From: Chlorokybus atmophyticus
Taxonomy: Eukaryota > Plantae > Mesostigma and Chlorokybus algae
NCBI GenBank assembly: GCA_009103225.1
Contig: RHPI01003599.1
Span: 62,001 to 126,000 of the forward strand
Reading direction: 5' to 3'
Length of the DNA: 64,000 bases
The position numbers were made by a program, and so were the translations under genes. The notes beneath the pieces were generated by a model. The model saw only the letters and a program-made list of their open reading frames with translations. It had not been told where the DNA came from and made no database searches. Of this stretch, positions 1 to 64,000 are shown one piece after another; position 1 is the stretch's first letter; every line of letters begins with the position of its first letter.

Positions 1-3000
1 CGGATGAGTGCGGTACGGAGTTGTTGCTCCCCCACCATACCAGCTCCTCCTCGTTGTGTGGTGTCCCCTTGCGGGGTGAGGTACCCTCGCCCTGCATCGC
101 GTTGATTCTCAGGCATGTCTTCGACCAAAGGAGGCAGCAGCGGGGCGATTACCCCCCTCAATTATTGCGCCAACGCCCTCGCTTCGTCTGCAACAGTTGC
201 GTGTCCTGGCTGCTCGATGGCGATTGCCGTGGAGTACGCTATGGTCAGCGCCGTAGAGGCGCTGGCAACATTTGCTAGCGCTCCGGTCGGTACGATAACG
301 GTGTGTGCTGTGTCGTACGCTTGTCGGCGCGCGTCCACTTGGGCAGCTTGGTCCATTTGATAACGATGGGCCTGTTCGAGTGCAGAGAAACGCTCTTGAC
401 GACTGCCTGGAGTGAGCCCCCGGAGAGCGGGATCAGCGCCCAGCGCGATGTCAGACATGGTGACCACGAGGTCTTGCATTTTGTGTCGCTGGAGGCCGAG
501 TGGGTCCAGTGGTGAGGGCTCGAAGTCGATCTGTTGAGCGGGCATGGGTTGCTGCGTTTGACTGGGCGCGCCCTGCAATCGTGCGTGTAATGTCAGGAAC
601 AACTGGACGGCCAGCTCCAATACCGCAGGTCGTTGGTAGGTGACCCCGAACAGACGATCCCGCATCTCTGGTGCAGTGCCGGCGAGGATTTCATCCTCCA
701 GCTGTTGTTGTGTGGGTTCCGGCAGCGTGTGGTACTCTGGAGGTGGTAGGGGCAAGATGCGATCATCGCGTGCCACGCGCGTGGTGCGTTGCCCCCCTGG
801 TCCGTACGCAATGGTGGTGGGTTCCACGTTGCGTAGAACCGACGCCTAGGCGCGCTCTGCTTGTGGCCCGCGTGGCACTTGCTGTGTGACGTCCAACGCT
901 GGTGGCGGTGCCGTTCGTCCCTCAGGAAGTGGTGCAGTGGGTATGGCAGCACTACTGGAGGCGATGGTGGTGGCACCTGCAGCAGTCGTCGTTACTGAGG
1001 TGGCGGCTGTGAGGGTGGCAGCAGTTGCGGTTGATGTGGTCGCTTCGATGGAGGCAGGAGTGGTGGATTCACCACGTACGAACCCAACGACCATGGTTGT
1101 TGCGGCGTGGGTGCTCTCCATCACCGGGGACAGCGTGGTGCCAAGAGTGCTGACACCTGTTGTCATGGTCGGTGTGGACGCCGACGGTGTCGTCGACGGC
1201 GTCGTCCCAGCGGTGGTTGTGGCTGCCGAGGCAGCACCACTTGTGGCGTCCGACGATGCCGCTGTTGACGACGCGCCAGCTTCCCTGCGCGCACGTCTGG
1301 ATGGTTGTACGCGTGACGGCGTGGGAGTGTCCCTATCCCGTTTCGGTGCCATCAGCGCTTACCTAGCAGTATAGCAGGCTTGATAGTCCTGCTCCTTGTT
1401 CTCCAGCTGTGCCACGCGCGCCATCAGGGCTGCCACTTGGTCAATAGCCGGTGGATTGGTTGGTGCCTTTACGGCAGCAGCTCCAGCGCAAGGACGTCCC
1501 TCAAGTCCTTTGTGCTGTGGAGGGCGGTTTTTCCCTCTATAGCCAGCTTCTTCCTTGCGGGCGCCAGCGTTGTTGTTGTGGTTGGGGTTGTGGCCACCAG
1601 CGTTGTTGCCGTTGTTGCGACCACCAGCGTTGTTGCTGTTGTTGTAGCCGCCAGCGTGGTTGCTGTTGTTGTAGCCCCCGTTGTTGTTGTTGTTGTTGCC
1701 GCGATAGCCAACAGCGTTGTTGCCGTTGTTGTAGCCAATATAGGGCCGCAGCTCAGGGAACTTGAGCCAGCATACTGTCTCCAAGTGCCCCGTCTTGTGG
1801 CAGTGGTCGCACACAAGGTTGCCGTAATCTTCGGTGCACTCTTTTTGGTAGTGGCCATGTCGACCACACCGGTGGCACAGCACTGGAGCCACAAGGGCAG
1901 CATGAGCTGACCGTTTATTCTTGTAATGGATGCCTTGCGGCTCGCGGCTGCGGTCCCGCCGAAAAGGCTCTGCACTTGTGCCTGCCATAGACCGTGAGGC
2001 ACTGCGGTTGGTGTCCAGCACCGCTTTCTCATACACTGCGAGCTTATGGATGGCTTGTGCCGTCTCGAAAGCTTCCTTGAGGGTGTAGCCGAGGGGCCTG
2101 CTGTAGTTCAGCGTCAGGCGCGTTGACTCACTCAGGGTGGGATCCAACTCGGCTACATACACCACTGCTGCCGCCTCCTCGCTGACGATCTTGTAGTCAG
2201 TGTGTTTAAGCAACCCTTCCAACCGTGAATACAGTCGGAGCGGGTCCTCGTGGGGCTTCCGTCGAAAACGCCTCAACTCCTCCACCTTACTGTTGGTTTG
2301 AGGTGGGAAGGTGCGCCGGAGTGCGGCGTAGAGGCTCTTCAACGGGGAGTCCGACATGGCCGCGCCCACTGTGAGCGCGGGTGCACGCCATGCCACTGAG
2401 CCGAGGGTGAAAACACTGCCTCCCGCTGAAGCACGCGAGTTCGGTGTTGGTAGCAGGGGCGTACCCATCTCCAATGCCGCAGCTTGCTGCCCCTCTTGCT
2501 GCTCCCTGATGATGGCAGCGGTGCGGTTGAGTATCCTGACCCGACGCTCGGCCTTCTTGCTTTCGATCTCTGCAGGAGTCACTGAGGCCACTACCACCTC
2601 AACTTCTTCATTCTCTGCCTTCTCCATGGCTGCAGCTAGAGTGAGACCCGTGACTGAGGTGGGGGGGCCGCTGCTACAGGGACAGTAACCGATGGGCTGT
2701 GCAGTGACGTGGCGGCTATTGTGCTGGCCAACTTGCCATAGCCATCAATCCTGTGCAACTCAGCGACGGACTTCCACACATCATGTGCTTCGTGATTAAG
2801 GTATTGAGCGGACACATGACACGATACCTCATCTGTCCAGTCCTTGCTCTTGAGGGCCTGCTGCCGCATCTTGGAGTGGAACTTGATGATGAACTCGTCA
2901 AGTGAGGTGGTGCCAGGGCGTCCGGAGAAGCGTAGGGAGTTGGTTGAGCTGGAAGGCTCCATCTCTTCGTCGTCACTGTCCGACGGTGGTGGAGATGCTC

Positions 3001-3169
3001 GTTGACGAGGGGTGGAGTGAGAGGAGGTGAAGCCGAAGACGGGGCGTGAGCCTCTGCTGCTACGGTAATCGCTCCCTTCACTTGCGCGCTCGTAGGTAAG
3101 GTTGGAGGTTGGGCTCCAGCTGTTGAGGTCCCCTTCTTCTATTGGCGAGAAAGGGGTGGGCCTGCTCAT
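1..3169 (-). mobile_element. Decayed LTR-retrotransposon (Ty3/Gypsy-like) gag-polyprotein region, continuing off the left edge
   Basis: ORF 2636-3169 joins ORF 1359-2627 through a 1-nt frameshift in a C7 run (~2660-2666). ORFs 1359-2627, 846-1352, 162-827 and 1-161 share one frame, separated only by single stops (TAA 1359, TAG 846, TAA 162). No introns. Confidence 0.8.
1359..3169 (-). pseudogene. gag: Retrotransposon Gag with two CCHC zinc knuckles (frameshifted)
   Basis: CHRCGRHGHYQKEC and CDHCHKTGHLETVC knuckles; gag-like segments FSGRPGTTSLDEF and LRRFRRKPHEDPLRLYSRLEGL; Asn/Gly-rich tandem repeat (~24-bp unit) at ~1570-1740. Confidence 0.85.
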
Positions 3170-4192
3170 ACAGCTGATGCGATGGTGAAAGTGGATGAAG
3201 GGTAGAGTGTTTGTGCTCTACAATGGGATCTCCAGTGCTGCTATCACCCAACACACTAGCGCTTGTGCGCGCCATGCGATGACGGTGACAACACTGCACT
3301 GTGATGTGTACAACTACAGATTGCGATGCTGATGTACAGCCTGCAACTACACTCACTTGAGCAAAGAGGGTGACACTGTAAGTCAACAAACCACCACGAT
3401 AGGTAGTGCTGTTTACATAGTTCTTTGCGTGAGTGGAAGAGAAACTACACTGTTAAGTGAGGTGAATGAGCAAGCAACACGTGGATGCTATGCCCTGACT
3501 GATGCCAACAAGCGCACCGCGACCAAGGACACAAAGCTCACAGCTAGGACAAGCACAGTGCACAAGAACATGCACAGGCTCTCACACAGTGAGGGGATTC
3601 TTGGGAACCAGGACGGTGTGTTTCGTAGTTCAAGTCGCTTCACAAGCTCTTAGCTTTCTCACTTACAGTGTCACCAGCTGATCCGGTGAACACTGTGCCT
3701 ACTTATACAAGTCAACTCATGACTGTCCAGAACATAAGCTAACGGTCATATCGAGGCTATTTTTACAGGAAATTCCCACTCGATATAGAACCTGAATTAT
3801 AATTGAACTCACAATTGAACAGCTACGCGCGGTGCCTATGTAGACTATGGTCACGAGCTACTCTAGAGACATGACCTAGCTACTGGTCAGAGATGCGCGC
3901 GGGTTGCCATGCTGGTAAGCCGGGCGAGGGTCTCGCTGTCGTCATGCCCGATGATGACTGGCATGCTTGGGCGATAGGCATGACATCAGGGAGGCAGCTC
4001 ATGTTGTACGCTGCACTTATGTGGAAGAACAGGCTACACGGGAGGTGGGCCCACTCACACACGGTCCTCCAGGGTTTCCTCAACAGCCACTGGCTACGCC
4101 GCCAGGTATGACCCCGGCCACACAGAGGCGCAATCCCCCTGCGCCACAACCAGGGCAGCCACAGGCAGCACCGCCAGCACCCAGGCCGCAGC

Positions 4193-4999
4193 GTGTATAC
4201 CAACATCCAAGAAAAAGACGGGCCAGGCCGCAGACCAGGAGATTCTCAAGACCCAGCTGGTCGAGGGACGCTTGCCGCACTGCGCTCGACACCACCAGCG
4301 GAAACTGCAGCAGCAGTCGCCCCACGCACACGCTACCTACGATTCAAGCGGCTGCGCATCAAGGCCAACGCAGCTTTGATCGCCAACAAAGGCGAGCATG
4401 TCACCATCAACGGACGAGCACCCAAGCGCGTGATGCTGGACTCTAGAGCCCGGCTTGTCATCATTGGACATTACCTCGCACGCGACCTTGGCATCAACAG
4501 CGCTGAGCTGATGCCCTACCCATACGTGCTCGACAAAGCAACCGGCAGCCGTGACAAGGTGATTGGCATCACCAAGCAGGCCCTCTGCACTCGCTTGACA
4601 GGGTTGGACCCTTCCCACAGCATCGAGGACATACAGAAGTGTGTGGTCACCGACGCAGGGTCCTTCGACCTGCTGGTGGGACAGGACTTCAACTCTCCGG
4701 TTGGCATGGGACTGGACTGCTGGAAAGAGAAGGCATGGTTTTGTCCCCATTGGGATGAGAAGGATGGAGAGGTTCAAGAATATCTGCCTCTCGAGCTGGT
4801 GGCTCGCACTCGCTCTCACCAATGGTCAGCGGCAACAGCCACCTACAGGTTGATGTCGACAACCACTGACAGGTCAGCTGCAACAGCCACCTACAAGTCG
4901 GCTTCGCCAACCACTGACAGGTCAGCTGCGAAGGTCACCCACAACCTTGACCAAGACTCTCCTGTCCCATACGACGAGTCGCAGGAGGATGCCACTTAA
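4193..4999 (+). pseudogene. Retrotransposon aspartic protease domain with linker
   Basis: RVMLDSRARLVII (LDSGA-type active site) and FDLLVGQDF (D-L-L-hydrophobic-G motif). Preceded by a Pro/Gln-rich linker in another frame (3967-4446). Imperfect 48-bp tandem repeat at ~4823-4930. Confidence 0.75.
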
Positions 5000-5179
5000 G
5001 AAGTGGCCCACCAGAAACCATCTAAACGCCGCTGACGTGCATAGGTGGTCGCACATCTTCTATTGACCAGACCATGGCTCCCTGCACGGTTCCCTCGCTA
5101 CAATGACCAAGCTGCAGTTCAGGAGCAACACCAGGTGGCCACGGAAGTAGTGAAGTTTCATGTGTTCCATCGACAATAG

Positions 5180-5910
5180 GTCATCACCGTGCTGGAACTA
5201 TTTGGAGGTATAGGTAGTGGCCTCGCTACTGTCCTCAACAATGGCGCGACGGTCACCAAGTACCTATACTGTGACCCTGATCCACACGCACAGATCGCTC
5301 TGAGCCACTACTTGCACCACCTACACCAATACTACACGCAGCAGCCGCTATCGGCACTGCAAGGCAGCCTAAAGGCACTGCCACAGGACATCCGGTTAAT
5401 CACTGCGGATCACCTTCTGGCGGTGGGCAACATCGACTTGCTAACAGCAGGATGGGAGTGTCAAGGACACTCCACATCTGGCAGAGGCCAAGGACTCGCT
5501 TATCCAAGCTCGCGACTAACCTGGGAACTGATGCATGTTTTAAAAATCCTGCAGAGCAACCAGCTGTCCGGGCCTCCGGAATGCATCATCAAAAATGTGC
5601 GCTCCGAGGATAAGCGTCACGTGGCCAACAGCTTTCGACAGGTGTGTTCTTTACTGGGACATCCTCTTAAAATCAACGCAACGCGTCATGGATCCCATGC
5701 TCATCGCGTCCGCGTCAAGTGGACCAACCTAGCTACAGTCGAGGATCTCTTTGTTGCTGAATATCTGCACAGCAGTCGTCCACGCGATCTCACCGTCAAC
5801 GCCGTCCGGGACCCTGAAACGCACAGCACAACCAGTCACGCGACACGATCACCAGTACTTCTACCAATGCAACCAGCCTGGACAACCACGTCGTGCGCTT
5901 CCCACTTGTA
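5180..5910 (+). pseudogene. C5 cytosine DNA methyltransferase domain of a retrotransposon pol (degenerate, 3'-truncated)
   Basis: Motif I VLELFGGIGSGL, KYLYCD, LPQDIRLIT, motif IV DLLTAGWECQGHS, motif VI degenerate (IKNV for ENV), motif VIII HRVRVKWTNL. In-frame TAG just upstream; frameshift near 5820 continues as YQCNQPGQPRRALPT. Confidence 0.85.
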
Positions 5911-5914
5911 TCTT

Positions 5915-6300
5915 CGCGTGCACAATGAGGCTTCACCGTGTTGGCGGCAGACTCTTTTTTCATCAACATCACTATTGGCAACCACATCACAATTGGTCAA
6001 GCGCATTCCGCGCTCGGCTTCACTTTCAGCACCAGCTGCTCAATGCTTTGCTGGTCGACTACGACCCCGTCCATTGGGTACCTGCAAATTGGAGGTATGA
6101 TGATGTTTCCTCTCCAACATGCATGATATTGTGGCAATAGTAACCACTTAGTTGCTTATGCAGGTCACTTACAGGTCAATAGCGAGGTTTCACCATGATG
6201 TTCGTGGTGTTGATATGATGAGAGTCACACGGCGGCCAGAGGCAAACAAGCATGATTCTGTTGTGGCTAAGCACAGACAAGTGAGGTACCAGCTAAGCGC
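5915..6300 (+). pseudogene. NOL6: NOL6/Utp22 (Nrap) 3' gene fragment, copy 1, intron retained
   Basis: LLNALLVDYDPVH (cf. plant NOL6 LMVDFDP), then GT..AG intron ~6087-6183, then RFHHDVRGVDMMRVTRRPEA (cf. FFYDxxGGDxIGVxWxP). DNA similarity to 9880-10340. Confidence 0.6.
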
Positions 6301-7838
6301 AGGAAAATACACAATGGCGAAGCGGCATTTTGCCTGCTACCCTCGTAATAGCTCAGTCGTAGAGCGCTTCAGGACTACTGGCTATGGCTTGGTTGCTGAT
6401 GTGCACGCGTAGTTGGTATGATCATCACATCCTTCTTTGCAGCATGCTTTTGTCATCGTCAACACGATGTGTAAGTGCTGCTTGTGCATGAAGAGATTGG
6501 ATGGAACTACTGCTACTAGTACTTCGTGCAATGCCCATGGTTGCAACTGTGGAGTATACTTATGCGGTGCTTAGCCCTGGTTCTAATATCACAATGGTTG
6601 CTAGTATGAGTTCCACTCAGTGCAACACTTGCAAATAACTTCCACGACCATTGCTACCCGGGTCACACGAACAACTATGTGACAATGCAGCGTGTTGACA
6701 TACACACGTGCAAGTGACACGCCAACAACATCAACCCAAGAGCATGACTGCTACTGCCGCCATAGCATCCGCACACATGCTACATCGTAACCTCTTATCT
6801 TCATTGCAACAAGTCTGGGCTTTATACCCCGCCAGTCTCTACACACGTCTACATTGGCAAGCACCGCGTGCGCTATACTCAGCCGATTGCTGTTCTGTAA
6901 GCTACGCTGTCTAGCTCACAATCAAAGCTTTCCAACAAGCTAAGCCACGCCTGCTAAGCTTACGTATCCACGAAACTACGCGATTTCTCTCAAGGCCCTA
7001 CCAAGCAGCCTGGTCCGGAGTCCGTCATGACTCGACCGTCTTGCTAAGTCTGGAGCCCACGCGCTTCTTCCTAGTACCTTCGACCCTCGACTCCTGTATG
7101 AAGGGCAAGCTGACCGGATACAAGCATCACCCATGTAATACCTTCAACACAGCGATGGCAATATTTGTCAAGAGCCTATTCCAATACAGCTTCTCAAGAA
7201 GCTTTTGCAAGAACTCTGAACTACAAAAGTGACACAGCATAATCATCAGAGTTCTACAACTCACGATTGTCAGCATGTCATTGCTGTGCCATGTATAGGA
7301 TGCGTAGTAGGTCCAATGCATAGCATGCAATATCCGTAAGCCACAAGCGCACACACACAAGCACACAGCCAAGGTAGGCAGTCAGAGAAAATTAAGGCCG
7401 GGGCAACTAGCTAACCATATATGCTATAGCTACGTATGATGAATGCACTACCATGGGCACAAATGTCACGCCTGTCGCAGACACACACACTTGCACTAGG
7501 CTTCAACAAGCTCAGCACAAGCTGAGACCTGCTGGTTGCATCTGTCTCCCCATTTTGCTCTTTGTCGAAGAGCCTCATGGACCATTGGATGGCTGCTTGA
7601 GCTGAACAGTGCACCTGGTGGGTGTAAGGCTGGGGTTTGCTGCACTTTGCAGCCACCGCTTTGCGCTGAGCCCAAGCCAACTATTCGTGATTGTGAATTA
7701 GTTTTGCAGCAGCTGCACAATACATGTGTTGCACTGCACTTTGTGTATTGGTGCATGTGCATGTGCAGTTCAACCATTCTTCAGAGAAGTCCAGACACCG
7801 CATGGAGCACACGCGCCAACAACATGCTGAGAGGACAC

Positions 7839-8022
7839 CAATTGTGCACAGCAAAAGAGAGTCCAATCGTACACCAACGCAAGGATAGCCTAGGCTACAT
7901 TGCTACTACCACTCACACACTGAGACGCAAGCAACAATTGCGCACAGCAAAAGAGAGTCCAGTCGTACACCAACGCAAGGATAGTCTAGGCTACATTGTT
8001 ACTACCACTAACACACTGTACA
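7839..8022. repeat. Tandem repeat, 96-bp unit, ~2 copies
   Basis: caattg(t/c)gcacagcaaaagagagtcca(a/g)tcgtacaccaacgcaaggatag starts at 7839 and again at 7935. Confidence 0.9.
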
Positions 8023-8168
8023 CATACGTCAGGCACACTAGTCGTGCACCAACGCCAACACACCATGACAATGCAAGCGACAAATGTCACTACCAGTTCC
8101 ACACAGTACCACACGCTGCGAATCACACAACGTACACCCTGCACCTAAACGGCCTCCTGGATGTCCTC

Positions 8169-8536
8169 TCATGGGCTTCCCGCAGTCCCTCGCCCACCCT
8201 CGTTGCCTGCAGCACCTGGCTGGCCTGTCAGAATGTGTGGAGCCAGAGGTTTGATACACACTACGGGTTGTGAGAGGTGTGTGGCATGCAGTGAACTGAG
8301 CACGACTTACCGCTCATGGCTGGTGGGAACCCGTTGCAAAACACCAACTTGATCCCGTGACTCCCTAAGCTGGCTAGGCCCCGCTCCACGCCCTGCCCGA
8401 GCTTCTCTAGCCCTGCCTCCACGCCGCGGCCATGCTTGTCCAGGCCACGCTCCACACCGCAGCCGACCAGCCCCAGACCCAAGGGCCATGTCAGCTGAGT
8501 GACCGCACTCAACACGTCGGCGGCGGCTGATGACAT
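8169..8536 (-). CDS. Small 93-aa protein with a hydrophobic segment and three 11-mer amphipathic repeats (exons 8536-8311, 8224-8169)
   Basis: MSSAAADVLSAVTQLTWPLGLGLVGC-GVERGLDKHGR-GVEAGLEKLGQ-GVERGLASLGS...; GTAAGT donor and GACAG acceptor give a phase-consistent second exon GQPGAAGNEGGRGTAGSP*. Confidence 0.55.
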
Positions 8537-9169
8537 CTCCCCGCTGCCTCATGGGCGTCGTGCCTGACGAACCCTCCTCGCGTAGCGGTGCGTGATTGTT
8601 ACACCGGGCATAGGCCCCTGCCCCTGCCCCCGCCCAGAATGAAGCCATAATTGACCCGCTGACAACGGCAGCGGCGGGAGTGGCTACGAGGGGAGGGGCC
8701 GAGGAGGAGCGGGAGGAGGCTGCGAGCGATGCTGAGGCGGAGGCGGAGGGGCGACGTGCATGGGCATATCAAGGTGAAGAAGCGGACGCCGCCCCTCTCA
8801 GATTCGTGTTCATGCAGGTAGGCGGCTGGGTCCCTCTTCAACCAAACATTCAATAGTTCGTTGCTGCATGCACCACCGCAGCCAGCACTTGTCGATGGCT
8901 TATTACACTGTGGTCAGCACACATCAAGTTAGGCTCCCCTCAGCTTGTGCTCATGTTGCCACGAGGGCTGCAGAGGTGTTGTGTTCAAAGCAGATGCACT
9001 CAGACATGAGTTGTCTGTCGTGTCAGAGAGCACACGAGCCAGGCCTGAAGGCTGCGCAGAACGCACTTGGGTGCGTGCGCGTGATTGTGCCAATCCACGC
9101 AAATGAGCATGCTCTTTGTTGCATGCTCAGTGTTGCGTGTATGTGTATGTGTATCACTGCGTACCCGTC

Positions 9170-10340
9170 AACAGTAGGTCAACCGGTGGTTGACAAGGTG
9201 GAACCAGTAGTTCATTGCGATTGTCACCGCAGACTCTCATGGACGAGCTGCTAGCCAAGACGCACACGCAAAGACTACATGCGTCTAGCTCAGCTTGTTC
9301 TAGCCCTGGCAGAGTCTCACAACTACCATCTCCAAGACGAAAGAGCACACGGTACGCTCGCTAGGCAGGGCTACCTCAACTACCACCTGCCTTAACAGAA
9401 CCAGTGAACAGCATGTGCGTGTTGATGGCCAATGAATGAGCCCATATTCAGGCAAGTTGTGTGCAGGCGCGTGTGTGTGGCTCTTGGCGCAGGCACACAG
9501 CAACTCATGTATTCAGCTTTTTGTTGACAACGGCTGGTAGTTAACATGCTTGCTTTGACAGGAAGTGCAAGCTGCCGGGAGGTGGTCCCCACTATGTTCA
9601 TCGCTACTCCCCAGGTATTGCTGCACAGGATGAAACACGCACGATGCTGCTCGTATGGTTGGGCATTGTTCTTGTGCAGATTGTTGTTCTTTATTCAATT
9701 ATGCAGTGGCTATGGACAGGCTAAGGAAAGCAACTCGTGGCCGCTATTAGCCCCGACACATTCGTGTTGAAGCAGTGGAGCGGCTATGTTCGCACGTCAT
9801 CGCAGTCTGCATAATGCAATCAAGCGCAATGCGGGCTTGGCCAAGTCGTGGCTGCGTCTCTTTCGCACACCGCTCAGCCCATGCGACGCGCTTCTCCACG
9901 TATGCAGCAGACTCTTTGGTCAACATTGGCAATCATAACACAAACTTGTGCAGCAGGAACCCAAGTTCAGCCTCAGCCGCATGCTGCACTCAACTTTGTG
10001 TGCGCCATGCTCTGCTGGCTTGTCTTCAACCCCATGCCTGAATTGACAAGCTGGAGGTATGATATTTCATCACTATTACTAACAGTCGTATTAGGTGTTG
10101 AATGATTGATTAACCAATTCTATTCCTCTCGTGAGCTTACTATGATGCCTATGGTGGTGGTGATGTGATTGGAGTCACTTGGCAGCCAGAGGTGTACAAG
10201 GTCGTGTCCGTTGCAGCTGGGGTGGACAGGTGAAGCACCAGCCAAGCGCAGGAAGCCCAATGATGGCAAGCAGCACCTTGTGTGCTACCTCTGGTCGATC
10301 TCGCGTCAGTTGAAAAGCTTCAGAACAACTGGCCGTCGCT
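9170..10340 (+). pseudogene. NOL6: NOL6/Utp22 (Nrap) 3' gene fragment, copy 2, with stops, frameshifts and introns
   Basis: PTMFIATPQ|intron, PDTFVLKQWSGYVRTSS, WLRLFRTPLSPCDALLHV (cf. plant WECLFRTPLxNYDAVILLH) and YDAYGGGDVIGVTWQPEVYK occur in the order expected for the NOL6 C-terminus. Confidence 0.75.
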
Positions 10341-11013
10341 GAGTAACTGTTATGGTCAACAACCCTGGTTGTGCAGCATGTTACGTCAGTAACAACATGA
10401 TGTGTGCGGGTTCTGCTTGGGCACGTGCAGGTTGTTCGTTGTTATGTATGCAGTGTCCACAGTGCAATCATGTAATTATTGAGATATATCAACGAAGTTG
10501 GCACACCCAGCTGCACACTGTGAATCACAGTGGTGATAGTTCTTGATGTGAGATTTTTGGCTGGATATAAGTACAATCATTGCAAACACCATGCTTCACT
10601 GTCGCTATGTCACCCTTTTGCCAACACGTGTGTCAATGCAACGGCAGCTTTGCAACTGTTGGTACCAACGTGTTTCATCTCAATCAATACTTCCACAGCA
10701 GCTCCGACACAGCTCCTGAAAGAACTCGCACAGCTCTGTAATACCTTATCTCAATTTACGAGTAAGCAACTGCATGCGAATCATGCTGTTCAACGAAACC
10801 TACAACATGTCAGCATTGGCTCTATCGTGCTACGTACTGCGCTAGACTACTACTACTACAACAACGCTCCTTACAAGATGAGTCCTACTGGCTACTCGCC
10901 GAGTACAAAGCAACGGAAGGAAGATGAAGAAGGAAGATGATAAATGAACACAACGAATCACAAAAATGTGGGGAACACCGAAGGGGAAGCTGCATCAAAG
11001 GCAGCTCAGGTGT

Positions 11014-12669
11014 CTAATTCTTCAGGAAGTTGTCGGGCATCTTCACGTAGACGAACTGCGTAATTTCGCCAGTGAAGCCGAAGTCGTTGTCATTGACCAG
11101 GATGAGGGTGTTGGAGTTGACAGCTGCGACGCCTTCAACCTGCAGACGAAAGGTTAACAATGAGTTGATTGATAACACATAACAGGTCAAGATACGTGAA
11201 ACATAGTCCTCACCTTGGTGGGGAATTTGCCCTCAAGCGTGGGGTTCTGCGAGTCCAGCACGAGGACCTTCTTGACCGGGACAATGCCCTCGGCGGCGAT
11301 GTCGACCGACTCGAGCGATGGGTTGGCGTTGACGTCATCCCACTTGGTACCCAGGATGTTGGTGGCGCCAGCGACGTCCACTTTGAAGATCAGGGTCTGA
11401 ATGGTGACGTGCTCGTCCACAAGGAACTTGCCGGTGCCGAAACCCCACGCATCGCTAATCTTTACATCACCCTACAAAACAACATTGAAGTGTTCAGCAG
11501 TGTCCAAGTGTCCAGTAGTTGCTGGTGATGCTTTCAGTCGCACACACAACCCAACATGTCATTTCACCTGGGCAGTGTCCACGTCCGCGGGGAATGCCTC
11601 GGGCGTCTCCAAGAGGTACACGTACTCGGCCACCACCTGGTTTGTCTCCAGCGAGAAGGTGAAGAGGCGGATGTTGCGGCTGTTGCGCCCGGCGCTCTTA
11701 GGGTTGTCCAGTGGTGACTGGGTCATGAAGTACAGCTCCTTCTCATTAGGAGCGAGAGCAATAGCCTCAATGCCTCGGTTGGACCTCCTCCTGGCCAGCA
11801 CAGCGGGAAGGTTGCCAACCACAGTGTAGTCAGCGCCGTCGAAGGAGCTCTCCAGGCCGGCGGGAATGTAACGGTGAGTCATGGTGCCATCTTGGGTAAG
11901 GAAGGCAAGGCTGGGAGCGTACTCCTCACCAATCCAGAAGGAGAGGTCATTAAGCTGGGCCAAACACTCAGTGTCCAGGCCGTTGGGGTCCTTGGGGAGG
12001 AGGTTACCGCCGGCGTCATAGGCATCCTCCGCGTCAGGGAGGGCAGGCGGGAGGCCAGTAACAGGCAGGCCAGTGTTCACAGCCTTGATCTGGAAGGCCT
12101 TGACCAGGGAGAGAGGGTTGCCCTTCTTGGGGGTGAACTTGTAGATGGTCGGGGCGAAGTTGGGCACGGTGAAGATCTTGCCAGAGTCGCAGATGTCCTT
12201 GCCGAGGAACTCCTCGTCCTCGCCGTCGCAGTCGATGTTGGTGCCCCTGTCACTGATGCTGAAGAAGTCCACGCCCTTGTCGCTGGGCCTGTGGGTCACA
12301 CCGCTGCCGTAACCGAACGTGTAGATGGCCAAGCTGCCGTCGGCCAGCGTCAGAGAGTCCAGAGGCTGCAAGCACAAGCCATGCATGCAGAGCCATCAGC
12401 AAACAGTGCATGCATGCAGCTCACCATGACAAGCTTTCAACCACAAGCATACAAGCTGCTGCGTGCGCTCTAACCACCGCTCAGTTGCTTGCTTGAACAC
12501 ATGCACAAGCGTTCAACACACTTACCACGGTGTAGTTGAAAGAGTTGGTCTTGACGTAAGGCTCAGCCCTAGGAGGTACCCGCGCAGCAGCTGGAGACAG
12601 CGCGCACGCCACCACCACCACCGCCGCCACCACCGCCGCCATGCGTCCCGCCATTGTCGCCGTCGCCAC
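11014..12669 (-). CDS. Secreted 'esterase-like activity of phytase' family protein (exons ~12669-12526, 12365-11568, 11471-11214, 11139-11014)
   Basis: Signal peptide MAAVVAAVVVVACALSPAAA; motifs FFSISDRGTN, GLDTECLA, FWIGEEYAPSL, RRSNRGIEAIAL, QSPL, KVEGVA, NDNDFG; all introns GT-AG and phase-consistent. Exact start Met uncertain. Confidence 0.85.
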
Positions 12670-15137
12670 TACTGCTGCTGCTGCTGGTACACTGATACTA
12701 ATGCTACAGTTTTGCTATTTGCTTGACCTTCCTTGAAACAGCAACTCACAGAGTCCCGCAAACAATCATGCATCTGTCAATACGTCGCATTGAAGTCCTT
12801 GAAACGGCTTGCCCCACTGCGCGGGTCTTGTCAGGTTTATGAGGACAGGCAATGCATAGCACTGAGCTTACTCTGGTCCGACTGCGATTGGAGACAAAGT
12901 CGCGGGGCGCACGCATTGGAATCTTCAGTTGCTAATCATGTCGTTAAGGCGGACTTGGCGGGAATATTCTGTTGTTTAGAGTGGCGGCGCTTGCGAAGTT
13001 CATGATGCGTCTGTGTGCACTCTCTTGTCACCCGAGTCTGGTGCCACTGCCACACCTGTAACTTATATGCCAGCATCATGTAGGCGAACTGCAAGCTCGT
13101 GCTTCAAGTTATACGTGGTACCTGTACATGCAGCAAAGTAGATGCAAGTGCAGTGTATGAGAACAGCACTAGCATAGACCATGCTGCATGCTACATTTGT
13201 TACAGCACAGCACACAGAACCCATGCAAGCTCCAAGGTACCAAAATAGCTATCAATATTTCATATAACCTTAGATTATGCATACAAAATACCTTTTTTAT
13301 CGGCACATCACCCGAGGACCAATACTTACTGCACGACAAATGAACGGACATGCTTAGCGGCGTCAGTGGTAGTATAGCACTACACGAGACCTTCATGACA
13401 TTAACCAAGTGTGCGTTTTACATGCTTCCATTTGCTGCCTTTCGAGTAGTTGCACATAGCAAGAACTCATGGTATGGTGTTCTTGTGATTTAAAAACACT
13501 CAATCATTGTGTGGATCCATATATAATTATACGTGGTTGTCTAATAAACGACATCCATGCTATTGTGAGTTTGGTTGTGTTGCAAACCTCCAATCCACAT
13601 TGTGCGTGCAATAGCAAATTGCTATATTTATACATTAGCAAACCAAAAGACGGTTGTGTAAGCCAATAGTGAACAATGATTATATCTTGCGTAATAAGTG
13701 TGCATGGATCGTAAGGTTGGACTGTGATTGACGTTGTCAAAGTTACACTCATGCATGCCGCATATTATATATTACTACACACATATCGCAATTTATGCAA
13801 TCAGACGGTGGCACCGCTTGCTGTAAGCATATTTGATTAATATGTGTTGTTCCTGCTTTGAAGCAAGAATTCGATGATGATTGATATGTGTAGCATGAGA
13901 ACATCTAAACATGTCATTATGTGTCATGTGTGTATGACTCCTACACATTCAAATTGGTCACCACAGAACATGGCGGCATTGCGTGCGCAAAAAACACCCA
14001 ACAAAAGGGTGTCTGCTACGTAAACGGGGCTTCTTGCAAGGAAATGTAGTTGTGGGAGCAGACATTATAATATTGATGTCATCACTTGTTTTTAAAAAGG
14101 AAACCACTAGCCATAAGGATGAGGTGATAAAAAGGCTTCGTTCGATAGTAACGGAACTTAGCAATGCATTACGTCTCTGTGAATGCTACAAGCCCTCCGT
14201 CGCCAACCTCTGAAACTCATTTTCACATAATGTAACCTTTGTGGATGGCAGCATAATGTTCATGGCGCCGTTAAAGTGACACACATCACAAGCGGGTTGT
14301 GAGGCTGTGCTGTCAACTAATATCGCTGAACTTGACAGCTTTTGTATTATTGCTCTCAATACAACAACTGGTTTTTGAATACGACAGTCGTCAAATTCAT
14401 TACCCTTGAAGACTTGTGAGCTTTTAATATTGTATGCGCAAAGATCATTCAATTATTGAGGGTTACTGAGGTATACATATGTTCTTGGATTGCGCGGTTG
14501 GAATTGTAAACTATATTGTTATATAAAGTAAATCACAATGACATGTTTGTAGCCAACATCCGAGCTCGAGAATGCATCGCGCTTTGAGAGTTGCAATGCT
14601 TGACCATTACGGTCATCGATACAATATGACCATTATGGTCATCAATAGAGTCTAGGCCTGTCTACATTAAACCTAGCTGCTACGGAAAGCTATAGCCTGT
14701 TTGCAGATTGTAATTTATATTGAACGAATGATAGTTGCGATGTAATTACATCACATGATGTTCTTCTACTTATGGCAGCAATTCATGCTATTGTCAAGCT
14801 GACTTCAATATACTTACTGACATTGTGATGTAAATTCAACAAATGAAAGTCGCAATATGTACGCATTAAAAGCTGGTCTTCTACTTTTAACAGCAATTCA
14901 TCTTACCATGACAAATGGTTAATTTGATTGTAATACGAGTACAATGCTGTTGTGCGTGTATACAAGTAACCAAAAATAATACTGACGTGTCGCTATCGCC
15001 TGAATGGGAATAAAATGCATTACAATTTCTTGCATTTGCTGTTATTGTATACCGTAGAGACACGTACACTACAACCCACACTTATTTTAGCGAATTAGTT
15101 TTATTTCAATCCGTTTTCTATAATAATCATAACATCA

Positions 15138-15188
15138 TTAAAGGCCTTATTAACATCAATATCATATTGATGTTAATAAGGCCTTTAA
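15138..15188. repeat. Perfect palindrome: 25-bp arms, 1-nt spacer
   Basis: ttaaaggccttattaacatcaatat-c-atattgatgttaataaggcctttaa. Confidence 0.95.
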
Positions 15189-15220
15189 ATACAATAACAA
15201 CCTCAAGCATTAAACCCTTT

Positions 15221-15260
15221 TTGAGTTGAGTTGAGTTGAGTTGAGTTGAGTTGAGTTGAG
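15221..15260. repeat. (TTGAG)8 pentanucleotide tandem repeat
   Basis: Direct reading. Confidence 0.95.
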
Positions 15261-15676
15261 TAATTATTTTTGAGTTGTAATGTATGTGTCGCTACGGTAA
15301 TTGATCTGTGCTATCCATCTTGATATTCAATGGTAAACCCACACAGGCGGCCATTGCAGTCCACAGAGCTCAGAATCAACCGGTAGGTACCATAAGCAAC
15401 ATCACATGATCAATGCAAGGGCTGAAGGCAATAGTCAGGCCATGCATGGAGTTTTGCTGAGCAGGTTAGGTATCTGTGAGTTGGGTGTGGTGACCATCGC
15501 TTTCACCTTCGCCTTCACCTTCACCTCCGCCTCCGCCTGCACCTTCGCCACCGCCTTTCCTCACCCACAACCAGCAGGCGGGGCGTTGCAGCTGGCAACG
15601 GTGGCTGCATGCGCTCACGCCCAGCTGGCCTGGTTGAGAAGGAGTCTGCAGCTGTTGGTGGGTGAGGAATAGAGGC

Positions 15677-18600
15677 ATGCGGCGGGCGCTGCTGTGGAGG
15701 TTGGGGCCTGCTGCTGCTGCGTTAGCTGAGGGCGGCGGCGGCACAGCAGCAGCTGCTGGAGGAGCGGGTAGTGCACGTTTGAACTCTTTGCTGTCGTCGT
15801 CATCGTCGTCGTCTTCATGGTCGCTCTGGGGTGAGCGTATTGTACCTGCCGCTGAGTTAGTTGGTTTAGGGTTCGTCGGGTTTGTTGGTGTTGTTAGCTG
15901 GCCAGCTAAGAGCTAACGTTGAGTCGTGGTGACTGAGAGCATATGAATATGACACTCTGGAAACCACCACTTGCTTTGTGCTCCCGTGCATGGTCAGTCA
16001 CTCATCTTTGACGGGAAGTGTGCTGTGAAACAAGTGCACTATGAGCAGTCCCTGTTGGCACAAGTAATGCACGCATGATAACATACAAAGAATTCAATGC
16101 ATGAAGAATTCCTCCTACAGCAAGCACAGCCACAGTGAAAGTCAGCATGCGCTTGCTTGCCAGTAGCGGTCATACTTGGCTTCTTGTACGCTCAGTGATC
16201 ATGTCGTGCACACCATGTCACACACGCAACCCACATTCCAAATCATCGCATGCATGTACACAACACAGCATAGCACACAATGTCTCTTTAGGCCTGACTT
16301 TGACGTTTACTCACATGTTGCATGCATAGCAAGCCTGTGCAGTGTACCTTCTGTACAATGTGAGCACATCCACTGTATCACAAGTACACATTGTCCGCTC
16401 ATCCACAGTGGGAAGCACAGTCAATCGCTGCTCACTTCCATTTCCAATACCTGACATCGCTTACAGGCATCATCGCAAGCAAGCAGGCGCGATGCTTGGC
16501 CTCACGCGCACAGCAAGCAACAACGCGCATGACACCCACAATCGACCTCACAGACCTGAGGTATGTTACTACAGCACACACCACACATACCAGCAACCCT
16601 ACACTTCTTCACACTCAGGCTCCCCCACGAGTGGTACCCAGCCGCACGCGCGATGTTTCGCCGCATCACGCTCCACGTTGGTCCCACCAACAGTGGTAAG
16701 ACGCACGCTGCGCTGATGAGGCTGGCGTCGGCTTCTTCGGGGCTGTACTGCGGGCCGCTGCGCCTGCTCGCGTGGGAGATAGCAGAGAGGCTGAACAATA
16801 GTGACAACCGCGTGGCGTGCGACCTGCTAACTGGACAAGAACGCACCGAACTGCCAGGAGCCAAACATGTCTCAGGTTGGAGGATTTGGTAGGAGTTACT
16901 GCTGGTTCAAAGTACTATGGGTTGCTCTGTTTGGCTTATGCGTTTGTTACATGTTGGTTGTGCCAGCCACTGTGGAGATGGCGGACATAAACAGGCTGTG
17001 GGATGTCGCCATCATAGATGAAATACAGGTACACGCATGCGCTTGTATGCCAACTCTCAAGCCTTATAGCTTTATAGATCACTACGCCTGGTGCAGTCAT
17101 TGATATGATTTGTTGGTGTTGGCAGATGATAGCTGACCCGACACGCGGTTGGTCATTTACGCGGGCCCTTCTCGGCCTTCGTGCCCGCCATTTGCACCTC
17201 TGCGGCGATGCAGCTTCTGTCCCACTTATCAAGCAACTATGCCAACACTCCAATGAAGATCTGGAGGCAAGTGGTTTGGAGCAGTGAGGAGATGTGAGAC
17301 AGCAACAGAGGAGAGAGTGTTTGACAGCTGCGTTGTGTGCGTGTGTTCTTGCAATCAGGTTGTTGAGTATGAGAGGTTGTCACCGCTAAAGCCGGCAAGA
17401 ACAGCGTTGATGTCGTTGGACGGCGTGAAGGCGGGTGATTGTGTTGTGGCATTCTCGCGCAGAGATGTGCACTCCATAAAGGTGGGTTGAATACTATGTT
17501 TGTCCTTATTGCTGCATTGCAAACGTCTGAGCTGTTCTCCATAGTAAAACTGCCTCATTCCTGCAGCGCGAGATCGAAGCTGCTGGCAAACACCGCTGTT
17601 GCGTGGTGTACGGCTCGCTGCCACCCGAAACACGCTCAAAGCAGGCACAGGTGCTGATGATGCTACTATAGTGGATAGTGGAAGCTAGTGGAAGCTGTTA
17701 TTATGTCCATGTTGGGCAAACATGGTATCTGTCTTGGCTCAGGCTGTGCTCTTCAATGCGGCGCGCAGCGGGTTTGGCGTGCTGGTTGCCAGCGACGCGG
17801 TGGGCATGGGGCTTAACCTCAACATCCGCCGCGTGGTGTTCTCCACCACCGCCAAGTATGACGGCGAGAACTTCCGCCCGCTCACAGCCTCAGAACTCAA
17901 GCAGATCGCAGGTGTGGTGAATGCCGATCTATGCATGATGTTGTGAGTATGAGGTTTGATACAAGCTTTATCACAGGCAGGGCTGGACGCTTCTCCTCAA
18001 GGTATCCAACTGGTGTGGTGACGTGCATGGATGAGGAGGACTTGCCCTTTATCAAGGAGGCTTTGGCTACGCCATCAGAGCCTTTGCAGGTTTGTATAAT
18101 GCTGTCAGTTATGCCATGGTCACGCTGTGGTAACATGGTTGTACATGATGTGTTTGTGCCAGTCTGCAGGTCTGTTTCCAACCTTTGAGCTGCTGGAGTT
18201 GTACTCTGCTCAACATCCAGGAGACTCTTTTGTAAAAGCCTTGGTGAGTTCCTATATTCACAACATTACAGTCGTTGTGTCTGCCTGGTAGTCTGTTGCC
18301 TCACCTGCTGTTGTGCCAGGGCAGTTTTATAGAGAGCGCAAAGCTTTCCTCCCTCTACTTCATGCGCAACTGCGACGACATCATGGTGAGCACAGCCTGA
18401 ACACGTCTTCCGCTGTTGTTGATGAACACTTGTTGTTGATGAACACAGTTGTTGACATTGCTCGACTGCCACTGCAGACCATCGCTCACATGCTTGACGA
18501 GCTCCCTCTGACTCTTCATGACAGATTCACATTCTGCATCAGGTGAGCACTTTTGGCAGTATTGCAGTATCATCTCTTATAAGGGTTGAAACTTACTCAT

Positions 18601-19591
18601 CTTATGTGGGACAGCCCTGTGGACACCGATGATGCAATCTGTGTCAGCTCGCTCATGCAGGTAGGTGCAAACAGTGACAACGTGCCTTGCAAGGTTGGTC
18701 TGTCGCAGTGTAGTCGTTTTTTTTTTTTGATTGTCTGCCCCTCGCGCAGTTTGCGAGAGACTATCTGCACGATGGCGAAGTGCGCATGCGTCGCGCATTC
18801 ACGCCGGGCTCGATGCGAGTGCCGCGCACGCAAAGCGAACTCCAACAGCTAGAATCCCTTCATCAGGCATGGTGGTTGCTTCACTTGTGCCATCCACTCA
18901 TGTATCCTTTCAGTTATCTTTTGATATAAACATTTGTTCCTGCAGGTTTATGACCTCTACAGCTGGTTGAGTTTCCGCCTGCCGCATGCGTTTGTCGATG
19001 TTGACATCGCAGCAGAACAACGAGCGCTCTGCGGCATGTACGTGCAACAGGCACATGAGTAGGGTCCGTCATGTCAAATGAGACGCCACTGAGGTCACTC
19101 TTGCAGGTTGATTGAACAAGCGCTGATGGCGGCTGGCGCCACGCGCAATGTTAAGGCGAAGACGAAGCAAGAAGCAGCGAATGTTACAGCTGATGATGAC
19201 ACTGTAAGAGAGCGCTGCACATGCCATGCCTGCAAAGTTCAATGTGTTGTGCTCGATGTGCACACGCGACTGTCTGCGTAAGCTTTGCATGTTCCCCTAT
19301 GCCAGCTACATGTTAACAAGGTCAGCGTGTGTTGACACTGGCTTGTGTTGTGATTACATGCCAGCTGCATGACATATGTTGGATGGCGATTGTTCCCCCA
19401 TCATGCTTTGCACACAGGTTGCTAGCGTGTTGACAGAAGACAAGCGCAGGCGCAAATGGAGGGAACAAAACCAGCAGCAATGGCAACTTATGGCAGCGCA
19501 GAGAGCTCCAAAACACTCTTACGCAGCTCACGGCAGCCAGCAAAGGAGGAGTAAAAGTCGCCGCTGTGGCGTGACGTATTTGCCTCGCTGA
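15677..19591 (+). CDS. SUV3: Mitochondrial ATP-dependent RNA helicase SUV3 (multi-exon)
   Basis: IDLTDLR|[47 protein letters not shown]|[41 protein letters not shown]|RAGR, LESLHQ|[11 protein letters not shown]. Putative exon 1 (15677-15830) resembles a transit peptide and is phase-compatible with the exon at 16467. Confidence 0.92.
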
Positions 19592-21669
19592 CGATGACCA
19601 GGTAGCAGTAGGGTTAGTGATATTATGATATTGCTTGAGATGGTGATTGTAAGCCCAGCACGCTGTTGGAGTGATCAGCTCGCACGTGTGCTATTTCGAC
19701 TCGCACCTATTGCCAAAGTTGATTCTTACTGTCAACAAGCATTCGACGTGATGCAATGAACTCATAGGTCGCGCTGCGTCAAGTCGCATACAATCAGATG
19801 CGTCATTGTGCATAGTGCTGCACTTGTTTCTCTCTCCCTTCCCTCTCCCAGCACTGTGCATAGCGGTGCTGCACTTGTGGGCTCCTACTCGGCTCTGCTG
19901 CTGCGTGTGCAGTGCCCTCAGCCGTACTGTCTTATGTAGTGGCTGCAGCTATGGAAGCAGCATTAGCTGATCGTGGCTACTGCTGCTTGCGTAGCTGCGG
20001 TGGTTGTGATGCCGAAAGGAGTGCTTAGGGTTAGGTACGGCAGCAAAGAGTGTTCGCCTTCACCCTTCACAACAGCGGTTCACTGTAACAGATGTCGCGC
20101 ACAGTCGCACATGCATACGCACACGCACGAATATAAGTGCAGCACATGCATAGCAAACAAGGCGCCCGAAGCCATCCACCTGTTGCCCTATACCAAACAC
20201 CATACAGGAAATGGTTGGGTGTTCCATAGTGGTTCGTGTATATTGGATGATGCCAGCAATGACATGTGCAGCAAGGTAAGGTCAAGGCAACTGGGGGTGG
20301 GTGGTGGGGCGGCAAACCGCTGTTGAACACCTTAGCTCTGCCCATAGACACATTGCTGCGTTATCCGTCCGTATGCAATGACAGTATACAATGTGTATCA
20401 AACGCAATGCGGCCTGTGGGTGCTCTGCATTGTTTGTTTGTTCAATTCGGGGTATGGTACTATGCGGTTATGCTGCATGGCATCATGATGCTGTTAATGC
20501 GTATAGTCTGCACGCCAACCACTACTAAGTAGGCCTACAAAAACAACCAATTACGCGGCTACATTCCAGGGGTATAGTGTAGTTTGCTGCCTGAACCCAC
20601 CACTGCGTTTGTATGCAAGCCTGCCCTCTCATGCTTGCTTTTGCCCCCGTTANNNNNNNNNNNNNNNNNNNNNNNNNNNNNNNNNNNNNNNNNNNNNNNN
20701 NNNNNNNNNNNNNNNNNNNNNNNNNNNNNNNNNNNNNNNNNNNNNNNNNNNNNNNNNNNNNNNNNNNNNNNNNNNNNNNNNNNNNNNNNNNNNNNNNNNN
20801 NNNNNNNNNNNNNNNNNNNNNNNNNNNNNNNNNNNNNNNNNNNNNNNNNNNNNNNNNNNNNNNNNNNNNNNNNNNNNNNNNNNNNNNNNNNNNNNNNNNN
20901 NNNNNNNNNNNNNNNNNNNNNNNNNNNNNNNNNNNNNNNNNNNNNNNNNNNNNNNNNNNNNNNNNNNNNNNNNNNNNNNNNNNNNNNNNNNNNNNNNNNN
21001 NNNNNNNNNNNNNNNNNNNNNNNNNNNNNNNNNNNNNNNNNNNNNNNNNNNNNNNNNNNNNNNNNNNCTCTCTCCCCCTCCCCCTCCCCGAATTTAGCAA
21101 CTTACATCGTCACTCGCCTACCCTTCGTGCTCTCCATCTGATGCTTGCTGTGTGCTGTGTACCAAAAGCAATGCAGTATTCTGTGCGTGTGCGTGGTTGT
21201 GTGCTGCGTGCTGTATGTTCGTAGCTGGGTTTGTGCTCAGCTTGTTTGTGTTTGTGTTTTGTGTTGGCGTGCTCCATTCGTGTGCATTGCCAGCATGAAC
21301 CTACTTGCATAGACAGGCAGATGGCTTGCTTGCAACTCTCAATGGTCAGTCACCTTCGCACCTGCAACCCATGCACTTTGTACATAGTGTACGTCGTAAT
21401 ATGCTTGGCACCTGTGTGTGCGGACAAGGTTCAAATCATCAATTGCATTACTAAGTGTAGAGAGCTTGCCCACTAATCAAAACTGGCCAAACATAGACAT
21501 TGATTCTTGTGCCGTGCGCATGCAGTCTTGGTGGCGGGCAAGCGGCGGCGGCGGCGGCGGCCGTGCGGTTGTTGTCCGTGTGGTCTGGCGGCTGTCTGGG
21601 GTTGTGTGCGCGTGATGGACGATGGATGACGGCAATGTCAACGACTGACATAATCCTTTGCCTCACGCC

Positions 21670-24391
21670 ATGAGGGGCGCTCCTCCGCTTGCGCCATCAC
21701 CATCACCATCCGCCTCAGGCAGGCAGCTGCTTCCGCGGTGGCACTCCGCCTCCATCTGCACCAACACCCCTGGCCATGACACCCCAGCCCACAACGACGA
21801 CAACGCCGCCGCCCGCAACAACCGCCGCAGCGACCGAGGCAGCAGACGCGGCCGCGGCGGAGCTGGAGGTGGAGGTGGAGCCGGTGTTCACGTGAAGAGG
21901 CAGCAGGACAACGCCAAGGACAGGGAGCCGAAGCATGCGGACAACAACACCAACGCCGCCGCCGCCGTTGGCGCCGCCGGCAGCAGCGGCGGTAGGCGCT
22001 TGCGCGGCACGCTGCTGCTGCGGCTGGCCGCATGCATTGCCATACTCAGGCAAGTGTAGTGTACAAGCCACACAGCAATGACACACATACACAGCTATCA
22101 TGCAAAGTGCGTACTGCTCACTGGTAATAATAACGCACTGTGCACTGGTCTTGATCTGTCAACAACGTGCAGGTTTTTCTGTGTCAACACATCGCTTGTA
22201 CATCGCATGCACGTCTTATTTATCGTGTAAAGTGCAATGCGAGCGCTGACCCATCTTACTCTGTTCTGTCACACAACACAGCATTGCCGCTACGGCTACA
22301 ATCTACACGCAGCAGCTCCGCGCTTCCGCCACCAGCTGGCTGTCCAGGCCATCGCTCGCTTCCTTCCGCACAAAGACCGACCCAACACAATCATCCACAA
22401 CATCATCACCGCGTGCGCATCGAGACAGCCTCGCAAGCCCGAGGTGGCCGCAGAAGGTGGCCTGCACGTGCGCGCGTCTGTGTGCGTGCGTCATGCGGTG
22501 GTTGCGTGCGAGCGAGTGTGTGCCTGCATGTGTGGGGTGGCATGCTTGTGCGGCTGTGTATGTGCGCAAGGATGACGGTGTTGTGTGTGTTAGTGGACGG
22601 TGGAGGACAGCGTGTTCTGCGAGTCGCTGCGGTCGGTGATCGATCCTGTGGACGTGGCGTTCGCGGACGCGATGACCGGCCCGCGCCGTACCCGCGCCGC
22701 CCGCGCCAACAACGCCACCATCGTCACCGCCTTCTACGCCATGCGCAGCAAGCACACACCAGAGGAGTACTGGCTGTGAGTGTGAGTGTGCACTCTACAC
22801 CACGTGGTCCTAGCACTGTCCAAGTTGTTTTCTGTTGCGTCGAGTTGTGAGGTTGAAGTACTTGGTGCAATGGTTATGTGGTACACAGGTGGAGTAAGAA
22901 CATGCTTGGTATCAACACGCCGATGGTTGTGTTCGTTGACGACGACATCCCGGCGCTGCTCCCAAACTCGACCGCATTCCAAATACGCCAAATACGCGTC
23001 TGCCTACTAGGTGGAGCCATACATCATGTCATTGTCAATGTCACTTCTCTGCAAGGCACACTCACACGCACTCGCACGTATTCACGCGCATACATGTATA
23101 CATGTACACATGCAGTACGCACGCGCGCAGGTCTCTCCTCGATGTACTACACGCGGATCGTCCCAACCCCGCGCAGGTTCGGACCATGCTTGCACGCATT
23201 CCCCAACTCCCTTCACCCTCCCCCACACCCAACACACCCACAGTACTATCATCCCGCAGCGCGTGGGTGGCGAGCGGCTACACGGCTCAGTTACAAGCCC
23301 AGCAAGACGCCATTTCTGGCGGCCAACCCGACAGCTGGATGCCAATGGACTTGCGCACACTCTACCACCAAAAGGCGGGTTTCGTGCGTCGAGTGGCCTC
23401 ATCCAACCCATTCCAGACACGCTACTTCGTCTGGACCGATGTCGGCTGCTTCCGGGACACGCACGTGGCGTATATCGGGGTGAATTGGCCCGACGGGAAA
23501 AGGATAAGAAGGCTGGATGATAATAGGCTGCTGGTGGCGAGGTCCAAGGGACGGGGGCTGGATACAACGTTGTGTAAAGCGAGACAGGAAGTGGTGCGTG
23601 GGTGCGAGTGCGCGCGTGTGTGGGCACGTGTGCACGTGGGTGCGTGGCATGTACTTGTGTGCATGTGCGCATGCGGACGCGCAGTAATTCTTGCACGTGC
23701 ACATGCGCGCGTATGCTTGTATGTGAGTGTTCGCGCGCGCACAGGTGTGCGTCCGGGCACGCGTGTATTCGCACGCATATAAGTCCATCTATCATGCCAT
23801 CTGGCGCTTGCATATACATCACACAATTTTGCAGCTTTTGGACGAACTTGTGCGGGACATAGTTGAGCGGCAAAACTATGACATGGCAGGTGAGCTCGGC
23901 GTAGGTTGGCTACACTGCGTTTCGTTTACCACAGATTGTTATGAGTCACACTGACACCACCTGATTGATCCGCGTGCAGGCGCCATCTGGGCTGGCACAT
24001 TGCAGGCTGTTGAGGTAACAAGTGCTTACATTCTGTGTTACAGCGCTCAACAACCAACCAACGCAATAGCATTGACGTTGACAACATGATGACTGATGTC
24101 GTGTGAATGCATTAGTGGTGGGCGACGGCGTACTACCGCGCGCTAGAGAAGCTCCTCACCATCGATGGGCCGGTATACAACGACGACCAGACGATCATGA
24201 CGTTGTTGCGGTGTTGGCATCCAAGGCGCGTGCGTGTGCTCCCCGCAGCCGAGGATGGTGATGGTGATGGTGATGGCGATGACGTGTCGACACGTGCGGG
24301 CTGCTGCCGGCGCCATGGCGTTGAACCCGCTCACACCACGTGCCAGTGGTTCTTCCTGCAGCTGTACCTGAGAGATGACACTTGTGCATGA
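21670..24391 (+). CDS. Type II membrane HtrL/YibB (WlaTC/HtrL glycosyltransferase-like) family protein (multi-exon)
   Basis: Hydrophobic segment after RRLRG, then NATIVTAFYAMRSKHTPEEYW|..WSKNML..PMVVFVD, LYHQKAGFVRRVASSNPFQTRYFVWTDVGCFR, GAIWAG, NDDQTIM. The splice path of the early exons is uncertain. Confidence 0.75.
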
Positions 24392-24518
24392 GAGATGCCA
24401 CTGGGGAACTTCGGGTGTCTGCGGGTGAAGTGTGTTGTGGTGTAGTGTCTCGTTCGTGTTGAGTGTGGTGCAAGTTGTTAGCATTGCAGTGACAACATTA
24501 TTGAATAAGGTGACAGTT

Positions 24519-24990
<472 letters not shown>

Positions 24991-26079
24991 NCTGCATGTG
25001 CGGTTGTTGCTAACAGCAAGGCGCTACCACTTTCAACTGCTAAACTCACCGGTTAAGAAAGATGTGTATGCGCGCAGTTGGCATATGCCATCAACGGCAT
25101 GAAAGCACTTGGTTGCTGTTTGCAGTGCAGCCAGAGTGACTGGATGCTTGCTGCGAGCACATCTGTAGGGTAGACATGCGCAGCTAAACGGCATGACGCC
25201 AAAGCTGATTGTCTATGTGTTAGCTCAGACTGTATGTGCTTCTGATCGACTTAGGCTCTGGTTGATTGCCAGCAAGCTGCTGCTGCAAATGTGAAGGTGG
25301 CCGTACGCTGGCCCTGTGACAACTTGTGCGCTTTCAAGTTATGCTGTGCTGAAGTGTGGTTTGTCTGACCATTGCTTGTGTTTGTTGTTGTCAAGTACAA
25401 CTTGCGTTGCTCTGTAGGAAACCAAGTTGTCACCCGATCTTGCAGTTGCTCAACAGCGTAGTTCTTACTGTAGTATGCTGCACTGTGCTCCCTTGCAATC
25501 AAGCAGCGTCTTGCTAGCTTCAATCCCAAGTGTTGCACCATGTTTAAGGTTGTTCTTGAGTGCATACAGCGCAGCTGCACATTTTGCATCACAGTGCAAT
25601 GGCTGTTGCATTTACCGCTCTGCAGTACAGTTCTGCTTGCCCTTGTGCTGTTGCTCGACGTGCTGTTTTACCTGCTATGATCTTGTAGTATACTGAGTGG
25701 TTCTTTGTTTACAGCTGACCATCGACGTGTTGTGAGTCTGCAACTAGAGGTTGCTGCTTGTCTCATTGTCAACAAGGTAAGCCATCCTCGTGTTTATGCT
25801 GGTACAATTTGTGTAGGTTGTCACCATGATGCTATGGTCTGGACTTCCGAGGTGCATGTCAAGGTTATGACATACCAACCCTGGTTGGATCCCTTATGTG
25901 TGTAAACAGGCACCTACAGGCTCTTTGTGTTGCAGCCCCCCCAGCGTATGAGACAGCTTCATCACGCCACATTTACACTACTACGTGGTTGACGGAGTTC
26001 ATCAACTGCCTGCCTTCATGGCTGTCAACACCAAACCCCCACCCAGTAACTCACGTCCCGCCACACGGATCGCCGCTTA

Positions 26080-26681
26080 TTTCCATCCTTTGATGGTATC
26101 CCACATGAAACAGAGGGTGTGCCTGAGGATCTCCCAAACGGGTGGGCCTTTCTAGGCGAGATCATTGACACCAACCCTTAACCATTCTTACGCTACCGCA
26201 CCATTGTGAAAGATCGCAAAGGCCGCAGCAACATTGTTATAGCATGATACGTGCACGCTCCCAACCAGCTCAAAATGGCGGCTGTCACCGCACAGTTTAA
26301 GGTTGGCAACACGGTTGTCATCCACAATGCCATTGGCAAATACTGTCTGAACATGTCAGAGGGTATACGTGAAGATAGCGCCGAGTGTACATCTGTCATC
26401 CCAGCGTCGTTGGCTAACATTGAGTAGATTGACATCAAGCTTCAGTCACTCGAGAGTCAGACCACCAAGACATGCTCCACATGCGGCAAGGCAGATGCAC
26501 CTTCCCAGTGTTCATTATGCAAGACTGCCTTCTATTGCAACAGGACTGCCAAGAGGCAGATTGGTCTGCCTCTCACAAGCAGTACTGCCAAACAACCACA
26601 GCTTGGAAAGCCTTATTGAAAGAGATGGGATTAATCCTTTGGAGACATAAACAAGGAGAAGAAGAAGATGACCAAAACTAA
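26080..26681 (+). pseudogene. MYND zinc-finger domain protein pseudogene
   Basis: FPSFDGIP..WAFLGEII..FLRYRTIVKDRKG..FKVGNTVVI..GIRED then CSTCGK..SQCSLCKTAFYCN(R)-frameshift-DCQEADWSASHKQYC; three in-frame stops plus a frameshift. Confidence 0.75.
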
Positions 26682-27571
26682 AGTGACGACCATTACGAGT
26701 AGTAGAGCGTTGTCTCTGCTGTATTTGCAACTTTGACATGCTGTCTCATAGACAAATAGCTGCGCCTGTGAGGACATTGGACACCCCACAAGCAGAACAC
26801 ACTGCGCTCCAGGCTTTGCTGCATCCAAGCAGTACAGCCTCTTCTAAGTGGGTGAGTCAGTCCTCCATATCACTGCCCACCGCGGATATACTGCAATGCT
26901 ACAATTCTCACCGATGCACGCCTAAGTTGGTGGTCGAATACTGAAGGTAATGCATGTTGTTGCTCAAATAGATCAGTGAATATATATAGTGGTGTAATTA
27001 TAGCCGTATCACTTGCCATGCCACCTGTTTTAAAAAACATTGCTAATGGAAAAACTGGTCAACTGACAGCATGCATGCCTAGACACCTAGTGAAAAACAA
27101 TATTATATAGTAAAAAGTCCGTTACTTGACATGGATGTGCACCTGCAATTTGTGACCCATGGGATACATAGAGTTCATGGCCAAACTGTCAGCTGGTTTA
27201 TTGGTCGATGCTCACGTTCAGATACTAGGCCACTCTACACCAATTACAAGCCTTTCCTGGGCAAGTAACTGGTGAGTTGCACAAGCATACACAGTTGTGC
27301 TGACGTTGTGCTGCCAACAGGGCCACATGCATAGGGTATAACACAGGGGCCACAAAGATGCACACAAGCAAGCACTCAAGCATACAACCGATATCAACCC
27401 AAGCAACAAGGCACAGCTAGCTAGCTTGCTAGCTATGGGGCTAGATATATATGCGTGCAAGGCAGTGAGGCAGGCAGCAGCAGCTATGGTGAACCTGCCA
27501 GAACACCTGCACAAGGTAGGGGGCTGGCAAAGGCTATGGTGAGGCGTGTACGTACAGTATGGGGCATCCTC

Positions 27572-27721
27572 CACTACTTCCGCGGTAAGCGGTAATACCG
27601 TTTCCTGTGCTTGGAACAGAGTTATTGTGTCTTGCGGTAGGCGTAATGTGTCTGCCTGTCCGGGAAGGTGGCGGCAAGTATGCTTCCCTCGCGGTAGATG
27701 TAATGTCGGTGTAATGTGTCT
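27572..27721 (+). mobile_element. Candidate CACTA/EnSpm-type left terminus with subterminal repeats
   Basis: CACTAC at 27572, then GCGGTA at 27582, 27589, 27634, 27691 and GTAATGT(GTCT) at 27643, 27700, 27711. No matching right end found. Confidence 0.35.
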
Positions 27722-27875
27722 AACCCCTCAGCGCCGTCACGTGCGTGGTCGCCTCCAAGTGGGGCAGGGACCGCGCACGGTGTCAAAGGCCCCTGCCCTT
27801 GAGGAGCCGCAGAGTAGGCAACCGAGCAAAAAGAAAATATAGCAGCATGCAAGGAACTCACCGCGAGTTCAATAA

Positions 27876-27962
27876 GTCGGACATACGTCACTTGTGGTGA
27901 AGTCATCGGCGTGCGAGGCCTTTGCACGCCGATGACTTCATCACAAATGACGTATGTCCGAC
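27876..27962. repeat. Near-perfect inverted repeat: 39-bp arms, 2 mismatches, 9-nt loop
   Basis: 27876-27914 gtcggacatacgtcacttgtggtgaagtcatcggcgtgc pairs with 27924-27962. Confidence 0.95.
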
Positions 27963-30900
27963 CTAATAGAACGCGAGCCAAGGTGCTCAATAGCGTAAAG
28001 TGTACATCACCTAGTGCATTGTTGCTATCGTTTACAACACCGTGACGCCTAACATCCGCGCAAGCCTTATGTAAGTTCTCGCGTTTTTTGTTGCTTCGCT
28101 TTAGCAATGGGTGACTTGAAGGGTCAAATCTCTTGCCAATAGCTTACGTGTTTATGTACTGAGTACAATGTACTAGCGAGCTGCATGTTAACAAGCATTA
28201 CATGAGCTTGTATCACATATGCATACACATAACTCTGAGACATTTGTATATTGATGCATACAATAACGCCCCCCCCCCCCCCCCCCCCCCCCCNNNNNNN
28301 NNNNNNNNNNNNNNNNNNNNNNNNNNNNNNNNNNNNNNNNNNNNNNNNNNNNNNNNNNNNNNNNNNNNNNNNNNNNNNNNNNNNNNNNNNNNNNNNNNNN
28401 NNNNNNNNNNNNNNNNNNNNNNNNNNNNNNNNNNNNNNNNNNNNNNNNNNNNNNNNNNNNNNNNNNNNNNNNNNNNNNNNNNNNNNNNNNNNNNNNNNNN
28501 NNNNNNNNNNNNNNNNNNNNNNNNNNNNNNNNNNNNNNNNNNNNNNNNNNNNNNNNNNNNNNNNNNNNNNCCCCCCCCCCCCCCCCCCCCCCGCGCACGT
28601 ACGCACGCACACTGTGTAGTATTTTAATTGCTGCCGTATGTGTTTGACCCTTTCTCAAGTTTCACACCTTACACGTGTGACACGAACGTGTACGTTTGTA
28701 ATGGGCCATTACACGTGAGCAAGGGCCCTTCTTGCAGAAAAGCATGTTGCGTTGCAACTTCCTGCACCCAACATGTAGCGCGTGCGCGCGCGCGCACATT
28801 TGTGACACTCGGTGAGTCCAATCGCCATGAAAGAGAAGAGTGCGGAGTGCGAGAAGCGCTCCTAGTATTTGGACCATTTTTGAAGTGGGCGGGAGCCTTG
28901 AACGGTTCCGATAGATGCATCAATCCCGTTGGCAATGGAGTCGCACCGTTAGGTGGGTCGCCAAGTGATGGACTTTGTTGGCCACGCTTGAGCATTAGAT
29001 GCTTATCAGCTGGAGACGCGATATCCATCACGCTTTATAACTGCCTTCGGCTAGCACACAAATAATTTCCAACTCGCGTAGGCCACGTGGTGTACCGCCA
29101 GTATAGCGCTAGCTGCGATGCATGCAGGTCCCTCCTTGCGCATGCCATATCGTGCAGCGCACAATACACAACATGTAGCTGTAAGGACATTGCTCGTGTA
29201 CACACTATCATACGATTGTGTCTTAACGGAGCTGCTTTGATGGAACTTACATTCTACAACAATCTTTTAGGTTGCAATGCATTACAACAGTGTAATGCAA
29301 GACACCTTAAGTTAATCGTGCGCGCACAGTTCCCGCATAATTGCTCGCATCGACGTAAACAATGCGGCACATGCAGCAATTGCAATAACAGCAGATGCCG
29401 AGTGATACCACTCCGAGTGTAGCACACAGTCACGAGCGGATGAATGCACGCATGCGAAACAATGTCATAACTTTGCTTTGCATGCGGTATACTTTCAAAA
29501 GGCAATTCTTGTACAAATACAAGAACTGCCATTCGACTATTGCAAACACATGCATGCAACACCCACGCGCATGGGAGCACATAAACATGTGTGACATAGA
29601 CCTAATTGACAATGCCATTCCGTATTGTATGATTGTATTCGTCACACCGCCTTAAGCTCACATACACGCAAACTTGCAAATGTACACAAATAGAGAGCAC
29701 ATGTGTCTGATGCAAAGCTCACCAATGGTGCAATGGCAGAAGCATTGAGTTGTCCTGTTTACTTCTACTTGTCCTCCCGTGCTATACATATACCATATAC
29801 CTACGGATTGCAGACATTGCATGCTATGCATTGGACCTACTGGACATCCTATACCTGTGTGTACGCGTATGAGGACTGCCAGCGCCGGGCGCCTGTTGCG
29901 AGCGTAAGGTGCTACTACCAGTAGGCCAATAGCTTACTAGCTGTAGCAGTCAGTGCGCAGTGCGCACTGTGTTCAAGCCGCCCACACCCTAGCATTGCGT
30001 ATGCTGCTTGCGGATGTCGAACATCGTCCACATGTCACAGAGACGGCAAGTGTCAACATACATGCATGCATTGAGGGCTTTAAGAACAGTTGTGTGTGGC
30101 CTGCTTGCGTTGCCTGCCTGAAGTGGTATGTGCGCTGCACTGCACTGAATTCAAAACGCTTTAGGGCAAGGTGGTATTGGAGCCTGGTGCGACAGCGGCG
30201 GGGTGGGCGGCGGTGTTGCCAGGACCACGAGGCAGATGCTGCGCTGGCGTCGGCGTAAGCATGTAGGCGCCAATGCGGGCGTGGCGGCGAATGCAAGCTT
30301 AGCAGCAGCGTGGCAGGCCGCAGCCAGCCAGGGGTGACGTGCCGGGAGCAGTACGGTGCGGAGTGCAGTGACGTGGAGGCGTGACATGTGCCTCGGGAGA
30401 TGACGTGCAGGCTCTGTGCACTGTGTGTTGTATGCGGCGTGACAGCGTGCTATGGAACAAGTGTACTCGTCAGCGCGCGACAATGATGACCCTACCGGGA
30501 TGACTGTAGTGGATTTTGGGCTTTTGGTCATCAGGCCCAATCCAAAAGCCAAGTCTCCACCTGAGGCCAGTCAGCCCGGTTCTCCCCGCCGAGTTAGGGA
30601 GGGACAGAGAACAGTGAGAGTGCATGCGCCAATAGGCCTACACATGTCGAGCACACAGCTTGGGGGAAAACGGCTGCTTATTGCACTAAGGCCCATAATA
30701 TAGTAAACGCATAAGTCATGGGCCAGATTGCATGGCATGATGCCAGCTCCACACCATTCTGCGCCGACACTTCGTGGTCCCTGTGCAAGGGCCACATAGT
30801 CCATCATAACATCATGTTAGCATGATTCTCCTGAAGTGTCCGTGTTGACCTACATTTCTTATCTATCATCACTATGTCGCACTGGCTAACAGGATAGCAT

Positions 30901-31608
30901 GGCTTGGCACATCTCCGTATCAAGGCATACCATACGACAAGTTGTTGTTCATGATAGCCACTGCCAGTGCCACTGGTCCAGTGGCTGTGTGACATGCACA
31001 AAATGCCATGAAAAGCACCATACGGCCAATATGCGCTTCTCCAGCAGTACTGCAGTGCGAAGTAACTGCGCACATTGTCGTCAAGCACCCAATGCGAGCG
31101 CAGGCCTTCATAAGCATAAATCATGGCAGAAAACATGTAAATAGATCAGACCGTACGACCGCAAAAGTGCACCAAATCATTGGTTGCAACTCAGTCACCA
31201 GTAGCACGGTATTGCGCTCCGTGCAATCTTAGCAAGAGATATGATCCTCGTTCGGATGGGACAGCCCTTTGTGGTACAGCCCTCCTGCGTAAGGCAGAAA
31301 GCGCCACAGCGTGAAGCTCCATGCACGTGCAACCTAATAGTGTACGGAAGCACCGCTGCTTCCAGGGCACTACATAAGTTACAGCCAAACATGTGATAAA
31401 AAACAGACTGTATTCCACAGCAGTGTCAGATTGGTCGTTGTCGCAGGGCGGTGGTGTAGGGGCGGCCCTACGTATAGGTGAGCACCATGTGGGCGTTGTA
31501 TTTGCTGCTTGTCTGCCTGCATGAGCTGCCTGCATGTGCGTGCATGCTGCTTCTGCCCAGTAATGCTGTATCGTGTCCATGCATTGCAGGGGAAGCACTA
31601 CCAGCGCC

Positions 31609-34381
31609 ATGCAGCGCAAGACCCAGCTGGCGGCGTTGCCGCTGCTGGTGGTGACCCTGCTGGCCATTGCGGCCCAGGGAGTGCAGCCTGCTGTTGCTAA
31701 CGATAACACCGCCGGCGCCGTTGTCAAGTCAGTACCGGTCTCATTCACAGCCTTGCATGCTGTCATGTATCATCAGATGGTAGCCCTGTATGACGGTTGC
31801 CGATGCTAGCACACAAGGTGCATATTTGTGTATAGCTTGACATATGCTACTGATTGTCACCATGTGACTGTACCCTGAGACATGCCAATTCTCCTTGCGC
31901 TTCCCTGCTGACCGAGGGTATCCATGTTTGCAGGGGCTGTGTGTATTGCGACACCTGCGATGATGGTAGGCAGCTACACTGAGTGGTGCTGCTTGCAAAC
32001 ATGTTGAGAGTAGTCTGCTCATGTTGACTTGGTGATGTGCGCATACAGGCAAGTTTGATGCAGCGCGGGACAAGCCTCTGGCAGGCGTTGATGTGCAAAT
32101 CACTTGCAAAAACACCGACGGTGACTTGACCTTCCTCACTGTCACTACCGGTTCCGATGGCTGCTACAGGCGTGACGGCGTGCCAACAGTGGAATTGTAC
32201 GCTCAGAAGGGGCAGAAATACGCCTTCTGCAGTGTCAGAGTGCACAAGCCGAAGGGCAAAGCCTGCAGCGCCTTCTCCTCCAAGCGCTGTGGCCAGGCTG
32301 CCGTGTATGCCGGCTCAAATGCACTGCATGACCACAAAGAATACACGGTCAGACATTAAGCTTGTATGTTTGGGTGCACGCTTAGATATGTACATGTATA
32401 TGTAATGTTCCCACACGTGTGTGCGTGTGCGCGACCGCACGCGTGATGTGCCTGAATACACGTGTGCGCGAGACCATACGCGTGTGCACGCGTATCTGTT
32501 GTGTGCTGATTGTCGCTGATTTCACACAGATAGAACAGCCCGCCTTTTGCTTAAGGCCACAGACGCCACCCCGCAGCTGCAACGCCCCTCCACCACCGAA
32601 GGACGAAGATCGCTCTCCTCCGCCAAAGGGTCGCTCCCCTCCCCCGCCAAAGCACCGCTCTCCTCCTCCCCCGAAGCGCAGCTCTCCCCCACCACCCCAG
32701 GCCGAGTCTCCTCCCCCACCCAAGCCCAGCTCTCCCCCACCACCCAAGCCTGAGTCGCCTCCTCCACCAAAGCCCAGCTCTTCCCCACCACCCAAGAACA
32801 AATCCCCGCCTCCACCAAAGCCCAGCTCTCCTCCACCGCCTAAGGCCGAGTCTCCTCCTCCGCCCAAGACTGAGTCTCCCCCACCACCGAAGCCCAGCTC
32901 TCCCCCACCCAAGGCTGAGTCTCCTCCTCCGCCGAAGCCCAGCTCTCCCCCACCACCCAAGGCTGAGTCGCCTCCTCCACCGAAGCCCAACTCTCCGCCA
33001 CCACCCAAGACCGAGTCTCCTCCTCCCCCCAAGCCCAGCTCCCCACCACCCAAGGCCAAGTCGCCTCCCCCACCAAAGCCCAAATCTCCTCCCCCACCCA
33101 AGGCTGAGTCGCCTCCTCCCCCGAAGCCCAGCTCTCCCCCACCACCCAAGGCCAAGTCGCCTCCTCCACCCAATGCTGAGTCTCCCCCACCACCCAAGCC
33201 TCAGTCGCCTCCCCCACCCAAGGCTAAGTCGCCTCCCCCAAAGCCCAACTCTCCGCCACCCAACAACGAGTCTCCTCCTCCTCCGAAACCCAGCTCTCCC
33301 CCACCCAAGGCTGAGTCGCCTCCCCCACCCAAGGCCGAGTCTCCTCCCCCACCCAAGNNNNNNNNNNNNNNNNNNNNNNNNNNNNNNNNNNNNNNNNNNN
33401 NNNNNNNNNNNNNNNNNNNNNNNNNNNNNNNNNNNNNNNNNNNNNNNNNNNNNNNNNNNNNNNNNNNNNNNNNNNNNNNNNNNNNNNNNNNNNNNNNNNN
33501 NNNNNNNNNNNNNNNNNNNNNNNNNNNNNNNNNNNNNNNNNNNNNNNNNNNNNNNNNNNNNNNNNNNNNNNNNNNNNNNNNNNNNNNNNNNNNNNNNNNN
33601 NNNNNNNNNNNNNNNNNNNNNNNNNNNNNNNNNNNNNNNNNNNNNNNNNNNNNNNNNNNNNNNNNNNNNNNNNNNNNNNNNNNNNNNNNNNNNNNNNNNN
33701 NNNNNNNNNNNNNNNNNNNNNNNNNNNNNNNNNNNNNNNNNNNNNNNNNNNNNNNNNNNNNNNNNNNNNNNNNNNNNNNNNNNNNNNNNNNNNNNNNNNN
33801 NNNNNNNNNNNNNNNNNNNNNNNNNNNNNNNNNNNNNNNNNNNNNNNNNNNNNNNNNNNNNNNNNNNNNNNNNNNNNNNNNNNNNNNNNNNNNNNNNNNN
33901 NNNNNNNNNNNNNNNNNNNNNNNNNNNNNNNNNNNNNNNNNNNNNNNNNNNNNNNNNNNNNNNNNNNNNNNNNNNNNNNNNNNNNNNNNNNNNNNNNNNN
34001 NNNNNNNNNNNNNNNNNNNNNNNNNNNAAGGCAACTTTACCTCCTCCACCAAAGGCGGAGTCTCCTCCTCCGCCCAAGGCTAAGTCGCCTCCTCCCCCGA
34101 AGCGCAGCTCTCCCCCACCACCAAAGGCTAAGTCTCCTCCTCCCCCCAAGCCCAGCTCCCCTCCACCACCTAAGGAGTCTCCTCCTCCACCCAAGCCCAG
34201 CTCTCCCCCACCTCGCAAGGAAGAGTCTCCTCCGCCTAAGCGCTCACCTCCTCCCCCAAAATATGACACCAAGTCCCCTCCCCCGAAGTATCGTTCCCCT
34301 CCCCCAAAGGAGGATTCCAAATCCCCTCCGAAATACTATGGTCCACCAGAGGACGGCCATGATCATCATCATGGTCACTAG
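31609..34381 (+). CDS. Secreted Pollen Ole e 1/PAC-domain extensin-like hydroxyproline-rich glycoprotein (4 exons; last exon spans a gap)
   Basis: Signal peptide; VVK|GCVYCDTCDD|GKF..KPLAGVDVQITC..TGSDGCY..CSV..C; then many SPPPPK repeats (KAESPPPPK, KPSSPPPPK) and tail KYRSPPP..KYYGPPEDGHDHHHGH*. Frame across gap 33358-34027 cannot be verified. Confidence 0.88.
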
Positions 34382-37052
34382 ATAGACAGGCATACAGTGA
34401 GCTACCCGCCAAGACGGAATGTCCAGAAACTCACCTCTCAAGTGCACATACTACTGTGCAAGACAGTGCCTTCAACATGCCTCCTCAGAAGCAGGGTTTT
34501 CCAAGATTGAGCGTACCTGATAGTAGTAGGTAGTCACCACATGCTACCCATCATCCTGTAGTATTGCTGGTCAAGTGTAGTGCACTTCCCTTAGAAACCA
34601 ACAGGCAGTGCATGCTGAGTTTGAGACGCTGTTCCCCTTGTATTTGACATGACTTCCATGTGCTTTGTGTATCAGTTGCTGAGTGTGTAGATTGCAGTCG
34701 TATGTACTCTGTGGTTGATATTGATCGTGCTTCTCGCTGGTGCCTTGGAATGTATCTATCAAGCTATATATCTTACACAAGATGTGAGAACGTTGTACAA
34801 ATGTCAGCACAAACTCTGTCACACTACCTGGGAGGTTGTTCACTTGACATAGCTGCGATACAACCTAACCTCGTAGTAAGTTGTGCAAGTCCTCACGCAG
34901 TGCGGCTGCCACTAGGGTGACGCATTTCTTCTGCAGGCAGTGACCACCATAAAGGTTGTGTGAGAGTTGAACTTGTGCACGCACACCCATGCATGCTCAC
35001 ACGTGCATAACTGGCATGCCCCCAACTACGCACGTGGTGGGAGTGTTGCTGGAGGGGGGCAACGGCTATGACGGAGCTGTGGGAAGTGTACCTGTGTAGG
35101 AGCCCGCTGCTCGCCACAACGGAGCGGAGCTGATGGTAGCGTTGACGCAGCCCTACTTCGGGCACTTCTCTCCAACCCTTGCAGTATACAGTAACAAGTA
35201 TAGTGAGTGTGCGTTCGCAATCACTCATCTTATGAGTCTTGTGTTATACAAAGGGGCATGCTGCTGTGTAGATGCTCACTAGATACACGAATGTGCATGC
35301 TCTGCGCACACACGCACACACACACACACACATGGCGCTGTTTGCGCACGAACGCGCACGAGCGCATTCGTGATCGTTGGGTCAATGAGGTTTGTCTTAC
35401 GTGTTGCACATGCACATGCACGTACATGTACATACAGGGGTAGGGTCGCTTCCTCGCTGATTCCTCTCGCTGTGACTGACACAGTGTGGGTGGGCTTGTT
35501 ACTTGTTGAGGATTTTGTCATGTGCACACATACACACACATGACAAGACACATGCGCCTTGCGTGCACAATCACTTTATCCAGTCTTTGTGGCTCATGCG
35601 TGCGAGCGCATGTGCATGCATGCGTGCTTGTCAGCAACACTACTGCTGTTTCACGTACGACCCGGACAAGTACCTTGCTTAAGGATGGTGGTAGTCCAGC
35701 CTGGTTGCCACAGTGCACGCTTGACTCCTGCATCCAAGTCGGTGAGAAAACTCTATTGTGTCAGATATTGTATACTCAGGAATGTAAGCTGTAATTGTAA
35801 CTATCGTATGTATTGTATACAGGGAATGCTGACGATTGTATATAACATCCTGCTATTGAATAAACTGTTTGCAGTTGTGGCAACGAGCCGCCTGCATGAC
35901 GGTCATCCACGTATGCACACATTCCTCCAGCACCGTTTATGAGGCTTGCTCTGTGGCACCAAGGCACTCGTTGCCATGTCTACACGCATCGCGTGGTAGC
36001 GTATGTCTCAGCTATTAGCGTGCCCAGCAGCGCACCTGCTGGGTGATTGGTTAGTTGTTGTCATTGCTGTTGTTTCCCAGCTTTCTTCTACCTGCATGTG
36101 CAGTTTTGTCATAACTCGCAGCTCAGATGAGACGAACAATGCACAGGTCAGGCGCTTGAGGTCTAGAAGGCAACGATCTGGGTGCCAGACAGCCTAAGCC
36201 TTAGGTATTGCAACAGAATACAAGCCCAGGGCCTGCTCCAACATGCTGGTCGGTTGGCGGCATGCATAGCGGTATATATCTACAAAGCACTAAATCAACC
36301 GTAGACTGCTTGGAGACTTGTGTAACTCGTTGCTAGGCATGCGTAGGCTCTGCACATACAGAAATCAAGGCATGCTGCAACCTCAGGCTCGCGACTTGAC
36401 ACACTGTCTGACCGTAAGCGGGTTTTGAAGCAAACACTCTGATTACAGTAGAGTTATGATGAACAGCCGCCTGCTACGCACCTGTTTGACGCTACTCAAC
36501 CGTATGGCAGCAAGCAGATGTAAGCCGCTTCATCTGCTACTTTTAACGCAATGACTCACTCCCACTGACAAGTAGTACTAGTCAGTGGGAAACAACTTAA
36601 CGGATCAACTTGTTATTCCACAAGCTGACCAACAACAACTAGCAGACGTTGCGCAGTATGACAACTCATCATGTCGCTACAACCACTGCAAAGTAATACA
36701 ATTTGTGCTCCGTGCATGCACAGCTCAGTTGTGCTTGCAAGTTGCAAGCAGTAGGTGCCAGTACTACCAAGCCGATGAGCGACCACACCAGTCACCTCCT
36801 AACGTGCAAAGGTGCGGCGCTCCTGCACAAGCCCCTTGTTCTCTTGCTTCGCCGCCTCCTGCAGCTGCTCCTCCGTGAACACCTCGAACTCCTTGCCGCC
36901 TGTTGTACTTCACCCCGCTCCTTCCTGGGTGACTAGCTGAGCCTGAGTCCTGCTGCTCCTGCGTGCTGTTGCGTCTTGTGCCTCGAAACTCTGTGATTTT
37001 GGTCTCAAACGAAAGAGTGTGTGCTGTGTTGGTCTACCGCATTTGCACGTAT

Positions 37053-37340
37053 AGAAGCCCCTTTGTTTATGAGGGGGGCCTGTAATAGGGGGGCTTGTAT
37101 TGCACCAGGGGGGCCTCTATTCGGCGCGAGTTACGCTGTTACGTGTGAGACTCGCGCGCGTCAAGTGTTGGGTTACACTTGACGCGCGCGAGTCTCACAC
37201 ATAACAGCGTGAGCGTAACTCACGGGGGCCCCCCAATGAGTCATGTGGGGGGCTTGTAAGCGGTCGGGGGTCCTTGTAAGTGTATCCACAAGCCCCCCAC
37301 CCCTTTTTGCCAAGGGGGCTAGTAATAGGGGGGAGCTTCT
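37053..37340. mobile_element. Candidate MITE-like element with central hairpin and G/C-run subterminal motifs
   Basis: Short terminal IR AGAAGC...GCTTCT; recurrent GGGGGCTT/AAGCCCC(C) and TAATAGGGGGG motifs; 36-bp-arm hairpin 37133-37210; flanks gcacgtat/gcacgggt partially match. Confidence 0.5.
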
Positions 37341-37467
37341 GCACGGGTAAAAACGGTACCTTGTCGTTTCATACACTCTACACGCTGGAGTGGGCTACAT
37401 AAGGCCAGACATGCGTGCCATGTGCACTGGCATGAGCGTGACTTGTACACATGTAGTGTGGCATTGT

Positions 37468-37472
<5 letters not shown>

Positions 37473-37524
<52 letters not shown>
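37473..37524. repeat. (CT)n microsatellite
   Basis: Direct reading. Confidence 0.95.
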
Positions 37525-37527
<3 letters not shown>

Positions 37528-38935
37528 GCTCGCGCGCGCGCGCTCGCTCTGCGAGTTGAGAGCGAGTTGCACATAGCTTTTGTTTGTTTCTTTGAAGGGG
37601 AGGGGGGGATGTTGCGTAACTGATGTGAAGCGTTGTCTTAATAAACATCACTATAATTCATACGTGTAGTGCTGCCACATACAACACGAGTTTTATATAT
37701 AGCCTTTATCTGTAAAAATACCATTTTTACATGCTTCATGCATGATCAAACATAAAGTGTGTAATTGTACCTTTTCAATAAGCATGCCCTATTATATATG
37801 GAATATACCTGCCTGCTTGTAAAAATCACAAGTTTTGTAAGCAATGCACATAAGTGTTGCAAATTGTGCAATACTTTTAAGGTTCGTTTCATCAATAAGT
37901 TGTTACACGTAATTATTCTATTAATGCTAAAAAGTCGCGAACGATGCCGCAGTAACATGATGTTGGTTTGATCGTTGCACCAACATCAGACCCGGACAAC
38001 AATGTAAGTTGTGATGAGACATGTAGGCTTGAGTTAAAGGATGCACATCGCGGATGTGCATCCTTTTGCGCACATCAGTGATGTACACAAAAATGCATGT
38101 GCATGTTTAGAATCATGTAAAGAGTCTTCATGTAATTGTAAGCAAAACCGTACTAACAACTTATTCCTTTTTTTAATAGTTGAGCTCTATTATATAACAG
38201 CTGCAAGAATTTGTGTATGTTGCAGCAACATCAGACGAATTTGTCTCGAGCTGGTTCAATGATTATGAGTAGCAATGATGATATTAGCACAACAATGCAA
38301 GCACATGCACAAGTTATGCGATTGCTCAGCTACATAGTCGGTCGTTGACATATGGTTGATTGCGGTGTTAAATAAGAGATCCTAAGACCTACATTAACCG
38401 CAATACTTCACGTTGGAACAACTGGTTTCAACGTTCAAAGTCTGCGTGAGATGTTGCAACAATTCAAAGGCTCCCATTATAAAGCTTAAACTCAACATTA
38501 ATAACTTGTCATAAGCAATCCGAGTTAGCACAAGCCGCTGCATAAGCTTATTCATTGACTTATCTTGCTTGACTTTATGTAAGTCACTCTAGATAGTACA
38601 TTTTGCACACGAAGAAAAAATATGCATCCGTTTTCCACAACTTTGCCGCAACGGCATAATATCCAAATAAGCCCAAGGTTATGGCGCAGCATACTTCACA
38701 CAACGGAATAGCGATTGTATTTGCATCCAAAATTGTTCACACTATTATGTAAACATTTGTGTGGATTATATATCACATAACAAGTGCTTGACTTTTGCAC
38801 ATGATATGAGTAGATTGAGTTATGATGTGTTGCATGATGTTATGTTGTCTAAAGGTCATAATCACACTAATCAAGCGCGCCTTCATTGCCAATTAAAGGC
38901 ACATTTTGTTATTCATATGCACACGGATTTTATGA

Positions 38936-39148
38936 TTTGGTCCCCTGGTCCGCTGCCAGGACGCTACCTCCTGACGCGATTGAAATTGACCAGACCAGGT
39001 ATAGTGCGACCCAAAAAAACATGGGACCATTTACGTGAGATTTGGACCATGCATTGCCTGACTGTCAATGACAGCCGGACCATACATGGTCCACTGATTT
39101 CATTTCGCAGTGAAATTCCCGGTCCAGAGGTACGGACCATTCGTAGTG
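38936..39148 (-). mobile_element. Candidate CACTA-type terminus with GGACCAT subterminal repeats
   Basis: GTAGTG at 39143-39148 (reverse complement CACTAC); GGACCAT at 39024, 39044, 39077, 39134, inverted at 39086, plus extra GGTCC copies; adjacent AT-rich DNA. Confidence 0.4.
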
Positions 39149-39580
39149 CTTGAACATCATGCGGTGCGTTGGTATGATAACATCTTAGATTTATTTGATT
39201 ATGATGTAAACATTACTCATATTATGTTCCGTGTGCGTACCTGAGTTATAAGGTGTCTGCATATGTGTGCATACACTTGAAGCCCCTTAAGTACATACAA
39301 CTTGTCACTCATAGGTAGCTTTTAGCATACCTTTCATACCGTACTAAGTGTATACATATGCACTTAGTATGTGCAAGCTGCCGAGGGCGCAATCATTGCG
39401 TAAGAGAGTGCTTCCCTGTATAAAGAACATGTCAGAGGACGAGTACATGTATAGGCACGCACCAGCTTTCTTAATACATATGTAGTTATATCCACAACGT
39501 ACTACACATCATGTTCTTAGATTCATTCCTCACATGTGAGGATTGTGTACACACCAACCCAACATGCAAATGTCGCACTA

Positions 39581-42495
39581 CTAATCCGTCATCGTTATAC
39601 TCAAGAACGGGTGCTTCAGCGCCTGTGTGGCAGTCGGCCGCATAGACGGCTCATACGTCATGAGCCCAACAATCAGGTTCGCCAAGGCCGCCAAAGCCAA
39701 ATGCTGATTATCGTCCTCATGATGGTCCTGACTAAACTTATGCAGCATTGCTTGCAAGGAGTCCAGCTTCGACACCGCTTCGATGCTCTCGGAAGCAGCT
39801 TCGACGTCCGGCCAGAGTACATTGTATGTGCCGTCGTGGCCGTTGCGTTGGAATGTGGTGCGCCTGCAAGGTCACATGGTGAATCGTGGTATGTGCACGC
39901 GTGTGTTCACGCAGGTGTGAGCATATACGGGGCTAGGTGTGGGTGAGATTGGGTACACACATGCGCGTGCGCGCACACACATACGCACATATGCATGCAT
40001 GCTTGAGTGTGTCTCAAATTTGTAAATACACGTACACTTCAGGTGACGATAACAAGACCATGTGGGGTGGGAAGGGTCCCCGCACGCGCTCCATCATGGC
40101 GAGGTGCTCGGCAACTGTGTCACCGCGCATCATAAACATCACGTCTCCCTGCAGTGCAGACATCCATGTCAGTTGGTTGGCTGGCTGTGTGATGTTACAA
40201 TGCTGCTGCTGCTGTTGTTGTTGATGTCACATCATGCGAGCCAACTTTGCGCTACCGTTAGAAGCTCGTACAGCAGCACCCCTAAGCTCCACATATCGCA
40301 CGGATACGACCACCCCAATCCTGCACATGAATCACACACACCTCAACGCAACAACAACAACAACAATAACAACAACGCTACTTACCGAGCAGTACTTCGG
40401 GGGCGCGGTAGTGGCTTGTGGTCACGATGGGCTCGTGGTACTCGTTGTCGAACGTGGCACTGCCATAGTCGATCAGCTTCACGCGAGTCGAGTGCGGCAT
40501 CCAACGCCGGTCCTCAGAGCTATGACCCTGTGCGCACAATCATCACATGCTTTGCTCTCCCCTCCTTACATGCGTTCGCAAGATGTGCATAAAAGCAGAC
40601 AACATATTGCTCAAGCTTGCCTCCTCTTGAGCGGACGTCTTGAAGTAGCTGTAGTGGAGGGATGTGAGCACGATGTTCTCCGGCTTCAGGTCCGTGTGCA
40701 CCAAACCCAACGCATGCAAGGCTGGCACGCACACACGCATACACAAGCGGGTTTGCTGAAATCATATGACGCCAAGTTGATCGACGTGCTCACATGATGC
40801 TCTCTACTCCTTTACTACCTGCCACCGCGTGCAGAATTTGGCGTGCGTAGTCCTGCACGTAACCCAATGCAAAGCCCCTGTGACCGTTCACGCGAAGAAG
40901 CTCATCAAGGCTCAGCCCGAGCTTCTCAAATACCTGAAACAGTCGCATTGTGAGCTACAACACTCGCACTGCATTGCCGCCTGGCGTGCACAAGCAATTA
41001 TTGTGTCGTACCAGGCACACGCGGCCTTCGTGGAAGAACTTGTCCAGCAGCTCAACCGCCGCACTGCAAACATCAATACTGATTGAAGCCACATTAACGG
41101 ACAAAGCTGCATACAACTGCGTGTCTCATGTTGACATGTGCACGCCCATGTGCGTGCGTAAGCGTGCCAGTCCGCGTGCATGGCAATGTGTGCGTGCGAG
41201 CGTGCGTATGCATATGCACGCGCATGCTTGTGTAAATAATGCACACCTGTTGTTGTCTGGGTCGTAGGACCGCAGATACGCAAGGATGGCGAGCTCGTCG
41301 CGTGCGACGCTGCGGCTTTCTTTGCGGTGTGCGAAGATCTTGACGGCCACGAGCGCATGCGAGCGCCGATCCCAGCACTCCACCACCCTGCCATACGTCC
41401 CTGTGTGCATCCGCATGCATACAAGTATGTGCACAAGAAACAACTGCACTGTTGCTCACACACGCACGCATGCACGCGCACATGTACACACATGTGCACG
41501 TGCACACACGTGCACATGTGGACTCACCTGTCCCCATGATGCGCAGAAACAAGTCTGCAACACAAGCACCATGTCATACACCATGCCAGCCACCAACTAT
41601 ACCACCATGCATGCATGCAGTACTTACATCTCGGTGTGAGGTACTCGCCCGGCACAGCAACGCAGTGGCCCCTATCATCGTCCAGTCGGCACGCTGCTCG
41701 TGAGGCGGCCCATGTTGGAATGTCCTTGTTGAAGTCACGATCAGTAGCTGTTATTTGAGGCAGGCGCGGGCACACCCTGGCCCGCCCTTGCAACCGGTGG
41801 ACCACGCTGTCGTGCTCCACTCCACTCTCGTGCAACCCCTCACCTGATGAATGTTGTTGATAGTTGATGTGAGATGGTTGAAGAGCGCGAGTGTCGGCAT
41901 GCAAGCCGGGTGGGTATCGTGTGCACACACACACATGACTGCTGTGGGCTAAGGATGAAGGAGTTGAAGAGTCACACTTTGCAGCACACTTGCATTGTGA
42001 GGCTAGCTGAATGACAACGCTACGGCTGAAACGCTGGACAACAGCATCACTTGTGAAGGCAATGTGTGCTCAGCAAAAGAACAGACATCACACAGCCAAT
42101 TTTCATAATGGACTGAGTCCATGCCAAATGCAGCCTCCATGCCCACCCTTACCATTGCCACAATTGAGCTGCCTCTCCTCGTCCTTGTGGTCCACCACGA
42201 CATCAGCGTCATACACCACTGGTGAGAGTGAGCCGCTGCAACCATTTGTGCACTGAGCTCCATCTGCCTCTCCTACAGCGCTATACTCGCCCTCGCCCTC
42301 ACCTTGCCAGCTGTCCACTACACCACAGGCGGCGGCGGTCACGTGGGGAGGTACGCCTGCTGGGTTGGCGTGCAAGGTACCGGCGAGCAGGAGCGTAGGG
42401 CTGAGAAGGACGATAGCGAGGAAGAGACACAGGAGAGGCCGCGGCAGGAGGAGCAAGCGCTGGGCCTCCTGCCGCCGCCGCCGCCCCTGGGCCAT
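39581..42495 (-). CDS. LAMMER/CLK (AFC-like) dual-specificity kinase with an atypical hydrophobic N-terminus (11 exons)
   Basis: [20 protein letters not shown]|Y, MGT|[47 protein letters not shown]|[34 protein letters not shown]. Kinase exons are phase-consistent; attachment of exon 1 (42495-42153) is inferred. Confidence 0.9.
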
Positions 42496-43847
42496 TCCCG
42501 GCGCAAAGCATGTGCAGGACAAGTCAAACGCATGTGACAACAGAGACGGTGATCATCATGCACATTCGCAACACTAGTATGAAATGCCTAGAATTATCTG
42601 GAATATAATGCAGTACTTATGTTGTAACTCATATCACTTTTCATAACAATGTCAAATACAGCCTACCGGCTAAGAGATGCTACATGACTTGTATTACACA
42701 GCTTAGCTGTTGTCTTTTCTATAATAATCACATGTGTTTTGAGCAATTACATTCATATATGGTATGCACATGTATGTGTTGCATAATTCAACCAAAAATC
42801 TTCGTAATAACGGATGTCAGCGAACATGAGCAGACACTCTTGTGTTGTATTGTGTCAATATACAAGAAACAAGAACCCGTTGTGATGTGTTGCACGAAGT
42901 GCATCATATACCCATTGGGTTATAGTTGTTTCGTCATGCTACAAAATCTTCAAAGAACTCGCAAACATTTTTTTCAATTTTTCATTAATCATAAAATAGA
43001 ATGTCTCTTTAGGTACAAGTTACTGCATATGATAATTGTATAAGGCACTGCTGCATCCACTATCTATGATTTATGTTTTATGCTCATGCTTTGAAGCGAT
43101 ACTGCGACATAACACGACATTAATACAATTACATGCACACGGTTGGGTTCGCTCAGAAGTTCATTGCCATTTTGAAAACATTCCTTTGATGATGCTCACA
43201 GCTTGATACCCAAACAACCGTTGTGTGACATCATAAAAACGTGCCATGTACAAAACAGACAGACCAACCAAAAGAATCATTGTGTGATGTGTCATATACA
43301 CAGTTACTTGCACGTGGTGCACGTAATTGCGGATTATATGGATGCTTGCATGTCTACCCGGGTGGTGGTAGTGATAGCAGTGAAGATAGAGCAGGTCAGC
43401 CCGGTGGTGAATTACTTGATGACGGTGACTGCACGCACATAGCTTAGGTGCCCTTGCCGCTTAATTGTCTTCTTGTGCGTTGTTTCTGTGGCTCATGCTG
43501 TGCTACTGCGTGCTCAGTTGCTGCGTTTGTGTTCTTTGTGTGCTTTGCGTTTGCCGTACAAGGACAGCCTATGCATGTTGTGTGACAATCACTCCTCTTG
43601 CATGTTCGTTGCATGCGCCTTCATACACCACATTGTGTATACACCATTTGGCTTGTCATGTTGTTACAAGAGACGCCACGCGCGCGGCATGCCAGAATTT
43701 GTTAAGACTGCCATAGCTTACCATACGGCCCACCTACCACGAGCATGAAGGTCGCAAGTAATGGCAGTAGAAGGCTTCTTTCACACCCACTCATGCTGCC
43801 TCAAACGCATTCACACACTCGTTGGCACCTTGGACACTACTATACAC

Positions 43848-46636
43848 TCACTGCAGCATGGTTCCCTTTACTGCATACACGAGACCAGTCCCGCCCCGTT
43901 GCGTTATCAGCCGGTTCAACCGCAGCAGCAGGAGCAGAACCGCCTTGGCTTTGGAACCTGTTTTAAGTGATGGCAATGAGCGACAACAAGCAACACTGCA
44001 ACCAAAAGTGCACACATTCAGTCTGTGAACAGTTGAGTTTGGTTCACCTAAGCCCAGAGATTGCAGCTCCTCCACGGTGACCGTGTCGGCGTCTTTGGCC
44101 CTGTGGCTTCGACCCATGTCGTCAAGAGCAAAGCGCTTCTCCATGATGTAGTCGTTCAAGCGATCTATGGCATCATTCGCAGCCTGTGTGTAGACCAATC
44201 AACATGCTGCGTAATCCTCCCAAACCACACACACAAGACAGAAGTCAAAGCCAATCAAAAGCTCACCTCCAACGACACTTGCGTCCTCAAGAACACTGGC
44301 ACTCCCGCATACTCGCTCTCATCTAATCTATTCGCCAGAGGGCCCAAAGGCAACGCAGCCGTGTTGTCTGCAATGCAACACATGCAAAACATCATGTATT
44401 CCACGTCTCACTCGGCTGCTGTGTGTCAAGTCAGAACAGCATGCTTCGTACCCTGCAGTGTTGAAGCTGGCGTGTCATGCGCCCTGCTGCAGGGAGTGTC
44501 CCAAACCAGCATCCCGCGCACTTTGGCTGTGGCAATGTCTGTCGCCTGATTGCCGTTGCTGCAGCATGCATATGTATAGTCAGATGACCTGGCAGCCAGA
44601 GAGATGCACACACATACGCAAGCGCGCGCGCGCGCACGCGCAGGCAGACACATGTGCGCACGCCCATACGCACGCCCACACTTGCAAGCACACCCATGGG
44701 CGCAATAGCGCGTATGTGCATACCCCNNNNNNNNNNNNNNNNNNNNNNNNNNNNNNNNNNNNNNNNNNNNNNNNNNNNNNNNNNNNNNNNNNNNNNNNNN
44801 NNNNNNNNNNNNNNNNNNNNNNNNNNNNNNNNNNNNNNNNNNNNNNNNNNNNNNNNNNNNNNNNNNNNNNNNNNNNNNNNNNNNNNNNNNNNNNNNNNNN
44901 NNNNNNNNNNNNNNNNNNNNNNNNNNNNNNNNNNNNNNNNNNNNNNNNNNNNNNNNNNNNNNNNNNNNNNNNNNNNNNNNNNNNNNNNNNNNNNNNNNNN
45001 NNNNNNNNNNNNNNNNNNNNNNNNNNNNNNNNNNNNNNNNNNNNNNNNNNNNNNNNNNNNNNNNNNNNNNNNNNNNNNNNNCCCTCCCTATGCACGTGAA
45101 CACGCATACACACTGACGCGCTAAGACGTACTTGTTTTGGTTGCTTGCGGGCGGCGTGTTCTCATCCACCTCCGCCAGGCGAAACGCCACCGGCGGGGTG
45201 GCTTCAAGGGAGGACGCAAAGGAGGAGCCGCCCGTCGACACCGAGTTTCCAACGGACTCCGTCAACATCGACACGCCTCTCGAGCTCGGCGCCAAGCTGG
45301 ACAGAGTCTGAGAGGTCATACCCGAACCTGCACGCAAACACAACAACACATGTAAGCATGTCTAGGTTTATACCAAACTTGCTCGACTCAGAGTCACACC
45401 TTGTGGGTTGGTGCTGATTGCAGCCAGGCTGTATGTGGACAGCCCCAAGTCTTGCAAAGACATGCATATCGGCGACCTGAATAACCAACCAACAACAAAT
45501 GTCATCATCACAAGAACGGCCGTAGCCAACCAACCATACATACACAACTCCCTTCAACATACTTACACGGGGCTGGCGGGTAAGCTGTCATCATGCAATA
45601 TGCCCTCGCGTGCACTTGCCACTATCCTGGCGGACGTGCTCCCGGGCCGTTGATGGTATGATGGAGAAGATGGGCTGTTTGGTGCGTCATCATCGTCTTC
45701 TACTCTGCCTTCAACATTGGCGTGCGAGGAGGATGTGCGTGTCCGCGAGTCAAGTTTGCCCGCGAGTGATCCGGCAGGGGCCTCCCCTCTCCCCGCAGCA
45801 TCGCTGTTATGGCTGTCAAACTCAACTTCGTCTTTGTACTGGCCTGAGACCACGGGGTTGAAACATATGTTTAGCTCTGTCCAAGCGGTTCGTGTGCGTC
45901 CAAACCAAAAGCACACATGCGCACGCGCCCATGCAGCCATGCGCACGCTCACACCAACAAGTGTACTCAATACAACACAAGCACACACAAACACAATCAA
46001 ATGCACGCACGCACGAAAACAAACACGCAAGTACAAACCATACGCGCATGCGTTGTAACATATACACACACCCTCATTGTCACAAGCACTGACACGCATA
46101 TACAGACTCTGAAAGATTCGGTACTTTTTTCATAGCCGTATTGTTCCAGGTGAGTCTCCAGTGCCTCGATCCCCCTGCTGGTTGACTCGTGGAGCGCCCG
46201 GCAGTGCCCAAGCAACTCCTCCATCGAGACGGAACCAACTGTGGCCTGCTCCATGCGCCCAACCTATGCGCAGACACTGACTAAAAAACTCATGCTCACA
46301 CAAATAACATGCGCTAGGGTTTCAGCCTTCAACAACACTCACTCACCATGTCGCCCAGGCTGCCGACGCGCCCGGCCACGTCATTCATCCACACAGAGAA
46401 CTCGGACCCTAAAGACGTTCACGATGGCGTTGACGACTGCGGCCATGGCGGCGGCGGCCACGAGGGCGGCAGTGCGGGCGACAAGGGCAAGGACAAGGAC
46501 AAGGAGAAACAGCAGCATGAGCACCTGGCAGGCGTGGAGCCGGCGTGGCGAGGGACGCCTTCAGCCACCTGCAGCTGCTGTCCAGGTTGGAGCCGAACTC
46601 GCCCAGCTCCCCCAGGAACCGCCGGGCTTTCTTCAT
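43848..46636 (-). CDS. SKA3: Plant-type spindle and kinetochore-associated protein 3 (multi-exon, one gap)
   Basis: N-terminal TVGSVSMEELLGHC..LETHLEQYGY (cf. plant GTVSFEELLGHC); C-terminal ESEYAGVPVFLR..AIDRLN..EELQSLGLG..KAKAVLLLLLRLNRL..LVYAV. Confidence 0.8.
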
Positions 46637-47129
46637 GACGCCCCCGACGCCGCCGCCCACACCACCGCCCCGGCACTCTTCTTTCCATACAGTTCAATTC
46701 ATGCAATTTAAACACATGGCGGGAAAGCCTAAACCCAATCGAAAAGAGGTTCGGTAAGTGGAGTGGTTGGCGATCCGGATCATAGTCACGTGCTGAAGGC
46801 AGGCAGGCAGGAGAGAATAACAAGCGGCGGCGGCAGCGGCGGCGGTGGATGCCACGTGGCACGCCCTTGATGACGAGGACCACCGCAGCTGCATCATCAA
46901 GCATTGAGAAGATCGTGTCTTGTATGGATGACGTGTGGGGAGATTGGTCGGTGTGTTGAAACTGCTGCTGAGTGTGATCAGCTTTACACTCCTCATGACT
47001 GTTAGGCTGGGCTGTGGCCTGCAGACTCGTAGGAGATTGTTACGGATTATGTGCAAGAAGCTGTAGTCATACAGATTACTACATATGATTTGCTTTTTGA
47101 CTTACAACGCGTAGAAGTTTAGGTTAACA

Positions 47130-50100
47130 ATGGCGCAAGCGCGGCGACCCGCAGCGGGCCGCCCACAAGGCGCTGCTGCTGGCCTGGAGGCCAAAGTAGA
47201 GTAAGTGACAGTGCACGAGACTCCTATATGTGTTGTTTGTTTCACGTTGTTTTGTTGATCGCCTTCGTCTCAGAATGCTCTCACCCCGTGACATGCTTTT
47301 CTTGTTGGTGTTTCGCGTTGCAGATCATGAAATGAACCTCGTTCATTGTCGTCATCATTGTAGTTGCTGTCAGTATATATTGTGGGCTTTTGCGGTTGTT
47401 CTTACTGTAAGTTCTTGCTGATGTTGGTCCTGTTACCGCTGCTGTCGTGCTTGTTGTACTGTTGGTGGTTGGTGCTGCTGTTGGCGTGGTTGGTGGCGGA
47501 GCACTGTTGCTGTTGCTGCTGTTGATGGCGAGCCTTGCACACAAATTATCAAACTTGAGCGCACAGTTGCGTCCAATGCAGTGCTGCTTGTGGTGTCTCC
47601 TGACCTAAGTGCCCGCACTCGCTCTTACGCACATGTGCTGAAACCCTTTCAAGGACACGTGCACACAGGCGCACGCACGCACGCACATGCGCGCACATAC
47701 ACTTGGTTCTTACATCCACATCCACATCCACACCCACACCCACACCCACAGGTCCGCGTGGGGATACGCTGGCGGCCCCGTCCGTTGGCTCGACTCCGAC
47801 ACCTTCCTACACGGCGTGGGCAACGCCGTCCGTCTCGAAAGCGCCTCCACGGGCCGCGAGCGTCACATCTTCAACGACGACACAACCACCACCTCCTCCT
47901 CCAACATCAGCGCCGGCATCGGCACCCTCGACACACTACCACGCAGAAATGGTGGCTCATCCCTCCTCGCGTACGCAGACAAGAACCCGCTCGACCCCGT
48001 CGTACACATCATCGACACATCCACCTCCAACAACGACAACAGCAACAACGTGTTGGCCAAGCTTGATAACGTGGCTCAGCTCGATGTGGCTTGCATGTCT
48101 TTTGAGAAAACAGAAGGCAAACTCATTGCCACCTTGTCCAAGTCACCCGACTACAAGCTCATCATATGGGATTGGGCTTCGCACACTCGCGTGGCGGAGG
48201 TGTCTCTCGCACCCAACACAACAACGTCAACAACGACAGTGTGGGATACATCTGTCCCGGGTGAGGGCGCGGAGAGCGTGTCGTTTTGCCCGAGGGATAC
48301 GAGGAGGCTGTGCACGAGCGGGGGGACGGGAGGGGTGGTGTTGTGGACGCTGGATACGGTGGCGGGAAAGGTGGGTGTGAAAATGTTGGGTGTGGAGTGG
48401 GGATGAGGGAGGTAATGGTATGTTGTGTTGTGTTGTAGAGTGCTGCGCTTGTGCCGACCAGAGTGGATGTGGGGGCATATCGATCGTACAGCCACTGCTG
48501 GGGACCACTAGGAGGTGAGTTTTGCAAGCACAATCCACCAATGGACTGTGCGCGTGCGCGACTGCATGCGTACCAATCCGTTGCGCTGCTGTTTGGTGGG
48601 TCACTTCAGTAGGTCACTCACGCACGCTCTGGCTAACTTTCTTTGTGTCTTTTCAACAGTGTATGTGGGGTGTCTGGGGGGTGAGTTGCTCTTGGTGGAC
48701 GATGCCACATGCAAGGCCGTAACCACACAGCTGACCCACACCCCAACATCCGACCGCCACGAAAGGTATGTCCTCTCCCCCACCCCCCCACCNNNNNNNN
48801 NNNNNNNNNNNNNNNNNNNNNNNNNNNNNNNNNNNNNNNNNNNNNNNNNNNNNNNNNNNNNNNNNNNNNNNNNNNNNNNNNNNNNNNNNNNNNNNNNNNN
48901 NNNNNNNNNNNNNNNNNNNNNNNNNNNNNNNNNNNNNNNNNNNNNNNNNNNNNNNNNNNNNNNNNNNNNNNNNNNNNNNNNNNNNNNNNNNNNNNNNNNN
49001 NNNNNNNNNNNNNNNNNNNNNNNNNNNNNNNNNNNNNNNNNNNNNNNNNNNNNNNNNNNNNNNNNNNNNNNNNNNNNNNNNNNNNNNNNNNNNNNNNNNN
49101 NNNNNNNNNNNNNNNNNNNNNNNNNNNNNNNNNNNNNNNNNNNNNNNNNNNNNNNNNNNNNNNNNNNNNNNNNNNNNNNNNNNNNNNNNNNNNNNNNNNN
49201 NNNNNNNNNNNNNNNNNNNNNNNNNNNNNNNNNNNNNNNNNNNNNNNNNNNNNNNNNNNNNNNNNNNNNNNNNNNNNNNNNNNNNNNNNNNNNNNNNNNN
49301 NNNNNNNNNNNNNNNNNNNNNNNNNNNNNNNNNNNNNNNNNNNNNNNNNNNNNNNNNNNNNNNNNNNNNNNNNNNNNNNNNNNNNNNNNNNNNNNNNNNN
49401 NNNNNNNNNNNNNNNNNNNNNNNNNNNNNNNNNNNNNNNNNNNNNNNNNNNNNNNNNNNNNNNNNNNNNNNNNNNNNNNNNNNNNNNNNNNNNNNNNNNN
49501 NNNNNNNNNNNNNNNNNNNNNNNNNNNNNNNNNNNNNNNNNNNNNNNNNNNNNNNNNNNNNNNNNNNNNNNNNNNNNNNNNNNNNNNNNNNNNNNNNNNN
49601 NNNNNNNNNNNNNNNNNNNNGAGAGGGTGGGAAGGGTGGGTGGGGGTGGGGGTGGGGGTGGTGGGGGTGGGGTGGTGAGGTGTCTTGGGGTTTGTTCAGG
49701 GGGTGCTGCTGGCGCCGAGGGTGTTTGCGGAGATGAAGGCGGCGATACGGTGCATGGCACTGAGCGCAGAGTTCATCATACTCGCAGGCAAGTAGAGTGA
49801 AGTAGGTTGCTCACGCACGTACACGGGCGCGCGCCCACACCCTCTTGTACGCCTTCGCACACGCGCCCGCCGGGTGTTTGCATCGCATACGCGCATGCAA
49901 ACACCCGCCCACACGCACACATACGCTCCAAGGGATACACACACGCACACGCATGCACAGCCTGACACGCTCGCCCGCACCTATACTCAACCACAAACAA
50001 ACATGGTTGCACCCACGCACAGGTGATTCGCCCTTCGTGCGCGTGCTTCGCCCTCCCGCCCGTACCGCCGGCGAGGGCTTCCTCGACCCCGCCTGCGACC

Positions 50101-53100
50101 CCATCTGCGTTCCCGACACCACCAATACCAGCTCACGCGTGCGCGCCCTCGCACTCTCACCCGACTTCACCCAGGTGCGTATAGAAGTAACTCACACATT
50201 CACAATGACACGCATTTACACACACCCTCATCCAGGTTGTTGTGGGTACGAGCGAGGCCACCGTACATCTCCTCAAGCTCTCTCGCAAAGAGTTTGGCGG
50301 CGGAGATGGCGTGAACACTTATCCATGGAGTGCGACGGCCGTGACTGTGGGGGACTACCACATCGGTGCCGTGACGGGCATAGCAGGTGTGTGTGTGGGT
50401 CAAGGAGGGTATATGCTGGGTTGTTGTCGGGGGGTTAACACAACGTGTTTCTCACCATGCAGCGCTGAGGGACGGGAGGCGCGTGGTGACGTGTGGGCAC
50501 GACGGGACGCTGCGCGTGTGGGAGGGAAGGAGGCTAGTGAAGAAACGGCAGTTCACGACGGGGCTGACATGCATCGCTTGCAGCAAAGAGGTGTGCGTGT
50601 GCGTGAACACGTTCATGTGCGTGCAAGTTCTGTTTGTGCACACGCGCGTGTGCACTTGCAGAAACGCGTGCGTGCGTGCGTGCGTGTGTGCGTGTACATG
50701 TGTGTGAGTTGACTCTCACGCGCGCGCAATTGTCTCAGTCTGTCAGTAGGCAGGTTATCTCTTTGAACCAGTGTACACGCACACGTACTCTCACGCGCAC
50801 ACATGCCCCCACTCACCCACCCACCCACCCACCCCAACCGCGCAGGGTTTCATCGCCCTCGGCGGCGACAACGGCTCCCTCCGCCTCCTAACACTGTCCC
50901 AAGACGAGCCCTGCGCCATCACCGTAATCTACCGCACCCGCGCCCACACACTCACCACATCCGTAAGCCCACCCACCCACACATCACCCCACCCCACCCA
51001 ATCACATACAACATGTATTACTAATTATCCTCACCACAGGTGTGTTTTAGCCCGTGCGGGAAGTACCTCGCCTCCGCGGGTTCCGACGGCGTGTTGACCC
51101 TCTTCCTCACCGAGCATGGGTTCGCCGTGAGACCCGCCGGGTTCTACACGTATGGTGGTGGGGGCGGATGCGTCACGTGGGAGGAGGAGGAGAAGAGTGA
51201 GGGGGAGTATGTTGGGTGTGTGGTTGTGGGGGTGAGAGGGGAGGGACGCGTGGTGCGGGTCGGGGTGCCGAGGAATGGGGCGCATGGAGGACAGTGGACG
51301 GCGGAACAAGTAGGTGGTGTGGTGGTGTTTGTATGTGTCTTGTGTGTGGCATTGGGGTTTGGCGTAACTATGTGATACAATGTATCATGCAACAACAGGT
51401 GCGTGCTCAAGATACGCGCGTGGACCACCCGCTTTTGGCTCTCGCAACACCACCCACAGTAAGCTTGTGGTGGTACAGTCATTTCTGTTGGGGTGGATTT
51501 CAAAACGACACAAACATGCACAAGCACACTTCCTAGACATGCACCCACACATGCATGCGTGCGCACGCACGCTCACAAACAAAAACAAAAACAGAAACAT
51601 TAACGACACAACTCGTGCAGAGTGTGGTTGGGGGCGAGGATGTCGGTCCCATGTTGGTTGCTCTGGCGGCCGACAAGGCCCTGAAGGTGTACGCTCTTGG
51701 TTGCGTGGGTGAGGACGCCTTCGGGACCAACGACGAGGGCGAGGACTCCACCACCATCGACAATGAAGACAACAGCAACTCCGGCAGGAGAAGCAGCACA
51801 CAACGAACATCATCAAGACAACAGCAGCGCAAAGCCGTACCGATCTTCGACTCCCCCGCCCACGCCAAACCATCACACTCGATAGGTGAGACACACATCC
51901 ACACACATCCACATGGTCCTCAGAACATGTCCACATACCAACATGACTATCTCTCAGCTGTGGTGGAGGGCGGGGACCTGTTGGCCTCAGCTTCGCCAGA
52001 CGGCTCGCTGCAGCTACGCCGCGTGTCCTCCTTGTCCACATCCATGTCGTTGAACACATCATCGTTCGGCAAGCTCCCCTCCTCAACAACGACTGCTACA
52101 GCAACAACAAGTCTCCCGCTCCACGATCCCGCACTCGGAGGGGCAACCTGCCTTGCCATCGGAAGCAGAAAGGTCTTCACAGGTGAGAAGGAGGAGAGAA
52201 GCACGTTGGGTTGTAAGTGCTTGCATCACCCGTCATGGACAATATCAATACACATACACACGCACACACGACAACAACAACAACAGCAACAACCATAACA
52301 AGTTCACCCTGTGTTTCAGGTGGTGCTGACGGTGCCGTGTTCACATGCGCCGTCCCAGCCGCTGGTTTGTTACCCGCCGTGCGTGAGGAGTACGAGGGTG
52401 CTGCTGCCGCTGTTGTTGTGGACGTCGACGGTATCGATGACGACGGCGCGGACTCTATATCCACCGCGTGGCGCAAAGATGTGGAAAGGAGGTAGGATGG
52501 TAGTGGTGGTGGTGATGGTGGGGGTGGGGGTGATGGTGGAGATGGTGGTGAGTGTGTGTGTGTGTGTGATGCAGGCAAGAAGTGGAGTATCGGGCGGCGC
52601 AGGACAGCATGCGCGTGTTTGTTGAGGAGCTCAAGCGCAAGTTTCAAGAGGCTCTCACAGCCAACGACAACGTACGACATGACCATTGCATCACACGCGC
52701 ACACGCACATGCACGTACACCCACCCGCGCACATTCCACGCGCAGGCTCCCGAGCTCGAGCGTCTCCCCCGCGACGAGTTCCTCATCGACGAGGCAGCTC
52801 GCAACGAGAGCCTCGCGCAAGCCCGCCAAGCCATCGCCGCTGTCCGAGAACAAGTAAAACTCATGTTTGTTGCGTGCTTTACTACGCGTGTGACACCACA
52901 CACAACACGCACACCACATACACACAACGTACACGTGTTGCAGATCAGGCAAGGTGACCTCAAGACGGAACTCCTCATTGAGCGGGTGCGCAAGCTGGGG
53001 TGGGACTCCATGGACGTGCACGGTAAGGGAGGACTCATGTGGACAACCAATGGTTTGTGTCACTATGAAGATGTGTTGGCTGACTTAGACTTCTCGTAGG

Positions 53101-56100
53101 GCTTGCGGTGACGGCGTTCAACTCTGGCCTGTGCGTGCACAACTTCCCGCTGGCATTGCAAGGACGCGCACAGGTCCTCGCCAAGAAGGTAAAGCTGTTC
53201 GCGTTTGCGTGCGGGCGTGTGCGAGCGTGGGTGTGCGTGCATGTGCGTATGCGCATGCACATGCGCATTTGTAATTGCGTGTACGTGTGCACTCGCGCAT
53301 ATGCACATGCAGTGGGTGTGCATGCAACATCCTCGCAACACATTCTGCAAATGCAGATAGTGTTCCTGCGTCAAGTGGAGTCCAAGGAGCTCCGTGCTCG
53401 CCGCCGCGCCGCCCGCGCTCACCGTCTCAACAGCACCATGCCCACCAACACCAACACCAACCTCACCCCTCGCGAGGGCGGCTTCGCGAGCGCGGCCAGC
53501 ACCGCGATGAGTAGCGGAGGGGGCGAGGATGTGGGTAGTCAAGGATTGAGCGAGGGGGAGTATGGGGAGGAGGAGGATGACTTGAGTGATAGCGAGACAA
53601 CATTGAAGACGGCAACGACCAGTGGTAACAGTGGGGGGGATGCGGCGATGGAGATGCTGGACAAGTTGTTGTATAGCCCCTTTGAGCTCAGTGGGGCGAG
53701 ACGGAAAGCCACGCAGGTGGGATGGGAGAGGGGGTGGCACATGTGGGTGCGCACGCATGCGCTGTGTATGTATGTGGGTTTGAGCGTGCGCGCGCTTGCG
53801 CTCGCACGCATGTGTGTGCGGGCGCACCCGTGTGCGTGTGCGTGTTTCTGCTAATGTGTGCACACGCGCATGGGGAAGTGTGGAAATGCGGAAATGTGAC
53901 TGTGTTTTTGTGTGCACGCCCGTGCACATGCGCGTGCGTGTGCACTTTCGTCAACTGCATCACTCACTCTCTCCTACAGGTGCGTTTATTGGCTGAACGA
54001 GTCCGTGCAGAGCGCGCGCGCTTCAACGCGTCGTTCGACGAGGTCCACGCCAAGAAGGTTGCCCTCGTGGACAAGATCGTCGAGAGCAGCGCGCGCGTGG
54101 ACGAGATCCAGCGCGAGCTCGGGATCAACGACAACGTGTTCAGACCCGCCTTGGCCGATTGCGAGGTGGGGTTGTTGTTGGGTTGGGTGGCGGGTTGGGT
54201 GGGGNNNNNNNNNNNNNNNNNNNNNNNNNNNNNNNNNNNNNNNNNNNNNNNNNNNNNNNNNNNNNNNNNNNNNNNNNNNNNNNNNNNNNNNNNNNNNNNN
54301 NNNNNNNNNNNNNNNNNNNNNNNNNNNNNNNNNNNNNNNNNNNNNNNNNNNNNNNNNNNNNNNNNNNNNNNNNNNNNNNNNNNNNNNNNNNNNNNNNNNN
54401 NNNNNNNNNNNNNNNNNNNNNNNNNNNNNNNNNNNNNNNNNNNNNNNNNNNNNNNNNNNNNNNNNNNNNNNNNNNNNNNNNNNNNNNNNNNNNNNNNNNN
54501 NNNNNNNNNNNNNNNNNNNNNNNNNNNNNNNNNNNNNNNNNNNNNNNNNNNNNNNNNNNNNNNNNNNNNNNNNNNNNNNNNGGGGGGTGGGGGGTGGGGA
54601 TGGGGGAGGGTGGGTGATGATGGTGTGGGAGTGGCAGATTGTGGATGCGGCGTTGAGGGTCGAGGACTCGGAAGTGCCGTGCGAAAAGTACGTGTCGCCA
54701 GAGGAGCAGAAAAGGCGACGGGACGCCCAAGCAGAGCAAGAGGCCAGGCTTAGGTATGAATAATGATACAACATCTGCGCACACGCACACCCACCCACCC
54801 ACACGCCCACGTTGCACACAACTCAGGGCGATGCAAGGCGACGACTTAGCTCAACGCGCCCTCAAGGACATGATGGGCAGCAGCGCCAGTACCATGATGT
54901 CCTCTACCTCTTCCACCACCTCCACCTCCACCTCCACCACCTCCACCTCCTCCTCTTCCTCCTTAGACTCCACCCCCCCTCCCCCCAAGCCCACCTGGCT
55001 CCTCGACATGTTGGACTCAACTGGCAAACTCACCGACGACCAGATCAAACAACTCGGTGACGAGAGGGCCAAGCAGTACAAGGAGTGGGAGGGCAAGGAC
55101 AAGGTGTGGGTGGAGGAGAGGGACAAGAGGAGGAAGATGCTGGAGGCGGAGCTGAAGAAGATGAGGGGGGAGGTGGCGGACGGGTGCGGGAGCTTCGATG
55201 AGGGGCTGGCGGGGTTGATGGGGGCGAGGATGGGAGTGGAAGCGGTCACGGGAGGGATGGAAATGAGGATGATAAGGCTCACGGCGGCGCTGTGCGAAGA
55301 TGAAGAACTCACCAAGGAGGTGGGTGAATGCAATCGTTGGCTATTGAAAGTCTGTACACACAGTCACACGCATGCACGCACACCCACGCACGAGCGTGCA
55401 TGGGCCCGCGCGCAGATCCAGACGCATGCACGCACACAACATCCACATGTATGCGCGCGTGTGCATACTCGTGTGCGGGTGCATGCACGCGCACACATAC
55501 CAACATGCCCACTCTACCACTCCCCACCACCAGGAGAGTGCTCTGATTGCCGAGCTCACCGAGCTCCGCAGCAAGAAGTCCAAGTCCACATCCGCACTGG
55601 CCGACTACAGACGCGAGGTACACCTACCTGACCTCAAGACACAACATCTGACACAACATACACATACACACACTCTCTCACCCGCACAGGCGGATGCACT
55701 ACTGAAGCGCTACGAGGCCCTTTTGCAAGACGATCGCCTGTTAGACCGCGCCTTCAAGCGCGACTTCGGCCCGGACTCGGGCAGCGTGGACGCGCTGACA
55801 CTCGAGTCCCTCACGCGCTTGTGGAAGCAACATAAAGGAGGCTCCAACAACAACAACATCAACAGAGGGTCGTCTGCACCCGCTCTCGCCGAGTCGCCTT
55901 CTTCACGTATGTTGGGTGGTGGTCTGATGCAACAACACGCCATCACGTCCCCGCCCTCGTTGGACCCCTTTTGGACTTTGGGTGAACCCGCCAAGGGCGA
56001 TGTGGACATTATCAACAACAACACGCTGAGTGTGGAAGACAAGCCCGAAGGGTGTGACGGGCTTACGTGGGAGAGGTTTATGTTGGCGAGGGGGAAGAAG

Positions 56101-56847
56101 ATTGCGGGTGAGGAGGATATGAGGGCGAGTGGGTTGGTCTCAGCGGATGCGCAGGCACACCTCGCTCGGCTTACGGCAACGGATGATGCGCTGCGTGGGC
56201 GCATTGATGTGATTATGAGGAGACTGGCTGAACTAGCTGATCGACACTCACGTGCAAGGTACAAGCATGCATGTGTATGCATGCCAACATGTATGAACGC
56301 GCACACGTACACACATACGCACAAACGCATGCATGCAAACAGCCGTGCGGATGCGTGTGTATGTGTTCGCGTCATCACTGTGTGCACGTATGTGATTATG
56401 TACGGGTTACCAACATGTCTTCTATCTCAGGCACGACCTAGAGATCCCCTTACGCCTCAAGCAAGGCCAAGTCGAGGCTTCCGTCCCCTCCTTCTCCTCC
56501 ACCTCCACCTCCACCTCCACCTCCTCCGGCGTCATCTTCCTCCACCGCGAGGTCGTCGAGTCCGTCAACGAGGTGGTTCGTTCCCAGGGCGACGGCAAGG
56601 TGGAGGCTTTGGTTGCCATCAAAGAGTTCAAGCGAGGGATTTACCATGAACGATGGAATGGAGAGAGATTGACTATGGTGGAGACGGATCTGCATGACAA
56701 GGTCAAGGATATACAGCTGCTGAGAGTCACAAAGGACCTGCAGGAGTTTATTAAGAATGGAGCGGCGGGGGGAGGGGGAGAGGGAGGAGGGGGAGGGAAC
56801 GCCAACATTGAAGTACAAGCCCTGGAACTGAGGTACTACCTCGAACA

Positions 56848-56879
<32 letters not shown>

Positions 56880-57536
56880 GTGTGTGTGTGTGTAAGCCTG
56901 CATGTGTGCGTGCGTGCGCGTGTGCATCTATTTGTGTGTACACACGCGTGCATGTGTGTCTGCGTGCACCAACCGGCACACATGCGTGAACAGGTACATG
57001 CTTGCGCATGTGAGTACTTTCCTCTCAGGCCATCATATCACCAACCACAGACCCACTATTATATTGCTCCCAGGATGGAGCATAACAGCAAGCTTCACTT
57101 GAAGCACATGTCTGAGATGAAGGTTTCTCTTCAGCGTCTCCAGCAGCAGGCCGCTGTGATGCAGGACGACACGGATCTGATGAAGGGGCGGATATCCAAG
57201 CTGGAGGGCGCGATGCGGGAGCGCTCGCACCTACGGGAGGGGCAGGCGGGGGCGGCAGCGAGACAACATGAGGAGAACGACAAGCGCATGCGCAGGGTGG
57301 TCACGAAGGTGAGAGAGAGAGAGAATGATGTTGGCACATGTGGAAGTCTGTGCCGATGAGGGTGAGTGGTGACTGTTGTTGTTGTGCAGAGGAAGCTGGA
57401 GGAGATAGTGAAGGCCCAGCAGGAACAGATAACTCTTCTCCAGGAGGAGATACACCGCCTGCAGCTGCGGACGTACCCGTCTTTCGTGCAGCAGCGGCCC
57501 TCGCCATACGGGCCGGATACAAAGCAGAAGAGCTGA
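47130..57536 (+). CDS. CFAP43: Cilia- and flagella-associated protein 43 (WD40 N-terminus, coiled-coil C-terminus; many exons, two gaps)
   Basis: SAWGYAGGPVRWLDSDTFLHGVGNAV, LLAYADKNPLDPVVHI, DYKLIIWDW, SVSFCP; multiple WD repeats; C-terminal RKLEEIVKAQQEQITLLQEEIHRLQLRTYPSF. Confidence 0.88.
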
Positions 57537-58012
57537 GGTTGCATCTGGACACTGTGAGCGGAGCAAGTTCTTGCAACCTTCACAATAACTCTCTTCAACG
57601 ATATGCCGCATCCCCCGCAACATCCCAGCCCAAGCTTGCTGCTAGCTATTGGCAGTCCAAACCCAAGCAAGAGTCCAATGCTTGCAAGTAGTCACTATCT
57701 CCTCAACATGCTTGATTGTCTGTCAACCTTACAACAACATGAGCAAGACCATGCCTTGGAACCATTTCCAGCTCTGCATGTGGAACAGTGACTCACTGTT
57801 CCACAACCACTGGTGCATCACTTCCAGTAGGAACCTGTGCTGACCAAATGTGCTGCATAGATGGCCTTTCCCACATCAACCAATCACTGGCATGAGCTTA
57901 CTTGCCAACATATGCCAACATAAGTTCAGACTATACACTGTATACAATATGGTGGCCAAACACCTAAATGACAGAAAAACCCTAAGGTTGTCGACTGCCA
58001 GCAGCTGTTGAG

Positions 58013-61000
58013 CTAGTAAGGCGGATAAAAGTTGTTGTGGGGCGCATTGCGCGGTGGGTACGGCGCTGAATGATGGTTGGGAGGTCCAGCATGCTGATTG
58101 CCAGGCAAGGCGCGAGGCACATACGGCTCAACAAGAGGAGGGTTGAAGTTGTTGGGGCGATACGGTGGTTGCTGTTGATGGTGGCCGCCTGCACCGTTAC
58201 CACCAGACCAGTTGTTTGACGGCTGGTTGTACGGAGGGGAGAACCCGGGTGGAGGGCCACCGCGGCCTCGCTTTGGTGGAGGAGGCTGATGGTGCTGTTG
58301 TTGCTGTCTGGGATGATACTGATCACTACCACTTGCGTGTTGTGCGGGCCGCTTAGAACCTTGCACTGGTTTGTAAGCGGGTCTTTTGGGACTCTGCGCG
58401 GGCGCGGACTTTGGTTCTAGGCGGGCGATGTTGGCCTGGAGCACAGTGGGCGGGAGCTCGCGGGACAGCTCGGGGTGGGCCTCGACCCATCGCAGGACCT
58501 GGCGCATGGCCTTCAGCTCGGTCTTGGCGTCAGCCGAGGCGGCCATGTAGTCCTTGAGCACGCCGGCGGGCGGGAACTGCTCCTGAAGACCAAACGCCTC
58601 CACATACTGCAGCGCGTCACAGTGCCGCACCTGCTGTATGAGGCGCCGCACCAAATCTACAACACAGCAATGTCAGGCCATTGGCCGAGAGGTGCCAGGA
58701 TGCCGCCGATGGGCAGCTTGCATGGACTGCAAGCTGACAACTGTCAGCCTGCCATCCACACTGTGCCAAGCACAGCACGTCTCCCTACAAACGCATTGGA
58801 GGTGCAACGCAGTGCATCTGATAGCTACGCAGTGTGTTGCATCATCTTCTTCAAGTCAACACCAACCGTAGCCAATTGGCAATTGGCTAGGGAGGCAGAG
58901 CGGCAAATTGGCGACAAAGGTTAAACTCCGGTCTAGTATCAGCAACAGCAACACGACAAGAAACAAGCATTGGGCAGGTTCCTCTCACGCTGAAACTAGG
59001 CTCAGCATAGGCCTAAAGCTTGGGACCCTCTTGACGCTGTTGCTGTTACTACTACTAGACTGAGCTTGGGACCCTGTTGAAGTTGTTGCTGAACGTCACC
59101 TAGCAGCAAATCCAACAAAGGTGGCACCCAACTCTAAAACAAAACACACCACCTCAGTCTTGGTAGTAATGCAATGGTGCGGGGTGGGAACTTACCCCGC
59201 ACCATTGTTGGTAACTCTCAACACTGAGCCAACCCGCATTGTCCCACATGTGGACAATTAGGGAAGCTCTGAGTACCTGGAATGCGATTGTTGAGCAGAA
59301 CTGCCCGACAAAGCTCAGTGTCTGGCTTCCGTAAAGAAGCAATCAGAGCACAGCGAAACACATCATCGGAAGAGAAGCGCTGTGCAACCCCGAAGGCTGC
59401 CAGCAGGTGCAAGAACACCTCGGCATCTAGCGGGTCATCAAGCGAAATCTTTGACTTAGCCATCCGCTTGAGCCACAACTTGCCCATGGCCTCCGCATCT
59501 GTCAACAGCTGTGGAGGGGGAGGTGGCACGGTCGGGGCCAGCGCTAAAGCTGCCTGCAACACACACAGGCAAGCCCTTCGCATGGAAGAGCCCTCGCTGC
59601 CATCAGAGCAGTGGGTGCACGGTTGGTCAACATAGCAAGAAACCGCGAGCAACACAACACGCCATCGCTCATAGTCATTGGCAGGCGCTGCCAACAGTGC
59701 TGACTGCACTGCTGCCAGCAGCGTGCGACCGGCCTGACGGTTGCGATGCAACGCATACGGAATCCTCTCAGCTCTGCGATACTCGATGAGATCGCGCAAC
59801 TCTGCCTGCAGGGATGGGGGTGCCTCCGGCGTGGCACGCGCAGGCTGTGAACCAGGGGATGTGAGAGATGTAAACATCGCTGGAGGTGGCAGCTCTCGCG
59901 CAGACTTCGACAATTCTTGCGGTCTGTCTTGCTGCTTTGCTGCGCTGTCCTGATCAGCCCTCTGCTTGGCTGCCTGCTCCTTTTCATAATGCCGCTGCCT
60001 TTCTTCGCGCTCGCGCTCATCCTGCTTGTACTTGGCCGCACGCTCGCGCTCTTCTTCAAGCCTTTTCTTTTGTACGCGTTCCTGCTCGTCCCGCTTTCGT
60101 ATGAGTTCTCTTGCCTCCTGTGCAGCATGCTCTTGCTGCTGCTTCTCCTTTAACAGCCTTTCCTTCTCCTGTTTCTCCAACAACTTCTCCTTGGCCAGTC
60201 TTTCCTTCTCCTTGGCCAGTCTTTCCTTCTCCTTGGCCAGCCTTTCCTTCTCTCGTTGCTCCTGGTTCTCCTTTGCCAATCTTTCCTTCTCCTGTTGCTC
60301 CAGCTGCTCCCTTGCCAGTCGTTCCTTCTCCTGTTGCTGCCTTTCCTTCTCCTGTTGCTCCTGCTCCTCCTTTGCCAACCTTTCCTTCTCCTGTTGCTCC
60401 AGCGTCTCCTTTGCCAGTCGATCCTTCTCCTGTTGCTGCCTTTCCTTTGCCAACCTTTCCTTCTCCTGCTGCTCCTGCTTCTCCTTTGCCAGCTTTTCGT
60501 TTTCCAGTTGCTCCTGCTTCTCCTTTGCCAGTCTTTCCTGCTCCTGCTCCTGCTCCTGCTTCTCCTTTGCGGCCCGCTCCTCTTCTTGCCGCTGTGCTTC
60601 ACGGTCCCTTTCCAGCTTGACCCTCACCAGCTCAGATGCCTGATGCTGGACTCTCACGAAATTAACCTCTGCCTGAGTCGGGTTGGCTACGTTCATCCGC
60701 TCAGCTGATACCACCTCTTGCTTCTGCTCCTTGTTCTGCTCTGACTCAGGCAGCTGAGCTGCCTGCTCCATTGTTACATCCGAAATAGCTAGCACGAGAG
60801 CATCTGAGAATGTCGCTTCCTTTTGCTGGGGCTGCTTGGCAAGTGTCTGTGCTGCTTCTTGCTGCTGTTTTTGCTGCTGCTCATTGGCAGCCTGCCGTTG
60901 CTGTAATTGCTGTTTGAGAAGAATCTGCTCGCGTTCGGCCAGCCAGCTCCGCCTGTCCTGCTCGAGGGCAGCAAGCACTTGGTTGCGTTGCTGCTCAACA

Positions 61001-61413
61001 CGCTGCTTGGAAGCTTCTTCTGCCGCTGGGATGGCGGCTTCACGCTTGTCCAGCGCTTGAGCTCGCGTGAGCAGTGCAGCCTCTTTTGCAGCCAAAACCG
61101 CCTCGCGCTTGCGCTGTCTCTCCTCAGCAGCCTGATAGTAGGCATCCAAGTCACTCCACACCCTCATCAGCTCTTGCATGGCCGTGGTATGCTTTTGGAA
61201 GTCGCCATATGTGTGCTCCGCCCTGGCTTTCAGCGCCTGGTACTCCTCCAGGGGCGGCTGCTGCTTGCTGCAGGGCACAATGGCTTTCGACGCCTGCCCA
61301 TTGCTGCTGCTCGCCAGCAGCGCCTCGTTCAAACTGACGTTGATTACTCTTCCGGCAGCCTCCAAAGCTGATGCTCCGCCGCCTCCGCCAGCGGCGGCAA
61401 CCTCCCCAGCCAT
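58013..61413 (-). CDS. FRL: FRIGIDA-like protein with a long charged coiled-coil insertion (exon 1 ~61413-59277, last exon ~58660-58013)
   Basis: WSDLDAYY (N-terminal FRI motif), LRAELRDL, DAEAMGKLWLKRM, DAEVFLHLLAAFGVAQRF, ELCRAV, VEAFGLQEQFPPAGVLKDYM, KTELKAMRQVLRWVE; Pro/Gln-rich tail. Confidence 0.82.
60150..60560. repeat. Coding tandem repeats (EKERLAK / KEKQEQQ units) inside the FRIGIDA-like gene
   Basis: 21-bp unit ctccttggccag(t/c)ctttcctt x3 near 60186-60248, plus ~39-42-bp units. Confidence 0.85.
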
Positions 61414-62070
61414 ACCCTTCACGAACCCCGCACAGCCCTGACGTGTCAAGCTACTCAGCCCTTGTCCCCTCCAAATGAGCACACGAGCTAGCACAGACAC
61501 AGCAACAGGTCGACAAGAACATAGAAGGCTCTAACAATGGAAAGAACGACGCCACCGACGATGACAACACACACAGAGCAAGAACAAGAACAACACGCAG
61601 CACAGCACGAACTGCACGCAAAGCTGAAGAGCAGTGAAGAAGCCGTCGCTGTCACCTGCTGCTAGCTGCCAAATCCTTTGACCACCGCAGCGCCGCCCAG
61701 CCGCAACGCCACAACCGCTTCCTCAGCAAACGCAACGCCGACTCCAACCCTAGCCCTCGCCTCGGACGTCGACCAGGCCGCCGCCGACGCTGCTGCCGCC
61801 GCCTGCGCCTGCTCCTGCGCCAACTCCCGAACACGATCGATGCGGACGCGTCACTGAAACACGTCGCTAACGATCCGGCTCAGTCAGCAACATCATTGCA
61901 ATTATTGCACATTGGAGAACAGAGTGCAGGAATTATTACCGGCTTTGGCAAAGACGTTGGCTTAAGCTGGGCCCATTGGTGGCCGTGTTGCCGGCGACGG
62001 CGGAGGACGAGGACGAGGAGGGGGAGGAGGAGGAGGAAGAGGCGTGAGGTCAGGTTGGTTGGGTGTCAGC

Positions 62071-64000
62071 ATGGGGGAGAGGATACTGCAACGCGTGCTC
62101 CTGCCGCCGGAGCACGCCGACAAGCCCGCCCTGGTGGTCACGGATGGCGGGCCGGCGATCACCTACAAGCAGCTTGCCCAGCAGGTGTTTGTGCCTTTTT
62201 CTGGCCTGCCCTGGCCTGGTGGTGGTGTGTCTTAGCTTGCATGCTGGTGCAGGTGGATTCCGTCGCCGAGCAGCTGGCTGGTTTTGGCCTGAAGAAAGGC
62301 GACGTGGTGACGCTAGTGCTGCCCAACAGCCTGGAGAACGTGGTGGTGTTCTTGGCTGTTGCCTCCAGGCTGGGTGCCGTCGCCGCCCCACTAAACGCCA
62401 CCTACACGGAGGAGGAGTTCAAGTTCTACATTGAGGATGCTGAGAGCAAGGCCGTGGTGCTGTTTAGGGAGGAGGGGAAGAATGCCGCTGCAAAGGCGGC
62501 GGGCAACAGCCTGAAGCTGCCCATGTTTGTTGCTCAGGCCGACGACAAGGGCGTCATCACCCTCACGCATGTCGCCAGCTCCGCCGCCCCGGCCTCGGCT
62601 CACAACGATTTGGCTGTCCCGTCTGAGGATGATGAAGCGCTCTTCTTGCACACCTCAGGGACAACTTCAAAACCCAAGGTAATGCGTGAAACAAACATGC
62701 ATGCCCATGCATGCATGTTTTACGAGCGCATTGTGCATATGTAACCAGTAAACCAACACCTCTCTGTAAACTACACTGTCAGTATGCACTTTACAGCTTG
62801 CAGTGTCAGCACATTGTGCGGGCATTGCACTCTTTGCAGTCCCATGCTCCTCCCCCACCGCACCTTCTCGGCTACGTGTGAAGTGTGATGCTCGAATGTT
62901 ATGCGAACACCATGCCACGTTTGGTGCATGGCGTAGTGGTAAGCCCAGCTGTCCAGCCAGTCAGCATCTTTCGCCCTTGCATGCACTGGATGTTGATGTC
63001 TCGTTGGCATGTGAGGTTAGAGTAGTCAACAGCATGACTGAGTGTTGTGGCTTATAGCAGCACTGGTCGTCAAGAAGGCTGAGGTGACATGCAGCTGGTC
63101 TCAAGATACAATGAAGCATTAGTTTGTTAGCTTAATAGCTGAAGACCCCCCCCCTCCCCGTCTTTCTATCTTTCCATATCCTTGCGTGTTGTGCAGGGTC
63201 CAGTTAGGGTCCAGTAATGGCTGTTCCTTGTGTGATCATCTGTACACTTGTTGGGCTACATTCCCCCCCTCCCCCCTTTTATTGTGCTACTCGTAGCACT
63301 AAACCATATAATGAAGGGGCCAGGCTTGTGAGTATACTTGTGGTTTGCAGTCTTGTGCGCATGCTCGCAATTGAAGGCCACGCATTGCGCAGGGCGTGCC
63401 GCTGTCTCAGAAGAACCTTAGCATATCAATCAAGAATATAGTTGCAACCTACGAGCTTTCACCCGCGGACCGCAACCTGTTGGTGATGCCACTCTTCCAC
63501 GTGCACGGGCTTATGGCAGCACTGCTCGCCACGCTTGCTTCCGGCGGTGCAGTCATTATTCCTTCCAAAGGCGCATTTTCAGCATCCAGCTTCTGGACAT
63601 ATATTGAACAATACAGTTGCACATGGTACACGGCCGTGCCCACCATACACCACATCTTGCTCTCGAGAGCGAAGCAGGACTTCCCGGACGGCAAACACCC
63701 GCCGAAGCTGCGATTCATCAGAAGCTGCAGCGCCGCGCTCGTGCCAGCCGTGTTAAAAGAGCTGGAAGAGAAGTTTCAAGCTCCGGTGCTTGAGGCGTAT
63801 GCTATGACTGAAGCGTCTCACCAAATGACTTCAAACCCGTTGCCTTCAAGAGGGCCGCACAAGGCGGGAACTGTTGGGCTCGGGACGTACGTGGAGGTTG
63901 TCATTCTTGATGACAACAACCAGAAGCTGCCGCCAGGAAAGGTGGGAGAGATTTGCATCAAGGGTGAGAATGTCACTTCTGGGTACAAGAACAACCCCGC
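62071..64000 (+). CDS. AAE3: Oxalate--CoA ligase (AAE3/PCS60-type acyl-activating enzyme), 3'-partial
   Basis: LNATYTEEEFKFYIED, ALFLHTSGTTSKPK|GVPLSQKNL, VMPLFHVHGL, TWYTAVPTIH, LRFIRSCSAAL, LEAYAMTEASHQMTSNPLP; exons 62071-62184, 62253-62678, ~63394-end. Confidence 0.92.

What the first reader, a model, noticed from the sequence alone, without database searches (positions are those of the whole stretch)
39581..42540. LAMMER/CLK kinase with an apparent signal peptide or type II membrane anchor
Seen: an unambiguous LAMMER kinase ([16 protein letters not shown], intact GxGxxG and VAVK). A first exon (42495-42153, GTAAGG donor, phase 1) joins exon 2 (41843, phase 1) in frame across a 309-nt intron. 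It encodes [43 protein letters not shown] followed by an acidic, Cys-containing linker. The kinase also has DYG for DFG and TTSHYRAPE for the usual STRHYRAPE. Known: LAMMER kinases (CLK/AFC/Doa) are soluble, mostly nuclear SR-protein kinases with disordered, often RS-rich N-termini. Inference: basic residues before a ~20-aa hydrophobic stretch suggest N-in topology or a cleaved signal peptide. That would place a CMGC kinase in the secretory pathway or cell wall, or tether it to a membrane, possibly as a repurposed paralogue acting on secreted substrates.
Basis: partly seen in the sequence, partly recalled or inferred. Interest (0 to 1): 0.78.

Follow-up and report, generated by a model that had tools for sequence, protein, structure and literature searches.

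The report
Divergent LAMMER kinase with hydrophobic N-terminus
The early-branching green alga Chlorokybus has an intact but very divergent copy of a normally nuclear splicing-factor (LAMMER/CLK) kinase whose first exon adds a signal-peptide-like greasy N-terminus, which would send it to membranes or the secretory pathway if the gene model holds, but I could not obtain RNA proof of the exon join.

Summary
Every sequence claim checks out. An 11-exon minus-strand gene (42495..39581) encodes a LAMMER/CLK kinase with GxGxx[13 protein letters not shown] and EHLAMMER intact, DYG for DFG and TTSHYRAPE. Exon 1 joins exon 2 in phase 1 across a 309-nt GT-AG intron.

The join is not new. It is identical to the reference Chlorokybus model Chrsp75S09196 (P0001, 553 aa), whose hydrophobic N-terminus nobody seems to have remarked on.

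- **The exon.** Exon 1 looks coding: open only in this frame, coding-type GC periodicity, and placed at the sharp 5' edge of the GC-rich gene body. Exon 2 has no in-frame ATG.
- **The N-terminus.** Five Arg are followed by a Leu-rich stretch (Kyte-Doolittle 19-residue mean 2.54). This is the highest among 120 closest relatives (median 0.06). There is no second membrane segment. A roughly 90-residue acidic, disordered linker follows.
- **Relatives.** A HMMER scan of 1.84 billion representatives with exon 1 found only P0001 itself and one bacterial repeat protein judged a chance match.
- **The kinase.** Its terminal branch is 4.26 against a median of 0.2, and 35 of 136 near-invariant AFC positions are changed.

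Not obtained: RNA junction reads, SignalP, and a canonical Chlorokybus copy.

The parts
42153..42495 (-). Exon 1, the first coding exon (114 codons plus 1 nt). It encodes the basic n-region, the hydrophobic segment and the acidic Cys-containing linker.
   Evidence: The ATG at 42495 has G at -3 and +4, and the donor is GTAAGG. GC by codon position is 0.75/0.48/0.69, as in the kinase exons. It is the N-terminus of reference protein P0001.
42379..42456 (-). Codons 14-39: a Leu-rich hydrophobic segment, candidate signal-peptide h-region or signal anchor. It follows residues 1-13, which hold 5 Arg.
   Evidence: The Kyte-Doolittle 19-residue mean peaks at 2.5. This is the highest N-terminal value among 120 relatives. 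AlphaFold2 predicts helices at 2-15 and 19-31.
41844..42152 (-). Intron 1, 309 nt, GT-AG.
   Evidence: GC is 0.50, like the other introns (0.42-0.53). It holds in-frame stops and no assembly gap.
41628..41843 (-). Exon 2: the rest of the N-terminal extension. It ends with the LAMMER-type DDxxGH...RY lead-in to the kinase domain and has no in-frame ATG.
   Evidence: Translation is. Its end aligns to CLK2 and plant AFCs.
41528..41554 (-). Exon 3 (27 nt): beta-1 strand and the start of the Gly-loop.
41247..41400 (-). Exon 4: rest of the Gly-loop, VAVK (41350-41339) and the alpha-C glutamate.
   Evidence: Pfam Pkinase matches this piece.
41012..41063 (-). Exon 5.
40819..40933 (-). Exon 6.
40621..40721 (-). 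Exon 7 with HTDLKPEN (40698-40675). In my model it ends at a GC donor (GAG|GCAAGC). The reference annotation extends it to 40570.
   Evidence: The 17 extra annotated residues have no counterpart in the other 119 sequences of the alignment or in CLK2.
40386..40527 (-). Exon 8: DYG (40470-40462) and the activation segment with TTSHYRAPE.
   Evidence: On its own this piece matches only CLK1-4, PfLammer and LAMMER-like kinases in the PDB.
40256..40320 (-). Exon 9.
40036..40148 (-). Exon 10 with EHLAMMER (40109-40086).
39581..39863 (-). Exon 11: the C-lobe end and the TAG stop (39583-39581).
42496..43250 (-). AT-rich upstream region, the presumed promoter and 5' leader. Out-of-frame upstream ATGs lie at 42533 and 42511 in weak context.
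   Evidence: GC falls from 0.68 (42250-42499) to 0.34-0.38. The upstream ATGs are listed.

Best explanation
This is a lineage-specific, fast-evolving paralogue of the LAMMER/CLK (plant AFC) kinases in Chlorokybus.

- **Kinase:** every catalytic residue is kept (Gly-loop, VAVK Lys, alpha-C Glu, HTD Asp, Asn, and the Asp of DYG), together with the EHLAMMER signature. The kinase has drifted far from the otherwise very conserved green-lineage AFCs.
- **N-terminus:** the first coding exon replaces the usual basic, nuclear-type N-terminus. It supplies five arginines, a 20-26 residue Leu-rich helix and an acidic, disordered, Cys-containing linker.
- **Most likely behaviour (inferred, not shown):** the signal-recognition particle reads the N-terminus as an ER signal, either a cleaved signal peptide or an uncleaved type II anchor. 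Because there is no second membrane segment and the positive charge sits on the N-side, the linker and kinase would face the lumen or cell exterior. The protein would be removed from the nuclear SR-protein pool.

Shown here: the gene structure, family membership, the hydrophobic N-terminus, its uniqueness among the relatives examined, and the divergence of the kinase. Inferred: that exon 1 is on the mRNA, the targeting, the topology, and activity.
For: - **Gene model:** it is consistent in phase, with a CDS of 1611 nt and canonical splice sites.
- **Annotation:** the same E1-E2 join is in the reference protein P0001, Chrsp75S09196. That annotation was built with MAKER using transcript evidence, and 9,066 of 9,300 CDS were reported as transcript-supported.
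- **Exon 1 as coding sequence:** it has coding-type GC periodicity in the model frame only. It sits at the abrupt GC boundary of the gene.
- **Exon 2:** it carries the conserved LAMMER lead-in but no ATG, and the frame is closed upstream.
- **N-terminus:** hydrophobicity is 2.54 against a median of 0.06 in relatives. No other segment before the kinase approaches 1.6.
- **Structure model:** AlphaFold2 gives an N-terminal helix, a disordered stretch at 33-123 and a confident kinase domain.
- **Family:** CLK2 is the best solved match at 2.4e-65.
- **Divergence:** the terminal branch is 4.26 against a median of 0.2. 35 of 136 near-invariant columns are changed, against a median of 0 and a maximum of 8 in the others.
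- **RNA hint:** a 2021 run, probably RNA, holds 0.38 of the locus words, roughly the exon share.
Against: - No junction or 5'-end reads were obtained.
- The annotation is not independent proof. Its 42-nt intron at 40569-40528 looks like an ab initio compromise, so this model may lack transcript support.
- No transcript-derived protein of this gene is in the protein collection.
- No orthologue shares the N-terminus, so selection on it cannot be tested.
- Two out-of-frame upstream ATGs (42533, 42511) precede the start if the leader is long.
- The coding sequence of the hydrophobic stretch is a CT-rich tract, a composition also common in plant 5' leaders.
- No CMGC kinase is known to work in the secretory lumen. 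This rests on my own knowledge.
- The best candidate cleavage sites have Leu at -3, so cleavage is uncertain.
Confidence: 0.5

Rival explanations
1. Gene-model artefact. Exon 1 is not part of the kinase mRNA: it is a separate small ORF, a 5' leader or a mis-join. The kinase would then start from an unrecognised exon or a non-AUG codon, so there would be no signal-bearing kinase.
For: - No read evidence was obtained.
- The annotation contains an implausibly short 42-nt intron elsewhere in this gene, which hints at ab initio modelling.
- The exon 1 peptide has no relatives.
- The hydrophobic stretch is encoded by a CT-rich tract.
- If intron 1 is retained, the ORF ends at 42103 after 130 codons from the ATG at 42495; one search lists this frame as a 145-aa ORF from the upstream TTG at 42540.
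Against: - Exon 2 is clearly coding, because it holds the conserved LAMMER lead-in. It has no in-frame ATG and its frame is closed upstream.
- Exon 1 is the only nearby ATG exon and it is in the right phase. It is open only in that frame and shows coding GC periodicity.
- No AG dinucleotide lies between the upstream stop and the ATG, so exon 1 is not an internal exon of another gene.
- GC drops sharply just upstream of exon 1, as expected for a first exon.
- Intron 1 has the same GC as the other introns.
Confidence: 0.18
2. Exon 1 is real, but the hydrophobic N-terminus tethers the protein with the kinase still facing the cytosol or nucleoplasm. It could be an N-out/C-in reverse signal anchor in the ER or nuclear envelope. 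Alternatively it could be a signal anchor of the mitochondrial or plastid outer membrane, or part of a bipartite mitochondrial presequence. The kinase would then be a membrane-localised cytoplasmic LAMMER kinase rather than a secreted one.
For: - The hydrophobic run is long (20-26 residues) and Leu-rich. From my own knowledge of signal-anchor studies, this can favour translocation of the N-terminus despite flanking charge.
- A cytosol-facing kinase needs no new biochemistry.
- The linker is disordered, like ordinary CLK N-termini.
Against: - Five Arg precede the segment and there is no basic residue in the 15 residues after it. The positive-inside rule therefore predicts N-in.
- Outer-membrane signal anchors are usually moderately hydrophobic, with the basic residues on the C-terminal flank (my own knowledge).
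- The four contiguous Arg and Glu10 do not form an amphipathic presequence.
Confidence: 0.2
3. This is a decaying or neutrally drifting duplicate. The gene is a redundant LAMMER copy under relaxed constraint that picked up a chance hydrophobic first exon, and the protein has no specific function.
For: - The terminal branch is extremely long and many invariant positions are replaced, including DFG to DYG and the QTHEN block.
- The N-terminus is an orphan.
- No near-identical transcript-derived proteins are in the collection.
Against: - All 11 exons are open with good splice sites.
- Every catalytic residue and the EHLAMMER motif are retained.
- AlphaFold2 models the kinase with pLDDT mostly above 85.
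- A run that is probably RNA holds about the exon share of the words.
Confidence: 0.12

Closest known systems
Plant and green-algal AFC1/2/3 and animal CLK1-4 (LAMMER kinases, CMGC group)
   Same: - The kinase fold and the EHLAMMER signature.
- HTDLKPEN and the DDxxGH...RY lead-in.
- The CLK-type insertion between the catalytic loop and DFG.
- A disordered region before the kinase.
- The best PDB matches are CLK2 and CLK1.
   Different: - A basic-plus-hydrophobic, signal-like N-terminus replaces the KRxR/RS-type nuclear N-terminus.
- There is only 1 RS/SR dipeptide in residues 1-186.
- DYG replaces DFG, and TTSH replaces STRH.
- 35 of 136 near-invariant green-lineage positions are changed.
- Identity to any relative is only 41-46%.
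Secretory-pathway kinases (Four-jointed, Fam20C, VLK/PKDCC) and secreted parasite kinases (ROPK, FIKK)
   Same: The predicted architecture is the same: an N-terminal signal or type II anchor followed directly by a kinase domain, with no second membrane segment. This comparison rests on my own knowledge; one search lists reviews of secreted parasite kinases.
   Different: Those are non-CMGC families specialised for the lumen or for host cells. No homology to them was found here. No LAMMER or CMGC member of this kind turned up in the literature searches.
Receptor-like kinases (signal peptide, ectodomain, TM, cytosolic kinase)
   Same: An N-terminal signal-like sequence and a C-terminal Ser/Thr kinase.
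   Different: There is no second hydrophobic segment between residue 44 and the kinase, where the Kyte-Doolittle 19-residue mean stays at or below about 0.7. There is no folded ectodomain, since residues 33-123 have pLDDT below 50. The kinase is CMGC, not RLK/Pelle.

Membership tests
LAMMER/CLK (AFC) kinases | EHLAMMER(I/V)LGP signature ahead of helix G | tested here: met
   [12 protein letters not shown] is encoded at 40109-40086 and onward. E436-M441 are invariant across the 47-sequence alignment.
LAMMER/CLK (AFC) kinases | Closest solved or annotated relatives are CLK/AFC rather than DYRK, SRPK or PRP4 | tested here: met
   CLK2 scores 2.4e-65 and CLK1 4.6e-64 over the whole domain, while DYRK2 matches only the N-lobe at 3e-47. 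The named top database hits are mostly annotated AFC1-3, CMGC-CLK or dual-specificity kinase; many are hypothetical or unnamed.
LAMMER/CLK (AFC) kinases | Complete catalytic apparatus (GxGxxG, VAxK, alpha-C Glu, HxD...N, DFG, APE) | tested here: met
   All catalytic residues are present. DFG reads DYG, with the Asp kept and Phe changed to Tyr. Activity itself was not tested.
LAMMER/CLK (AFC) kinases | Disordered, basic/RS-rich N-terminal region with nuclear targeting | tested here: not met
   The region is disordered (pLDDT below 50 for residues 33-123). However it is acidic (net charge -11) with only one RS/SR dipeptide, and it begins with a hydrophobic helix. The conserved KRxR of plant AFCs has no clear counterpart.
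LAMMER/CLK (AFC) kinases | Orthology to the conserved green-lineage AFC clade | tested here: inconclusive
   The terminal branch is 4.26 against a median of 0.2, and no supported clade holds the protein. There was no outgroup, and the canonical Chlorokybus copy was not found.
ER signal peptide / signal anchor | Positively charged n-region followed by a hydrophobic h-region at the extreme N-terminus | tested here: met
   Residues 1-13 hold 5 Arg and 1 Glu. Residues 20-39 are hydrophobic, with a Kyte-Doolittle 19-residue mean of 2.5.
ER signal peptide / signal anchor | c-region with small residues at -1 and -3 (cleavage site) | tested here: inconclusive
   The candidate sites after A38, G39 and A43 all have Leu at -3. 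Cleaved and anchored forms cannot be told apart by eye.
ER signal peptide / signal anchor | Call by a trained predictor (SignalP, DeepTMHMM, TargetP) or experimental translocation | not testable with these tools
Expressed, correctly spliced gene | RNA reads across the 42153>41843 junction | not testable with these tools
Only indirect hints remain.

The most novel reading that the evidence does not exclude
A catalytically competent CMGC/LAMMER kinase is co-translationally imported into the ER of an early-diverging streptophyte. It would work in the secretory lumen, at the cell surface or in the wall. That would be the first CMGC-group secretory-pathway kinase, created by grafting a signal exon onto a duplicated splicing-factor kinase.
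Probability: 0.25. Interest if true: 0.8.

Novelty: new variant of a known kind. Interest (0 to 1): 0.42.

Why it matters
LAMMER/CLK kinases are described across eukaryotes as soluble nuclear or cytoplasmic regulators of SR proteins and temperature-dependent splicing, built from a kinase domain and a disordered N-terminus (PMC12795684). A member that enters the ER would be a new route by which a core nuclear kinase is re-used. It would also add a CMGC kinase to the short list of luminal or extracellular kinases.

It would be a compact example of neofunctionalisation by first-exon replacement in a lineage close to the root of the streptophytes. If the join or the targeting fails, the gene is simply an odd, fast-evolving AFC paralogue of local interest.

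Either way the reference model needs a check. Its 42-nt intron is probably wrong.

Tried and rejected
- **Read laying.** Only local scripts read the window file, for a GC profile, an N-run scan and as the target of a self-BLAST with exon 1 as query.
- **Word searches.** Exon 1 (candidates of 63-200 aa) and P0001:90-265 (candidates of 97-308 aa) were used to look for transcript-derived fragments spanning the junction. Neither found anything. The full P0001 search found no near-identical Logan or TSA protein. These blanks say little.
- **The look-up of encoding contigs on P0001.** The protein is not on record.
- **ESM Atlas on residues 1-186.** Scores were at or below 0.77, so nothing usable came of it. 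Pfam and NCBIfam found nothing on the N-terminus.
- **P0002.** This bacterial repeat protein was the only other HMMER hit to exon 1. I rejected it as a chance or compositional match summed over about 10 repeats.
- **Alternative reading frames of exon 1 from the upstream ATGs.** The 42511 frame stops at 42299 and cannot join exon 2 in phase, so it was rejected.
- **Thylakoid Tat-type signal (RR plus h-region).** Rejected, because no stromal transit peptide precedes it.
- **Canonical Chlorokybus AFC.** It was not found by the findings index or by the paper searches.
- **Share of words in run X1.** The value of 0.38 lies between what I expect with exon 1 (about 0.39-0.45) and without it (about 0.30-0.34), depending on assumptions. 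I treat it as inconclusive.
Full report
**Observation.** On the minus strand I rebuilt the gene from the raw sequence.
- There are eleven exons: 42495-42153, 41843-41628, 41554-41528, 41400-41247, 41063-41012, 40933-40819, 40721-40621, 40527-40386, 40320-40256, 40148-40036 and 39863-39581.
- Their phases fit, and the CDS is 1611 nt (536 codons plus TAG).
- Exon 1 starts at an ATG with G at -3 and +4. It ends in phase 1 at a GTAAGG donor.
- Exon 2 starts in phase 1 after a CAG acceptor, 309 nt downstream.

**Organism and prior annotation.**
- Earlier notes of this scan name the genome as Chlorokybus.
- I confirmed this independently with a HMMER scan of 1.84 billion representative proteins, using the 114-residue exon 1 peptide as query. 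It returned one true hit, P0001 (553 aa, 100% identical over residues 1-114).
- The collection labels P0001 as EukProt EP00898 Chlorokybus atmophyticus, jgi/Chlat1/8084/Chrsp75S09196.
The gene and the join are therefore already in the reference gene set.
- What is not in the literature I could search is any remark on the N-terminus.
- That annotation came from MAKER combining AUGUSTUS, GeneMark, homology and assembled transcripts. The authors report 9,066 of 9,300 CDS as transcript-supported. This is supportive, but it is not junction-level proof for this gene.

**Is exon 1 really the first coding exon?** No junction reads could be had.
- The look-up of sequencing runs gave one holder, X1, with 0.38 of the sampled words. 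That is close to the exon share of the stretch.
- I worked beside those places afterwards and sent none of their letters to any search tool.

The sequence itself argues for the join.
- Exon 2 ends with the conserved LAMMER lead-in (DDxxGH...RY), which aligns to CLK2 and to plant AFCs. It is therefore translated.
- Exon 2 has no in-frame ATG, and its frame is closed by a stop about 200 nt upstream.
- Exon 1 is open for all 114 codons only in the frame that splices in phase. The other two frames stop after 64-74 codons.
- GC by codon position in exon 1 is 0.75/0.48/0.69, the pattern of the kinase exons.
- There is no AG dinucleotide between the upstream stop and the ATG, so exon 1 cannot be an internal exon.
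- GC falls from 0.68 in 42250-42499 to 0.34-0.38 for the next ~750 nt upstream, so exon 1 lies at the 5' edge of the gene body.
- Intron 1 has the GC content of the other introns and contains no assembly gap.

There are caveats.
- Out-of-frame ATGs lie at 42533 and 42511, both in weak context.
- A second good donor (AAG|GTGAGG, exon end 42303) is also in phase with exon 2. Using it would remove 50 linker residues but keep the hydrophobic N-terminus.
- The hydrophobic stretch is encoded by a CT-rich tract.
- I put the chance that exon 1 heads the kinase mRNA at about 0.8.

**The N-terminus.**
- Residues 1-13 hold five Arg and one Glu.
- Residues 14-39 are Leu-rich. The Kyte-Doolittle 19-residue mean peaks at 2.5, well above the usual 1.6 membrane threshold.
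- The 15 residues after the segment carry no Lys or Arg. Residues 44-186 have net charge -11, seven Cys and only one RS/SR dipeptide.
- No second hydrophobic segment precedes the kinase.
- AlphaFold2, run with 46 homologues, gives helices at 2-15 and 19-31 and pLDDT below 50 for residues 33-123. The kinase domain from about residue 170 is confidently modelled.
- Among the 120 closest database relatives, P0001 has the most hydrophobic pre-kinase region, 2.54 against a median of 0.06.
- Only four others exceed 1.6. Three are volvocine models with a VPVPL-type start, no basic n-region and an internal Met.
- Pfam, NCBIfam, the ESM Atlas and the HMMER scan find no relative of residues 1-186.
- By the positive-inside rule (established knowledge) the N-terminus should stay cytosolic and the rest should be translocated. 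That gives a cleaved signal peptide or a type II anchor, with the kinase luminal.
- The candidate cleavage sites after A38, G39 and A43 all have Leu at -3, so cleavage is open. A trained predictor was not available.

**The kinase.**
- Piece by piece and as a whole it is a LAMMER kinase. Exon 8 alone hits only CLK1-4, PfLammer and LAMMER-like kinases in the PDB.
- P0001 matches CLK2 at 2.4e-65, ahead of PfLammer and well ahead of DYRK2, which matches only the N-lobe.
- It is, however, far from its kin. The best non-self hit is 41-44% identical, and the named hits are mostly AFC or CLK-type.
- In a 39-sequence tree its terminal branch is 4.26 substitutions per site, against a median of 0.2.
- It differs at 35 of 136 columns that are at least 97% identical in the other 119 sequences. 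The others differ at a median of 0 and at most 8.
- The changed positions include DFG to DYG, STRH to TTSH and the LFQTHENL block before EHLAMMER.
- All catalytic residues are kept.
- This is what a neofunctionalised paralogue looks like. It could also be a drifting duplicate.
- I could not show that a canonical AFC exists elsewhere in the genome. The conservation of AFCs across the green lineage makes one likely, but that is inference.
- A recent survey reports a single CLK in chlorophytes. It describes all CLKs as a kinase plus a disordered N-terminus and does not use the words membrane, transmembrane or signal peptide.

**A flaw in the reference model.**
- P0001 extends exon 7 to 40570 and uses a 42-nt intron (40569-40528). 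This adds 17 residues.
- Those residues have no counterpart in the other 119 sequences of the alignment or in CLK2, and they are modelled at low confidence.
- A GC-AG intron of 93 nt (GAG|GCAAGC ... CAG) removes them and keeps the frame. All other introns of the gene are 65-309 nt.
- I think the GC-AG version is right, but only reads can decide.

**Verdict.**
- The sequence observation is right, and the join is the annotated one.
- The feature is real, unusual for the family and lineage-specific.
- Its meaning rests on two untested steps: the junction in RNA, and the targeting.
- My best reading, at confidence about 0.5, is an ER-targeted, derived LAMMER paralogue.
- The rivals are a model artefact (0.18), a membrane tether with a cytosolic kinase (0.20) and a decaying duplicate (0.12).
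- I class it as a new variant of a known kind, of moderate interest until RNA and localisation data exist.

- All whole-protein work used P0001, a database protein returned by a tool.

Noticed in passing
window 40528-40620 (minus strand): The reference model (P0001) uses a 42-nt GT-AG intron (40569-40528). This adds 17 residues with no counterpart in the other 119 sequences of the alignment. A 93-nt GC-AG intron (donor GAG|GCAAGC at 40620) fits the family alignment and the intron size range of the gene better.
   Followed up: partly
window 42303 (minus strand): A second strong donor (AAG|GTGAGG) lies inside exon 1 and is also in phase with exon 2. Using it would delete 50 residues of the acidic linker but keep the hydrophobic N-terminus. 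It may be an alternative isoform.
   Followed up: no
window 42511 and 42533 (minus strand): Two out-of-frame upstream ATGs in weak context open 70- and 64-codon ORFs that overlap the main start. They would act as overlapping uORFs if the 5' leader is long.
   Followed up: partly
P0020 (Gonium), P0064 (Volvox reticuliferus), P0036 (Astrephomene): Three volvocine LAMMER models share a hydrophobic VPVPL-type N-terminus without a basic n-region, followed by an internal Met-Pro. They may be mis-called starts or a conserved upstream element.
   Followed up: no
window 41401-41527 and other introns of the gene: The introns are full of CA/TG-rich low-complexity strings of the GTGTGCACGTGCACATG kind. 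Places 41478-41518 tripped the reads tool's filter and were not sent to any search afterwards.
   Followed up: no
window 20653-21067, 28294-28570, 33358-34027, 44727-45081, 48793-49620, 54205-54581: These are assembly gaps (runs of N). There is also a single isolated N at 24991. None lies inside the kinase gene. The nearest gap is about 2.2 kb upstream of exon 1, inside the neighbouring GC-rich region.
   Followed up: yes
P0002 (830 aa, source not known): This protein is made of about 10 near-identical repeats of roughly 78 residues. It was the only other HMMER hit to exon 1, covering residues 64-100 at 35% identity. I judged it a chance match summed over repeats.
   Followed up: partly
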